Shown: positions 1-64,000, numbered from the stretch's first letter. The stretch: DNA of 64,000 nucleotides from Eledone cirrhosa (GCA_964016885.1 OZ024740.1:34348001-34412000), one strand, 5' to 3'. The notes: generated by a model not told the origin, from the letters alone. Translations and numbers: made by a program.

Positions 1-3000
1 AAGTGTAGCCCCCCCCCCAACTCCTAGAACCTCAAGAAACTTCATTTTTGCCAAGTGTAACCTCGACTCCTAGAACCTCAAGAAACTTCATTTTTGTCAA
101 GTGTAGCCCCCAACTCCTAGAACCTCAAGAAACTTCATTTTTGTCAAGTGTAGACCCCACCACTACAACCTAAAGAAACTTCATTTTTGTCAAGTGTAGC
201 CCCAACTCCTAGAATCTCAAGTAACTTCATTTTTGTCAAGTGTAGCCCCCCACCACTACAACCTAAAGAAACTTCATTTTTGTCAAGTGTAGCCCCCAAC
301 TCCTAGAATCTCAAGTAACTTCATTTTTGTCAAGTGTAGCCCCCCACCACTACAACCTAAAGAAACTTCATTTTTGTCAAGTGTAGCCCCCAACTCCTAG
401 AATATCAAGTAACTTCATTTTTGTCAAGTGTAGCCCCCCGACTCCTAGAACCTCAAGAAACTTCATTTTTGCCAAGTGTAACCTCGACTCCTAGAACCTC
501 AAGAAACTTCATTTTTGTCAAGTGTAGCCCCCAACTCCTAGAACCTCAAGAAACTTCATTTTTGTCAAGTGTAGCCCCCAACTCCTAGAACCTCAAGAAA
601 CTTCATTTTTGTCAAGTGTAGCCACCAACTCCTAGAATCTCAAGTAACTTCATTTTTGTCAAGTGTAGCCCCCCGACTCCTAGAACCTAAAGAAAGTTCA
701 TTTTTGTCAAGTGTAGCCCCCACCCCCCGACTCCTAGAACCTCAAGAAACTTCATTTTTGTCAAGTGTAGCCCACCGACTCCTAGACCCTCAAGAAACTT
801 CACTTTTGTCAAGTGTAGCCCCCAACTCCTAGAATCTCAAGAAACTTCATTTTTGTCAAGTGTAGCTCCCAACTCCTAGAACCCCAAGAAACTTCATTCT
901 TGTCAAGTGTAGCCTCCAATTCCTAGAACCTCAAGAAACTTCATTTTTGTTAAGTGTAGCCCCCCCGACTCCTAGAACCCCAAGAAACTTCATTTTTGTC
1001 AAGTGTAGCTCCCAACTCCTAGAACCCCAAGAAACTTCATTCTTGTCAAGTGTAGCCTCCAATTCCTAGAACCTCAAGAAACTTCATTTTTGTCAAGTGT
1101 AGCCCCCCGACTCCTAGACCCTCAAGAAACTTCACTTTTGTCAAGTGTAGCCCACAACTCCTAGAATCTCAAGAAACTTCACTTTTGTCAAGTGTAGCCT
1201 CCAACTCCTAGAACCTCAAGAAACTTTATTTTTGTCAAGTGTAGCCCCCCAACTCCTAGAACCTCAAGAAACTTCATTTTTGTCAAGTGTAGCACCCAAC
1301 CCCTAGAACCTCAAGAAACTTTATTTTTGTCAAGTGTAGCCCCCAACTCCTAGAACCTGAAGAAACTTCATTTTTGTCAAGTGTAGCCCTCCAACTCCTA
1401 GAACCTCAAGAAATTTTATTTTTGTCAAGTGTAGCCCCTCAACTCCTAGAACCTCAAGAAACTTCATTTTTGTCAGGTGTAGCCCCCAACTCCTAGAACC
1501 TGAAGAAACTTCATTTTTGTCAAGTGTAGCCCTCCAACTCCTAGAACCTCAAGAAGCTTCATTTTTGTCAAGTGTAGCCCCCCAACTCCTAGAACCCCAA
1601 GAAAATTCATTTTTGTCAAGTGTAGCCCCCCAACTCCTAGAACGCCAAGAAAATTCATTTTTGTCAAGTGTAGCCCCCAACTCCTAGAACCACAAGAAAG
1701 TTCATTTTCGTCAAGTGTAGCCTCCCGACTCCTAGAACCTCAAGAAACTTTATTTTTGTCAAGTGTAGCACCCAACCCATAGAACCTCAAGAAATTTCAT
1801 TTTTGTCAAGTGTAGCCTCCTCGGCTTCTAGAACCTCAAGAAACTTCATTTTCGGAAAGTGTAGTCCCCCCCCCCGACTCCTAGAACCTCAAGAAACTTC
1901 ACTTTTGTCAAGTGTAGCCCCCCAACTCCTAGAACCTCAAGAAACATCATTTTTGTCAGGTGTAGCCCCCCATCTCCTAGAACCTCAAGAAACTTCACTT
2001 TTGTCAAGTGTAGCCCCAAACTCCTAGAACCTCAAGAAACTTCATTTTTGTCAAGTGTAGCTCCCCGACTCCTAGAACCTCAAGAAACTTCATTTTTGTC
2101 AAGTGTAGCCCCCCGACTCCTAGAAACTTAAGAAACTTCATTTTTGTCAAGTGTAGCCACGAAATCCTAGAACCCCAAGAAAGTTTATTTTTGTCAAGTG
2201 TAGCCACACCCCCCGACTCCTAGAACCTCAAGAAACTTCATTTTTGTCAAGTGTAGCCCCAACTCCTAGAACCTCAAGAAACTTCATTTTTGTCAGGTGT
2301 AGCCCCCAACTCCTAGAACCTCAAGAAACTTCATTTTTGTCAAGTGTAGCCCCAAACTCCTAGAACCTCAAGAAACTTCATTTTTGTCAAGTGTAGCTCC
2401 CCGACTCCTAGAACCTCAAGAAACTTCCTTTTTGTCAAGTGTAGCCCCCGACTCCTAGAACCTCAAGAAACTTCATTTTTGTCAAGTGTAGCCACAAAAT
2501 CCTAGAACCCCAAGAAAGTTTATTTTTGTCAAGTGTAGCCACACCCCCCGACTCCTAGAACCTCAAGAAACTTCATTTTTGTCAAGTGTAGCCCCAACTC
2601 CTAGAACCTCAAGAAAATTCATTTTTGTCAAGTGTAGCCCCCAACTCCTAGAACCTCAAGAAACATCATTTTTGTCAAGTGTAGCCCTCCAACTCCTAGA
2701 ACCTCAAGAAACATCATTTTTGTCAAGTGTAGCCCTCCAACTCCTAGAACCTCAAGAAACTTCATTTTTCTCAAGTGTAGCCCCCAACTCCTAGAACCTC
2801 AAGAAACTTCATTTTTCTCAAGTGTAGCCCTCAACTCCTAGAACCTCAAGAAACTTTATTTTTGTGAAGCGTAGCCCCCCCCCAACTCCTAGAACCTCAA
2901 GAAACTTCATTTTTGTCAAGTGTAGCACCCAACTCCTAGAACCTCAAGAAACTTCACTTTTGTCAAGTGTAGCCCCCCACCCCTACAACCTCAAGAAACT

Positions 3001-6000
3001 TCATTTTTGTCAAGTGTAGACCCCCGACTCCTAGAACCCCAAGAAACTTCATTTTTGTCAAGTGTAGCCCACAAATCCTAGAACCACAAGAAAGTTTATT
3101 TTTGTCAAGTGTAGCCACCCCCCCCGACTCCTAGAACCTCAAGAAACTTCATTTTTGTCAAGTGTAGCCCCAACTCCTAGAAACTCAAGAAACATCATTT
3201 TTGTCAAGTGTAGCCCCCAACTCCTAGAACCACAAGAAAGTTCATTTTTGTCAAGTGTAGCCCCCCGACTCCTAGAACCTCAAGAAACTTTATTTTTTTC
3301 AAGTGTAGCCCCAACTCCTAGAACCTCAAGAAACTTCATTTTTTTCAAGTGTAGCACCCAACCCATAGAACCTCAATAAACTTCATTTTTGTCAAGTGTA
3401 GCCCCCAACTCCTAGAACCTCAATAAACTTCATTTTTGTCAAGTGTAGCCCCCCAACTCCTAGAACCTCAAGAAACTTCATTTTTGTCAAGTGTAGCCCC
3501 CCCAACTCCTAGAACCCCAAGAAAATTCATTTTTGTCAAGTGTAGCCCCCAACTCCTAGAACCTCAAGAAACTTTATTTTTTTGAAGTGTAGCCCCCCCA
3601 ACTCCTAGAACCTCAAGAAACTTCATTTTTGTCAAGTGTAGCCTCCAACTCCTAGAACGCCAAGAGAGTTCATTTTTTTCAAGTGTAGCCCCCCCCCCCG
3701 ACTCCTAGAACCTCAAGAAACTTAATTTTTGTCAAGTGTAGCCCCCCGACTCCTAGAACCTCAAGTAACTTTATTTTTGTCAAGTGTAGCTCCCCGACTC
3801 CTAGAACCTCAAGAAACTTCATTTTTGTCAGGTGTAGCCCCCAACTCCTAGAACCTCAAGAAACTTTATTTTTGTGAAGTGTAGCCCCCCCAACTCCTAG
3901 AACCTCAAGAAACTTCATTTTTGTCAAGTGTAGCCCCCCATCTCCTAGAACCTCAAGAAACTTCATTTTTATCAAGTGTAGCCCCAAACTCCTAGAACCT
4001 CAAGAAACTTCATTTTTGTCAAGTGTAGCCCCCCCGACTCCTAGAACCCCAAGAAAGTTCATTTTTGTCAAGTGTAGCAACACCCCCGACTCCTAGAACC
4101 TCAAGAAACTTCATTTTTGTCAAGTGTAGCACCCAACCACTAGAACCTCAAGAAACTTCATTTTTGTCAGGTGTAGCCTCCTCGGCTCCTAGAACCTCAA
4201 GAAGCTTCATTATTGTCAAGTGTAGCCCCCGACTCCTAGAACCCCAAGAAAGTTCATTTTTGTCAAGTGTAGCCACACCCCCCGACTCCTAGAACCTAAA
4301 GAAACTTCATTTTTGTCAAGTGTAGCTCCCCAACTCCTAGAACCTCAAGAAACTTCATTTTTGTCAAGTGTAGCCCCCAACTCCTAGAACCTCAAGAAAC
4401 TTTATTTTTGTCAAGTGTAGCCTCCCCAACTCCTAGAACCTCAAGAAACTTCATTTTTGCCAAGTGTAGCCCCCAACACCTAGAACCTGAAGTAACTTCA
4501 TTTTTGTCAAGTGTAGCCCCCGACTCCTAGAACCCCAAGAAACTTTACTTTTGTCAAGTGTAGCCCCCACCCGTACAACCTGAAGAAACTTCATTTTTGT
4601 CAAGTGTAGCCCACCGACTCCTAGAACCCCAAGAAAGTTCATTTTGTCAAGTGTAGCCCCCCACCACTACAACCTAAAGAAACTTCATTTTTGTCAAGTG
4701 TAGCCCCCAACTCCTAGAATCTCAAGTAACTTCATTTTTGTCAAGTGTAGCCCCCCGACTCCTAGAACCTAAAGAAAGTTCATTTTTGTCAAGTGTAGCC
4801 CCCACCCCCCCGACTCCTAGAACCTCAAGAAACTTCATTTTTGTCAAGTGTAGCCCCCCGACTCCTAGACCCTCAAGAAACTTCACTTTTGTCAAGTGTA
4901 GCCCCCAACTCCTAGAATCTCAAGAAACTTCATTTTTGTCAAGTGTAGCTCCCAACTCCTAGAACCCCAAGAAACTTCATTCTTGTCAAGTGTAGCCTCC
5001 AATTCCTAGAACCTCAAGAAACTTCATTTTTGTTAAGTGTAGCCCCCCCCCGACTCCTAGAACCTAAAGAAAGTTCATTTTTGTCAAGTGTAGCCCCCAC
5101 CCCCCCGACTCCTAGAACCTCAAGAAACTTCATTTTTGTCAAGTGTAGCCCCCCGACTCCTAGACCCTCAAGAAACTTCACTTTTGTCAAGTGTAGCCCC
5201 CAACTCCTAGAATCTCAAGAAACTTCATTTTTGTCAAGTGTAGCTCCCAACTCCTAGAACCCCAAGAAACTTCATTCTTGTCAAGTGTAGCCTCCAATTC
5301 CTAGAACCTCAAGAAACTTCATTTTTGTTAAGTGTAGCCCCCCCGACTCCTAGAACCTCAAGAAACTTCATTTTTGACAAGTGTAGCCCCCCAACTCCTA
5401 GAACCCCAAGAAACTTCATTCTTGTCAAGTGTAGCCTCCAATTCCTAGAACCTCAAGTAACTTCATCTTTGTTAAGTGTAGCCCCCCCGACTCCTAGAAC
5501 CTCAAGAAACTTCATTTTTGTCAAGTGTAGCCCCCCCGACTCCTAGAACCTCAAGAAACTTCATTTTTGTTAAGTGTAGCCCCCCCCCCCCAACTCCTAG
5601 AACCTCAAGAAACTTCATTTTTGCCAAGTGTAACCTCGACTCCTAGAACCTCAAGAAACTTCATTTTTGTCAAGTGTAGCCCCCAACTCCTAGAACCTCA
5701 AGAAACTTCCTTTTTGCCAAGTGTAACCTCGACTCCTAGAACCTCAAGAAACTTCATTTTTGTCAAGTGTAGCCCCCAACTCCTAGAACCTCAAGAAACT
5801 TCATTTTTGTCAAGTGTAGCCCCCAACTCCTAGAATCTCAAGTAACTTCATTTTTGTCAAGTGTAGCCCCCCACCACTACAACCTAAAGAAACTTCATTT
5901 TTGTGAAGTGTAGCCCCCAACTCCTAGAATCTCAAGTAACTTCATTTTTGTCAAGTGTAGCCCCCACCACTACAACCTAAAGAAACTTCATTTTTGTCAA

Positions 6001-9000
6001 GTGTAGCCCCCAACTCCTAGAATCTCAAGTAACTTCATTTTTGTCAAGTGTAGCCCCCCACCACTACAACCTAAAGAAACTTCATCTTTGTCAAGTGTAG
6101 CCCCCAACTCCTAGAATCTCAAGTAACTTCATTTTTGTCAAGTGTAGCCCTCCGACTCCTAGAACCTCAAGAAACTTCATTTTTGTCAAGTGTAGCCCCC
6201 AACTCCTAGAACCTCAAGAAACTTCATTTTTGTCAAGTGTAGCCACCAACTCCTAGAATCTCAAGTAACTTCATTTTTGTCAAGTGTAGCCCCCCGACTC
6301 CTAGAACCTAAAGAAAGTTCATTTTTGTCAAGTGTAGCCCCCACCCCCCGACTCCTAGAACCTCAAGAAACTTCATTTTTGTCAAGTGTAGCCCACCGAC
6401 TCCTAGACCCTCAAGAAACTTCACTTTTGTCAAGTGTAGCCCCCAACTCCTAGAATCTCAAGAAACTTCATTTTTGTCAAGTGTAGCTCCCAACTCCTAG
6501 AACCCCAAGAAACTTCATTCTTGTCAAGTGTAGCCTCCAATTCCTAGAACCTCAAGAAACTTCATTTTTGTTAAGTGTAGCCCCCCCGACTCCTAGAACC
6601 CCAAGAAACTTCATTTTTGTCAAGTGTAGCTCCCAACTCCTAGAACCCCAAGAAACTTCATTCTTGTCAAGTGTAGCCTCCAATTCCTAGAACCTCAAGA
6701 AACTTCATTTTTGTCAAGTGTAGCCCCCCGACTCCTAGACCCTCAAGAAACTTCACTTTTGTCAAGTGTAGCCCACAACTCCTAGAATCTCAAGAAACTT
6801 CACTTTTGTCAAGTGTAGCCTCCAACTCCTAGAACCTCAAGAAACTTTATTTTTGTCAAGTGTAGCCCCCCAACTCCTAGAACCTCAAGAAACTTCATTT
6901 TTGTCAAGTGTAGCACCCAACCCCTAGAACCTCAAGAAACTTTATTTTTGTCAAGTGTAGCCCCCAACTCCTAGAACCTGAAGAAACTTCATTTTTGTCA
7001 AGTGTAGCCCTCCAACTCCTAGAACCTCAAGAAATTATATTTTTGTCAAGTGTAGCCCCCCAACTCCTAGAACCTCAAGAAACTTCATTTTTGTCAGGTG
7101 TAGCCCCCAACTCCTAGAACCTGAAGAAACTTCATTTTTGTCAAGTGTAGCCCTCCAACTCCTAGAACCTCAAGAAGCTTCATTTTTGTCAAGTGTAGCC
7201 CCCCAACTCCTAGAACCCCAAGAAAATTCATTTTTGTCAAGTGTAGCCCCCCAACTCCTAGAACGCCAAGAAAATTCATTTTTGTCAAGTGTAGCCCCCA
7301 ACTCCTAGAACCACAAGAAAGTTCATTTTCGTCAAGTGTAGCCTCCCGACTCCTAGAACCTCAAGAAACTTTATTTTTGTCAAGTGTAGCACCCAACCCA
7401 TAGAACCTCAAGAAATTTCATTTTTGTCAAGTGTAGCCTCCTCGGCTTCTAGAACCTCAAGAAACTTCATTTTCGGAAAGTGTAGTCCCCCCCCCGACTC
7501 CTAGAACCTCAAGAAACTTCACTTTTGTCAAGTGTAGCCCCCCAACTCCTAGAACCTCAAGAAACATCATTTTTGTCAGGTGTAGCCCCCCATCTCCTAG
7601 AACCTCAAGAAACTTCACTTTTGTCAAGTGTAGCCCCAAACTCCTAGAACCTCAAGAAACTTCATTTTTGTCAAGTGTAGCTCCCCGACTCCTAGAACCT
7701 CAAGAAACTTCATTTTTGTCAAGTGTAGCCCCCGACTCCTAGAACCTCAAGAAACTTCATTTTTGTCAAGTGTAGCCACAAAATCCTAGAACCCCAAGAA
7801 AGTATATTTTTGTCAAGTGTAGCCACACCCCCCGACTCCTAGAACCTCAAGAAACTTCATTTTTGTCAAGTGTAGCCCCAACTCCTAGAACCTCAAGAAA
7901 ATTCATTTTTGTCAAGTGTAGCCCCCAACTCCTAGAACCTCAAGAAACATAATTTTTGTCAAGTGTAGCCCTCCAACTCCTAGAACCTCAAGAAACATCA
8001 TTTTTGTCAAGTGTAGCCCTCCAACTCCTAGAACCTCAAGAAACTTCATTTTTCTCAAGTGTAGCCCCCAACTCCTAGAACCTCAAGAAACTTCATTTTT
8101 CTCAAGTGTAGCCCTCAACTCCTAGAACCTCAAGAAACTTTATTTTTGTGAAGTGTAGCCCCCCCCAACTCCTAGAACCTCAAGAAACTTCATTTTTGTC
8201 AAGTGTAGCACCCAACTCCTAGAACCTCAAGAAACTTCACTTTTGTCAAGTGTAGCCCCCCACCCCTACAACCTCAAGAAACTTCATTTTTGTCAAGTGT
8301 AGACCCCCGACTCCTAGAACCCCAAGAAACTTCATTTTTGTCAAGTGTAGCCCACAAATCCTAGAACCACAAGAAAGTTTATTTTTGTCAAGTGTAGCCA
8401 CCCCCCCCGACTCCTAGAACCACAAGAAACTTCATTTTTGTCAAGTGTAGCCCCAACTCCTAGAAACTCAAGAAACATCATTTTTGTCAAGTGTAGCCCC
8501 CAACTCCTAGAACCACAAGAAAGTTCATTTTTGTCAAGTGTAGCCCCCCGACTCCTAGAACCTCAAGAAACTTTATTTTTTTCAAGTGTAGCCCCAACTC
8601 CTAGAACCTCAAGAAACTTCATTTTTTTCAAGTGTAGCACCCAACCCATAGAACCTCAATAAACTTCATTTTTGTCAAGTGTAGCCCACAACTCCTAGAA
8701 CCTCAATAAACTTCATTTTTGTCAAGTGTAGCCCCCCAACTCCTAGAACCTCAAGAAACTTCATTTTTGTCAAGTGTAGCCCCCCCAACTCCTAGAACCC
8801 CAAGAAAATTCATTTTTGTCAAGTGTAGCCCCCAACTCCTAGAACCTCAAGAAACTTCATTTTTGTCAAGTGTAGCCTCCAACTCCTAGAACGCCAAGAG
8901 AGTTCATTTTTTTCAAGTGTAGCCCCCCCCCCCGACTCCTAGAACCTCAAGAAACTTAATTTTTGTCAAGTGTAGCCCCCCGACTCCTAGAACCTCAAGT

Positions 9001-12000
9001 AACTTTATTTTTGTCAAGTGTAGCTCCCCGACTCCTAGAACCTCAAGAAACTTCATTTTTGTCAGGTGTAGCCCCCAACTCCTAGAACCTCAAGAAACTT
9101 TATTTTTGTGAAGTGTAGCCCCCCCAACTCCTAGAACCTCAAGAAACTTCATTTTTGTCAAGTGTAGCCCCCCATCTCCTAGAACCTCAAGAAACTTCAT
9201 TTTTATCAAGTGTAGCCCCAAACTCCTAGAACCTCAAGAAACTTCATTTTTGTCAAGTGTAGCCCCCCCGACTCCTAGAACACCAAGAAAGTTCATTTTT
9301 GTCAAGTGTAGCAGCACCCCCGACTCCTAGAACCTCAAGAAACTTCATTTTTGTCAAGTGTAGCACCCAACCACTAGAACCTCAAGAAACTTCATTTTTG
9401 TCAGGTGTAGCCTCCTCGGCTCCTAGAACCTCAAGAAGCTTCATTATTGTCAAGTGTAGCCCCCGACTCCTAGAACCCCAAGAAAGTTCATTTTTGTCAA
9501 GTGTAGCCACACCCCCCGACTCCTAGAACCTAAAGAAACTTCATTTTTGTCAAGTGTAGCTCCCCAACTCCTAGAACCTCAAGAAACTTCATTTTTGTCA
9601 AGTGTAGCCCCCAACTCCTAGAACCTCAAGAAACTTTATTTTTGTCAAGTGTAGCCTCCCCAACTCCTAGAACCTCAAGAAACTTCATTTTTGCCAAGTG
9701 TAGCCCCCAACACCTAGAACCTGAAGTAACTTCATTTTTGTCAAGTGTAGCCCCCGACTCCTAGAACCCCAAGAAACTTTACTTTTGTCAAGTGTAGCCC
9801 CCACCCGTACAACCTGAAGAAACTTCATTTTTGTCAAGTGTAGCCCACCGACTCCTAGAACCCCAAGAAAGTTCATTTTGTCAAGTGTAGCCCCCCACCA
9901 CTACAACCTAAAGAAACTTCATTTTTGTCAAGTGTAGCCCCCAACTCCTAGAATCTCAAGTAACTTCATTTTTGTCAAGTGTAGCCCCCCGACTCCTAGA
10001 ACCTAAAGAAAGTTCATTTTTGTCAAGTGTAGCCCCCACCCCCCCGACTCCTAGAACCTCAAGAAACTTCATTTTTGTCAAGTGTAGCCCCCCGACTCCT
10101 AGACCCTCAAGAAACTTCACTTTTGTCAAGTGTAGCCCCCAACTCCTAGAATCTCAAGAAACTTCATTTTTGTCAAGTGTAGCTCCCAACTCCTAGAACC
10201 CCAAGAAACTTCATTCTTGTCAAGTGTAGCCTCCAATTCCTAGAACCTCAAGAAACTTCATTTTTGTTAAGTGTAGCCCCCCCGACTCCTAGAACCTAAA
10301 GAAAGTTCATTTTTGTCAAGTGTAGCCCCCACACCCCCGACTCCTAGAACCTCAAGAAACTTCATTTTTGTCAAGTGTAGCCCCCCGACTCCTAGACCCT
10401 CAAGAAACTTCACTTTTGTCAAGTGTAGCCCCTAACTCCTAGAATCTCAAGAAACTTCATTTTTGTCAAGTGGAGCTCCCAACTCCTAGAACCCCAAGAA
10501 ACTTCATTCTTGTCAAGTGTAGCCTCCAATTCCTAGAACCTCAAGAAACTTCATTTTTGTTAAGTGTAGCCCCCCCGACTCCTAGAACCTCAAGAAACTT
10601 CATTTTTGACAAGTGTAGCCCCCCAACTCCTAGAACCCCAAGAAACTTCATTCTTGTCAAGTGTAGCCTCCAATTCCTAGAACCTCAAGTAACTTCATCT
10701 TTGTTAAGTGTAGCCCCCCCGACTCCTAGAACCTCAAGAAACTTCATTTTTGTCAAGTGTAGCCCCCCCGACTCCTAGAACCTCAAGAAACTTCATTTTT
10801 GTTAAGTGTAGCCCCCCCCCCCAACTCCTAGAACCTCAAGAAACTTCATTTTTGCCAAGTGTAACCTCGACTCCTAGAACCTCAAGAAACTTCATTTTTG
10901 TCAAGTGTAGCCCCCAACTCCTAGAACCTCAAGAAACTTCCTTTTTGCCAAGTGTAACCTCGACTCCTAGAACCTCAAGAAACTTCATTTTTGTCAAGTG
11001 TAGCCCCCAACTCCTAGAACCTCAAGAAACTTCATTTTTGTCAAGTGTAGCCCCCAACTCCTAGAATCTCAAGTAACTTCATTTTTGTCAAGTGTAGCCC
11101 CCCACCACTACAACCTAAAGAAACTTCATTTTTGTGAAGTGTAGCCCCCAACTCCTAGAATCTCAAGTAACTTCATTTTTGTCAAGTGTAGCCCCCACCA
11201 CTACAACCTAAAGAAACTTCATTTTTGTCAAGTGTAGCCCCCAACTCCTAGAATCTCAAGTAACTTCATTTTTGTCAAGTGTAGCCCCCCACCACTACAA
11301 CCTAAAGAAACTTCATCTTTGTCAAGTGTAGCCCCCAACTCCTAGAATCTCAAGTAACTTCATTTTTGTCAAGTGTAGCCCCCCACCACTACAACCTAAA
11401 GAAACTTCATTTTTGTCAAGTGTAGCCCCCAACTCCTAGAATCTCAAGTAACTTCATTTTTGTCAAGTGTAGCCCCCCACCACTACAACCTAAAGAAACT
11501 TCATTTTTGTCAAGTGTAGCCCCCAACTCCTAGAATCTCAAGTAACTTAATTTTTATCAAGTGTAGCCCTCCGACTCCTAGAACCTCAAGAAACTTCATT
11601 TTTGCCAAGTGTAACCTCGACTCCTAGAACCTCAACAAACTTCATTTTTGTCAAGTGTAGCCCCCAACTCCTAGAACCTCGAGAAACTTCATTTTTGTCA
11701 AGTGTAGCCCCCAACTCCTAGAACCTCAAGAAACTTCATTTTTGTCAAGTGTAGCCCCCAACTCCTAGAACCTCAAGAAACTTCATTTTTGTCAAGTGTA
11801 GCCCCCAACTACTAGAATCTCAAGTAACTTCATTTTTGTCAAGTGTAGCCCCCCGACTCCTAGAACCTAAAGAAAGTTCATTTTTGTCAAGTGTAGCCCC
11901 CACCCCCCGACTCCTAGAACCTCAAGAAACTTCATTTTTGTCAAGTGTAGCCCCCAACTCCTAGAATCTCAAGTAACTTCATTTTTGTCAAGTGTAGCCC

Positions 12001-15000
12001 CCCGACTCCTAGAACCTAAAGAAAGTTCATTTTTGTCAAGTGTAGCCCCCACCCCCCCGACTCCTAGAACCTCAAGAAACTTCATTTTTGTCAAGTGTAG
12101 CCCCCCGACTCCTAGACCCTCAAGAAACTTCACTTTTGTCAAGTGTAGCCCCCAACTCCTAGAATCTCAAGAAACTTCATTTTTGTCAAGTGTAGCTCCC
12201 AACTCCTAGAACCCCAAGAAACTTCATTCTTGTCAAGTGTAGCCTCCAATTCCTAGAACCTCAAGAAACTTCATTTTTGTTAAGTGTAGCCCCCCCGACT
12301 CCTAGAACCTAAAGAAAGTTCATTTTTGTCAAGTGTAGCCCCCACACCCCCGACTCCTAGAACCTCAAGAAACTTCATTTTTGTCAAGTGTAGCCCCCCG
12401 ACTCCTAGACCCTCAAGAAACTTCACTTTTGTCAAGTGTAGCCCCTAACTCCTAGAATCTCAAGAAACTTCATTTTTGTCAAGTGGAGCTCCCAACTCCT
12501 AGAACCCCAAGAAACTTCATTCTTGTCAAGTGTAGCCTCCAATTCCTAGAACCTCAAGAAACTTCATTTTTGTTAAGTGTAGCCCCCCCGACTCCTAGAA
12601 CCTCAAGAAACTTCATTTTTGACAAGTGTAGCCCCCCAACTCCTAGAACCCCAAGAAACTTCATTCTTGTCAAGTGTAGCCTCCAATTCCTAGAACCTCA
12701 AGTAACTTCATCTTTGTTAAGTGTAGCCCCCCCGACTCCTAGAACCTCAAGAAACTTCATTTTTGTCAAGTGTAGCCCCCCCGACTCCTAGAACCTCAAG
12801 AAACTTCATTTTTGTTAAGTGTAGCCCCCCCCCCCAACTCCTAGAACCTCAAGAAACTTCATTTTTGCCAAGTGTAACCTCGACTCCTAGAACCTCAAGA
12901 AACTTCATTTTTGTCAAGTGTAGCCCCCAACTCCTAGAACCTCAAGAAACTTCCTTTTTGCCAAGTGTAACCTCGACTCCTAGAACCTCAAGAAACTTCA
13001 TTTTTGTCAAGTGTAGCCCCCAACTCCTAGAACCTCAAGAAACTTCATTTTTGTCAAGTGTAGCCCCCAACTCCTAGAATCTCAAGTAACTTCATTTTTG
13101 TCAAGTGTAGCCCCCCACCACTACAACCTAAAGAAACTTCATTTTTGTGAAGTGTAGCCCCCAACTCCTAGAATCTCAAGTAACTTCATTTTTGTCAAGT
13201 GTAGCCCCCACCACTACAACCTAAAGAAACTTCATTTTTGTCAAGTGTAGCCCCCAACTCCTAGAATCTCAAGTAACTTCATTTTTGTCAAGTGTAGCCC
13301 CCCACCACTACAACCTAAAGAAACTTCATCTTTGTCAAGTGTAGCCCCCAACTCCTAGAATCTCAAGTAACTTCATTTTTGTCAAGTGTAGCCCCCCACC
13401 ACTACAACCTAAAGAAACTTCATTTTTGTCAAGTGTAGCCCCCAACTCCTAGAATCTCAAGTAACTTCATTTTTGTCAAGTGTAGCCCCCCACCACTACA
13501 ACCTAAAGAAACTTCATTTTTGTCAAGTGTAGCCCCCAACTCCTAGAATCTCAAGTAACTTAATTTTTATCAAGTGTAGCCCTCCGACTCCTAGAACCTC
13601 AAGAAACTTCATTTTTGCCAAGTGTAACCTCGACTCCTAGAACCTCAACAAACTTCATTTTTGTCAAGTGTAGCCCCCAACTCCTAGAACCTCGAGAAAC
13701 TTCATTTTTGTCAAGTGTAGCCCCCAACTCCTAGAACCTCAAGAAACTTCATTTTTGTCAAGTGTAGCCCCCAACTCCTAGAACCTCAAGAAACTTCATT
13801 TTTGTCAAGTGTAGCCCCCAACTACTAGAATCTCAAGTAACTTCATTTTTGTCAAGTGTAGCCCCCCGACTCCTAGAACCTAAAGAAAGTTCATTTTTGT
13901 CAAGTGTAGCCCCCACCCCCCGACTCCTAGAACCTCAAGAAACTTCATTTTTGTCAAGTGTAGCCCCCAACTCCTAGAACCTCAAGAAAGTTCATTTTTG
14001 TTAAGTGTAGCCCCCCCGACTCCTAGAACCTCAAGAAACTTCATTTTTAACAAGTGTAGCCCCCCAACTCCTAGAACCCCAAGAAACTTCATTCTTGTCA
14101 AGTGTAGCCTCCAATTCCTAGAACCTCAAGTAACTTCATCTTTGTTAAGTGTAGCCCCCCCGACTCCTAGAACCTCAAGAAACTTCATTTTTGTCAAGTG
14201 TAGCCCCCCCGACTCCTAGAACCTCAAGAAACTTCATTTTTGTTAAGTGTAGCCCCCCCCCAACTCCTAGAACCTCAAGAAACTTCATTTTTGCCAAGTG
14301 TAACCTCGACTCCTAGAATCTCAAGTAACTTCATTTTTGTCAAGTGTAGCCCCCACCACTACAACCTAAAGAAACTTCATTTTTGTCAAGTGTAGCCCCA
14401 ACTCATAGAATCTCAAGTAACTTCATTTTTGTCAAGTGTAGCCCCCCACCACTACAACCTAAAGAAACTTCATTTTTGTCAAGTGTAGCCCCCAACTCCT
14501 AGAATCTCAAGTAACTTCATTTTTGTCAAGTGTAGCCCCCACCACTACAACCTAAAGAAACTTCATTTTTGTGAAGTGTAGCCCCCAACTCCTAGAATCT
14601 CAAGTAACTTCATTTTTGTCAAGTGTAGCCCCCCACCACTACAACCTAAAGAAACTTCATTTTTGTCAAGTGTAGCCCCCAACTCCTAGAATCTCAAGTA
14701 ACTTAATTTTTATCAAGTGTAGCCCCCCGACTCCTAGAACCTCAAGAAACTTCATTTTTGCCAAGTGTAACCTCGACTCCTAGAACCTCAACAAACTTTA
14801 TTTTTGTCAAGTGTAGCCCCCAACTCCTAGAACCTCAAGAAACTTCATTTTTGTCAAGTGTAGCCCCCAACTCCTAGAACCTCAAGAAACTTCATTTTTG
14901 TCAAGTGTAGCCCCCAACTCCTAGAACCTCAAGAAACTTCATTTTTGTCAAGTGTAGCCCCCAACTACTAGAATCTCAAGTAACTTCATTTTTGTCAAGT

Positions 15001-18000
15001 GTAGCCCCCCGACTCCTAGAACCTAAAGAAAGTTCATTTTTGTCAAGTGTAGCCCCCACCCCCCGACTCCTAGAACCTCAAGAAACTTCATTTTTGTCAA
15101 GTGTAGCCCCCAACTCCTAGAACCTCAAGAAAGTTCATTTTTGTTAAGTGTAGCCCCCCCGACTCCTAGAACCTCAAGAAACTTCATTTTTAACAAGTGT
15201 AGCCCCCCAACTCCTAGAACCCCAAGAAACTTCATTCTTGTCACGTGTAGCCTCCAATTCCTAGAACCTCAAGTAACTTCATTTTTGTCAAGTGTAGCCC
15301 CCGACTCCTAGAACCTCAAGAAACTTCATTTTTGTCAAGTGTAGCCCCCCCGACTCCTAGAACCTCAAGAAACTTCATTTTTGTTAAGTGTAGCCCCCCC
15401 CAACTCCTAGAACCTCAAGAAACTTCATTTTTGCCAAGTGTAACCTCGACTCCTAGAACCTTAAGAAACTTCATTTTTGTCAAGTGTAGCCCCCAACTCC
15501 TAGAACCTCAAGAAACTTCATTTTTGTCAAGTGTAGCCCCCAACTCCTAGAATCTCAAGTAACTTCATTTTTGTCAAGTGTAGCCCCCCACCACTACAAC
15601 CTAAAGAAACTTCATTTTTGTGAAGTGTAGCCCCCAACTCCTAGAATCTCAAGTAACTTCATTTTTGTCAAGTGTAGCCCCCACCACTACAACCTAAAGA
15701 AACTTCATTTTTGTCAAGTGTAGCCCCCAACTCCTAGAATCTCAAGTAATTTCATTTTTGTCAAGTGTAGCCCCCCACCACTACAACCTAAAGAAACTTC
15801 ATTTTTGTCAAGTGTAGCCCCCAACTCCTAGAATCTCAAGTAACTTCATTTTTGTCAAGTGTAGCCCCCCACCACTACAACCTAAAGAAACTTCATTTTT
15901 GTCAAGTGTAGCCCCCAACTCCTAGAATCTCAAGTAACTTCATTTTTGTCAAGTGTAGCCCCCCACCACTACAACCTAAAGAAACTTCATTTTTGTCAAG
16001 TGTAGCCCCCAACTCCTAGAATCTCAAGTAACTTCATTTTTGTCAAGTGTAGCCCCCCGACTCCTAGAACCTCAAGAAACTTCATTTTTGCCAAGTGTAA
16101 CCTCGACTCCTAGAACCTCAACAAACTTCATTTTTGTCAAGTGTAGCCCCCAACTCCTAGAACCTCAAGAAACTTCATTTTTGTCAAGTGTAGCCCCCAA
16201 CTCCTAGAACCTCAAGAAACTTCATTTTTGTCAAGTGTAGCCCCCAACTCCTAGAACCTCAAGAAACTTCATTTTTGTCAAGTGTAGCCCCCAACTACTA
16301 GAATATCAAGTAACTTCATTTTTGTCAAGTGTAGCCCCCCCGACTCCTAGAACCTCAAGAAACTTCATTTTTGCCAAGTGTAACCTCGACTCCTAGAACC
16401 TCAAGAAACTTCATTTTTGTCAAGTGTAGCCCCCAACTCCTAGAACCTCAAGAAACTTCATTTTTGTCAAGTGTAGCCCCCAACTCCTAGAATCTCAAGT
16501 AACTTCATTTTTGTCAAGTGTAGCCCCCCACCACTACAACCTAAAGAAACTTCATTTTTGTGAAGTGTAGCCCCCAACTCCTAGAATCTCAAGTAACTTC
16601 ATTTTTGTCAAGTGTAGCCCCCACCACTACAACCTAAAGAAACTTCATTTTTGTCAAGTGTAGCCCCCAACTCCTAGAATCTCAAGTAACTTCATTTTTG
16701 TCAAGTGTAGCCCCCCACCACTACAACCTAAAGAAACTTCATTTTTGTCAAGTGTAGCCCCCATCTCCTAGAATCTCAAGTAACTTCATTTTTGTCAAGT
16801 GTAGCCCCCCGACTCCTAGAACCTCAAGAAACTTCATTTTTGCCAAGTGTAACCTCGACTCCTAGAACCTCAACAAACTTCATTTTTGTCAAGTGTAGCC
16901 CCCAACTCCTAGAACCTCAAGAAACTTCATTTTTGTCAAGTGTAGCCCCCAACTCTTAGAACTTGAAGAAACTTCATTTTTGTCAAGTGTAGCCCTCCAA
17001 CTCCTAGAACCTCAAGAAACTTTATTTTTGTCAAGTGTAGCCCCCCAACTCCTAGAACCTCAAGAAACTTCATTTTTGTCAGGTGTAGCCCCCAACTCCT
17101 AGAACCTGAAGAAACTTCATTTTTGTCAAGTGTAGCCCTCCAACTCCTAGAACCTCAAGAAACTTTATTTTTGTCAAGTGTAGCCCCCCAACTCCTAGAA
17201 CCTCAAGAAACTTCATTTTTGTCAAGTGTAGCCCTCCAACTCCTAGAACCTCAAGAAACTTTATTTTTATGAAGTGTAGCCCCCCCATCTCCTAGAACCT
17301 CAAGAAACTTCATTTTTGTCAAGTGTAGCCTCCTCGGCTCCTTGAACCTCAAGAAGCTTCATTTTTGTTAAGTGTAGCCCCAACTCCTAGAACCTCATGA
17401 AACTTCATCTTTGTCAAATGTAGCCCCCAACTCCTAGAACCCCAAGAAAGTTCATTTTTGTCAAGTGTAGCAACACCCACCGACTCCTAGAACATCAAGA
17501 AACTTCATTTTTGTCAAGTGTAGCCCCAATTCCTAGAACCTCAAGAAACTTCATTTTTGTCAAGTGTAGCACCCAACCCCTAGAACCTCAAGAAACTTCA
17601 TTTGTGTCAAGTGTAGCCTCCTCGGCTCCTAGAACCTCAAGAAGCTTCATTTTTGTCAAGTGTAGCCCCCCAACTCCTAGAACCCCAAGAAAATTCATTT
17701 TTGTCAAGTGTAGCCCCCCAACTCCTAGAACGCCAAGAAAATTCATTTTTGTCAAGTGTAGCCCCCAACTCCTAGAACCACAAGAAAGTTCATTTTTGTC
17801 AAGTGTAGCCTCCCGACTCCTAGAACCTCAAGAAACTTTATTTTTGTCAAGTGTAGCACCCAACCCATAGAACCTCATGAAATTTCATTTTTGTCAAGTG
17901 TAGCCTCCTCGGCTTCTAGAACCTCAAGAAACTTCATTTTTGCAAAGGGTAGTCCCCCCCCCCCCGACTCCTAGAACCTCAAGAAACTTCATTTTTGTCA

Positions 18001-21000
18001 AGTGTAGCTCCCCGACTACTAGAACCTCAAGAAACTTCATTTTTGTCAAGTGTAGCCCCCCGACTCCTAGAACCTCAAGAAACTTCATTTTTGTCAAGTG
18101 TAGCCCCCAACTCCTAGAACCTCAAGAAACATCATTTTTGTCAAGTGTAGCCCTCCAACTCCTAGAACCTCAAGAAACTTCATTTTTCTCAAGTGTAGCC
18201 CCCAACTCCTAGAACCTCAAGAAACTTCATTTTTCTCAAGTGTAGCCCTCAACTCCTAGAACCTCAAGAAACTTTATTTTTGTGAAGTGTAGCCCCCCCC
18301 CCCAACTCCTAGAACCTCAAGAAACTTCATTTTTGTCAAGTGTAGCACCCAACTCCTAGAACCTCAAGAAACTTCACTTTTGTCAAGTGTAGCCCCCCAC
18401 CCCTACAACCTCAAGAAACTTCATTTTTGTCAAGTGTAGACCCCCGACTCCTAGAACCCCAAGAAACTTCATTTTTGTCAAGTGTAGCCCACAAATCCTA
18501 GAACCACAAGAAAGTTTATTTTTGTCAAGTGTAGCCACACCCCCCCCGACTCCTAGAACCTCAAGAAACTTCATTTTTGTCAAGTGTAGCCCCCAACTCC
18601 TAGAACCACAAGAAAGTTCATTTTTGTCAAGTGTAGCCCCCCCGACTCCTAGAACCTCAAGAAACTTTATTTTTTTCAAGTGTCGCCCCGACTCCTAGAA
18701 CCTTAAGAAACTTCATTTTTGTCAAGTGTAGCCTCCCAACTCCTAGAACCCCAAGAAACTTCACTTTTGTCAAGTGTAGCCCCCACCCGTACAACCTGAA
18801 GAAACTTCATTTTTGTCAAGTGTAGCACCGACTCCGAGAACCTCAAGAAACTTCATTTTTGTCAAGTGTAGCACCCAACCCATAGAACCTCAAGAAACTT
18901 CATTTTTGTCAAGTGTAGCCTCCTCGTCTCCTAGAACCTCAAGAAACTTCATTTTTGTCAAGTGTAGTCCCCCCCCGACTCCTAGAAACTTAAGAAACTT
19001 CATTTTTGTCAAATGTAGCCCCCGACTCCTAGAACCTCAAGAAACTTCACTTTTGTCAAGTGTAGCCCTCCAACTCCTAGAACCTCAAGAAACATTATTT
19101 TTGTCAAGTGTAGCCCCCCAACTCCTAGAACCTCAAGAAACTTCATTTTTGTCAAGTGTAGTCCCCCCAACTCCTAGAACCCCAAGAAAATTCATTTTTG
19201 TCAAGTGTAGCCCCCAACTCCTAGAACCTCAAGAAACTTCATTTTTGTCAAGTGTAGCCTCCAACTCCTAGAACCCCAAGAGAGTTCATTTTTTTCAAGT
19301 GTAGCCCCCCCCCGACTCCTAGAACCTCAAGAAACTTAATTTTTGTCAAGTGTAGCCCCCCGACTCCTAGAACCTCAAGTAACTTTATTTTTGTCAAGTG
19401 TAGCTCCCCGACTCCTAGAACCTCAAGAAACTTCATTTTTGTCAGGTGTAGCCCCCAACTCCTAGAACCTCAAGAAACTTTATTTTTGTGAAGTGTATCC
19501 CCCCCAACTCCTAGAACCTCAAGAAACTTCATTTTTGTCAAGTGTAGCCCCCCCAACTCCTAGAACCTCAAGAAACTTCATTTTTGTCAAGTGTAGCCCC
19601 CCATCTCCTAGAACCTCAAGAAACTTCATTTATATCAAGTGTAGCCCCAAACTCCTAGAACCTCAAGAAACTTCATTTTTGTCAAGTGTAGCCCCCCCGA
19701 CTCCTAGAACCCCAAGAAAGTTCATTTTTGTCAAGTGTAGCAACACCCCCGACTCCTAGAACCTCAAGAAACTTCATTTTTGTCAAGTGTAGCACCCAAC
19801 CACTAGAACCTCAAGAAACTTCATTTTTGTCAGGTGTAGCCTCCTCGGCTCCTAGAACCTCAAGAAGCTTCATTATTGTCAAGTGTAGCCCCCCAACTCC
19901 TAGAACCCCAAGAAAATTCATTTTTGTCAAGTGTAGCCCCCAACTCCTAGAACTTAAAGAAACATCATTTTTGTCAAGTGTAGCCCTCCAACTCCTAGAA
20001 CCTCAAGAAACTTCATTTTTCTTAAGTGTAGCCCCCCAACTCCTAGAACCTCAAGAAACTTCACTTTTGTCAAGTGTAGCCCCCCAACTCTTAGAACCTC
20101 AAGAAACCTCATTTTTGTCAGGTGTAGCGCCCGACTCCTAGAACCTCAAGAAACTTCATTTTTGTCAAGTGTAGCCCCCCCGACTCCTAGAACCCCAAGA
20201 AAGTTCATTTTTGTCAAGTGTAGCCACACCCCCCGACTCCTAGAACCTAAAGAAACTTCATTTTTGTCAAGTGTAGCTCCCCAACTCCTAGAACCTCAAG
20301 AAACTTCATTTTTGTCAAGTGTAGCCCCCAACTCCTAGAACCTCAAGAAACTTTATTTTTGTCAAGTGTAGCCTCCCCAACTCCTAGAACCTCAAGAAAC
20401 TTAATTTTTGTCAAGTGTAGCTCCCCCCATCTCCTAGAACCTCAAGAAACTTCATTTTTGCCAAGTGTAGCCCCCAACACCTAGAACCTGAAGAAACTTC
20501 ATTTTTGTCAAGTGTAGCCCCCGACTCCTAGAACCCCAAGAAAGTTCATTTTGTCAAGTGTAGCCCCCACCCGTACAACCTGAAGAAACTTCATTTTTGT
20601 CAAGTGTAGCCCTCCGACTCCTAGAACCCCAAGAAAGTTCATTTTGTCAAGTGTAGCCCCCCACCACTACAACCTAAAGAAACTTCATTTTTGTCAAGTG
20701 TAGCCCCCAACTCCTAGAATCTCAAGTAACTTCATTTTTGTCAAGTGTAGCCCCCCGACTCCTAGAACCTAAAGAAAGTTCATTTTTGTCAAGTGTAGCC
20801 CCCACCCCCCCGACTCCTAGAACCTCAAGAAACTTCATTTTTGTCAAGTGTAGCCCCCCGACTCCTAGACCCTCAAGAAACATCACTTTTGTCAAGTGTA
20901 GCCCCCAACTCCTAGAATCTCAAGAAACTTCATTTTTGTCAAGTGTAGCTCCCAACTCCTAGAACCCCAAGAAACTTCATTCTTGTCAAGTGTAGCCTCC

Positions 21001-24000
21001 AATTCCTAGAACCTCAAGAAACTTCATTTTTGTTAAGTGTAGCCCCCCCGACTCCTAGAACCTCAAGAAACTTCATTTTTGTCAAGTGTAGCCCCCCAAC
21101 TCCTAGAACCCCAAGAAACTTCATTCTTGTCAAGTGTAGCCTCCAATTCCTAGAACCTCAAGTAACTTCATTTTTGTTAAGTGTAGCCCCCCCGACTCCT
21201 AGAACCTCAAGAAACTTCATTTTTGTCAAGTGTAGCCCCCCCGACTCCTAGAACCTCAAGAAACTTCATTTTTGTTAAGTGTAGCCCCCCCCAACTCCTA
21301 GAACCTCAAGAAACTTCATTTTTGCCAAGTGTAACCTCGACTCCTAGAACCTCAAGAAACTTCATTTTTGTCAAGTGTAGCCCCCAACTCCTAGAACCTC
21401 AAGAAACTTCATTTTTGTCAAGTGTAGCCCCCAACTCCTAGAATCTCAAGTAACTTCATTTTTGTCAAGTGTAGCCCCCCACCACTACAACCTAAAGAAA
21501 CTTCATTTTTGTGAAGTGTAGCCCCCAACTCCTAGAATCTCAAGTAACTTCATTTTTGTCAAGTGTAGCCCCCACCACTACAACCTAAAGAAACTTCATT
21601 TTTGTCAAGTGTAGCCCCCAACTCCTAGAATCTCAAGTAACTTCATTTTTGTCAAGTGTAGCCCCCCACCACGACAACCTAAAGAAACTTCATTTTTGTC
21701 AAGTGTAGCCCCCAACTCCTAGAATTTCAAGTAACTTCATTTTTGTCAAGTGTAGCCCCCCACCACTACAACCTAAAGAAACTTCATTTTTGTCAAGTGT
21801 AGCCCTCAACTCCTAGAACCTCAAGAAACTTTATTTTTGTGAAGTGTAGCCCCCCCCCAACTCCTAGAACCTCAAGAAACTTCATTTTTGTCAAGTGTAG
21901 CACCCAACTCCTAGAACCTCAAGAAACTTCACTTTTGTCAAGTGTAGACCCCCGACTCCTAGAACCCCAAGAAACTTCATTTTTGTCAAGTGTAGCCCAC
22001 AAATCCTAGAACCACAAGAAAGTTTATTTTTGTCAAGTGTAGCCACACCCCCCCCGACTCCTAGAACCTCAAGAAACTTCATTTTTGTCAAGTGTAGCCC
22101 CCAACTCCTAGAACCACAAGAAAGTTCATTTTTGTCAAGTGTAGCCCCCCCGACTCCTAGAACCTCAAGAAACTTTATTTTTTTCAAGTGTAGCCCCAAC
22201 TCCTAGAACCTCAAGAAACTTCATTTTTTTCAAGTGTAGCACCCAACCCATAGAACCTCAATAAACTTCATTTTTGTCAAGTGTAGCCCCCCCCATCTCC
22301 TAGAACTTCAAGAAACTTCATTTTTGCCAAGTGTAGCCCCCAACACCTAGAACCTCAAGAAACTTCACTTTTGTCAAGTGTAGCCCCCACCCGTACAACC
22401 TGAAGAAACTTCACTTTTGTCAAGTGTCGCCCCGACTCCTAGAACCTTAAGAAACTTCATTTTTGTCAAGTGTAGCCCCCCAACTCCTAGAACCCCAAGA
22501 AACTTCACTTTTGTCAAGTGTAGCCCCCACCCGTACAACCTGAAGAAACTTCATTTTTGTCAAGTGTAGCACCGACTCCGAGAACCTCAAGAAACTTCAT
22601 TTTTGTCAAGTGTAGCACCCAACCCATAGAACCTCAAGAAACTTCATTTTTATCAAGTGTAGCCTCCTCGTCTCCTAGAACCTCAAGAAACTTCATTTTT
22701 GTCAAGTGTAGTCCCCCCCGACTCCTAGAAACTTAAGAAACTTCATTTTTGTCAAATGTAGCCCCCGACTCCTAGAACCTCAAGAAACTTCACTTTTGTC
22801 AAGTGTAGCCCTCCAACTCCTAGAACCTCAAGAAACATTATTTTTGTCAAGTGTAGCCCCCCAACTCCTAGAACCTCAAGAAACTTCATTTTTGTCAAGT
22901 GTAGTCCCCCCAACTCCTAGAACCCCAAGAAAATTCATTTTTGTCAAGTGTAGCCCCCAACTCCTAGAACCTCAAGAAACTTCATTTTTGTCAAGTGTAG
23001 CCTCCAACTCCTAGAACCCCAAGAGAGTTCATTTTTTTCAAGTGTAGCCCCCCCACCGACTCCTAGAACCTCAAGAAACTTAATTTTTGTCAAGTGTAGC
23101 CCCCCGACTCCTAGAACCTCAAGTAACTTTATTTTTGTCAAGTGTAGCTCCCCGACTCCTAGAACCTCAAGAAACTTCATTTTTGTCAGGTGTAGCCCCC
23201 AACTCCTAGAACCTCAAGAAACTTTATTTTTGTGAAGTGTATCCCCCCCAACTCCTAGAACCTCAAGAAACTTCATTTTTGTCAAGTGTAGCCCCCCCAA
23301 CTCCTAGAACCTCAAGAAACTTCATTTTTGTCAAGTGTAGCCCCCCATCTCCTAGAACCTCAAGAAACTTCATTTATATCAAGTGTAGCCCCAAACTCCT
23401 AGAACCTCAAGAAACTTCATTTTTGTCAAGTGTAGCCCCCCGACTCCTAGAACCCCAAGAAAGTTCATTTTTGTCAAGTGTAGCAACACCCCCGACTCCT
23501 AGAACCTCAAGAAACTTCATTTTTGTCAAGTGTAGCACCCAACCACTAGAACCTCAAGAAACTTCATTTTTGTCAGGTGTAGCCTCCTCGGCTCCTAGAA
23601 CCTCAAGAAGCTTCATTATTGTCAAGTGTAGCCCCCCAACTCCTAGAACCCCAAGAAAATTCATTTTTGTCAAGTGTAGCCCACAACTCCTAGAACCCCA
23701 AGAAAATTCATTTTTGTCAAGTGTAGCCCCCAACTCCTAGAACTTAAAGAAACATCATTTTTGTCAAGTGTAGCCCTCCAACTCCTAGAACCTCAAGAAA
23801 CTTCATTTTTCTCAAGTGTAGCCCCCAAATCCTAGAACCTCAAGAAACTTCACTTTTGTCAAGTGTAGCCCCCCAACTCTTAGAACTTCAAGAAACCTCA
23901 TTTTTGTCAGGTGTAGCGCCCGACTCCTAGAACCTCAAGAAACTTCATTTTTGTCAAGTGTAGCCCCCCCGACTCCTAGAACCCCAAGAAAGTTCATTTT

Positions 24001-27000
24001 TGTCAAGTGTAGCCACACCCCCCGACTCCTAGAACCTAAAGAAACTTCATTTTTGTCAAGTGTAGCTCCCCAACTCCTAGAACCTCAAGAAACTTCATTT
24101 TTGTCAAGTTTAGCCCCCAACTCCTAGAACCTCAAGAAACTTTATTTTTGTCAAGTGTAGCCTCCCCAACTCCTAGAACCTCAAGAAACTTAATTTTTGT
24201 CAAGTGTAGCCCCCCCCATCTCCTAGAACCTCAAGAAACTTCATTTTTGCCAAGTGTAGCCCTCAACACCTAGAACCTGAAGAAACTTCATTTTTGTCAA
24301 GTGTAGCCCCCAACTCCTAGAACCCCAAGAAAGTTCATTTTGTCAAGTGTAGCCCCCACCCGTACAACCTGAAGAAACTTCATTTTTGTCAAGTGTAGCC
24401 CTCCGACTCCTAGAACCCCAAGAAAGTTCATTTTGTCAAGTGTAGCCCCCACCCCCCCGACTCCTAGAACCTCAAGAAACTTCATTTTTGTCAAGTGTAG
24501 CCCCCCGACTCCTAGACCCTCAAGAAACTTCACTTTTGTCAAGTGTAGCCCCCAACTCCTAGAATCTCAAGAAACTTCATTTTTGTCAAGTGTAGCTCCC
24601 AACTCCTAGAACCCCAAGAAACTTCATTCTTGTCAAGTGTAGCCTCCAATTCCTAGAACCTCAAGAAACTTCATTTTTGTCAAGTGTAGCCCCCCGACTC
24701 CTAGAACCTCAAGAAACTTCATTTTTGTCAAGTGTAGCCCCCCAACTCCTAGAACCCCAAGAAACTTCATTCTTGTCAAGTGTAGCCTCCAATTCCTAGA
24801 ACCTCAAGTAACTTCATTTTTGTTAAGTGTAGCCCCCCCGACTCCTAGAACCTCAAGAAACTTCATTTTTGTCAAGTGTAGCCCCCCCGACTCCTAGAAC
24901 CTCAAGAAACTTCATTTTTGTCAAGTGTAGCCCCCAAATCCTAGAACCTCAAGAAACTTCATTTTTGTCAAGTGTAGCCCCCAACTCCTAGAATATCAAG
25001 TAACTTCATTTTTGTCAAGTGTAGCCCCCCACCACTACAACCTAAAGAAACTTCATTTTTGTGAAGTGTAGCCCCCAACTCCTAGAATCTCAAGTAACTT
25101 CATTTTTGTCAAGTGTAGCCCCCACCACTACAACCTAAAGAAACTTCATTTTTGTCAAGTGTAGCCCCCAACTCCTAGAATCTCAAGTAACTTCATTTTT
25201 GTCAAGTGTAGCCCCCCACCACGACAACCTAAAGAAACTTCATTTTTGTCAAGTGTAGCCCCCAACTCCTAGAATGTCAAGTAACTTCATTTTTGTCAAG
25301 TGTAGCCCCCCACCACTACAACCTAAAGAAACTTCATTTTTGTCAAGTGTAGCCCCCAACTCCTAGAATCTCAAGTAACTTCATTTTTGTCAAGTGTAGC
25401 CCCCCACCACTACAACCTAAAGAAACTTCATCTTTGTCAAGTGTAGCCCCCAACTCCTAGAATTTCAAGTAACTTCATTTTTGTCAAGTGTAGCCCCCCG
25501 ACTCCTAGAACCTCAAGAAACTTCATTTTTGCCAAGTGTAACCTCGACTCCTAGAACCTCAAGAAACTTCATTTTTGTCAAGTGTAGCCCCCAACTCCTA
25601 GAATCTCAAGTAACTTCATTTTTGTCAAGTGTAGCCCCCCGACTCCTAGAACCTAAAGAAAGTTCATTTTTGTCAAGTGTAGCCCCCACCCCCCGACTCC
25701 TAGAACCTCAAGAAACTTCATTTTTGTCAAGTGTAGCCCACCGACTCCTAGACCCTCAAGAAACTTCACTTTTGTCAAGTGTAGCCCCCCAACTCCTAGA
25801 ATCTCAAGAAACTTCATTTTTGTCAAGTGTAGCTCCCAACTCCTAGAACCCCAAGAAACTTCATTCTTGTCAAGTGTAGCCTCCAATTCCTAGAACCTCA
25901 AGAAACTTCATTTTTGTTAAGTGTAGCCCCCCCGACTCCTAGAACCCCAAGAAACTTCATTTTTGTCAAGTGTAGCTTACAACTCCTAGAACCCCAAGAA
26001 ACTTCATTCTTGTCAAGTGTAGCCTCCAATTCCTAGAACCTCAAGAAACTTCATTTTTGTCAAGTGTAGCCCCCCGACTCCTAGACCCTCAAGAAACTTC
26101 ACTTTTGTCAAGTGTAGCCCACAACTCCTAGAATCTCAAGAAACTTCACTTTTGTCAAGTGTAGCCTCCAATTCCTAGAACGTCAAGAAACTTCATTTTT
26201 GTTAAGTGTAGCCCCCCCAACTCCTAGAACGTCAAGAAACTTCATTTTTGTCAAGTGTAGCCCCCCAACTCCTAGAACCTCAAGAAACTTCATTTTTGTC
26301 AAGTGTAGCCCCCAACTCCTAGAACTCCAAGAAACTTCATTTTTGTCACGTGTAGCCCCGCGACTCCTAGAACCTCAAGAAACTTTATTTTTGCGAAGTG
26401 AAGCCCTCCGAATCCTAGAACCTCAAGAAACTTCATTTTTGCCAAGTGTAGCCCCCAACTCCTAGAACCTCAGGAAACTTCTTTTTTGTTAAGTGTAGCC
26501 CCCCGACTCCTAGAACCTCAAGAAACTTATTTTTGTCAAGTGTAGCCCCCAACTCCTAGAACCTCAAGAAACTTCATTTTTATCAAGTGTAGCCCCCCGC
26601 CCGACTCCGAGAACCTCAAGAAACTTCATCTTTATCAAGTGTAGCTCCCAACTCCTACAACCTCAAGAAACTTCATTTTTGACAAGTGTAGCCCCCCGAC
26701 TCCTAGAACCTCAAGAAACTTCATTTTTGTCAAGTGTAGCCACCCCCCCCGAAACCTAGAACGTCAAGAAACTTCATTTTTGTCAAGTGTAGTCCCGACT
26801 TCTAGAACCTCAAGAAACTTCATTTTTGTTAAGTTTAGCCCCCTCCCGACTCCTAGAACCTCAAGAAACTTCATTTTTGTCAAGTGTAGCCACCCGACTC
26901 CTAGAACCTCAAGAAACTTCATTTCTGTTAAGTGAAGCCTCCAATTCCTAGAACCTCAAGAAAGTTAATTTTTGTAAAGTGTAGCCCTCCGAATCCTAGA

Positions 27001-29920
27001 ACCTCAAGAAACTTCATTTTTGTCAAGTGTAGCCCCCAACTCCTAGAACCTCAAGAAATTTCATTTTGTCAAGTGTAGGCCCCCCCGACTCCTAGAACCT
27101 CAAGAAACTTTATTTTTGTCAAGTGTAGCCCCCGACTCCTAGAACCTCAAGAAACTTCATTTTTGTCAAGTGTAGCCCCCCCCCCCCCCGACGCCTAGAA
27201 CCTAAATAAACTTCTTTTTTGTCAAGTGTAGCCCCCAACTCCTAGAACCTCAAGAAACTTCATTTTTGTAAAGTGTAGCCCCCCGACTCCTAGAACCTCA
27301 AGAAACTTCATTTTTGTCAAGTGTAGCCCCAGCTCCTAGAACCTCAAGAAACTTCAATTTTGTCAAGTGTAGCCCCCAGCTCCTAGAACCTCAAGAAACT
27401 TCATTTTGGTCAAGTGTAATCCCCAGCTCCTAGAACCTCAAGAAACTTCATTTTTGTGTTGTGTAGACGCCGACTCCTAGAACCTCAAGAAACTTCATTT
27501 TTGTCAAGTGTAGCCCACCTCGACTCCTAGAACCTCAAGAAACTTCATTTTTGTCAAGTGTAGCCCCCCCCCCCGACTCCTAGAACCTCAAGAAACTTCA
27601 TTTTTGCCAAGTGTTACCTCGACTCCTAGAACCTCAAGAAACTTCATTTTTGTCACGTGTAGCCCCGCGACTCCTAGAACCTCAAGAAACTTTATTTTTG
27701 CGAAGTGAAGCCCTCCGAATCCTAGAACCTCAAGAAACTTCATTTTTGCCAAGTGTAGCCCCCAACTCCTAGAACATCAAGAAACTTCATTTTTGTCAAG
27801 TGTAGCCCCCCGCCCGACTCCGAGAACCTCAAGAAACTTCATCTTTATCAAGTGTAGCTCCCAACTCCTACAACCTCAATAAACTTCATTTTTGACAAGT
27901 GTAGCCCCCCGACTCCTAGAACCTCAAGAAACTTCATTTTTGTCAAGTGTAGCCCCCCCCCGAAACCTAGAACGTCAAGAAACTTCATTTTTCTCAAGTG
28001 TAGTCCCGACTTCTAGAACCTCAAGAAACTTCATTTTTGTCAAGTGTAGCTCCCCGACTTCTAGAACCTCAAGAAACTTCATTTTTGTCAAGTGCAACCC
28101 CCAACTCCTAGAACCTCAATAAACTTCATTTTTGTCAAGTGTAGGCCCCCCCCCCCCCGCCCCCGACTCCTAGAACCTCAAGAAACTTCATTTTTGTCAA
28201 GTGTAGCCCTCCCCCAACTCCTAGAACCTCAAGAAACTTCATTTTGTCAAGTGTAGGCCCCCCCCCCCCCGCCCCCGACTCCTAGAACCTCAAGAAACTT
28301 CATTTTTGTCAAGTGTAGCCCTCCCCCAACTCCTAGAACATCAAGAAACTTCATTTTGTCAAGTGTAGGCCCCCCCCCCGCCCCCGACTCCTAGAACCTC
28401 AAGAAACTACATTTTTGTCAAGTGTAGCCCTCCCCCAACTCCTAGAACCTCAAGAAACTTCATTTTTGTCAAGTGTAGGCCCCCCCCCGCCCCCGACTCC
28501 TAGAACCTCAAGAAACTTCATTTTTGTCAAGTGTAGCCCTCCCCCAACTCCTAGAACCTCAAGAAACTTCATTTTGTCAAGTGTAGCCCCCCACCCGACT
28601 CCTAGAACCTCAAGAAACTTCATTTTGTCAAGTGTAGGCCCCCTCCCCCGACTCCTAGAACCTCAAGAAACTTCATTTTTGTCAAGTGTAGCCCCCAACT
28701 CCTAGAACCTCAAGAAATTTCATTTTGTCAAGTGTAGGCCCCCCTCCCCCGACTCCTAGAACCTCAAGAAACTTCATTTTTGTCAAGTGTAGCCCCCCCC
28801 CCCAACTCCTAGAACCTCAAGAAACTTCATTTTTGTCTAGTGTAGCCCCCCGACTCCTAGAACCTCAAGAAACTTCATTTTTGTCAAGTGTAGCCCCCCC
28901 CGACGCCTAGAACCCCAAGAAACTTCATTTTTGTCAAGTGTAGACCCCGACTTCTAGAACTGCAAGAAACTTCATTTTTGTCAAGTGCAGCCACCAACTC
29001 CTAGAACCTCAAGAAACTTCATTTTTCTCAAGTGTAGCCCCCCCTACTCCTAGAACCTCAAGAAACTTCATTTTTGTCAAGTGTAGCCCCCCCCCGACTC
29101 CTAGAACCTCAAGAAACTTCATTTTTGTCACGTGTAGACCCCCGACTCCTAGAACCTCAAGAAACTTCATTTTTGTCAAGTGTAGCCCCTAACTCCTTGA
29201 ACTTCAAGAAGCTTCATCTTTGTCAAGTGTAGCCCCCCCCGACTCCTAGAACCGCAAGAAACTTCATTTTTGTCAAGTGTAGCCCCCCCTACTCCTAGAA
29301 CCTCAAGAAACTTCATTTTTGTGAAGTGTAGCCCCCCGACTCCTAGAACCTCAAGAAACTTCATTTTTGTCAAGTATAGCCCCCCCCCGACTCCTAGAAC
29401 CTCAAGAAACTTCATTTTTGTCACGTGTAGACCCCCGACTCCTAGAACCTCAAGAAACTTCATTTTTGTCAAGTGTAGCCCCTAACTCCTTGAACTTCAA
29501 GAAGCTTCATCTTTGTCAAGTGTAGCCCCCCCCCCCGACTCCTAGAACCGCAAGAAACTTCATTTTTGTCAAGTGTACCCCCCCCCCGACTCCTACAACC
29601 TCAAAAAACTTCATTTTTGTCAAGTGTAGCCCCCGAAACCTAGAACCTCAAGAAACTTCATGTTTGTCAAGTGTAGTAGCCCCCCCCGACTTCTAGAACC
29701 TCAAGAAACTTCATTTTTGTTAAGTGTAGCCCCTCCCCCGTCTCCTAGAACCTCAAGAAACTTCATTTTTGTCAAGTGCAGCCCCTAACTCCTTGAACCT
29801 CAAGAAGCTTCATCTTTGTCAAGTGTAGCCCCCCCCCCCGACTCCTAGAACCTCAAGAAACTTGATTTTTGTTAAGTGAAGCCCCCATCTCCTAGAACGT
29901 CAAGAAACTTCATTTTTGTT
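1..29920. repeat. Tandem satellite, ~47-bp monomer TCAAGTGTAG(C)nAACTCCTAGAACCTCAAGAAACTTCATTTTTG, roughly 600 copies, with higher-order structure
   Basis: GTGTAG recurs at 101 and 148 (period 47). Monomer length varies mainly through the C-run after GTGTAG. The array runs uninterrupted from the window start to ...CATTTTTGTT at ~29920. Confidence 0.98.
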
Positions 29921-30368
29921 ATGATAATCCCACCCTAACGTTCTCTTTCAATCATCTTTGTATCTGTAGTCTATTTAATATCTTTTTTTATTTAAAATCT
30001 AGATTAATCTCTCCCAATTGAACCTCACAAACAGACATGAATAGAAAAATCAATTTTTATTTGAATCAATTCAACTTTCTATTAAATCAACTGAACTCTA
30101 ACCTGTTGAACCCTACTCCCACTCTAATCACCCCAACTACATAAACATAGACAAGAAGAAACTACCCATATATTTAATAACTCGTAAAAAATGACAATAT
30201 AATTTTTAATATAAATTAATCCATATTTGATAAGATTGACATAGCTAATCGAAGCCGGTAATATTTGATAAACTTAAATTTATTTGATGTAACAAATATA
30301 GAAATATTTGTTTTGTATTAAATAAAAAGTGATTCTTTAAACACACTTCTGTGATTTACACTTTTTTA

Positions 30369-30494
30369 CATGCATACATACATACATACATACATACATA
30401 CATACATACATACATACATACATACATACATACATACATACATACATACATAGATACATACATACATACATACATACATACTTACATGCATACA
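30369..30494 (+). repeat. (TACA)n microsatellite
   Basis: Direct reading. It is the (TGTA)n tail of the minus-strand element to its right. Confidence 0.97.
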
Positions 30495-31100
30495 TGGTGG
30501 CTGCCAACTCGTTTTCGAGTACGGCCACTACTTTATATCCATGTAGGAGAACCCCTATCGATGCGCTGAACATGTGTGACTTTTTAGTCCAGCCAGCGAC
30601 TTGAAAACTCTGGTACAAACACTACACTTGTGACAATTATTGACACATAGTGCTGGACCCATGGTACCATGTGATGACAAGTGCAGAGAGATCTCCAGAT
30701 ATAAAGCAATGCCTGTGCCGTGAAGCTTTTATAGTGAGCCAAGGCACTGCACAAAGCCAGTCCCACTCTCTTAACCAAGATGATATTTACCAAAAAGAAC
30801 AAGTCAACATCATTGGATACCATCAGGGTTGCAGGTGTTATATCAGAGTTTTCCTTCTCCTAGAATTCTGCCCTGACAAAGTCTAAGGGGTAATCTCTCC
30901 CGGTGATTTTGGATGGACATTGACTCTTAAGAGCTCCTTTGCCCTTTGACAGGTTTTGTTTTTAGTCCTGCAGGATGTCCAAAGTCACCCTCCTCACCAA
31001 GAAACCTTGATGGGGGTTGCCAGTTTAGTCGCCAACCACCCGACCATGGGACAGGTTGTACTGGGATACATGTTACCAGTAGCACCAATTGGTGACCTGA
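30495..31100 (-). mobile_element. Non-autonomous bipartite RTE-derived retroposon, family A copy 1 (5' UTR + 3' end, ~600 bp)
   Basis: Near-identical to 37031-37634 and 43218-43624. The 3' part encodes a C2H2 remnant CSVCTRVFKSLAGLKSH, like CSICRKECKSLAELKSH at the end of the RTE ORF at 40768-41175. It ends GCAGCCACCA(TGTA)n and is flanked by TACA repeats on both sides. Confidence 0.75.
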
Positions 31101-31253
31101 CATACATACATACATACATACATACAATGGCGACCGTTGTGGTCAGTGTCCGATAATGGGACGTGTGTAATTACGGCTTACATGAAGGCAACATACCATA
31201 TTATGGATAAAGTTGAGCTACATTACGCGGTAAGATTACATACAATAATTCTA

Positions 31254-31600
31254 CATAAGTGTTTGAACTGTAAGTGTGTTGTAAAACACCTATTTATATG
31301 AACGATACATACACTTATGATATATGAACGGTACATACACTTTAACATATAAATGCAAAGTTGTTATATTACATTTGTAAAGAAATATGCAAGTAACGTT
31401 TTCGATTCAGAAACAAAAACATAAGTGTTTGAACTGTGAATATGTTGTGAATATGTTGTAGAACACCTATTTATATGAATGATACATAAACTTTAAGATA
31501 TAAATACAGCGTTGTTATATTATATTACATTCATAAAGAAATATACTAAGTAACGGTTTTCTTTTTGTTTTTTTTTTGTTCTCGATTCAAATGATTCAAG
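31254..31600. repeat. Degenerate ~166-bp direct duplication
   Basis: CATAAGTGTTTGAACTGT...AACACCTATTTATATGAA starts at ~31254 and again at ~31420. Confidence 0.7.
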
Positions 31601-31771
31601 AACAACGTTTAAAACACAGTTGTAGAATGAAAAACTAACTGAAAAGAAATATTACCCAATCTGTGAATAACTTTAAATTTGATTCTGTCAGAACTTTGTC
31701 GAAACTTTTAAAGAAGATCATCGACTATTTTGAAAAATAAATCAAAATATTAGTGAATAGACGAACGCATC

Positions 31772-34700
31772 ATGGCAAAACGTACAAGTCTCCTTCGACC
31801 AAATCGCAACTACAACCGTTGTATACAGTGGAGCTACGAGCTTAACAAAGAATTATATGACGCATACAAACAATCTGAACCCCAAAAGTTCGGTTTTATG
31901 CAAAGGCTAAAACCTTTATGGAACTCCAAACACCCAGAATTAGACTTTTCTCCAAAGCATTTAAATGAACAGGCAAAACGTATCATTAGATGTAAATTGA
32001 TACATCTAACGAAATTGAGTGATACTACAAATACAGCCCTTGTAGACAACCATCCCACCTCCACTGACAGACAAAGAGAATGGCCAGCTAAATCTAACAG
32101 TGAACAGCTCACCAACAATTTTGCTGAAATCCATCCCACTTCCACTGACGAACAGCGAGAATGGTCAGCTAACTCTAGTAGTAATTGTCACCACATCAAC
32201 AACGAGGCTGAAATTCATGACTCTACTGTACAAACAGAACACCAACAACTTGTGGACACCTTACAAGTGATATGGGACGATATGTTTCAAGAGATACACA
32301 GCCTTAATGTGAGTGACAGACCATACAACACCAGAATCAGTAAAGAACCCACTAAATTGGAATTGGAAGCGGTGAACGAAATAGCTGGCAATTATCTGAA
32401 GGCTATACGATCTAAAGGTGTAGAAACGACATTTGAAACGCTTAATGTTTTGTTATATGTTTCAGCTGTCACATTGCTATCATATAACAAACATCTAAAA
32501 CCACGCAATCAAGATACAAACAAAAAGCCTGAACCAGCGTGGATACGAAATTTAAAAAGCAAAATTTTGTGCCTGAGACGAAGTATCTCACACATCGCAG
32601 TCGTTATGAAATGCAACATAGAGAGCAACTTCACACGACACCAGGAAGACCTAAAAAAAAGTTAGAGACGATTTGGAGATACAAAATTAAAAACTTTAAA
32701 CTCCAAATTACACCAGTTGAAACAACAACTCACAGCTACAACAGAAAGACTAAAATATAAGTCAACAGCACATAAACGACAAGTGCTAAATAGATTGTTT
32801 GCCAGAGATCCTAAATCAGTTTATCGCAGCTTCGGTGTCAAAATCTCAATCTCTGTAAATGACACCCCTTCAAAAGAACAGGTTGAGAGGTACTGGAGAT
32901 CTGTATGGGAAACGGATGACGGATTCAACAGACAAACTAATTGGCTAAAAGAACTGGAACATGACTACTGCCAACATGTCCAGACAAAACAATATGACAT
33001 AGATGGGTCAATACTGGAAACAGCTCTACAATGTCGAATAGGAAATCACCAGGCCCAGACCTCATTACAGGATACTGGTTGAAGAATTTCACTTTCTTTC
33101 GGCAAGATCTCATACGGCTGTTTACAGAAACCATTAAAGGCACACAAGAACTGCCCAGATGGTTAGCAACTGCCACTACTCTCCTCATTCCCCAAAATAG
33201 TCAAACCACTCTTGCTAAAAATTACCGCCCAATAGCCTGCCAAAATATCATGTATAAATTATATACTGAGTGCCTTAACCTGTTCTTACAGGATCACTGT
33301 GCTACCAACAACATAATAACACCTGAGCAAGCTGGTAGAAAGAGGGAGGTGTGGGGTTGCATAGATCACCTACTATCTAATAAAATGATTCAAGAAAAAA
33401 CAACAAAGAATCCCAGAAACATGACTGCGGTGTGGCTGGACTATCAAAAAGCATTTGATAGTGTACCTCATGGGTGGATTGTTAAGGCTTTACAGTTAGC
33501 CAAAGTCCCACAACCACTGATAGCTGCTGTTGAACGCCTGACCAAGAACTGGTACACCAATTTGATCCTTAGAGGTGAGAAGGAGCAAGTTAAGACTGAT
33601 AAGATACATTACCAGAAGGGCATCTTTCAGGGTGATAGCTTGTCAGTGCTACTCTTCGTTCTCTCACTAAATCCACTATCTTACCTATTCAGGAAACAAG
33701 GTGGACAAAGAAGTGGGTCCAGAAGTATCTCCCATCTTTTCTTTGTTGATGACCTGAAGTTGTATGGGCCAAATATCAATGACATCAAGAAACAATTGGA
33801 CCTCATTACACAATTTTCAACAGACATCAAAATGAAATTTGGTGAGTCCAAGTGTGCATATTTGGCAGTAAAACGTGGAAGAGCTGTGCCCTCCTCTAAA
33901 AATCTAGAGATGAACAGCCTGACAATACAACCTCTACTGTCAGGTGACAACTACAGATATCTTGGACAGGATGAGAATGTCAGATATGATGGACCCATAA
34001 ATAAGGAGAGAACCAGAACTGAATACCTCAGAAGAGAAAAGAAAATATGGTCATCAGAACTGTCAGCGTACAACAAATACATTGCTCACAATACTTATGC
34101 TGTGCCAATTCTAACGCCAACATTTGGCCTGCTGAACTGGTCATTGCAAGAACTAAGTGAGATGGATGTTAGAACTCTCAAACTTCTCAGTGTTACTGGG
34201 AACTTTAACATCAATAGTGATGTGGATAGGCTATAATTCTCACGCAAGGAAGGTGGCCGGGGTCTAAAATCCATATTAAAATCATGTGAGACCCGGATAG
34301 TAACACTGAAGTAACATCTTCAACAGAGGAAAAATGTAGGCAACCATCTTGGCCAGGTTTATGAGCATGAACAAAAAAAAATCATTAGAATAGCCACTGA
34401 TCTGGAGTAGAGATATGGAATAAAGCCTGATATAAATCTCTCACCCAGAGAAATCGGAAGATCCTATTCAATGTTCAAACAAGATGAAAAAAATTGATCA
34501 ATTTACAGAAAAAGTTGTGCATGGATACTTGAGACGTAAAACACAGACCATAGAGGGGATACACCACTCAAACAGCTTGGCATGGAGTTCCGACAAGTTT
34601 ATGACATCACACCTTGAGGGATATCTCTATGCAATACAGAAACAAGAACTCCCTACCAAATATCTGCTGCACAAAAGCGGAGGGCCATCAGCTGACAATA

Positions 34701-35360
34701 AATGTAGGCTATGTAAAACAAAGATCGAGGATGTAAGGCGTATTGTTGCCAGCTGCGAAAGAATGTTATCTCGCTACTACCTCCCATGAGACACGATGTG
34801 ATAGCTAGAACCATCTGGAACGCACTTCGGAAAACAAAATTAACAACAAACGAGGAAGAATATATTGAGACAGATGGCACTAAGGAATACTGGTGGAACC
34901 TGAAAATAAAAAAACTGCCACCAAATTAAAGCACAACCGGCCTGATATTGTTGTTTGGGACCACACATTGTAAACGTGTTCTGTTGTGGAGATCAGCTGC
35001 CCACTTGATGTAAACGTTGTCAGAAAAATACAGGAGAAGGAGGACATCTACGGACCATTGATGAGGAGTTTACAAATCCAGTATCCAAGATACACCTTTA
35101 GCTTCATACCCATCATTATTGGATCTACGGGTTATATATCAACCCGCTTGGACCAAAGTATAACTGAACTTGGATTTGCGGACAAAGAGCGCAGCTCACT
35201 AATTCATAGTCTACAAATGGCTGCGATAGCTGGCACCTTCAAAATTTGCAAAACATTCTTGCGATTCAAGGGATGACAATTTATTTTCTTTTACAACCTT
35301 GCCACCAGGAAGGTGGCCGGTCAAAAAAAAATATACTCGAAATTAAGAGAAAGAGATAAC
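31772..35360 (+). mobile_element. Near full-length R4/Dong-clade (RLE-type) non-LTR retrotransposon, family 1, with frameshifts and stops
   Basis: N-terminal Myb-like block WSYELNKELYDAY..LWNSKHP. RT motifs DYQKAFDSVPH, GIFQGDSLS and HLFFVDDLKLY (33031-34236). Degenerate zinc knuckle CRLC..IVASC, then RHD and the RLE motifs HNRPDIVVWD/EISCP. The 3' UTR runs directly into (CATA)n. The 5' UTR may extend back to ~31127. Confidence 0.9.
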
Positions 35361-35496
35361 ATACATACACACATACATACATACATACATACATACATAC
35401 ATACATACATACATACATACATACATACATACATACATACATACACACACACATACATACATACATACATACATACATACACACATACCTACATAC
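35361..35496 (+). repeat. (CATA)n microsatellite between two R4-like elements
   Basis: Direct reading. Confidence 0.97.
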
Positions 35497-37016
35497 TACA
35501 GGGAATACTACACCCGATTAAGAAAGATCTGGTCATCGGAACTCTCTGCGCAAAACAAAACAGTGGCTCACAATGTGTTTGCTGTGCCTGTCCTAACACC
35601 AACTTTTGGAATACTCAATTGGACGATAGACGAAATCCGAATAGTTGATGTTGGAACTCGAAAAATACTGAACAACACCGGAAACTCCCACATCAACAGT
35701 GACATAGACCGCCTTTACTTGAAACGTAAGCAGGGAGGCAGACGCCTAACATCAGTTCAAACAACATTTGAATGTCGCATCATATCTCTCCGACAACATC
35801 TACGAACCTCGAAGCGTAGGAGCCCGTTTCTCGACCAAGTCTATCTGCATGAAACAGATAAGATCATGTGAGTTGGGAAGGAACTCCTTGAGAGATATTC
35901 CCTGTGTGATAATCAAAAACTCACACCCAGGGATGTCGCTCAGCAGTATCGCAGTGAATCCATGGATGAAAAACTGCATGCCTATCAGCAAAACATCATG
36001 CACGGATATGTTTCCAGGAAGCTCCAGAGTGAGAGTAATATAGATAAGGAAAGTAGTCTATCTTGGACCAACAACCGCTATATTGGCTCCCACTTTGAAG
36101 GATACGCTTTTGCAATCCAGGAACAGGAGATTAGCACGAAATACCTGATTCACAAAAGAGATAGAGATGCAGGAAAAACACCTAGATGTGATAACAAGTG
36201 CAGACTCTGCAGAACTAACATCGAGGATATCACCCATGCCATCAGCAGCTGTCCAAAGATGTCATCGCGGTACTATCTACCTATGAGGCATGATGTAGTG
36301 GCCAACACACTGTACAATGCAGTTCGTAAAAAAGATAGCCCCGACAATAAACACATTAAAAGCTACAACAATGTGGAAGACATCCATGTACATAATATGA
36401 AAGAGTACTGGTTGAATGTTCCAGTAAAAACCCCAATAAAATGCAGGCATAACAGACCAGATATAATGATATGGGACAGGGAGAAGAAAACATGCACAGT
36501 AGTGGAAATTAGCTGCCAAGCAGATGCCAATATAGTATCAAAGATTAGTGAAAAGGAGAATATTTATGCAGAACTGATGAGAAATCTGCAGATACTCCAC
36601 CCTGATTAGACCTTCAGATTTATGGCTGTGATTATTGGGGCACTGGGATATGTTAGTAACTGCCTCAATACAAATCTTGAGAAGCTAGGCTTCACAGGAA
36701 CAGAAAGAACACAACTAGTTAGGAAATTACAAGTACAATCCGTTAATGGAACAGTAATAATATGTAAAACATTCCAAAAATTTTGCATCTAATAACTGCA
36801 TATACACATGTACAGATACAAAGCATATACACATGCACACATACAATTCAAAACATCCACATCCACACATACAATAACATCCATATCTACACATGCATAC
36901 ATACATATCTACTTAGTTGATGTTGTGTAAATTGCAATGAGAGAGTCTTGTGTCTATGTTAGAAACCGACTATCTCTCTATTGGTAAAACTTTGTGAAAT
37001 TATAAAACCAGAAGAA
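35497..37016 (+). mobile_element. 5'-truncated R4/Dong-like element, family 2
   Basis: AHNVFAVPVLTPTFG, NSDIDRLYLKRKQGGR, CRLCRTNIEDITHAISSC, RHD, HNRPDIMIWD..VEISC. Ends AAACCAGAAGAA followed by CATACA repeats. Confidence 0.88.
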
Positions 37017-37030
37017 CATACACACATACA

Positions 37031-37634
37031 TGGTGGCTGCCAACTCGTTTTCGAGTAAGGCCACTACTTTATATCCATGTAGGAGAACCCCTACCGATAC
37101 GCTGAACGAGTGTGACTTTTTAGTCCAGCCAGCGACTTGAAAACTCTGGTACAAACACTACACTTGTGACAATTACTGACACATAGTGCTGGGCCCATGG
37201 TACCATGTGATGACAAGTGCAGAGAGATCTCCAGATATAAAGCAAAGCCTGTGCCGTGAAGCTTTTATAGTGAGCAAAGGCACTGCACAAAACCAGTCCC
37301 ACTCTCTTAACCAAGATGATATTTATCAAAAAGAAGAACAAGTCAACATCATTGGATACCATCAGGGTTGCAGGTATTATATCAGAGTTTTCCTTCTCCT
37401 AGAATTCTGCCTTGACAAAGGCTAAGGGGTCATCTCTCCCGGTGATTTTGGATGGCCATTGACTCTTAAGAGCTCCTTTGCCCTTTGACAGGTTTTGTTT
37501 TTAGTCCTGCAGGATGTCCAAAGTCACCCTCCTCACCAAGAAACCTTGGTGGGGTTGCCAGTTTAGTCGCCAACGACCCGACCATGGGACAGGTTGTACT
37601 GAGATACATGTTACCAGTAGCACCAACTGGTGAC
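37031..37634 (-). mobile_element. Bipartite RTE-derived retroposon, family A copy 2
   Basis: Colinear near-identical copy of 30495-31100, with TACA repeats on both sides. Confidence 0.75.
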
Positions 37635-37679
37635 ATACATACATACATACATACATACATACATACATACATACATACA

Positions 37680-37711
<32 letters not shown>
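37635..37711 (+). repeat. (CATA)n microsatellite
   Basis: Direct reading. Confidence 0.97.
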
Positions 37712-37712
<1 letters not shown>

Positions 37713-38231
37713 GATGGCTGCAAACTCTGCTAAGAGTTTTGCATTCGCTTGTCAGATTATAGAGTTTGGTGCACCTTTAGGCTATGGCCAGCCACACGAA
37801 TCTGTAACAGATCTTGAACAAGCAATGCCTGAGCTTTGAAGGTTTTTTAAGTGGGGAAAGGCCTTCCACTCGCCCAATCCCACGCTCTGAGCATCGAAAA
37901 CACTACCCGAAAAGGAGAACTGGTCAATATCATCGGATGCTTCCGAAGCCGCAGGGTTTTGTCAGAGTTTCTCTCTCTTAAAAAGGTGTAGTGACAACAA
38001 CTAGGGACCTTTCACTCCCAGGTGAAAGAAAAATGCTATTTGGATGGCCGCTGACTCTGCTGAGTTCCTCCGCCCTTTGCCGGGTCTTGTATTTCATCCC
38101 ACAGGGTGTCCAAATATCACCCTCCTCACCAAGCAAGCTTGGTGGGGTTGCCAGTTTAGTCGCCCACGACCCGACCATGAGACAGGTTGCACTGGGTTAC
38201 ATGTTACCAGTAGCACTCGAGAGCGACCTGA
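37712..38231 (-). mobile_element. Bipartite RTE-derived retroposon, family B copy 1 (~520 bp)
   Basis: Shares its 5' ~190 nt and the GCACAGGCATTGC-type block with family A but has a different middle. Ends GCAGCCATCA + (TATG)n. Homologous to 40185-40708. Confidence 0.7.
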
Positions 38232-38310
38232 CATAGATACATACATAGATACATACATATATACATACATATATACATGCATAAATGCATACATACATAC
38301 TTATATATAT

Positions 38311-40148
38311 CGACAGTAATAACGTCATTACAGATGAACAAGCAGCTGGAAAGAAAGGTGTTTGGGTGTCCGTGCAGAACAACTAATTAACAGAATCACG
38401 ATGTCAGAGGTGCGGCAACATAGGAGGAATATGGTTACAGCCTGGCGGGACTACAGGAAAGCATTCTATTCTGTTCCCACTCTTGGATGATAGAGGCCCT
38501 CCGACTTGCTAAAGTCGCAGACACTATTATCAGAGCCATAGAGAACCTTCTTGGGCTATTATCGTAAAGTTAAAACCAGAGGAGGACCCTATTTTCACTG
38601 ATAAAATAGAATATCACAGGGGTATATTTCAAGGAGATAATCTCTGTGTGCTACTATTTATTCTGTCATTAAATCCTTTGTCCTTTCTGCTCAAGAAATG
38701 TGAAGGATACATAATTGGCTCCCAAGAGGACAGAAATACAAACCTAGCTCACAACTACTTTGTGGATGACCTGAAACTCTATGCCAAGAACATGGATGAC
38801 CTGGTTACAACATTCTCAAAGGATATAGGAATGGACTTTAGCAAGGGTAAATGTTCATATATGACCGTAAAGCGGGGAAAAACTACAAGCCAACCTAGCA
38901 ACATTTTTATCAATGATCTAACTGTTTCACCGATATCTGACGAGGAGTGCTATAGATACCTGGGGATAGATGAGAATATATCATATGATGGTATCTGTAA
39001 CAAGGAACGCGTAACCAGGGAATATTACACCCGGTTAAGAAAAATATGGTCATCTGAAATCTCTGCGCACAATAAAACAGTGGCTCACAATATGTTTGCT
39101 GTGCCTCTCTAACACCAACGTTTGGAATACTCGATTGGATGATAGACGAAATCCGAACAATTGATTTTAAAACCCGAAAAGTACTAAACAACACCGGAAA
39201 ATTCCACATCAACAGTGACATAGACCGCCTTTACTTGAAATATAAGCAGGGAGGTAAAGGCCTAACATCAGTCCAGACAGCATTTTAGTGTTACATCATA
39301 TCCTTCCGACAACATCTATGAGCCACTAAGCGTAGAAGCCTATCTATTGAGTAAGTCTGTCTACATGAGACAGGTAAGTTTATGAGCGTTGGGAAGGAAC
39401 TCCTTGAAAAATATTCCCTGCATGATAATAAAAAAATTCACACACAGGGAATACCGCAGTGAATCCATGGATGAACAACTGCATGCTTATCAGCAAAAAC
39501 TCATGCATGGATATGTTGCCAGGAGGCTCAAGTGTGAGGGCAATATAGATAAGCAAAGTAGTTTATTTTGGACCAACAACCGCTATATTGGCTCCCACTT
39601 TGAAGGACACACTTTTGCAATCCAAGAACAGGAAATCAACACAAAATACCTGATTCACAAAAGAGATAGGGATGTAGGCAAAAACACCTAGATTTGACAA
39701 CAAATGCAGACTCTGCAGAATTAACATCGAAGATGTCACTCATGTTGTAAGCAGCTGTGTCATCACGGTACTATCTACCAATAAACCCCGACAATAAACA
39801 CTAAAAGTTACAGCAATGTGTAAGGCATATACCTTCAGATTTACACGTATGATTATTGGGGCACTGGGATATGCTATTAACTGCCTCAGTACAAATCTTG
39901 ACTAGTTAGGAAATTACAAGTACAATCCATTAATGGAACTGTAAAAATTTGTAAAACATTCCAAAATTTCTGCATGTAATAACTGCAGATACAAAACATG
40001 CACATGCACAAGTATAACTCAAAACATACAGATCCACACATACAATAACATCCATACCCGCACACACATACATGCAGACATGCAAATATATTTACCTAGT
40101 GGATGTCTACTACTGGTAAAAATTTATAAAATTATGAAACCAGAAGAA
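38311..40148 (+). mobile_element. 5'-truncated, internally deleted R4/Dong-like element, family 2
   Basis: GIFQGDNL, HNYFVDDLKLY, YRYLGIDE. Colinear with 35497-37016 and has the same AAACCAGAAGAA(CATA)n 3' end. Confidence 0.88.
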
Positions 40149-40184
40149 CATACATACATATATACATATATATACATAAATACA

Positions 40185-40708
40185 TGATGGCTGCAAATTT
40201 TGGTAAGAGTATTACAATCGCTTGTCGAGTTACAGAAAATGGGGCACTTTTAGGCTACGGCCAGCCACACGAACCTGTAACATATCCCGAACAAGCAATG
40301 CCTGTGCTTTGAAGGTTTTTTAAGTGGGGAAAGGCCTTGCACTCGATCAATCCCACTCTCTGAGCATCGAAAACACTACCCGAAAAGGAGAACTGGTAAA
40401 TATCATCGGATGCTTCCGAAACCAACCACAGGTTTTTTTTCTGAGTTTTCCTCTCTTAGAAAAGTGTTGTGACACCAACTGGAGACCTTTCACTCCCAGG
40501 TGAAAAAAAATACTATATGGATGGCCGTTGGCTCTGCTGAGCTCCTCCGCCTTTTGCCTGGTCTTATATTTCATCCAGCTGGGTGTCCAAATATCACCCT
40601 CCTCACCAAGCAAGTTTGCTGGGGTTGCCGGTTTAGTCGCTGGCAACCCGACCATGAGACAGGTTGTACTGGCTTACATGTTACCGGGAGCACCCGAGAG
40701 AGACATGA
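40185..40708 (-). mobile_element. Bipartite RTE-derived retroposon, family B copy 2
   Basis: Colinear with 37712-38231. Confidence 0.7.
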
Positions 40709-40729
40709 TATAAATACATACATAAATAC

Positions 40730-41812
40730 GTGTTGCCTGCATCTCGATTTCAAGAATTGCCATTCATTTACTCATACATGGTGGCATGAATATGACTCTT
40801 TAGCTCTGCCAAAGACTTACATTCCTTTCTGCATATGCTGCAGCGATGAAGATTACTTTCACTTCGGTTCCCTGTTTTGTTTTGGTAAGCCTTCAAATGA
40901 CGTAGGAGCACACCGGCCGAGACACATTGTTTTCCACACATCCGACAGGAAGATGCTAAAGTGACCGTAATCGACAACATTTTGTACATGGCTTCTATGA
41001 TGACTTCTACAACCAGCTTTATTAAGACAAATTCAGCCACACACATTGGACACAAGTCATTTTGAACATCTAAAAATGCAGGTGAAGTGATATCGTGCAG
41101 ACTGCTACGCGGGACCATCTTTAATTGTTCATGTTCCACACGGGATTTTTCAAATTCCTGTTTTTCATTAAACAATGTTTTCCTTCAAGATGATCAATCT
41201 AAGGCAATATCTTCCCAGTTATCTTTGATTTTTTGTTTTACTTTATCAAAGCCTTTTTGATGCAGTCTTTATATCTGAGTTTTGGGTTACGCCTTGGCCG
41301 TCTGTATTTGACTAACTCCCCGTACAGAAAGTGCTTAGGAATATGATGATCTGACATTCTTACAAAATGGCCGCTCCAGTGAAATCTATATTGAATTATG
41401 AGATTCAATACTTTAAAAATGACTTTGTTCCAGCACCTCAGCATCATTCATGTGTAATTGCCAATGGATACCGAGTATTCGGCGAAGACTTTGTTGAGGA
41501 AGATGTTCCAGCTTTTTTATATTTCGCTGGTATATGACCCAAGTTTCATTCACATACAACAATAAAGACAATACACATGTTTTGTACACATTTACTTTGT
41601 ATGAACAGAAAACCCACGTCGACACAAGAGAAACCCATCTACTTTGCCAATCACTTGCTTTTTTCAGTTGCACCATGGGTGTTTGTCATGTTAACTGTGC
41701 TTCCCAAATATACAGATTTATCCACAACCTTCAGTGTTTTACTCTACAGATAAATGTGAAGTCCTTGCCCAGAGCAGGTCGATACAAAACAACTGTCTTG
41801 GTCAGACTGATT
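40730..41812 (-). mobile_element. 3' fragment of an RTE-clade LINE (decayed RT thumb plus C-terminal C2H2 zinc fingers)
   Basis: VYKTCVLSLLLYVNETW..QSLRRILGIHWQ, WSGHFVRMSDHHIPKHFLYGEL..RYKDCIK, CRMCGKQC..H and CSICRKEC..KSH. 3' end GCAGGCAACACGTATTTATGTATG. Confidence 0.85.
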
Positions 41813-41815
41813 GAT

Positions 41816-42006
41816 AGGTCGCTCTCGAGAGCTACTGGTAACATGTAACTCAATACAACATGTTACATGGTTGGGTTGTCGGCGACTAAGCTGGTAACCC
41901 TACCAAGCTTGCTTAATGAGGAGAGTGACTTTTGGACACTCAGCGAACGGGATGAAAAACAAAACCTGTCGAAGAGCGGAGGAATTCAGTAGAGTTGACC
42001 ATCCAG
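41816..42006 (+). mobile_element. Isolated RTE 5'-UTR segment (family B-like 5' end)
   Basis: AGGTCGCTCTCGAGAGCTACTGGTAACATG...GGCGACTAAGCTGG matches the reverse complement of ~38040-38231. Confidence 0.7.
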
Positions 42007-42040
42007 TAGTGTGTAGATATTTATATGTTGATATGTATGT

Positions 42041-43038
42041 TTCTCTTTTTCTTAATTTCGAGTACATTTTTGACCGGCCACCTTCCTGGTAGCAAGGTTG
42101 TAAAAGAAAAGAAATTGTCATCTCTTGAATCGCATGAATGTTTTGCAAATGTTGAAGGTACTAGCTATCGCAGCCATTTGTAGTCTATGAATTAGGGAGC
42201 TGCGTTCTTTGTCTACAAATCCAAGTTTAGTTACACTTTGGTCCAAGCGGGTTGGTATATAACCTGTAGCTCCAATAATGATGGGTATGAAGCTGAAGGT
42301 GTATCTTGGATACTGAATCATCTGCAAACTCCTCGTCAATGGTCCGTAGATGTCCTCCTTCTCTTGTATTTGTTTTTTACAACGTTTACATCAAGTTGGC
42401 AGCTGATATCTACAACAGAACACGTTTTCAATGTGTGGCCCCAAACAACAATATTAGGCCTGCTGTGCTTTAATTTGGTGGCAGTTTTTATTTTCAAGTT
42501 CCACCAGTATTCCTTAGTGCCATCTATCTCAACATATTCCTCCTCCTTTGTTTTTAAGTTTGTTTTCCTAAGTGCGTTCCAGATGGTTCTAGCTATCACA
42601 TCGTGTCTCATAGGGAGGTAGTAGCGAGACGACATTCTTTCGCAGTTGGCAACAATGTGGCTTACATCTTCGATCTTTGTTTTACATAGCCTACATTTAT
42701 TGTCAACTGATGGCCCTCCTCTTTTGTGTAGCAGATATTTGATAGGGATTTCTTGTTCCTGTATTGCATAGAGATATCCTTCAAGGTGGGATGTCAACTT
42801 GTCGGAACTCCCTGCCAGGCTTTTTGAATGATTTATCTCCTCTATGGTCGGTGTTTTTCGTCTCAGGTACCCATGCACAACTTTCTTTGTAATTTGGTTC
42901 ATTTTAAAAATCTTGTTCGAACATTGAATAGGATCTTCCAATTTCCCTGGGAGAGAGATTTATATCAGGCCTTATTCCATATCTCTCCTCCAGATTAGTG
43001 GCTATCCAAATGATATTATTTCCTTCATGTTCATAAAC
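42041..43038 (-). mobile_element. 5'-truncated R4/Dong-like element, family 1
   Basis: Reverse-complement match to ~34360-35360 (CRLCKTKIEDVSHIVANC, RHD, RPNIVVW). Bounded by TATG repeats on both sides. Confidence 0.9.
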
Positions 43039-43217
43039 ATGTATGTATGTATGTATGTATGTATGTATGTATGTATGTATGTATGTATGTATGTGTGTAT
43101 GTATGTATGTATGTATGTGTGCATGTGTGTACGCGTGTATGTGTGTACGTGTGTATGTATGTATGTATGTATGTATGTATGTATGTATGTATGTATGTAT
43201 GTATGTATGTATGTATG
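43039..43217 (+). repeat. (ATGT)n microsatellite
   Basis: Direct reading. It is the reverse complement of the TACA arrays to the left. Confidence 0.97.
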
Positions 43218-43624
43218 GATGACCCCTTAGCCTTTGTCAAGGCAGAATTCTAGGAGAAGGAAAACTCTGACATAACACCTGCAACTCTGATGGTATCCAA
43301 TGATGTTGACTTGTTCTTCTTTTTGGTAAATATCATCTTGGTTAAGAGAGTGGGACACTGCTTTGTGCAGTGCCTTTGCTCACTATAAAAGCTTCACGGC
43401 ACAGGCATTGCTTTATATCTGGAGATCTCTCTGCATTTGTCGTCACATGATTCCATGGGCCCAGCACTATGTGTCAATAATTGTCACAAGTGTAGTGTTT
43501 GTACCAGAGTTTTCAAGTCGCTGGCTGGACTAAAATGTCACTCGTTCAGCGCATCGGTAGGAGTTCTCCTACATGGATATAAAGTAGTGGCCGTACTCGA
43601 AAACGAGTTGGCAGCCACCACCAT
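43218..43624 (+). mobile_element. 5'-truncated family A RTE-derived retroposon
   Basis: Reverse complement of ~37031-37435. Ends GCAGCCACCACCA(TGTA)n. Confidence 0.75.
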
Positions 43625-43641
43625 GTATGTATGTATGTATG

Positions 43642-43972
43642 TTTTCTCTTTCTCTTAATTTCGAGTACATTTTTGATTGGCCGCCCTCCTGGTAGCAAGG
43701 TTAGTATAGTCATACTTTGGTCCAAGAGGGTTGGTATATAACTTGTAGCTCCAATAATAATGGGTATGAAGCTGAAAGTGTATCGTGGATACTGGATCTG
43801 CAAACTCCTCACCAATGGTCCGTAGATGTCCCCCTTCTGTATTTTTCTTATAACGTTGACATCAAGTAGGCAGCTGAAAGCACGTTTTCAATGTGTGGTA
43901 CCAATCAACAATATCAGGCCGGCTCTTCTTTAATTTGGTGACAGTTTTTATTTTCAGGTTCCACCAGTACTT
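43642..43972 (-). mobile_element. Short deleted 3' fragment of R4/Dong-like family 1
   Basis: RSLQIQYPRYTFSFIPIIIGAT, with a 3' UTR matching 35290-35360. Confidence 0.85.
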
Positions 43973-44049
43973 CATTGTAAAATAATCATTCCAGATATTT
44001 TAGCACCTAATTTACATAGAATTTGAAGTTGCTGAAAACCGTCAAAATA

Positions 44050-44132
44050 TTTACTTCGAATATAAGTCGACTCCATTTTACCATCGATCTTTGGGCAAAT
44101 GTTCCTCCACTTATATTCGAGTATATACGGTA
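44050..44132. mobile_element. Terminal fragment of a Tc1/mariner-superfamily (Tc2/pogo-like) MITE
   Basis: Ends CTTATATTCGAGTATATACGG-TA, a CCGTATATACTCGA-type TIR plus TA. Internal inverted pair TCGAATATAAGT (44056-44067) / ACTTATATTCGA (44109-44120). The other end was not found. Confidence 0.45.
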
Positions 44133-44979
44133 TTAGTCAGGTAACTAACCTATTTATCGGTTGGTTTAGTAACCGGATGTTTATTTAATTGTCAAAGTTC
44201 TTTCGTCACACATTCTGTGATCTTCTCAATGACCCTTTTGGTTCTCTGTGCCTCCTCTTCGTTTTGATTTTGTCCCAGTTACTCCATCTTGCTTTTCTGT
44301 GATCTAAAGCAAAGAAATTAATGCATTATAAAACTTTCAACTTCACTTAACTGAATATTATTTCCATATACTTGTTAAACAGTAATGCTTCATTTACAGA
44401 AATAAAAGCTATTTCTGTGAAAATTATGAATTGATAAACATTTAAAGAACAAACGTTATTATATAAATCAGAGGTGTGAATTGAAAGTTCAAAGACACAT
44501 TTACCGTTACAGTCCAAAATTAAGAAAGAAAGCACTTTTGTTAGTTTATATAAACTGAAATATAAATGTATACCAACAGTTACTAAAGAATACTTTACAA
44601 CCGAAATACATTAGGAGTATTTAGACAATCTTAATTTCTAAAGGTTTATATAAAATACACCCTGAGATTATTTGTAAGTTAGTAGGGCAGCATCTAATGG
44701 TTTAATTGGTATTTAGAGTAATACTTAAGGTGGAAAATTAGCAGACAGAATAACCGTCAGAATTTGGTTTGGCGTTTGAATTTAATCCTCACCGAGATCA
44801 AATTTATCTTTCATCATTCCCAGATCGACAAAATATAGTACTAGTAAAAGGGTGTGGATTGGCGGAATTATTAGAGCGTCGAACGGTATGTCTTGGGGTT
44901 GGTATTTGTTTCGGTTCTGAGCTCTTGACTGATAGACTTAATCTTTCACAGTTAAACCCCTCCATGTGGGTCTTGGATG

Positions 44980-45245
44980 TTATCATCATCATTTTATGTC
45001 CTATTTCCCCTGTTTGCAAGGGTGGGACGGGTCCTATTCAGCACAGCATCTCTCCACTTTTCACGGTCCTTCGTCATCTCCGTGAGCTTCAGCAATCTGA
45101 GGTCTGCTCTCACCACCTCCACCCATGTTTTTCGTGGTCTACCTCTACCGCGTCTTCCTTCTACTGGGATTTCTTGGCACTTCTTTACCCAGCGGTCATC
45201 CTCCATGCGCATCACATGTCCATACCAGTCTTCTCTCATGCACAC
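44980..45245 (-). mobile_element. 3' fragment of a second RTE-clade LINE
   Basis: WYGHVMRMEDDRWVKK..EGRRGRGRPRKTW..DREKWR followed by a (TGA)n tail. Confidence 0.85.
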
Positions 45246-45563
45246 CACAACTTATCCCTCTTATACTCAGTTTCTTTCTCAACTCATCTATGCTTGAATT
45301 AACCCTGTTGCAAGAAATCAGACCAAGTCTTCGGTTTGAGGGTAACTTCGTTACTCTATCAGTGACGGAGGTCCTGAGACACGATTGTCATGTGTATTGT
45401 TTCCTCCTTCCCCGACTAAACGGTAAAAAAAAGAAATGGTGGGCAAATGTTTTAGATATATATTGTTTAAATACGTCCAACAGGTTAACTGAAATGATTT
45501 TACGCAGTATATATTATTATATTCTAAATCATTATGAAAATTAAAGAAACATAATGTTTTTAG

Positions 45564-45634
45564 GTTCAAGTAAACCAGGAGAAGCAAAAGAAAATGAAAC
45601 TGCGAAGAAAGGAAAACTATCGCTCAGTCAGTTG
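45564..45634 (+). CDS. Putative short coding exon of an ABCB1/P-glycoprotein-like gene: (G)SSKPGEAKENETAKKGKLSLSQL
   Basis: TTTTAG acceptor and GTAAGT donor, 71 nt, ending in phase 0. Joins in frame to FRYST.. at 61319, giving KKGKLSLSQL-FRYS, similar to ABCB1 KKPTVSVFSM-FRYS. Confidence 0.6.
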
Positions 45635-45671
45635 GTAAGTAGTCAAAACACAATTTTTCTTGACTTTAAAC

Positions 45672-46530
45672 CAGAGGTTCTCAAACTTTTGGGGCCACCG
45701 CTCCCCTCACAGCCACGTAATACCCCCAGCCCGTCCCAACCCTATTTCCAGACGCCTACACGCAAATTGTAAATAATATATAAGTAAAATTGTTAATTTA
45801 TATATAATAAATAATGTAATATATACTATGTATAAATAAATATTATATACTTTTTATTTTACTATATTTATAATATGTACCATTTGATATTTAATATGCT
45901 ATTATATCATATGTATATCATACGATAATATTATAAATAATAAATCTGTAGTGTTCCCCAATCCACTGCCAAAAAAAGGAAACCTTTCTACATACGCAAA
46001 TATATTCTTACTCAATAAAATAGTGCACAAATTTACAACGAATATTGGAGAAGTCAATTGTATACCACTAAAACAGCCCACCCAGATAGGTTTTTGAGGA
46101 AGGGGTTCAATGAGAAAGATATGTTTGGTGAAGTGAAAGTAGCCACTCAATCTCAGGCTGAATCGTACTACGAATAAATCTGAGATCTCCACGTTCCGTA
46201 ATTCAGAGCTTGCCCTGCTGCTTTGTAAGAAGGCGAGTGACCGCACTGAATCATCTCTCAACCAAATATGGTGTTGGAAAGGCAATGAAGAACACTTTGA
46301 CTTTCTTCCAAAGCTCCGGATAGCAGTAATGGATAGCTTTTTGAAGATGAAATTCTTGATAGCACTTGCGGAATTTGGGAATGTCATTTTGAGACGTTGT
46401 CAGCTCCTCTTCTAACGCTCCACTCTCTTCTCCAACTATGTCAATGAAAGGGTTGACAATCCATTCAGGGAATCGAAGAGCAAACATATCATGAAACCGC
46501 CGCTCCATATCTTCGTGTAGTTCAGTTCAG
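45672..46530 (-). mobile_element. hAT (Buster/Charlie-like) DNA transposon 3' fragment
   Basis: TIR CAGAGGTTCTCAAAC at 45672, preceded by CTTTAAAC (nnnTAnnn-type target site). Transposase C-terminus PEWIVNPF..YPELW..IAFPTPYLVER*FSAV..RGDLR. Confidence 0.8.
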
Positions 46531-46632
46531 CTATTTTGGGTGGACAATATTGGAATTAAAAATGTTTTGGATTGCTTCAAAATGCCTGTGGACTAATTTG
46601 TAAGACATTTCAAAGTGCGTCATATATACTTC

Positions 46633-52512
<5,880 letters not shown>

Positions 52513-53599
52513 AATATTTATATTGTTCAATGAAAAAGAGTCTGTTGATTTATAATCAGCTGATTTTTTATATAACAGATGTCAAGCACTCGACGGTATA
52601 TATTTATCGGGAGTATAATAATAAAACAACAATAAACAAAAGATAGTTTCTTTAGATCATCTCTATTTATCTTATTATATATATTTCGAAGATGCAAGGT
52701 TTATGTATAACATAATCCAAAACATGTTCTCGCCAGATAAAATGCATAGGAGATGCAGTTTTCTTTTGATATACTGGCGGTCAACCGAGCTGGACAGATC
52801 GGTGACAACCAAACATATGATTAGAAAAAAAGCCCCAACATAGTGGATGTTACGTGAGTGGGAGAAGGAACAGTTGGACATAGCATTTTTGGAATTTAAA
52901 ATATGACGTAATTATATTGGTAAAAAAAAAAATTATTTGCCGTTAGACAGTTTATATGTTACTTATATTAGCGTAAAATAGATATCATACTAAGATATAC
53001 ATATATATATTATACCAACGAAACATATTTTAGGATGTAAGAATCATATTGAAACTAAATAATAACGAAAAAAAATTAGGATTATAGAATTCAAAGGTAA
53101 AATATCCGTGTTTATGTATAATTTAAATTGGTATTATGTGAATGGAAAGATATTTAACAATTGGTATGGCTTTCTTTATATAATTGATAGGGTTATAATG
53201 CTAAGAGATAAATTGGGTTATAATGCTAAGAGATAAATAAAGTTCAAAAGAAGAGATGCAATTACCGTGACCTAATTTATCTTTACAACAATTATATTTA
53301 AGTAGGTATTATACGAATAGTGGAAAATATTAACTATTTGTGTAACTATTAAGAAAGCTTTATTATAAGAAAAGGTGTAAGTATTATAGCCTAGTTTATC
53401 AATATATATTAAATTTAATTTACTTATATACTAACTTAAGATAAAGTAGATGAAAATGTTATAATGGAAAAATATATTAGTTTACTTATTTTGTCTATTC
53501 GTCTTTATTTTCTATGTAAACATTAACATCGCTTAAAAATTAAATAAAGAAACCTTACTTATTTAATTTTTAAAAATTAAGTTTAACTAAAAACTCTAT

Positions 53600-55049
53600 G
53601 AAACGTTTTCGAAAATCTGTGAAGACATGAGCTAAATATTTTTGAACGTTTATTAATAATTAAATGGCTATTATAAATAATATGTAGAATTTCAGTGGTA
53701 CAGAGGTCACACCCTTTAGATACGGAAACGTTTTTATAAGGCAAAGCATTAGAAAGTTTTTGCCAAGAAAGGAATATTCGATATTATTATTTTTAATCAA
53801 TTCAGTCGTGCTAAATCTTTTGTTTTCTCTCTTGAACGAATGGCGATGGTTATACCATCTTTCTTTAAAATTTGAAGAGGTGGCATCAATATAGTTATAG
53901 GAATTATCTTTTGCATTTATAAACTAAATTACGATCGTTATTGTTTAACGGGCAAACATTACTTTTTTTAAAACTTACAATTACTTACGTTACTATTCAA
54001 TGATGCCTCTATGTGTCTAAAAGTCGTTAGGTTTTCATCGTCTATGTTGCTGGTGTACCTGTAATCATCACTAATTGAGGTGCTGTTTATTCCATTAGTG
54101 ATTCCAAGATTATCATTATGAGTTAACTCCCTATAATTAATTCTGAGATTTCTATTATTAATTTTAGCTATATTTTGGGCAATATTTTTAGTAGTCGAGT
54201 AGAAAAGTGTGATTGTATGTCGGTTAAAAATTCTACTATATTTATGGGTTTTTTAGAAAATATTTATCAAGAACATTAAAGAAAAGATAAGCTAAGTTCT
54301 CCTTGATTCTTAATGATAATGGTGGACACTACCACAAAACAGAAGGAGATCGAACTCTTTTATAGAACCTATTGGTTTTATAGGAGTTATATAGATTCAA
54401 AATCAGATTTGTCCCGACTACATATCTTAGGTTTTGGATATCAGCATTATTAGAATTGTTATAAACTGTATGTGTGTTAGTGTTAATATCTATTGTATGC
54501 TGATTTCTATACGGTGATGGAGTGGGGGTGGGTGGGTGTACTAATTTTTATCTATGTACTTAGCCTTGCTGTCGAAAATTTCTTTGTTAGCTGAGAGTCT
54601 AGAGATTCTTTGTTGAACACTATTAACTATGGCCCTTTTAACGTTTCTATGGTAGTTTGAATAGAAGCTAACATAATTAAGGTTTTCGTTTAATTTATGG
54701 AATGGATAGTAAAGGCCAGAATAAGGTTTAAGGTTATGTCTAGGAAGTTGACAATTTTATTAGTATTTTGTATTTCGAGTTTAATACCGTAATTATTAAA
54801 AAAATGGGCAATTATTTTCTTTTACTTATTAAGGGTGTTATTATTATGGTTAATTAATGCAAAAAGAGCATCATCTCGATATAAACCTCCGCCAAAGTCA
54901 GGTAATCTTCTGTAAATTAGGTTAAGGATACAAATTCCAACGAGGTCGGTAATCTGAGCCGAGTCCGTAGATTCCACGGTGATCTCAAAATTTCCGGTTT
55001 TATCAGCTCCATAAACGAACACCTTAATTATGTTAGCTTCTATACAAAC
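53600..55049 (-). mobile_element. Third Penelope-like element (AT-rich Naiad-like), heavily decayed
   Basis: STDSAQITDLVG..GGGLYRDDAL. GIY-YIG remnants CPLNN..NLVYKC..FKERWYNHRHSF..CDLCTTEIL. Its 5' end lies close to the (TA)n at ~55088. Confidence 0.75.
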
Positions 55050-55084
55050 CATTATATACATGCCTGTGTATATTTTAAATGTGA

Positions 55085-55205
<121 letters not shown>

Positions 55206-55307
55206 TCACATAATCAGTGTGTGTATATTTGTTTGAGATACACTATATATATATAGATACATAGACACACACAGACATACACATATATATAAACACACAC
55301 ATATATA

Positions 55308-55618
55308 GAGTAATTCCGTCGGTTACGACGACGAGTGTTCCAGTTGATACTATTAACGGAACAGCCTACTCGTAAATTTAACGTGCAAGTGGCTGAGCAT
55401 TCCACAGACACGTGTACCCTTTACGTAGTTATCAGGGAGATTCAGTATGTCACAGTGTATGACAAGGCTGGTCCATCGAATTACAGGTACAACTCATTTT
55501 CACTAGCTGAGTGGACTGGAGCAACGTGAAATAAAGTGTCTTGCTCAAGGACACAACACTCCGCCGAGAATCTAACTCACAACCTTACGATTGTGAACCG
55601 AATACCCTAACAACGCGC
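55308..55618 (-). mobile_element. tRNA-derived SINE
   Basis: tRNA-like head followed by GTGTCCTTGAGCAAGACACTTTATTTCACGTTGCTCCAGTCCACTCAGC, shared with 61853-62115 and 62858-62970. Confidence 0.7.
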
Positions 55619-55646
55619 TTTCACACACATATAAACACACACACAC

Positions 55647-55753
<107 letters not shown>

Positions 55754-55776
55754 GAAACATACAAACACGCACACAT

Positions 55777-55819
<43 letters not shown>

Positions 55820-55859
55820 TATAAACACACACACACTCATATACACAGCCAATTTACTG

Positions 55860-57435
55860 TGAAACCCAATATTAAAACATTTTTTCCCTCCTACAATTAT
55901 TTTGTCACTCTCTCTCAAAATATTAGCCCTCTCTCACTAAAACATTATACCTTTCTCACCCTCTCTACAAACCGCTGCGTAAATCACTCTTTCTCATTAG
56001 ACCAACATTCTCCCTCTCTCACTAAACCACCAAACTCTCTCCCTCTCTCTATATCCGGCTACATACCGCACTCTCTTACTCTCAAAATTTTCCCTCTCTC
56101 ATTAAACCACAAAAATTCTCTTTCTCTCTATATGCCACTACATACCTCATTCTCTATCATTCTCCCAATTCCCGCTCTCTCAATAAACCACCAAACTCTC
56201 TGCCTCTCTCTATATCCCACTACATTTCCCCCTCTCACACTAGATGACCAAATCCCCCCTTTCTCTATATACCAGTACATACCTCATTCCCTATCACTCT
56301 CATAATTCCCACTCTCTCATTAACCCAAGCTCTCTCTCCCTCAATATTTCTCACTAAATGCTTTACTCTCGATCGCTTTCACAATTTCACATCTTTCACT
56401 ATGCGTCCAAACTCTCTGCCCTCTCTATATCCCACTACACACCTCACTCTCTTTTACTCCCTTAATTCCCCTTCTCTCACTAAACAAACAAATTCTTTCC
56501 CGCTCTCTATATCCCACTACATACCTCACTCTCTCTCACAACACCCCTCTCTAATTAGACCACCAAATTCTCCCACCCCTCTCTCTATCCCACTACAAGC
56601 CTCACTCTCTCTCACAATTGCCCCTCTCTAATTAGACCACCAGATTTTCTCTCCCTCACTCTATACCATTACATACCTAACTCTCTCCCAATTCCCCTTC
56701 ACTCACTATACCACTACATTATCTCCCCCTCTCTATATACCATTACATACCTCCTCTCTATATTCCACTACATACCTCACTCTCTCTCACTCCCTTAATT
56801 TACTCTCTCATTAAACCAACACACTCTCTCCCCACTCTCTATATTCAACTACATACTCACTCTCTCTCACTCTCACAATACCTCCTCTCTCACCAGGCCA
56901 ATAAGCTCTCTCCCTCTCTCTATAACTCACTACATACCATACTCTCTCACAATTCCCCCTCTCTATATTCAACTACATACCTCACTCTCTTTCACTCTCT
57001 TAGTTCCCCCTCTCTTTCACCAAACCAACAAATTCTTTCCCGCTCTCTATCCCACTACATACCACATCACTCTCACAATGCCCCCTCACTAGACCACAAA
57101 TCAATATCCCCCTCTCTATATCCTACTACATACATCACTCTCTCTCACAATCACCCCTCTCTCACTAGACCACCAAATTCTCTCTCCTTCTCTATATACC
57201 ACTATATACCTCACTCTCTCTCACTCTCTTAATTTCCCCTCTCACACTAGACCACCAAATTCTCTCCCCCTCTCTATATTCCCCTACATACCTCACTCTC
57301 TCTCATTCTCACAATATCCCCTCTCTCAAGAGGCTAATAAACTTTCTCCCCCACTACATACTTCACACTCTCTCACAATTCTCCCTCTCTCACTAGACAA
57401 CCAAATTCTCTCTCTCTCTATATATCCCACTACAA
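55860..57435. repeat. Degenerate CT-rich minisatellite (~60-75-bp unit)
   Basis: Recurring CTCTCTATATCCCACTACATACCTCACTCTCT..CACTAGACCACCAAATTCT; almost no G on the + strand. Confidence 0.85.
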
Positions 57436-57667
57436 TATTTTTTATTTTGAAACAACAAATGTTTTTATCTTCTGTAAAGAACGACACAGTTCTCCATCCT
57501 CTCCCCCACCTTTTGAAGCCCTGGGTGTGGGGGCGATCTTTCTTTTTTTTGTGGTGTGCTTTTGTTGAATTATTTGACAGGAGTTTAAAATGTGTAGTGG
57601 TGGAGGGTGGTGGTGGTGGTGGTGGTGATGTTGTAGAGGGTGGTGATTGTGGTGTTTGTTTATTTTG

Positions 57668-57758
<91 letters not shown>

Positions 57759-57761
57759 TTA

Positions 57762-58270
<509 letters not shown>

Positions 58271-58352
58271 ATGTAAGCCATCACCGTATTTTGAATAAAA
58301 AATTAAAGAAATTATTTAGCCTGATAGTGGGGTTAAGAACCCTCGGAGAAAA

Positions 58353-58462
<110 letters not shown>

Positions 58463-58785
58463 GAAAGTATAGAAATTATTGCGAGCATGAAGCCAACAGT
58501 ATTTCATAATATATATATATAAGTGACTATAACGTCAACATGGAAAAATAGTTAACCTAAGATGTGGGAAAATAATTCAAACTCAATTAAAAAAAATCAA
58601 GACATAAATTTATCCACAGAATTTTGTGAAATCCATGGAAAAATCAATAGAGCCTTAACTCAGAATAAAATAAAGTTTAAATAGATTTAAATCAATTTGG
58701 AAAAAGTACAAATGCTCTGTATAGTCTTAAAAAGACTATTTCACCAAACTATACACAGACATGTATATAATGTAAAATGAAATTG

Positions 58786-58844
<59 letters not shown>

Positions 58845-58846
<2 letters not shown>

Positions 58847-59547
58847 TTTTTGAGTTTATGTTGGTTGTATACCAACACCTCAGTATGCAGGCTGGAGCAC
58901 TCGACGAAGTGCGCAGGTTGGTTTGGTTACTCCGGAGTAGTGTAAAATAAAGTTAAATAAAAGTCAAATGATTAAAATTTAGCTTCGTTTATTACTGCTA
59001 TATATATTTCAGTGACAGCCATCTTTGGCTGTGACCTCTTCAGGCAGTTTGAATTAGTATGGTATAGACAAGTACATATGTTGTTTAGGTGTATGATATT
59101 GTCAATACTCTGATATGCCCAGTTCCTTGCTGGGTTGTTAATTCACTGGGGAACTGGAGTCATATGAATTCAAACAAACGAATTTTCGTGTCACAGGTCC
59201 CCTTCTCCTCTCATTGGTCAGTTATTAGTGTTGTCATTGTTGGAGTTAGCTTAAAAATTGATAAAATGGTAGAAGGGACAAGGTGTTGAAGGAACAAAAT
59301 ATCAAAAAATGTGTCAAACTTCCCATTGTTCAGTTCTGAGAGCATTCCTCAGTCAGAAGTCTATAGAATTCTTTCTGGGGTGAGGCTCCCTGTAGTGTTT
59401 ATGCCTGCTATTGTTCAGTACATTTGACCTCCACCATTATTTTGGTACTGTTGTTGTTGTAGTGGTCAGCTTATATCTTGCTGCTGCTAACAATTTAGAA
59501 GTATTCAGTTTGTGTTTTCTCTTCATCCCACCCGCCACCATCGTAGT

Positions 59548-59550
<3 letters not shown>
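58845..59550 (-). mobile_element. Non-coding Penelope 3'-terminal copy (~705 bp) inserted in (TA)n
   Basis: Reverse-complement copy of ~49465-50193, with (TA)n on both sides. Confidence 0.85.
58994..59048 (-). ncRNA. Minimal type I hammerhead ribozyme, copy 3
   Basis: The reverse complement is identical to 49991-50045. Confidence 0.85.
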
Positions 59551-59622
<72 letters not shown>

Positions 59623-59772
59623 ATGTGCGTGCGTGTAAATATATATACACACACACGTATATATATGGGCCTTCCAATTTCATTTTACATTATATACATG
59701 TCTGTGTATATTTTAATTATTTAAAAATTATTTAGCCTGATAGTGGGGTTAAGAACCCTCGGAGAAAAATAA

Positions 59773-59846
<74 letters not shown>

Positions 59847-60169
59847 GAAAGTATAGAAATTATTGCGAGTATGAAGCCAACAGTATTTCATAATATATAT
59901 ATATAAGTGACTATAACGTCAACATGGAAAAATAGTTAACCTAAGATGTGGGAAAATAATTCAAACTCAATTAAAAAAAATCAAGACATAAATTTATCCA
60001 CAGATTTTTGTGAAATCCATGGAAAAATCAATAGAGCCTTAACTCAGAATAAAATAAAGTTTAAATAGATTTAAATCAATTTGGAAAAAGTACAAATGCT
60101 CTGTATAGTCTTAAAAAGACTATTTCACCAAACTATACACAGACATGTATATAATGTAAAATGAAATTG

Positions 60170-60254
<85 letters not shown>

Positions 60255-60499
60255 TGCGTGTAAATATATATACACACACACGTATATATATGGGCCTTCC
60301 AATTTCATTTTACATGATATACATGTCTGTGTATATTTTAATTATTTAAAAATTATTTTTAAGTGAACATGATTTTAAAAAAAGTATTTTTAAGGGAACA
60401 TGACCCAACGGGTGACGGGTGGTGTATTTTATCATAAAACCCGGATCAACCCATGCATTGCAGTGAAATTGGGTGGACGGAAACTGTTTTGGAGCCTGT

Positions 60500-60670
60500 A
60501 GAATGGACTGTATCTGTAATTCAAGGAGCTAGCCTTGTCATACACTGTCATATTGAATTTTCCTGAGAATAACGTTAACGAAACTCGTGTCTGTGGAATG
60601 CTCAGCCACTTACACGTTAATTTCATAAGCAAGCATTACAATCAGCGGGAAGATTTCAGTGTTGTTCTTC
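60500..60670 (+). mobile_element. SINE 3' fragment of the same family as 55308-55618
   Basis: CTGTAATTC..AGCCTTGTCATACACTG..GTGTCTGTGGAATGCTCAGCCACTT. Confidence 0.6.
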
Positions 60671-61318
60671 AATCAAATGTTAACATTTTAATATTTTTTA
60701 GGAATTTTCTTATATTACATTATTAAAAGGGAAATTAATTCTACAGAACACTAATTATAACAATTAGTAGAATTGTGGAATATCTTAGTCCTGAGAGGCA
60801 ACAATAAATAATGAATATTAAAACCCTCCTAAATATACACCTGAGTACAAGAATTTAGTGACAATAAAACAAGTGAAACAGTCGAAGTTTAATAGTAGCC
60901 ATTATAATAACGATATTGTCAATAAATAAAACAATACTAGTGCTACCATATAGACCAGGAGGCTATATGGTAGCACCAGGAACACACGTCTCGCATACTA
61001 CTTTCCTATGGCCCGCGACAGATCAATTTTCGTGACTAATTAAAGAAAATTTAAAACAGAAAATTTGTTCCCCTATATTTTGTACTAATTCACATACTTC
61101 ACTTACTAGCATATACATATTCATTTTGAAGAAAAAAAATTGTAGATTAGCATTATAAGTGGTGGAAATCATGCCACCCCTCATCTCACTTTTGACCCAC
61201 TGTGCCTCTCCCCCAGCACACAATGGCCCCTTTGTGACTTTGAGTTTGAGACTCCTGATATAGACGTTGAATTTACTATTTGATATATTGTTACTTGGAA
61301 ACATATTTCTATTTTCAG

Positions 61319-61464
61319 TTTCGCTATAGTACACCGTTCGATAAATTTCTCATGATAATTGGAACATTTGCTGCTATTGGACAAGGAGGCTCCTTAATTT
61401 GTTTTATATTGGCAATGGCCAATGGCTTGGATAAGTTATCCACGAATAAATCACCTGCAGAAAG
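61319..61464 (+). CDS. Coding exon of an ABCB1/MDR (P-glycoprotein)-like ABC transporter, N-terminal TM1 region
   Basis: TTTTCAG acceptor and AG/GTATGT donor. FRYSTPFDKFLMIIGTFAAIGQGGSLICFILAMANGLDKL resembles ABCB FRYS/A..DK.LM..GT.AAI.HG. The paralogue cannot be determined. Confidence 0.8.
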
Positions 61465-61544
61465 GTATGTAGATTGTATGACTTTTATACCAGCGTTTAA
61501 AACAGGCAAGTGAATTGTTTCTATTAATTTCATAGTAAAAGAAA

Positions 61545-61750
61545 AGTAGATTAGCAGTATCGGCAGAGCGTCGCAACATTCTGTGTGGCATATACTTACG
61601 TCCCTTTACGTTCTGAGTTCAAATCTCGCCGAGGTTAGCTTTACATTTCATCCTTACGGTTACGATAAAATAACGCACTGGGGCGATTTAATCGCCCCCC
61701 CCCCCCCTCCCCAATTTTTGACCTTGTACCTAAATCAGAAACCATTAAAT
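61545..61750 (+). mobile_element. tRNA-derived SINE, second family
   Basis: GTTCTGAGTTCAAATCTCGCCGAGGTTAGCTTTACATTTCATCCTTACGG. Related pieces at ~44770-44935, ~62150-62250, ~62400-62525 and 63215-63540. Confidence 0.65.
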
Positions 61751-61852
61751 TCATAGTAAAACAAAACGTTGCTTTAATAGTTTTCAAACGAAAGTTGGAG
61801 CTCAGTTAGCAAAGGACAGTAACAATTATTTCTAGTCATTTATCATATGAGT

Positions 61853-62115
61853 GGAGGTGCGTGACCTCGTGGTAAGGGTGTTGGATTTACGATCATAATG
61901 TCGTAGGTTCGATTCCTGGACTGGGTTGTGTGTTGTGCTCTTGAGCAAAATACTTTATTTCACGTTGTTCCAGTATACTCAGCTGAAAATGAGTACCAAC
62001 AGTAATTGGCAGTTTAACCCTGCGATGTACTGGTGGGGAGTCTTGTACTCTCTGTCGCTTCACACCACGGAAATTATGATAAGCACCGGCCTGATAAGCC
62101 TTCAGACTTGAGACA
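61853..62115 (+). mobile_element. tRNA-derived SINE
   Basis: A-box-like GTGACCTCGTGG, B-box GGTTCGATTCC, then CTTGAGCAAAATACTTTATTTCACGTT. Confidence 0.75.
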
Positions 62116-62560
62116 GACTTTAGACTTTTTAGATTTATCATATCCATCTAAGTTCTGAATTCAAATAGCTCTCAAGTTTGACTTTACCTTTCATCTCTCT
62201 TGAGTCGATAACACTAGTTATATACTGAGAATAGATTCAGTTGAATGTGGTTAGCAAGAGAAGTTATTATCTGAAATTGAGGTGAATAGTATCAAGAATC
62301 CTTTCACTGACCCGCAACACTACGGTAGAAACCGTGATAATCTCATGAAGTATTTTGGGAGAAAACATAATCCTTTATCATTTGAGATTTCCTACTTTAA
62401 CTTATGTAAGATAGCGAATTCGTAGAGTCGTTAGATTGTCGGACTAATTGATTTGTGGCATTCGTTCCTGTTCCTTGTACTGTGTTCAAATCCTGCCGAG
62501 ACCAACTTTGTCTTTCATCCTCTCCATTGCTTCCTCTCTATATCTTTCTTACTTCTTCTG

Positions 62561-62704
<144 letters not shown>

Positions 62705-62857
62705 CTCCTTCTCTGGAAGAAATCGGCTGCGTTTAAGGCTGGGGACGAGATGAGCTGGGCCAGGTTTAAAATACGGCACCCCTACCAGTTAAGGGTTCTT
62801 ACACACAGTCTAACATGTATAAATTACGTTTAAGTGATGTTTCAAGAAATCTACAAA

Positions 62858-62970
62858 GCGTGTGGCTGAGTGGTTAGAGAATTGGATTCGGAATCGTGAG
62901 ATTGTGAGTTCGATTCCCAGACCAGGCGATACGTTATGTCCTTGGGCAAGACACTTTATTTCACGTTTCT
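62858..62970 (+). mobile_element. tRNA-derived SINE 5' fragment
   Basis: TGGCTGAGTGG (A box), GTTCGATTCC (B box), CCTTGGGCAAGACACTTTATTTCACG. Confidence 0.75.
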
Positions 62971-63214
62971 CCTTCTACCTGGAGTTGTGACCGATGGATA
63001 GTATTAGCTATTGGAAAGACTAATGGAAACATTGTTTCCTCGGTCCGATTTGACGAAAGTTGATCGACTGTCGACACATATCATGCCTACAAAAGTGAAC
63101 TAAAGGTAGCAGCTCGATTATCTTAATCTGGAGTCAAATTATATTTTCTTTGCAGTTGGAATTCTTTTTGGTTGGATCTTCAGTGAAATATAATTCCTCC
63201 ATATTATTTTCACG

Positions 63215-63540
63215 GTCTGAGTTCAAATCCCGTCGAGGTTAACTTTGCCTTTCATCCTTACGGGGTCGATAAAATAAAGTACCAGTAATTGCTGGCTTTG
63301 TGCCAAAAAGTAGAAACAATTATTTTCACATTGGAAAAAGGCGGTGGATTGGCAGTATCGGTAGAGGGTCGGACGCCATGCTTTTACGCATAGAGTTACG
63401 GCCCTTGCCATTCTGAGTTCAAACCCCGTCGAGGTTAACTTTGCCTTTCATCCTTACGGGGTCGATAAAATAAAGTACCAGTAATGTACTGGGTAATTGC
63501 TGGCCTTATGCCAAAAGTAGAAACAATTATATTCACATTG
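63215..63540 (+). mobile_element. Two tandem copies of the second SINE family
   Basis: TCTGAGTTCAAA.CCCGTCGAGGTTAACTTTGCCTTTCATCCTTACGGGGTCGATAAAATAAAGTACCAG at ~63217 and ~63412. Confidence 0.75.
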
Positions 63541-63639
63541 CAAATGTAGCTTAATGATAAATTGTTTCATCGATAATCGCTCTTAATACTTGCATGATCC
63601 TATATTGTGTTTGTGTTTGTGATATTTTTAATAAGGATA

Positions 63640-63817
63640 CTACCACCACCCCAGCACCAGATCAGCACACCCCAGCACCACCAGAAGCACCGCCACCACT
63701 ATCATTACCACCACCACCACCACCACCATCATCATCGTCATCATCACCATCAGCATCAGCAACAGCAGCACCAGCACCAGCACCACCAGCAACACCAGCA
63801 CCACTATCATTATCATT

Positions 63818-63850
<33 letters not shown>

Positions 63851-63977
63851 CTCACCAGCAGCAGCAGCAGCAGCAGCAGCACCACCACCACCACCAGCCG
63901 CACCAGCACAACCACCAACACCAGCTCCAGGAACAGCAGTAGCAGCACCATCACCAGCACCGCCACGACCACCACAA
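63640..63977 (+). repeat. Compound CAN trinucleotide low-complexity tract (CAC/CAT/CAG)
   Basis: Direct reading. Confidence 0.9.
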
Positions 63978-64000
63978 TAGAAAACTTTAATAGCAACAAC

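Follow-up and report, generated by a model that had tools for sequence, protein, structure and literature searches.

Two unrelated non-LTR retroelement lineages occupy a shared (TACA)n microsatellite in opposite orientations in Eledone cirrhosa

Introduction

The sharing of one insertion target by unrelated retroelements and the use of one repeat in opposite polarities each have a precedent, in separate systems. The first is provided by Keno (APE) and Utopia (RLE), whose endonucleases belong to unrelated classes and converge on one target in U2 snRNA genes (PMC4640811). Those two elements use the same site with the same 3' flank in an RNA gene, whereas the clades described here occupy the two opposite strands of a repeat, in mixed stacks. 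The second is provided by TRAS and SART, which belong to the R1 clade. In Bombyx they insert into one simple repeat, (TTAGG)n, in opposite orientations and with endonuclease-borne specificity (PMC7265360). Both are APE-type elements of one clade with a telomeric target, in contrast to the RLE-type and APE-type pair described here, which occupies a dispersed microsatellite.

Among RLE-type elements, Dong, of the R4 clade, is described as having a single ORF with a reverse transcriptase (RT) and a C-terminal restriction-like endonuclease, no N-terminal zinc finger, and a habit of inserting into microsatellites (PMC7998251). The target reported there for Dong in insects, molluscs, cnidarians and an ostracod is (TAA)n, whereas that of the R4-like families reported here is (CATA)n. 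Dong-R4 families are described as recently active in Octopus vulgaris (PMC13282606).

Among APE-type elements, RTE/BovB elements are described as having a single ORF for APE and RT, a short trinucleotide tail and target duplications that start from an A after a T (PMC13295347, PMC6007223), with T|A cleavage as the RTE signature (PMC13295347). Short derivatives made of their 5' and 3' parts, namely Bov-A, RTESINE and WALLSI3 (PMC5786205), resemble the families NA-A and NA-B below. RTE insertion is described as weakly specific or genome-wide, and one RTE is under development as a random-integration gene writer (PMC13708176); RTE-C, the family reported here, is in contrast largely confined to (TATG)n and (TA)n and carries three C-terminal C2H2 fingers. 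Where PMC6007223 and PMC4640811 list site-specific APE clades, R1 and Tx1 are the only entries. A similar described element is RTE-2_OV of Octopus vulgaris, an intact RTE that encodes a C2H2 finger and in which a microsatellite starts where the ORF ends, and for which the available text reports no target specificity (PMC9115989). RTE-2_OV is given as 1,109 aa with one finger described, as against 1,181 aa and three fingers in RTE-C; the two may nevertheless be identical. The available portions of these and further context papers (PMC8967140, PMC3124438) describe no (TATG)n-specific RTE, no (CATA)n-specific Dong and no such pairing, and Repbase or Kojima and Fujiwara 2004 may record such families.

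Results

A chain of 12 elements in one (TACA)n landing pad

The window analysed here is a stretch of 64,000 nucleotides of Eledone cirrhosa DNA (GCA_964016885.1 OZ024740.1:34348001-34412000). Comparison of the window with itself, a search for protein domains and a library of natural copies resolve positions 30496-43969 into 12 non-LTR retroelements, five R4-like (three R4-A, two R4-B) and seven RTE-type (three NA-A, two NA-B, one NA-B 5' fragment and one decayed autonomous RTE):

30367-30495, + strand: (TACA)n array, left end of the chain
30496-31099, - strand: NA-A, a 604-bp non-autonomous RTE derivative (RTE 5' region, relic C2H2 finger, RTE 3' end)
31100-31126, + strand: (TACA)n spacer
31127-35358, + strand: R4-A, full-length 4.2-kb R4/Dong-like element with RT, CCHC, RHD and PD..E motif; stops and frameshifts break the frame
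35359-35498, + strand: (TACA)n spacer
35499-37016, + strand: R4-B, 5'-truncated; second R4/Dong-like family, ~45-56% aa identity to R4-A in the main blocks
37032-37634, - strand: NA-A copy
37635-37713, + strand: (TACA)n spacer
37714-38230, - strand: NA-B, an older 517-bp non-autonomous RTE derivative
38317-40147, + strand: R4-B, older, 5'-truncated, with internal deletions, ~85% identical to a full-length copy
40187-40707, - strand: NA-B copy
40730-41800, - strand: RTE-D, autonomous RTE, decayed and truncated at the 5' end, C-terminal C2H2 fingers present (match to RTE-C at tblastn E 1.5e-32)
41816-42005, + strand: NA-B 5' fragment; the block of reversed polarity begins here
42040-43041, - strand: R4-A, 5'-truncated copy
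43042-43217, + strand: (TATG)n spacer; the paralogous site at C1 35.416 Mb carries an additional 533-bp NA-A
43218-43619, + strand: NA-A, 5'-truncated copy
43643-43969, - strand: R4-A, short, 5'-truncated, with an internal deletion

An earlier note on this DNA had described 12 insertions (five R4/Dong-like, seven RTE-type) separated mostly by TACA repeats, and our count agrees: nine of the 11 internal spacers are of TACA type, the exceptions being unique sequence at 41801-41815 and degenerate sequence at 42006-42039. Nor is the outer 5' flank at 43969 of TACA type. The note's polarity rule, by which all R4-like copies end in (CATA)n on their sense strand and all RTE-type copies that retain a 3' end finish in (TATG)n, in the left block and the inverted right block alike, also stands. 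CATA units follow the 3' end of each of the five R4 copies, and TATG units follow all six RTE-type 3' ends, the CATA run after the R4 copy at 42040 and the TATG run after the RTE copy at 40730 both being short and degenerate. Up to 41800 the R4 copies lie on the + strand and the RTE copies on the - strand, and from 41816 onward the reverse holds, so that polarity switches at about 41800-41816. The flip of the whole stack is a back-to-back junction without TACA, for which inversion or fusion of two arrays is possible.

One candidate feature was dismissed, a separate reversed RTE 3' end at 31127-31233. These 107 bases are R4-A 5' UTR, since 39 of 42 matches begin at the first base and continue into the element. 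A search of Rfam over 30300-44100 gave no gathering-level match to a ribozyme or to an RNA head of the kind that marks a SINE, and its weak matches were nearly all repeat-driven. The chain adjoins a 47-bp satellite of about 620 copies (14-29919). A GIY-YIG domain beyond it (51662-52135, - strand, E 1e-5) likely belongs to a Penelope-like element.

The element families

R4-A and R4-B are 4.2 kb and 4.1 kb at full length, and both encode an RT. A Pfam domain scan of R4-A finds RVT_1 (E 2e-24) and zf-RVT, and a natural R4-A frame (locus L135) has CCHC, RHD and PD..E motifs in one ORF with the RT. Full-length protein homologues of R4-A are ~1,150 aa long; only one homologue of the R4 protein carries a name, and it comes from Argonauta hians (66% across one third of the query). 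Absence of an N-terminal C2H2 finger sets R4/Dong apart from R2 and NeSL, and none is found in R4-A by Pfam or in five of five homologues by pattern. The R4-A N-terminus has a conserved tryptophan-spaced block, aligned over 19 sequences, for which Pfam gave no Myb/SANT match. Judged by domain order, this layout is that of the R4/Dong clade, and we call both families R4/Dong-like. A PDB search with the R4 C-terminus returned nothing meaningful, and direct comparison of R4 with RTE proteins gave no similarity outside the RT.

RTE-C was found beside NA-A copies. It is ~5.6 kb long, its top matches are 99% identical, and 16 of the 20 loci examined have frames free of stops across 1,170 codons. One such frame of 1,207 codons has an N-terminal APE (Exo_endo_phos, E 4e-11), RVT_1 (E 6e-31) and C2H2, and the protein is 1,181 aa long with three C-terminal C2H2 fingers. 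RTE-C is putatively BovB-like; its tree comprises unnamed homologues. Its 5' UTR of more than 1.5 kb and 3' UTR of ~450 bases (L326, 2942-4050; L291, 1660-2200) are rich in simple repeats, with TA and TG tracts of their own. As in the RTE clade, the encoded end consists of short units, here CAT/CAC, and the duplications (median 12.5 nt) mostly start with AT. The clade's usual broad insertion was not seen; a repeat class is present at the 5' junctions of 37 of 49 RTE-C and 85 of 99 NA-A copies, against 9% in the background.

NA-A has the bipartite layout of an RTE 5' region joined to a 3' end, with no ORF and a relic C2H2 finger, and NA-B aligns to it. Positions 574-603 of NA-A match the RTE-C 3' end at 87%, and 192-395 match the RTE-C 5' region at only ~67%, so RTE-C is not its direct parent. 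These similarities suggest that RTE-C or a close relative likely mobilises NA-A and NA-B. A reading of the three fingers as DNA readers was set aside; their helix residues are small and their linkers long, and the fingers may therefore only mark the clade. A second and abundant RTE family of the same genome, RTE-G (L171-L200; window 45122-45264), ends in a (GAT)n tail, prefers (TA)n more weakly, and offers a natural control for RTE-C. Its 5' junctions are TATG in one and TA in 12 of 38 copies. RTE-G, also found beside NA-A, was rejected as NA-A's partner, the two having no ends in common.

Junctions across the genome

We annotated 330 loci, retained those copies that were at least 85% identical and extended to the 3' end with 60 flanking bases, de-duplicated them and excluded the window and its paralogue, which left 342 copies. 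Many of these are neighbours of query matches and the set is thus biased toward chains, so exact counts over the whole 3.0-Gb genome were added. The background comprised 59,880 20-mers sampled from 60 evenly spaced 10-kb stretches (600 kb), in which CATA makes up 0.89%, TATG 0.92% and TA 5.7%.

Against these ~0.9% per strand of TACA, the 5' junctions of R4 copies are CATA in 89 of 101 (TATG 1, TA 1, unclassified 10), and the (TAA)n target of Dong sensu stricto is accordingly not the one in use; the counts are 50 of 55 for R4-A (TATG 0) and 39 of 46 for R4-B (TATG 1). RTE-C, NA-A and NA-B together give TATG in 117 of 178 (TA 27, TG 3, CATA 1, unclassified 30), made up of 27 of 49 for RTE-C (TA 9), 70 of 99 for NA-A (TA 14, CATA 1) and 20 of 30 for NA-B (TA 4). 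Boundary errors account for some of the unclassified flanks on both sides (10 of 101 and 30 of 178). When the top matches of full-length R4-A were read by eye, 30 of 30 had a 5' end that follows CATA (28 without the window and paralogue). On their sense strands, then, R4-A and R4-B have (CATA)n at both ends, and RTE-C, NA-A and NA-B have (TATG)n or (TA)n. Because the 5' junctions too lie in the repeat, tails cannot explain the pattern.

The exact counts agree. The NA-A end is followed by TATG 7,756 times, by TA 6,237 times and by CATA three times, and the R4-A end is followed by TATG once in the whole genome, out of at least 2,105 candidate ends. Since the 600-kb sample holds 887 TA runs and 75 TACA runs, NA-A prefers TATG ~15-fold per run.

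Orientation of neighbouring copies gives the same answer. Adjacent R4-RTE pairs across a microsatellite spacer point in opposite directions in 87 of 89 cases (same in two), and adjacent pairs of one clade point the same way in 101 of 104 (opposite in three). One exception to the polarity is an inverted NA-A 5' piece; the NA-A copy with such a piece at L251 (6342-6783) resembles a twin-priming product. The two central proposals of the earlier note, a TACA landing pad common to both clades and an opposite-strand rule, are thus confirmed as genome-wide and far beyond chance. Repeated re-insertion into the repeat, which it had also proposed, is borne out at 5' junctions across the genome. Another member lies on the 3' side of 42 of 143 primary matches, and for 17 of these 42 it comes from the other clade; a ten-piece chain occurs in one of the 60 unselected stretches (L251).

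Tail or target

The earlier note envisaged a self-feeding system in which RTE tails seed or extend the tetranucleotide. The encoded RTE 3' end, however, is one to three CAT/CAC units, and the class of the 3' flank follows that of the 5' flank (88, 16; 7, 17; p=2e-7; 128 of 178 copies). Of 13,996 NA-A ends counted, 6,237 run into (TA)n without TATG. The 600-kb sample contains 18 TACA arrays of at least five units, of which six touch these families and 12 do not. Re-insertion into the shared repeat stands, but a seeding role of RTE tails finds no support. Such self-feeding as exists is likely due to the splitting of arrays, duplication of the target and slippage, with either clade as the agent.

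Non-canonical exact duplications of at least 10 bases flank 26 of 153 RTE copies (two of the 26 being tandem artefacts), with a median of 12.5 nt, against a null of 10.9 and a maximum of 17 in 60 shuffles; the same test on R4 gives six of 97 against 3.95, which is not significant. Among copies whose first 10 flank bases include a variant, the variant 3' 10-mer is found again at the 5' junction of the same copy in 15 of 57 NA-A and RTE-C copies (null 3.9) and in five of 32 R4 copies (null 1.0), and no duplication was found in 10 NA-B copies of this kind. Target duplications thus occur and are seen in a minority of copies; together with the match of flank classes, they argue that the flanks are largely target-derived. 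R4 copies have 5' runs that are longer and purer than their 3' runs (median 24 vs 15 nt, n=94, p=1e-4), and RTE copies have no such difference. This asymmetry could reflect upstream recognition or the addition of repeat during insertion.

A paralogue with a filled site

Window positions 30954-47490, which span most of the chain, are duplicated at C1 35.40 Mb, about 1 Mb away, at 99% identity (91 mismatches in 16,621 bases). The earlier note had allowed that the chain might itself be a segmental duplication with shared flanks. Internally it is not, as its copies differ by 4-16% and have distinct truncation points. Within the TATG array at 43042-43217, the paralogue carries an additional 533-bp 5'-truncated NA-A in the expected polarity, together with ~56 more repeat bases. 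Insertion later than the duplication would fit these data. The window may also have lost the copy through recombination between the repeats on either side of it; the extra copy is 2.3% distant from sampled copies, which first suggested an old copy, but this argument is weakened by a longer sibling elsewhere with four mismatches in 533. The paralogue also adjoins the same 47-bp satellite, joined straight to the middle of NA-A, and window 29920-30953 is absent there.

Discussion

Opposite strands of one duplex

We propose that the chain probably arose by independent insertions of two unrelated non-LTR lineages, which use opposite strands of a single (TACA)n duplex; the likely cause is that the endonuclease of each lineage nicks only one strand of the repeat. 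As expected from target-primed reverse transcription, the R4 enzyme would nick the TATG strand, and the RTE enzyme would nick the TpA step in AYAT|AYAT. The latter motif is present on the CATA strand and in (TA)n and absent from the TATG strand, and would account for both the use of (TA)n by RTE and its polarity. It would be a sharpened form of the published RTE T|A signature, with nick positions, as read from junctions, subject to an ambiguity of 1-2 bases. If each clade has its own nicking strand, opposite polarity would follow without interaction between the clades, and no partnership is needed. With each insertion an array would become two, at times with about 10-15 bases duplicated; the halves likely regrow by slippage, and occupied arrays would thereby go on receiving copies. 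Endonuclease swaps are described as altering the specificity of TRAS and SART (PMC7265360). Two insertions at very short targets, an R4-A in the CATA-like 3' UTR of R4-B (L036) and an RTE-C that ends at most 3 bases from an R4-B 3' end (L117), suggest that only a short stretch of repeat is required on the downstream side of the nick.

Polarity could instead be set by pairing between RNA and primer, with TpA nicks on either strand and the primable strand selected by repeat that the RNA carries at its 3' end after read-through into the parent copy's flank. Such pairing is a published model for RTE tails (PMC6007223) and for SART (PMC7265360), and R4 3' flanks begin with CAT or ACAT almost always, impure sites included. 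We nevertheless regard it as unlikely, because the CAT end of RTE would pair better with the CATA polarity, yet that polarity is found three times against 7,756. Moreover, NA-A copies from TA and TATG sites do not cluster on a tree (14 changes against 13.8 when shuffled, 54 rows, the star-like tree giving low power), and three siblings with one common deletion sit in TATG (two) and TA-rich (one) sites. Still less probable is the model of the earlier note, in which (TATG)n tails of RTE create or extend the repeat that R4 then cuts. RTE tails are known as microsatellite generators (PMC2887409) and the filled paralogue has ~56 bases more TATG than the empty site, but RTE 5' flanks are TATG too, the 3' class tracks the 5' class, 6,237 NA-A ends lead into TA, and 12 of the 18 sampled arrays have no adjoining element.

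That no targeting is involved, and that segmental duplication, gene conversion or the survival of copies that happened to land in repeats made the pattern, is a reading to which we give almost no weight. The 99% paralogue of 30954-47490 speaks for it. Against it, the chain copies differ in sequence and in truncation points, the dispersed copies lie on many contigs and their outer flanks are unrelated, the pattern is already present in RTE-C copies of 99% identity, and survival would give no strand rule. Independent insertion from opposite strands thus remains the reading that we prefer, and it is best read as two independent target specificities, of which that of the RTE branch is the least expected part.

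For the R4 side, (CATA)n is a new target for the Dong group. On the RTE side, one genome holds both an intact-frame RTE with near-strict microsatellite specificity and a less specific RTE, which makes the source of APE specificity testable (endonuclease, zinc fingers or RNA end). Mixed stacks are one possible cause of local retroelement clusters in large, microsatellite-rich genomes.

Relatives in other hosts

In sequencing runs of other organisms, the 3' end of R4-A leads into the same repeat on single contigs in two of four cases (X5, X7); a third (X10) has one contig with the repeat at a 5' break, and the fourth (X8) has none among the matches listed. For RTE-C, metagenomes were scanned with 20 aligned RTE-C-like proteins, and the best 80 of 493 matches gave 66 loci. 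Three of these loci (L338, L340, L353) fall closer to the group of RTE-C. Both ends of L338 lie in (TATG)n, as does the 3' end of L340, and each of these two loci has three fingers and follows the polarity of RTE-C; L353 shows neither end of its element. Among the other 63 loci from these best 80 matches, none has three TATG units and one has four CATA units; 34 of the 63 read past the stop codon, and four of those end at most 35 bases beyond it. A FastTree tree of 79 proteins places RTE-C, L338 and L340 in one 51-row clade (support 100), of which 47 rows have at least two fingers, with RTE-C on a different sub-branch from L338 and L340; the tree is midpoint-rooted, its 48 top protein matches were chosen by similarity to RTE-C, and the informative relatives number two.

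The (TATG)n flanks and polarity of these two relatives suggest that RTE-C likely belongs to a repeat-targeting branch of RTE. A broader proposal, for which we consider the chances even, is that the three-finger RTEs are an old, cross-host, (TATG)n-specific lineage, a third target-specific APE lineage beside R1 and Tx1, and that here this RTE and an R4 branch whose target changed from TAA to CATA nick one and the same TpA step, each on the strand opposite to the other's, giving mixed stacks at thousands of loci. As a separate observation, an RTE relative with one finger from a metagenome (L378, 3970-3985) has (CATA)4 at its end, which is the reverse polarity, and unique DNA beyond it.
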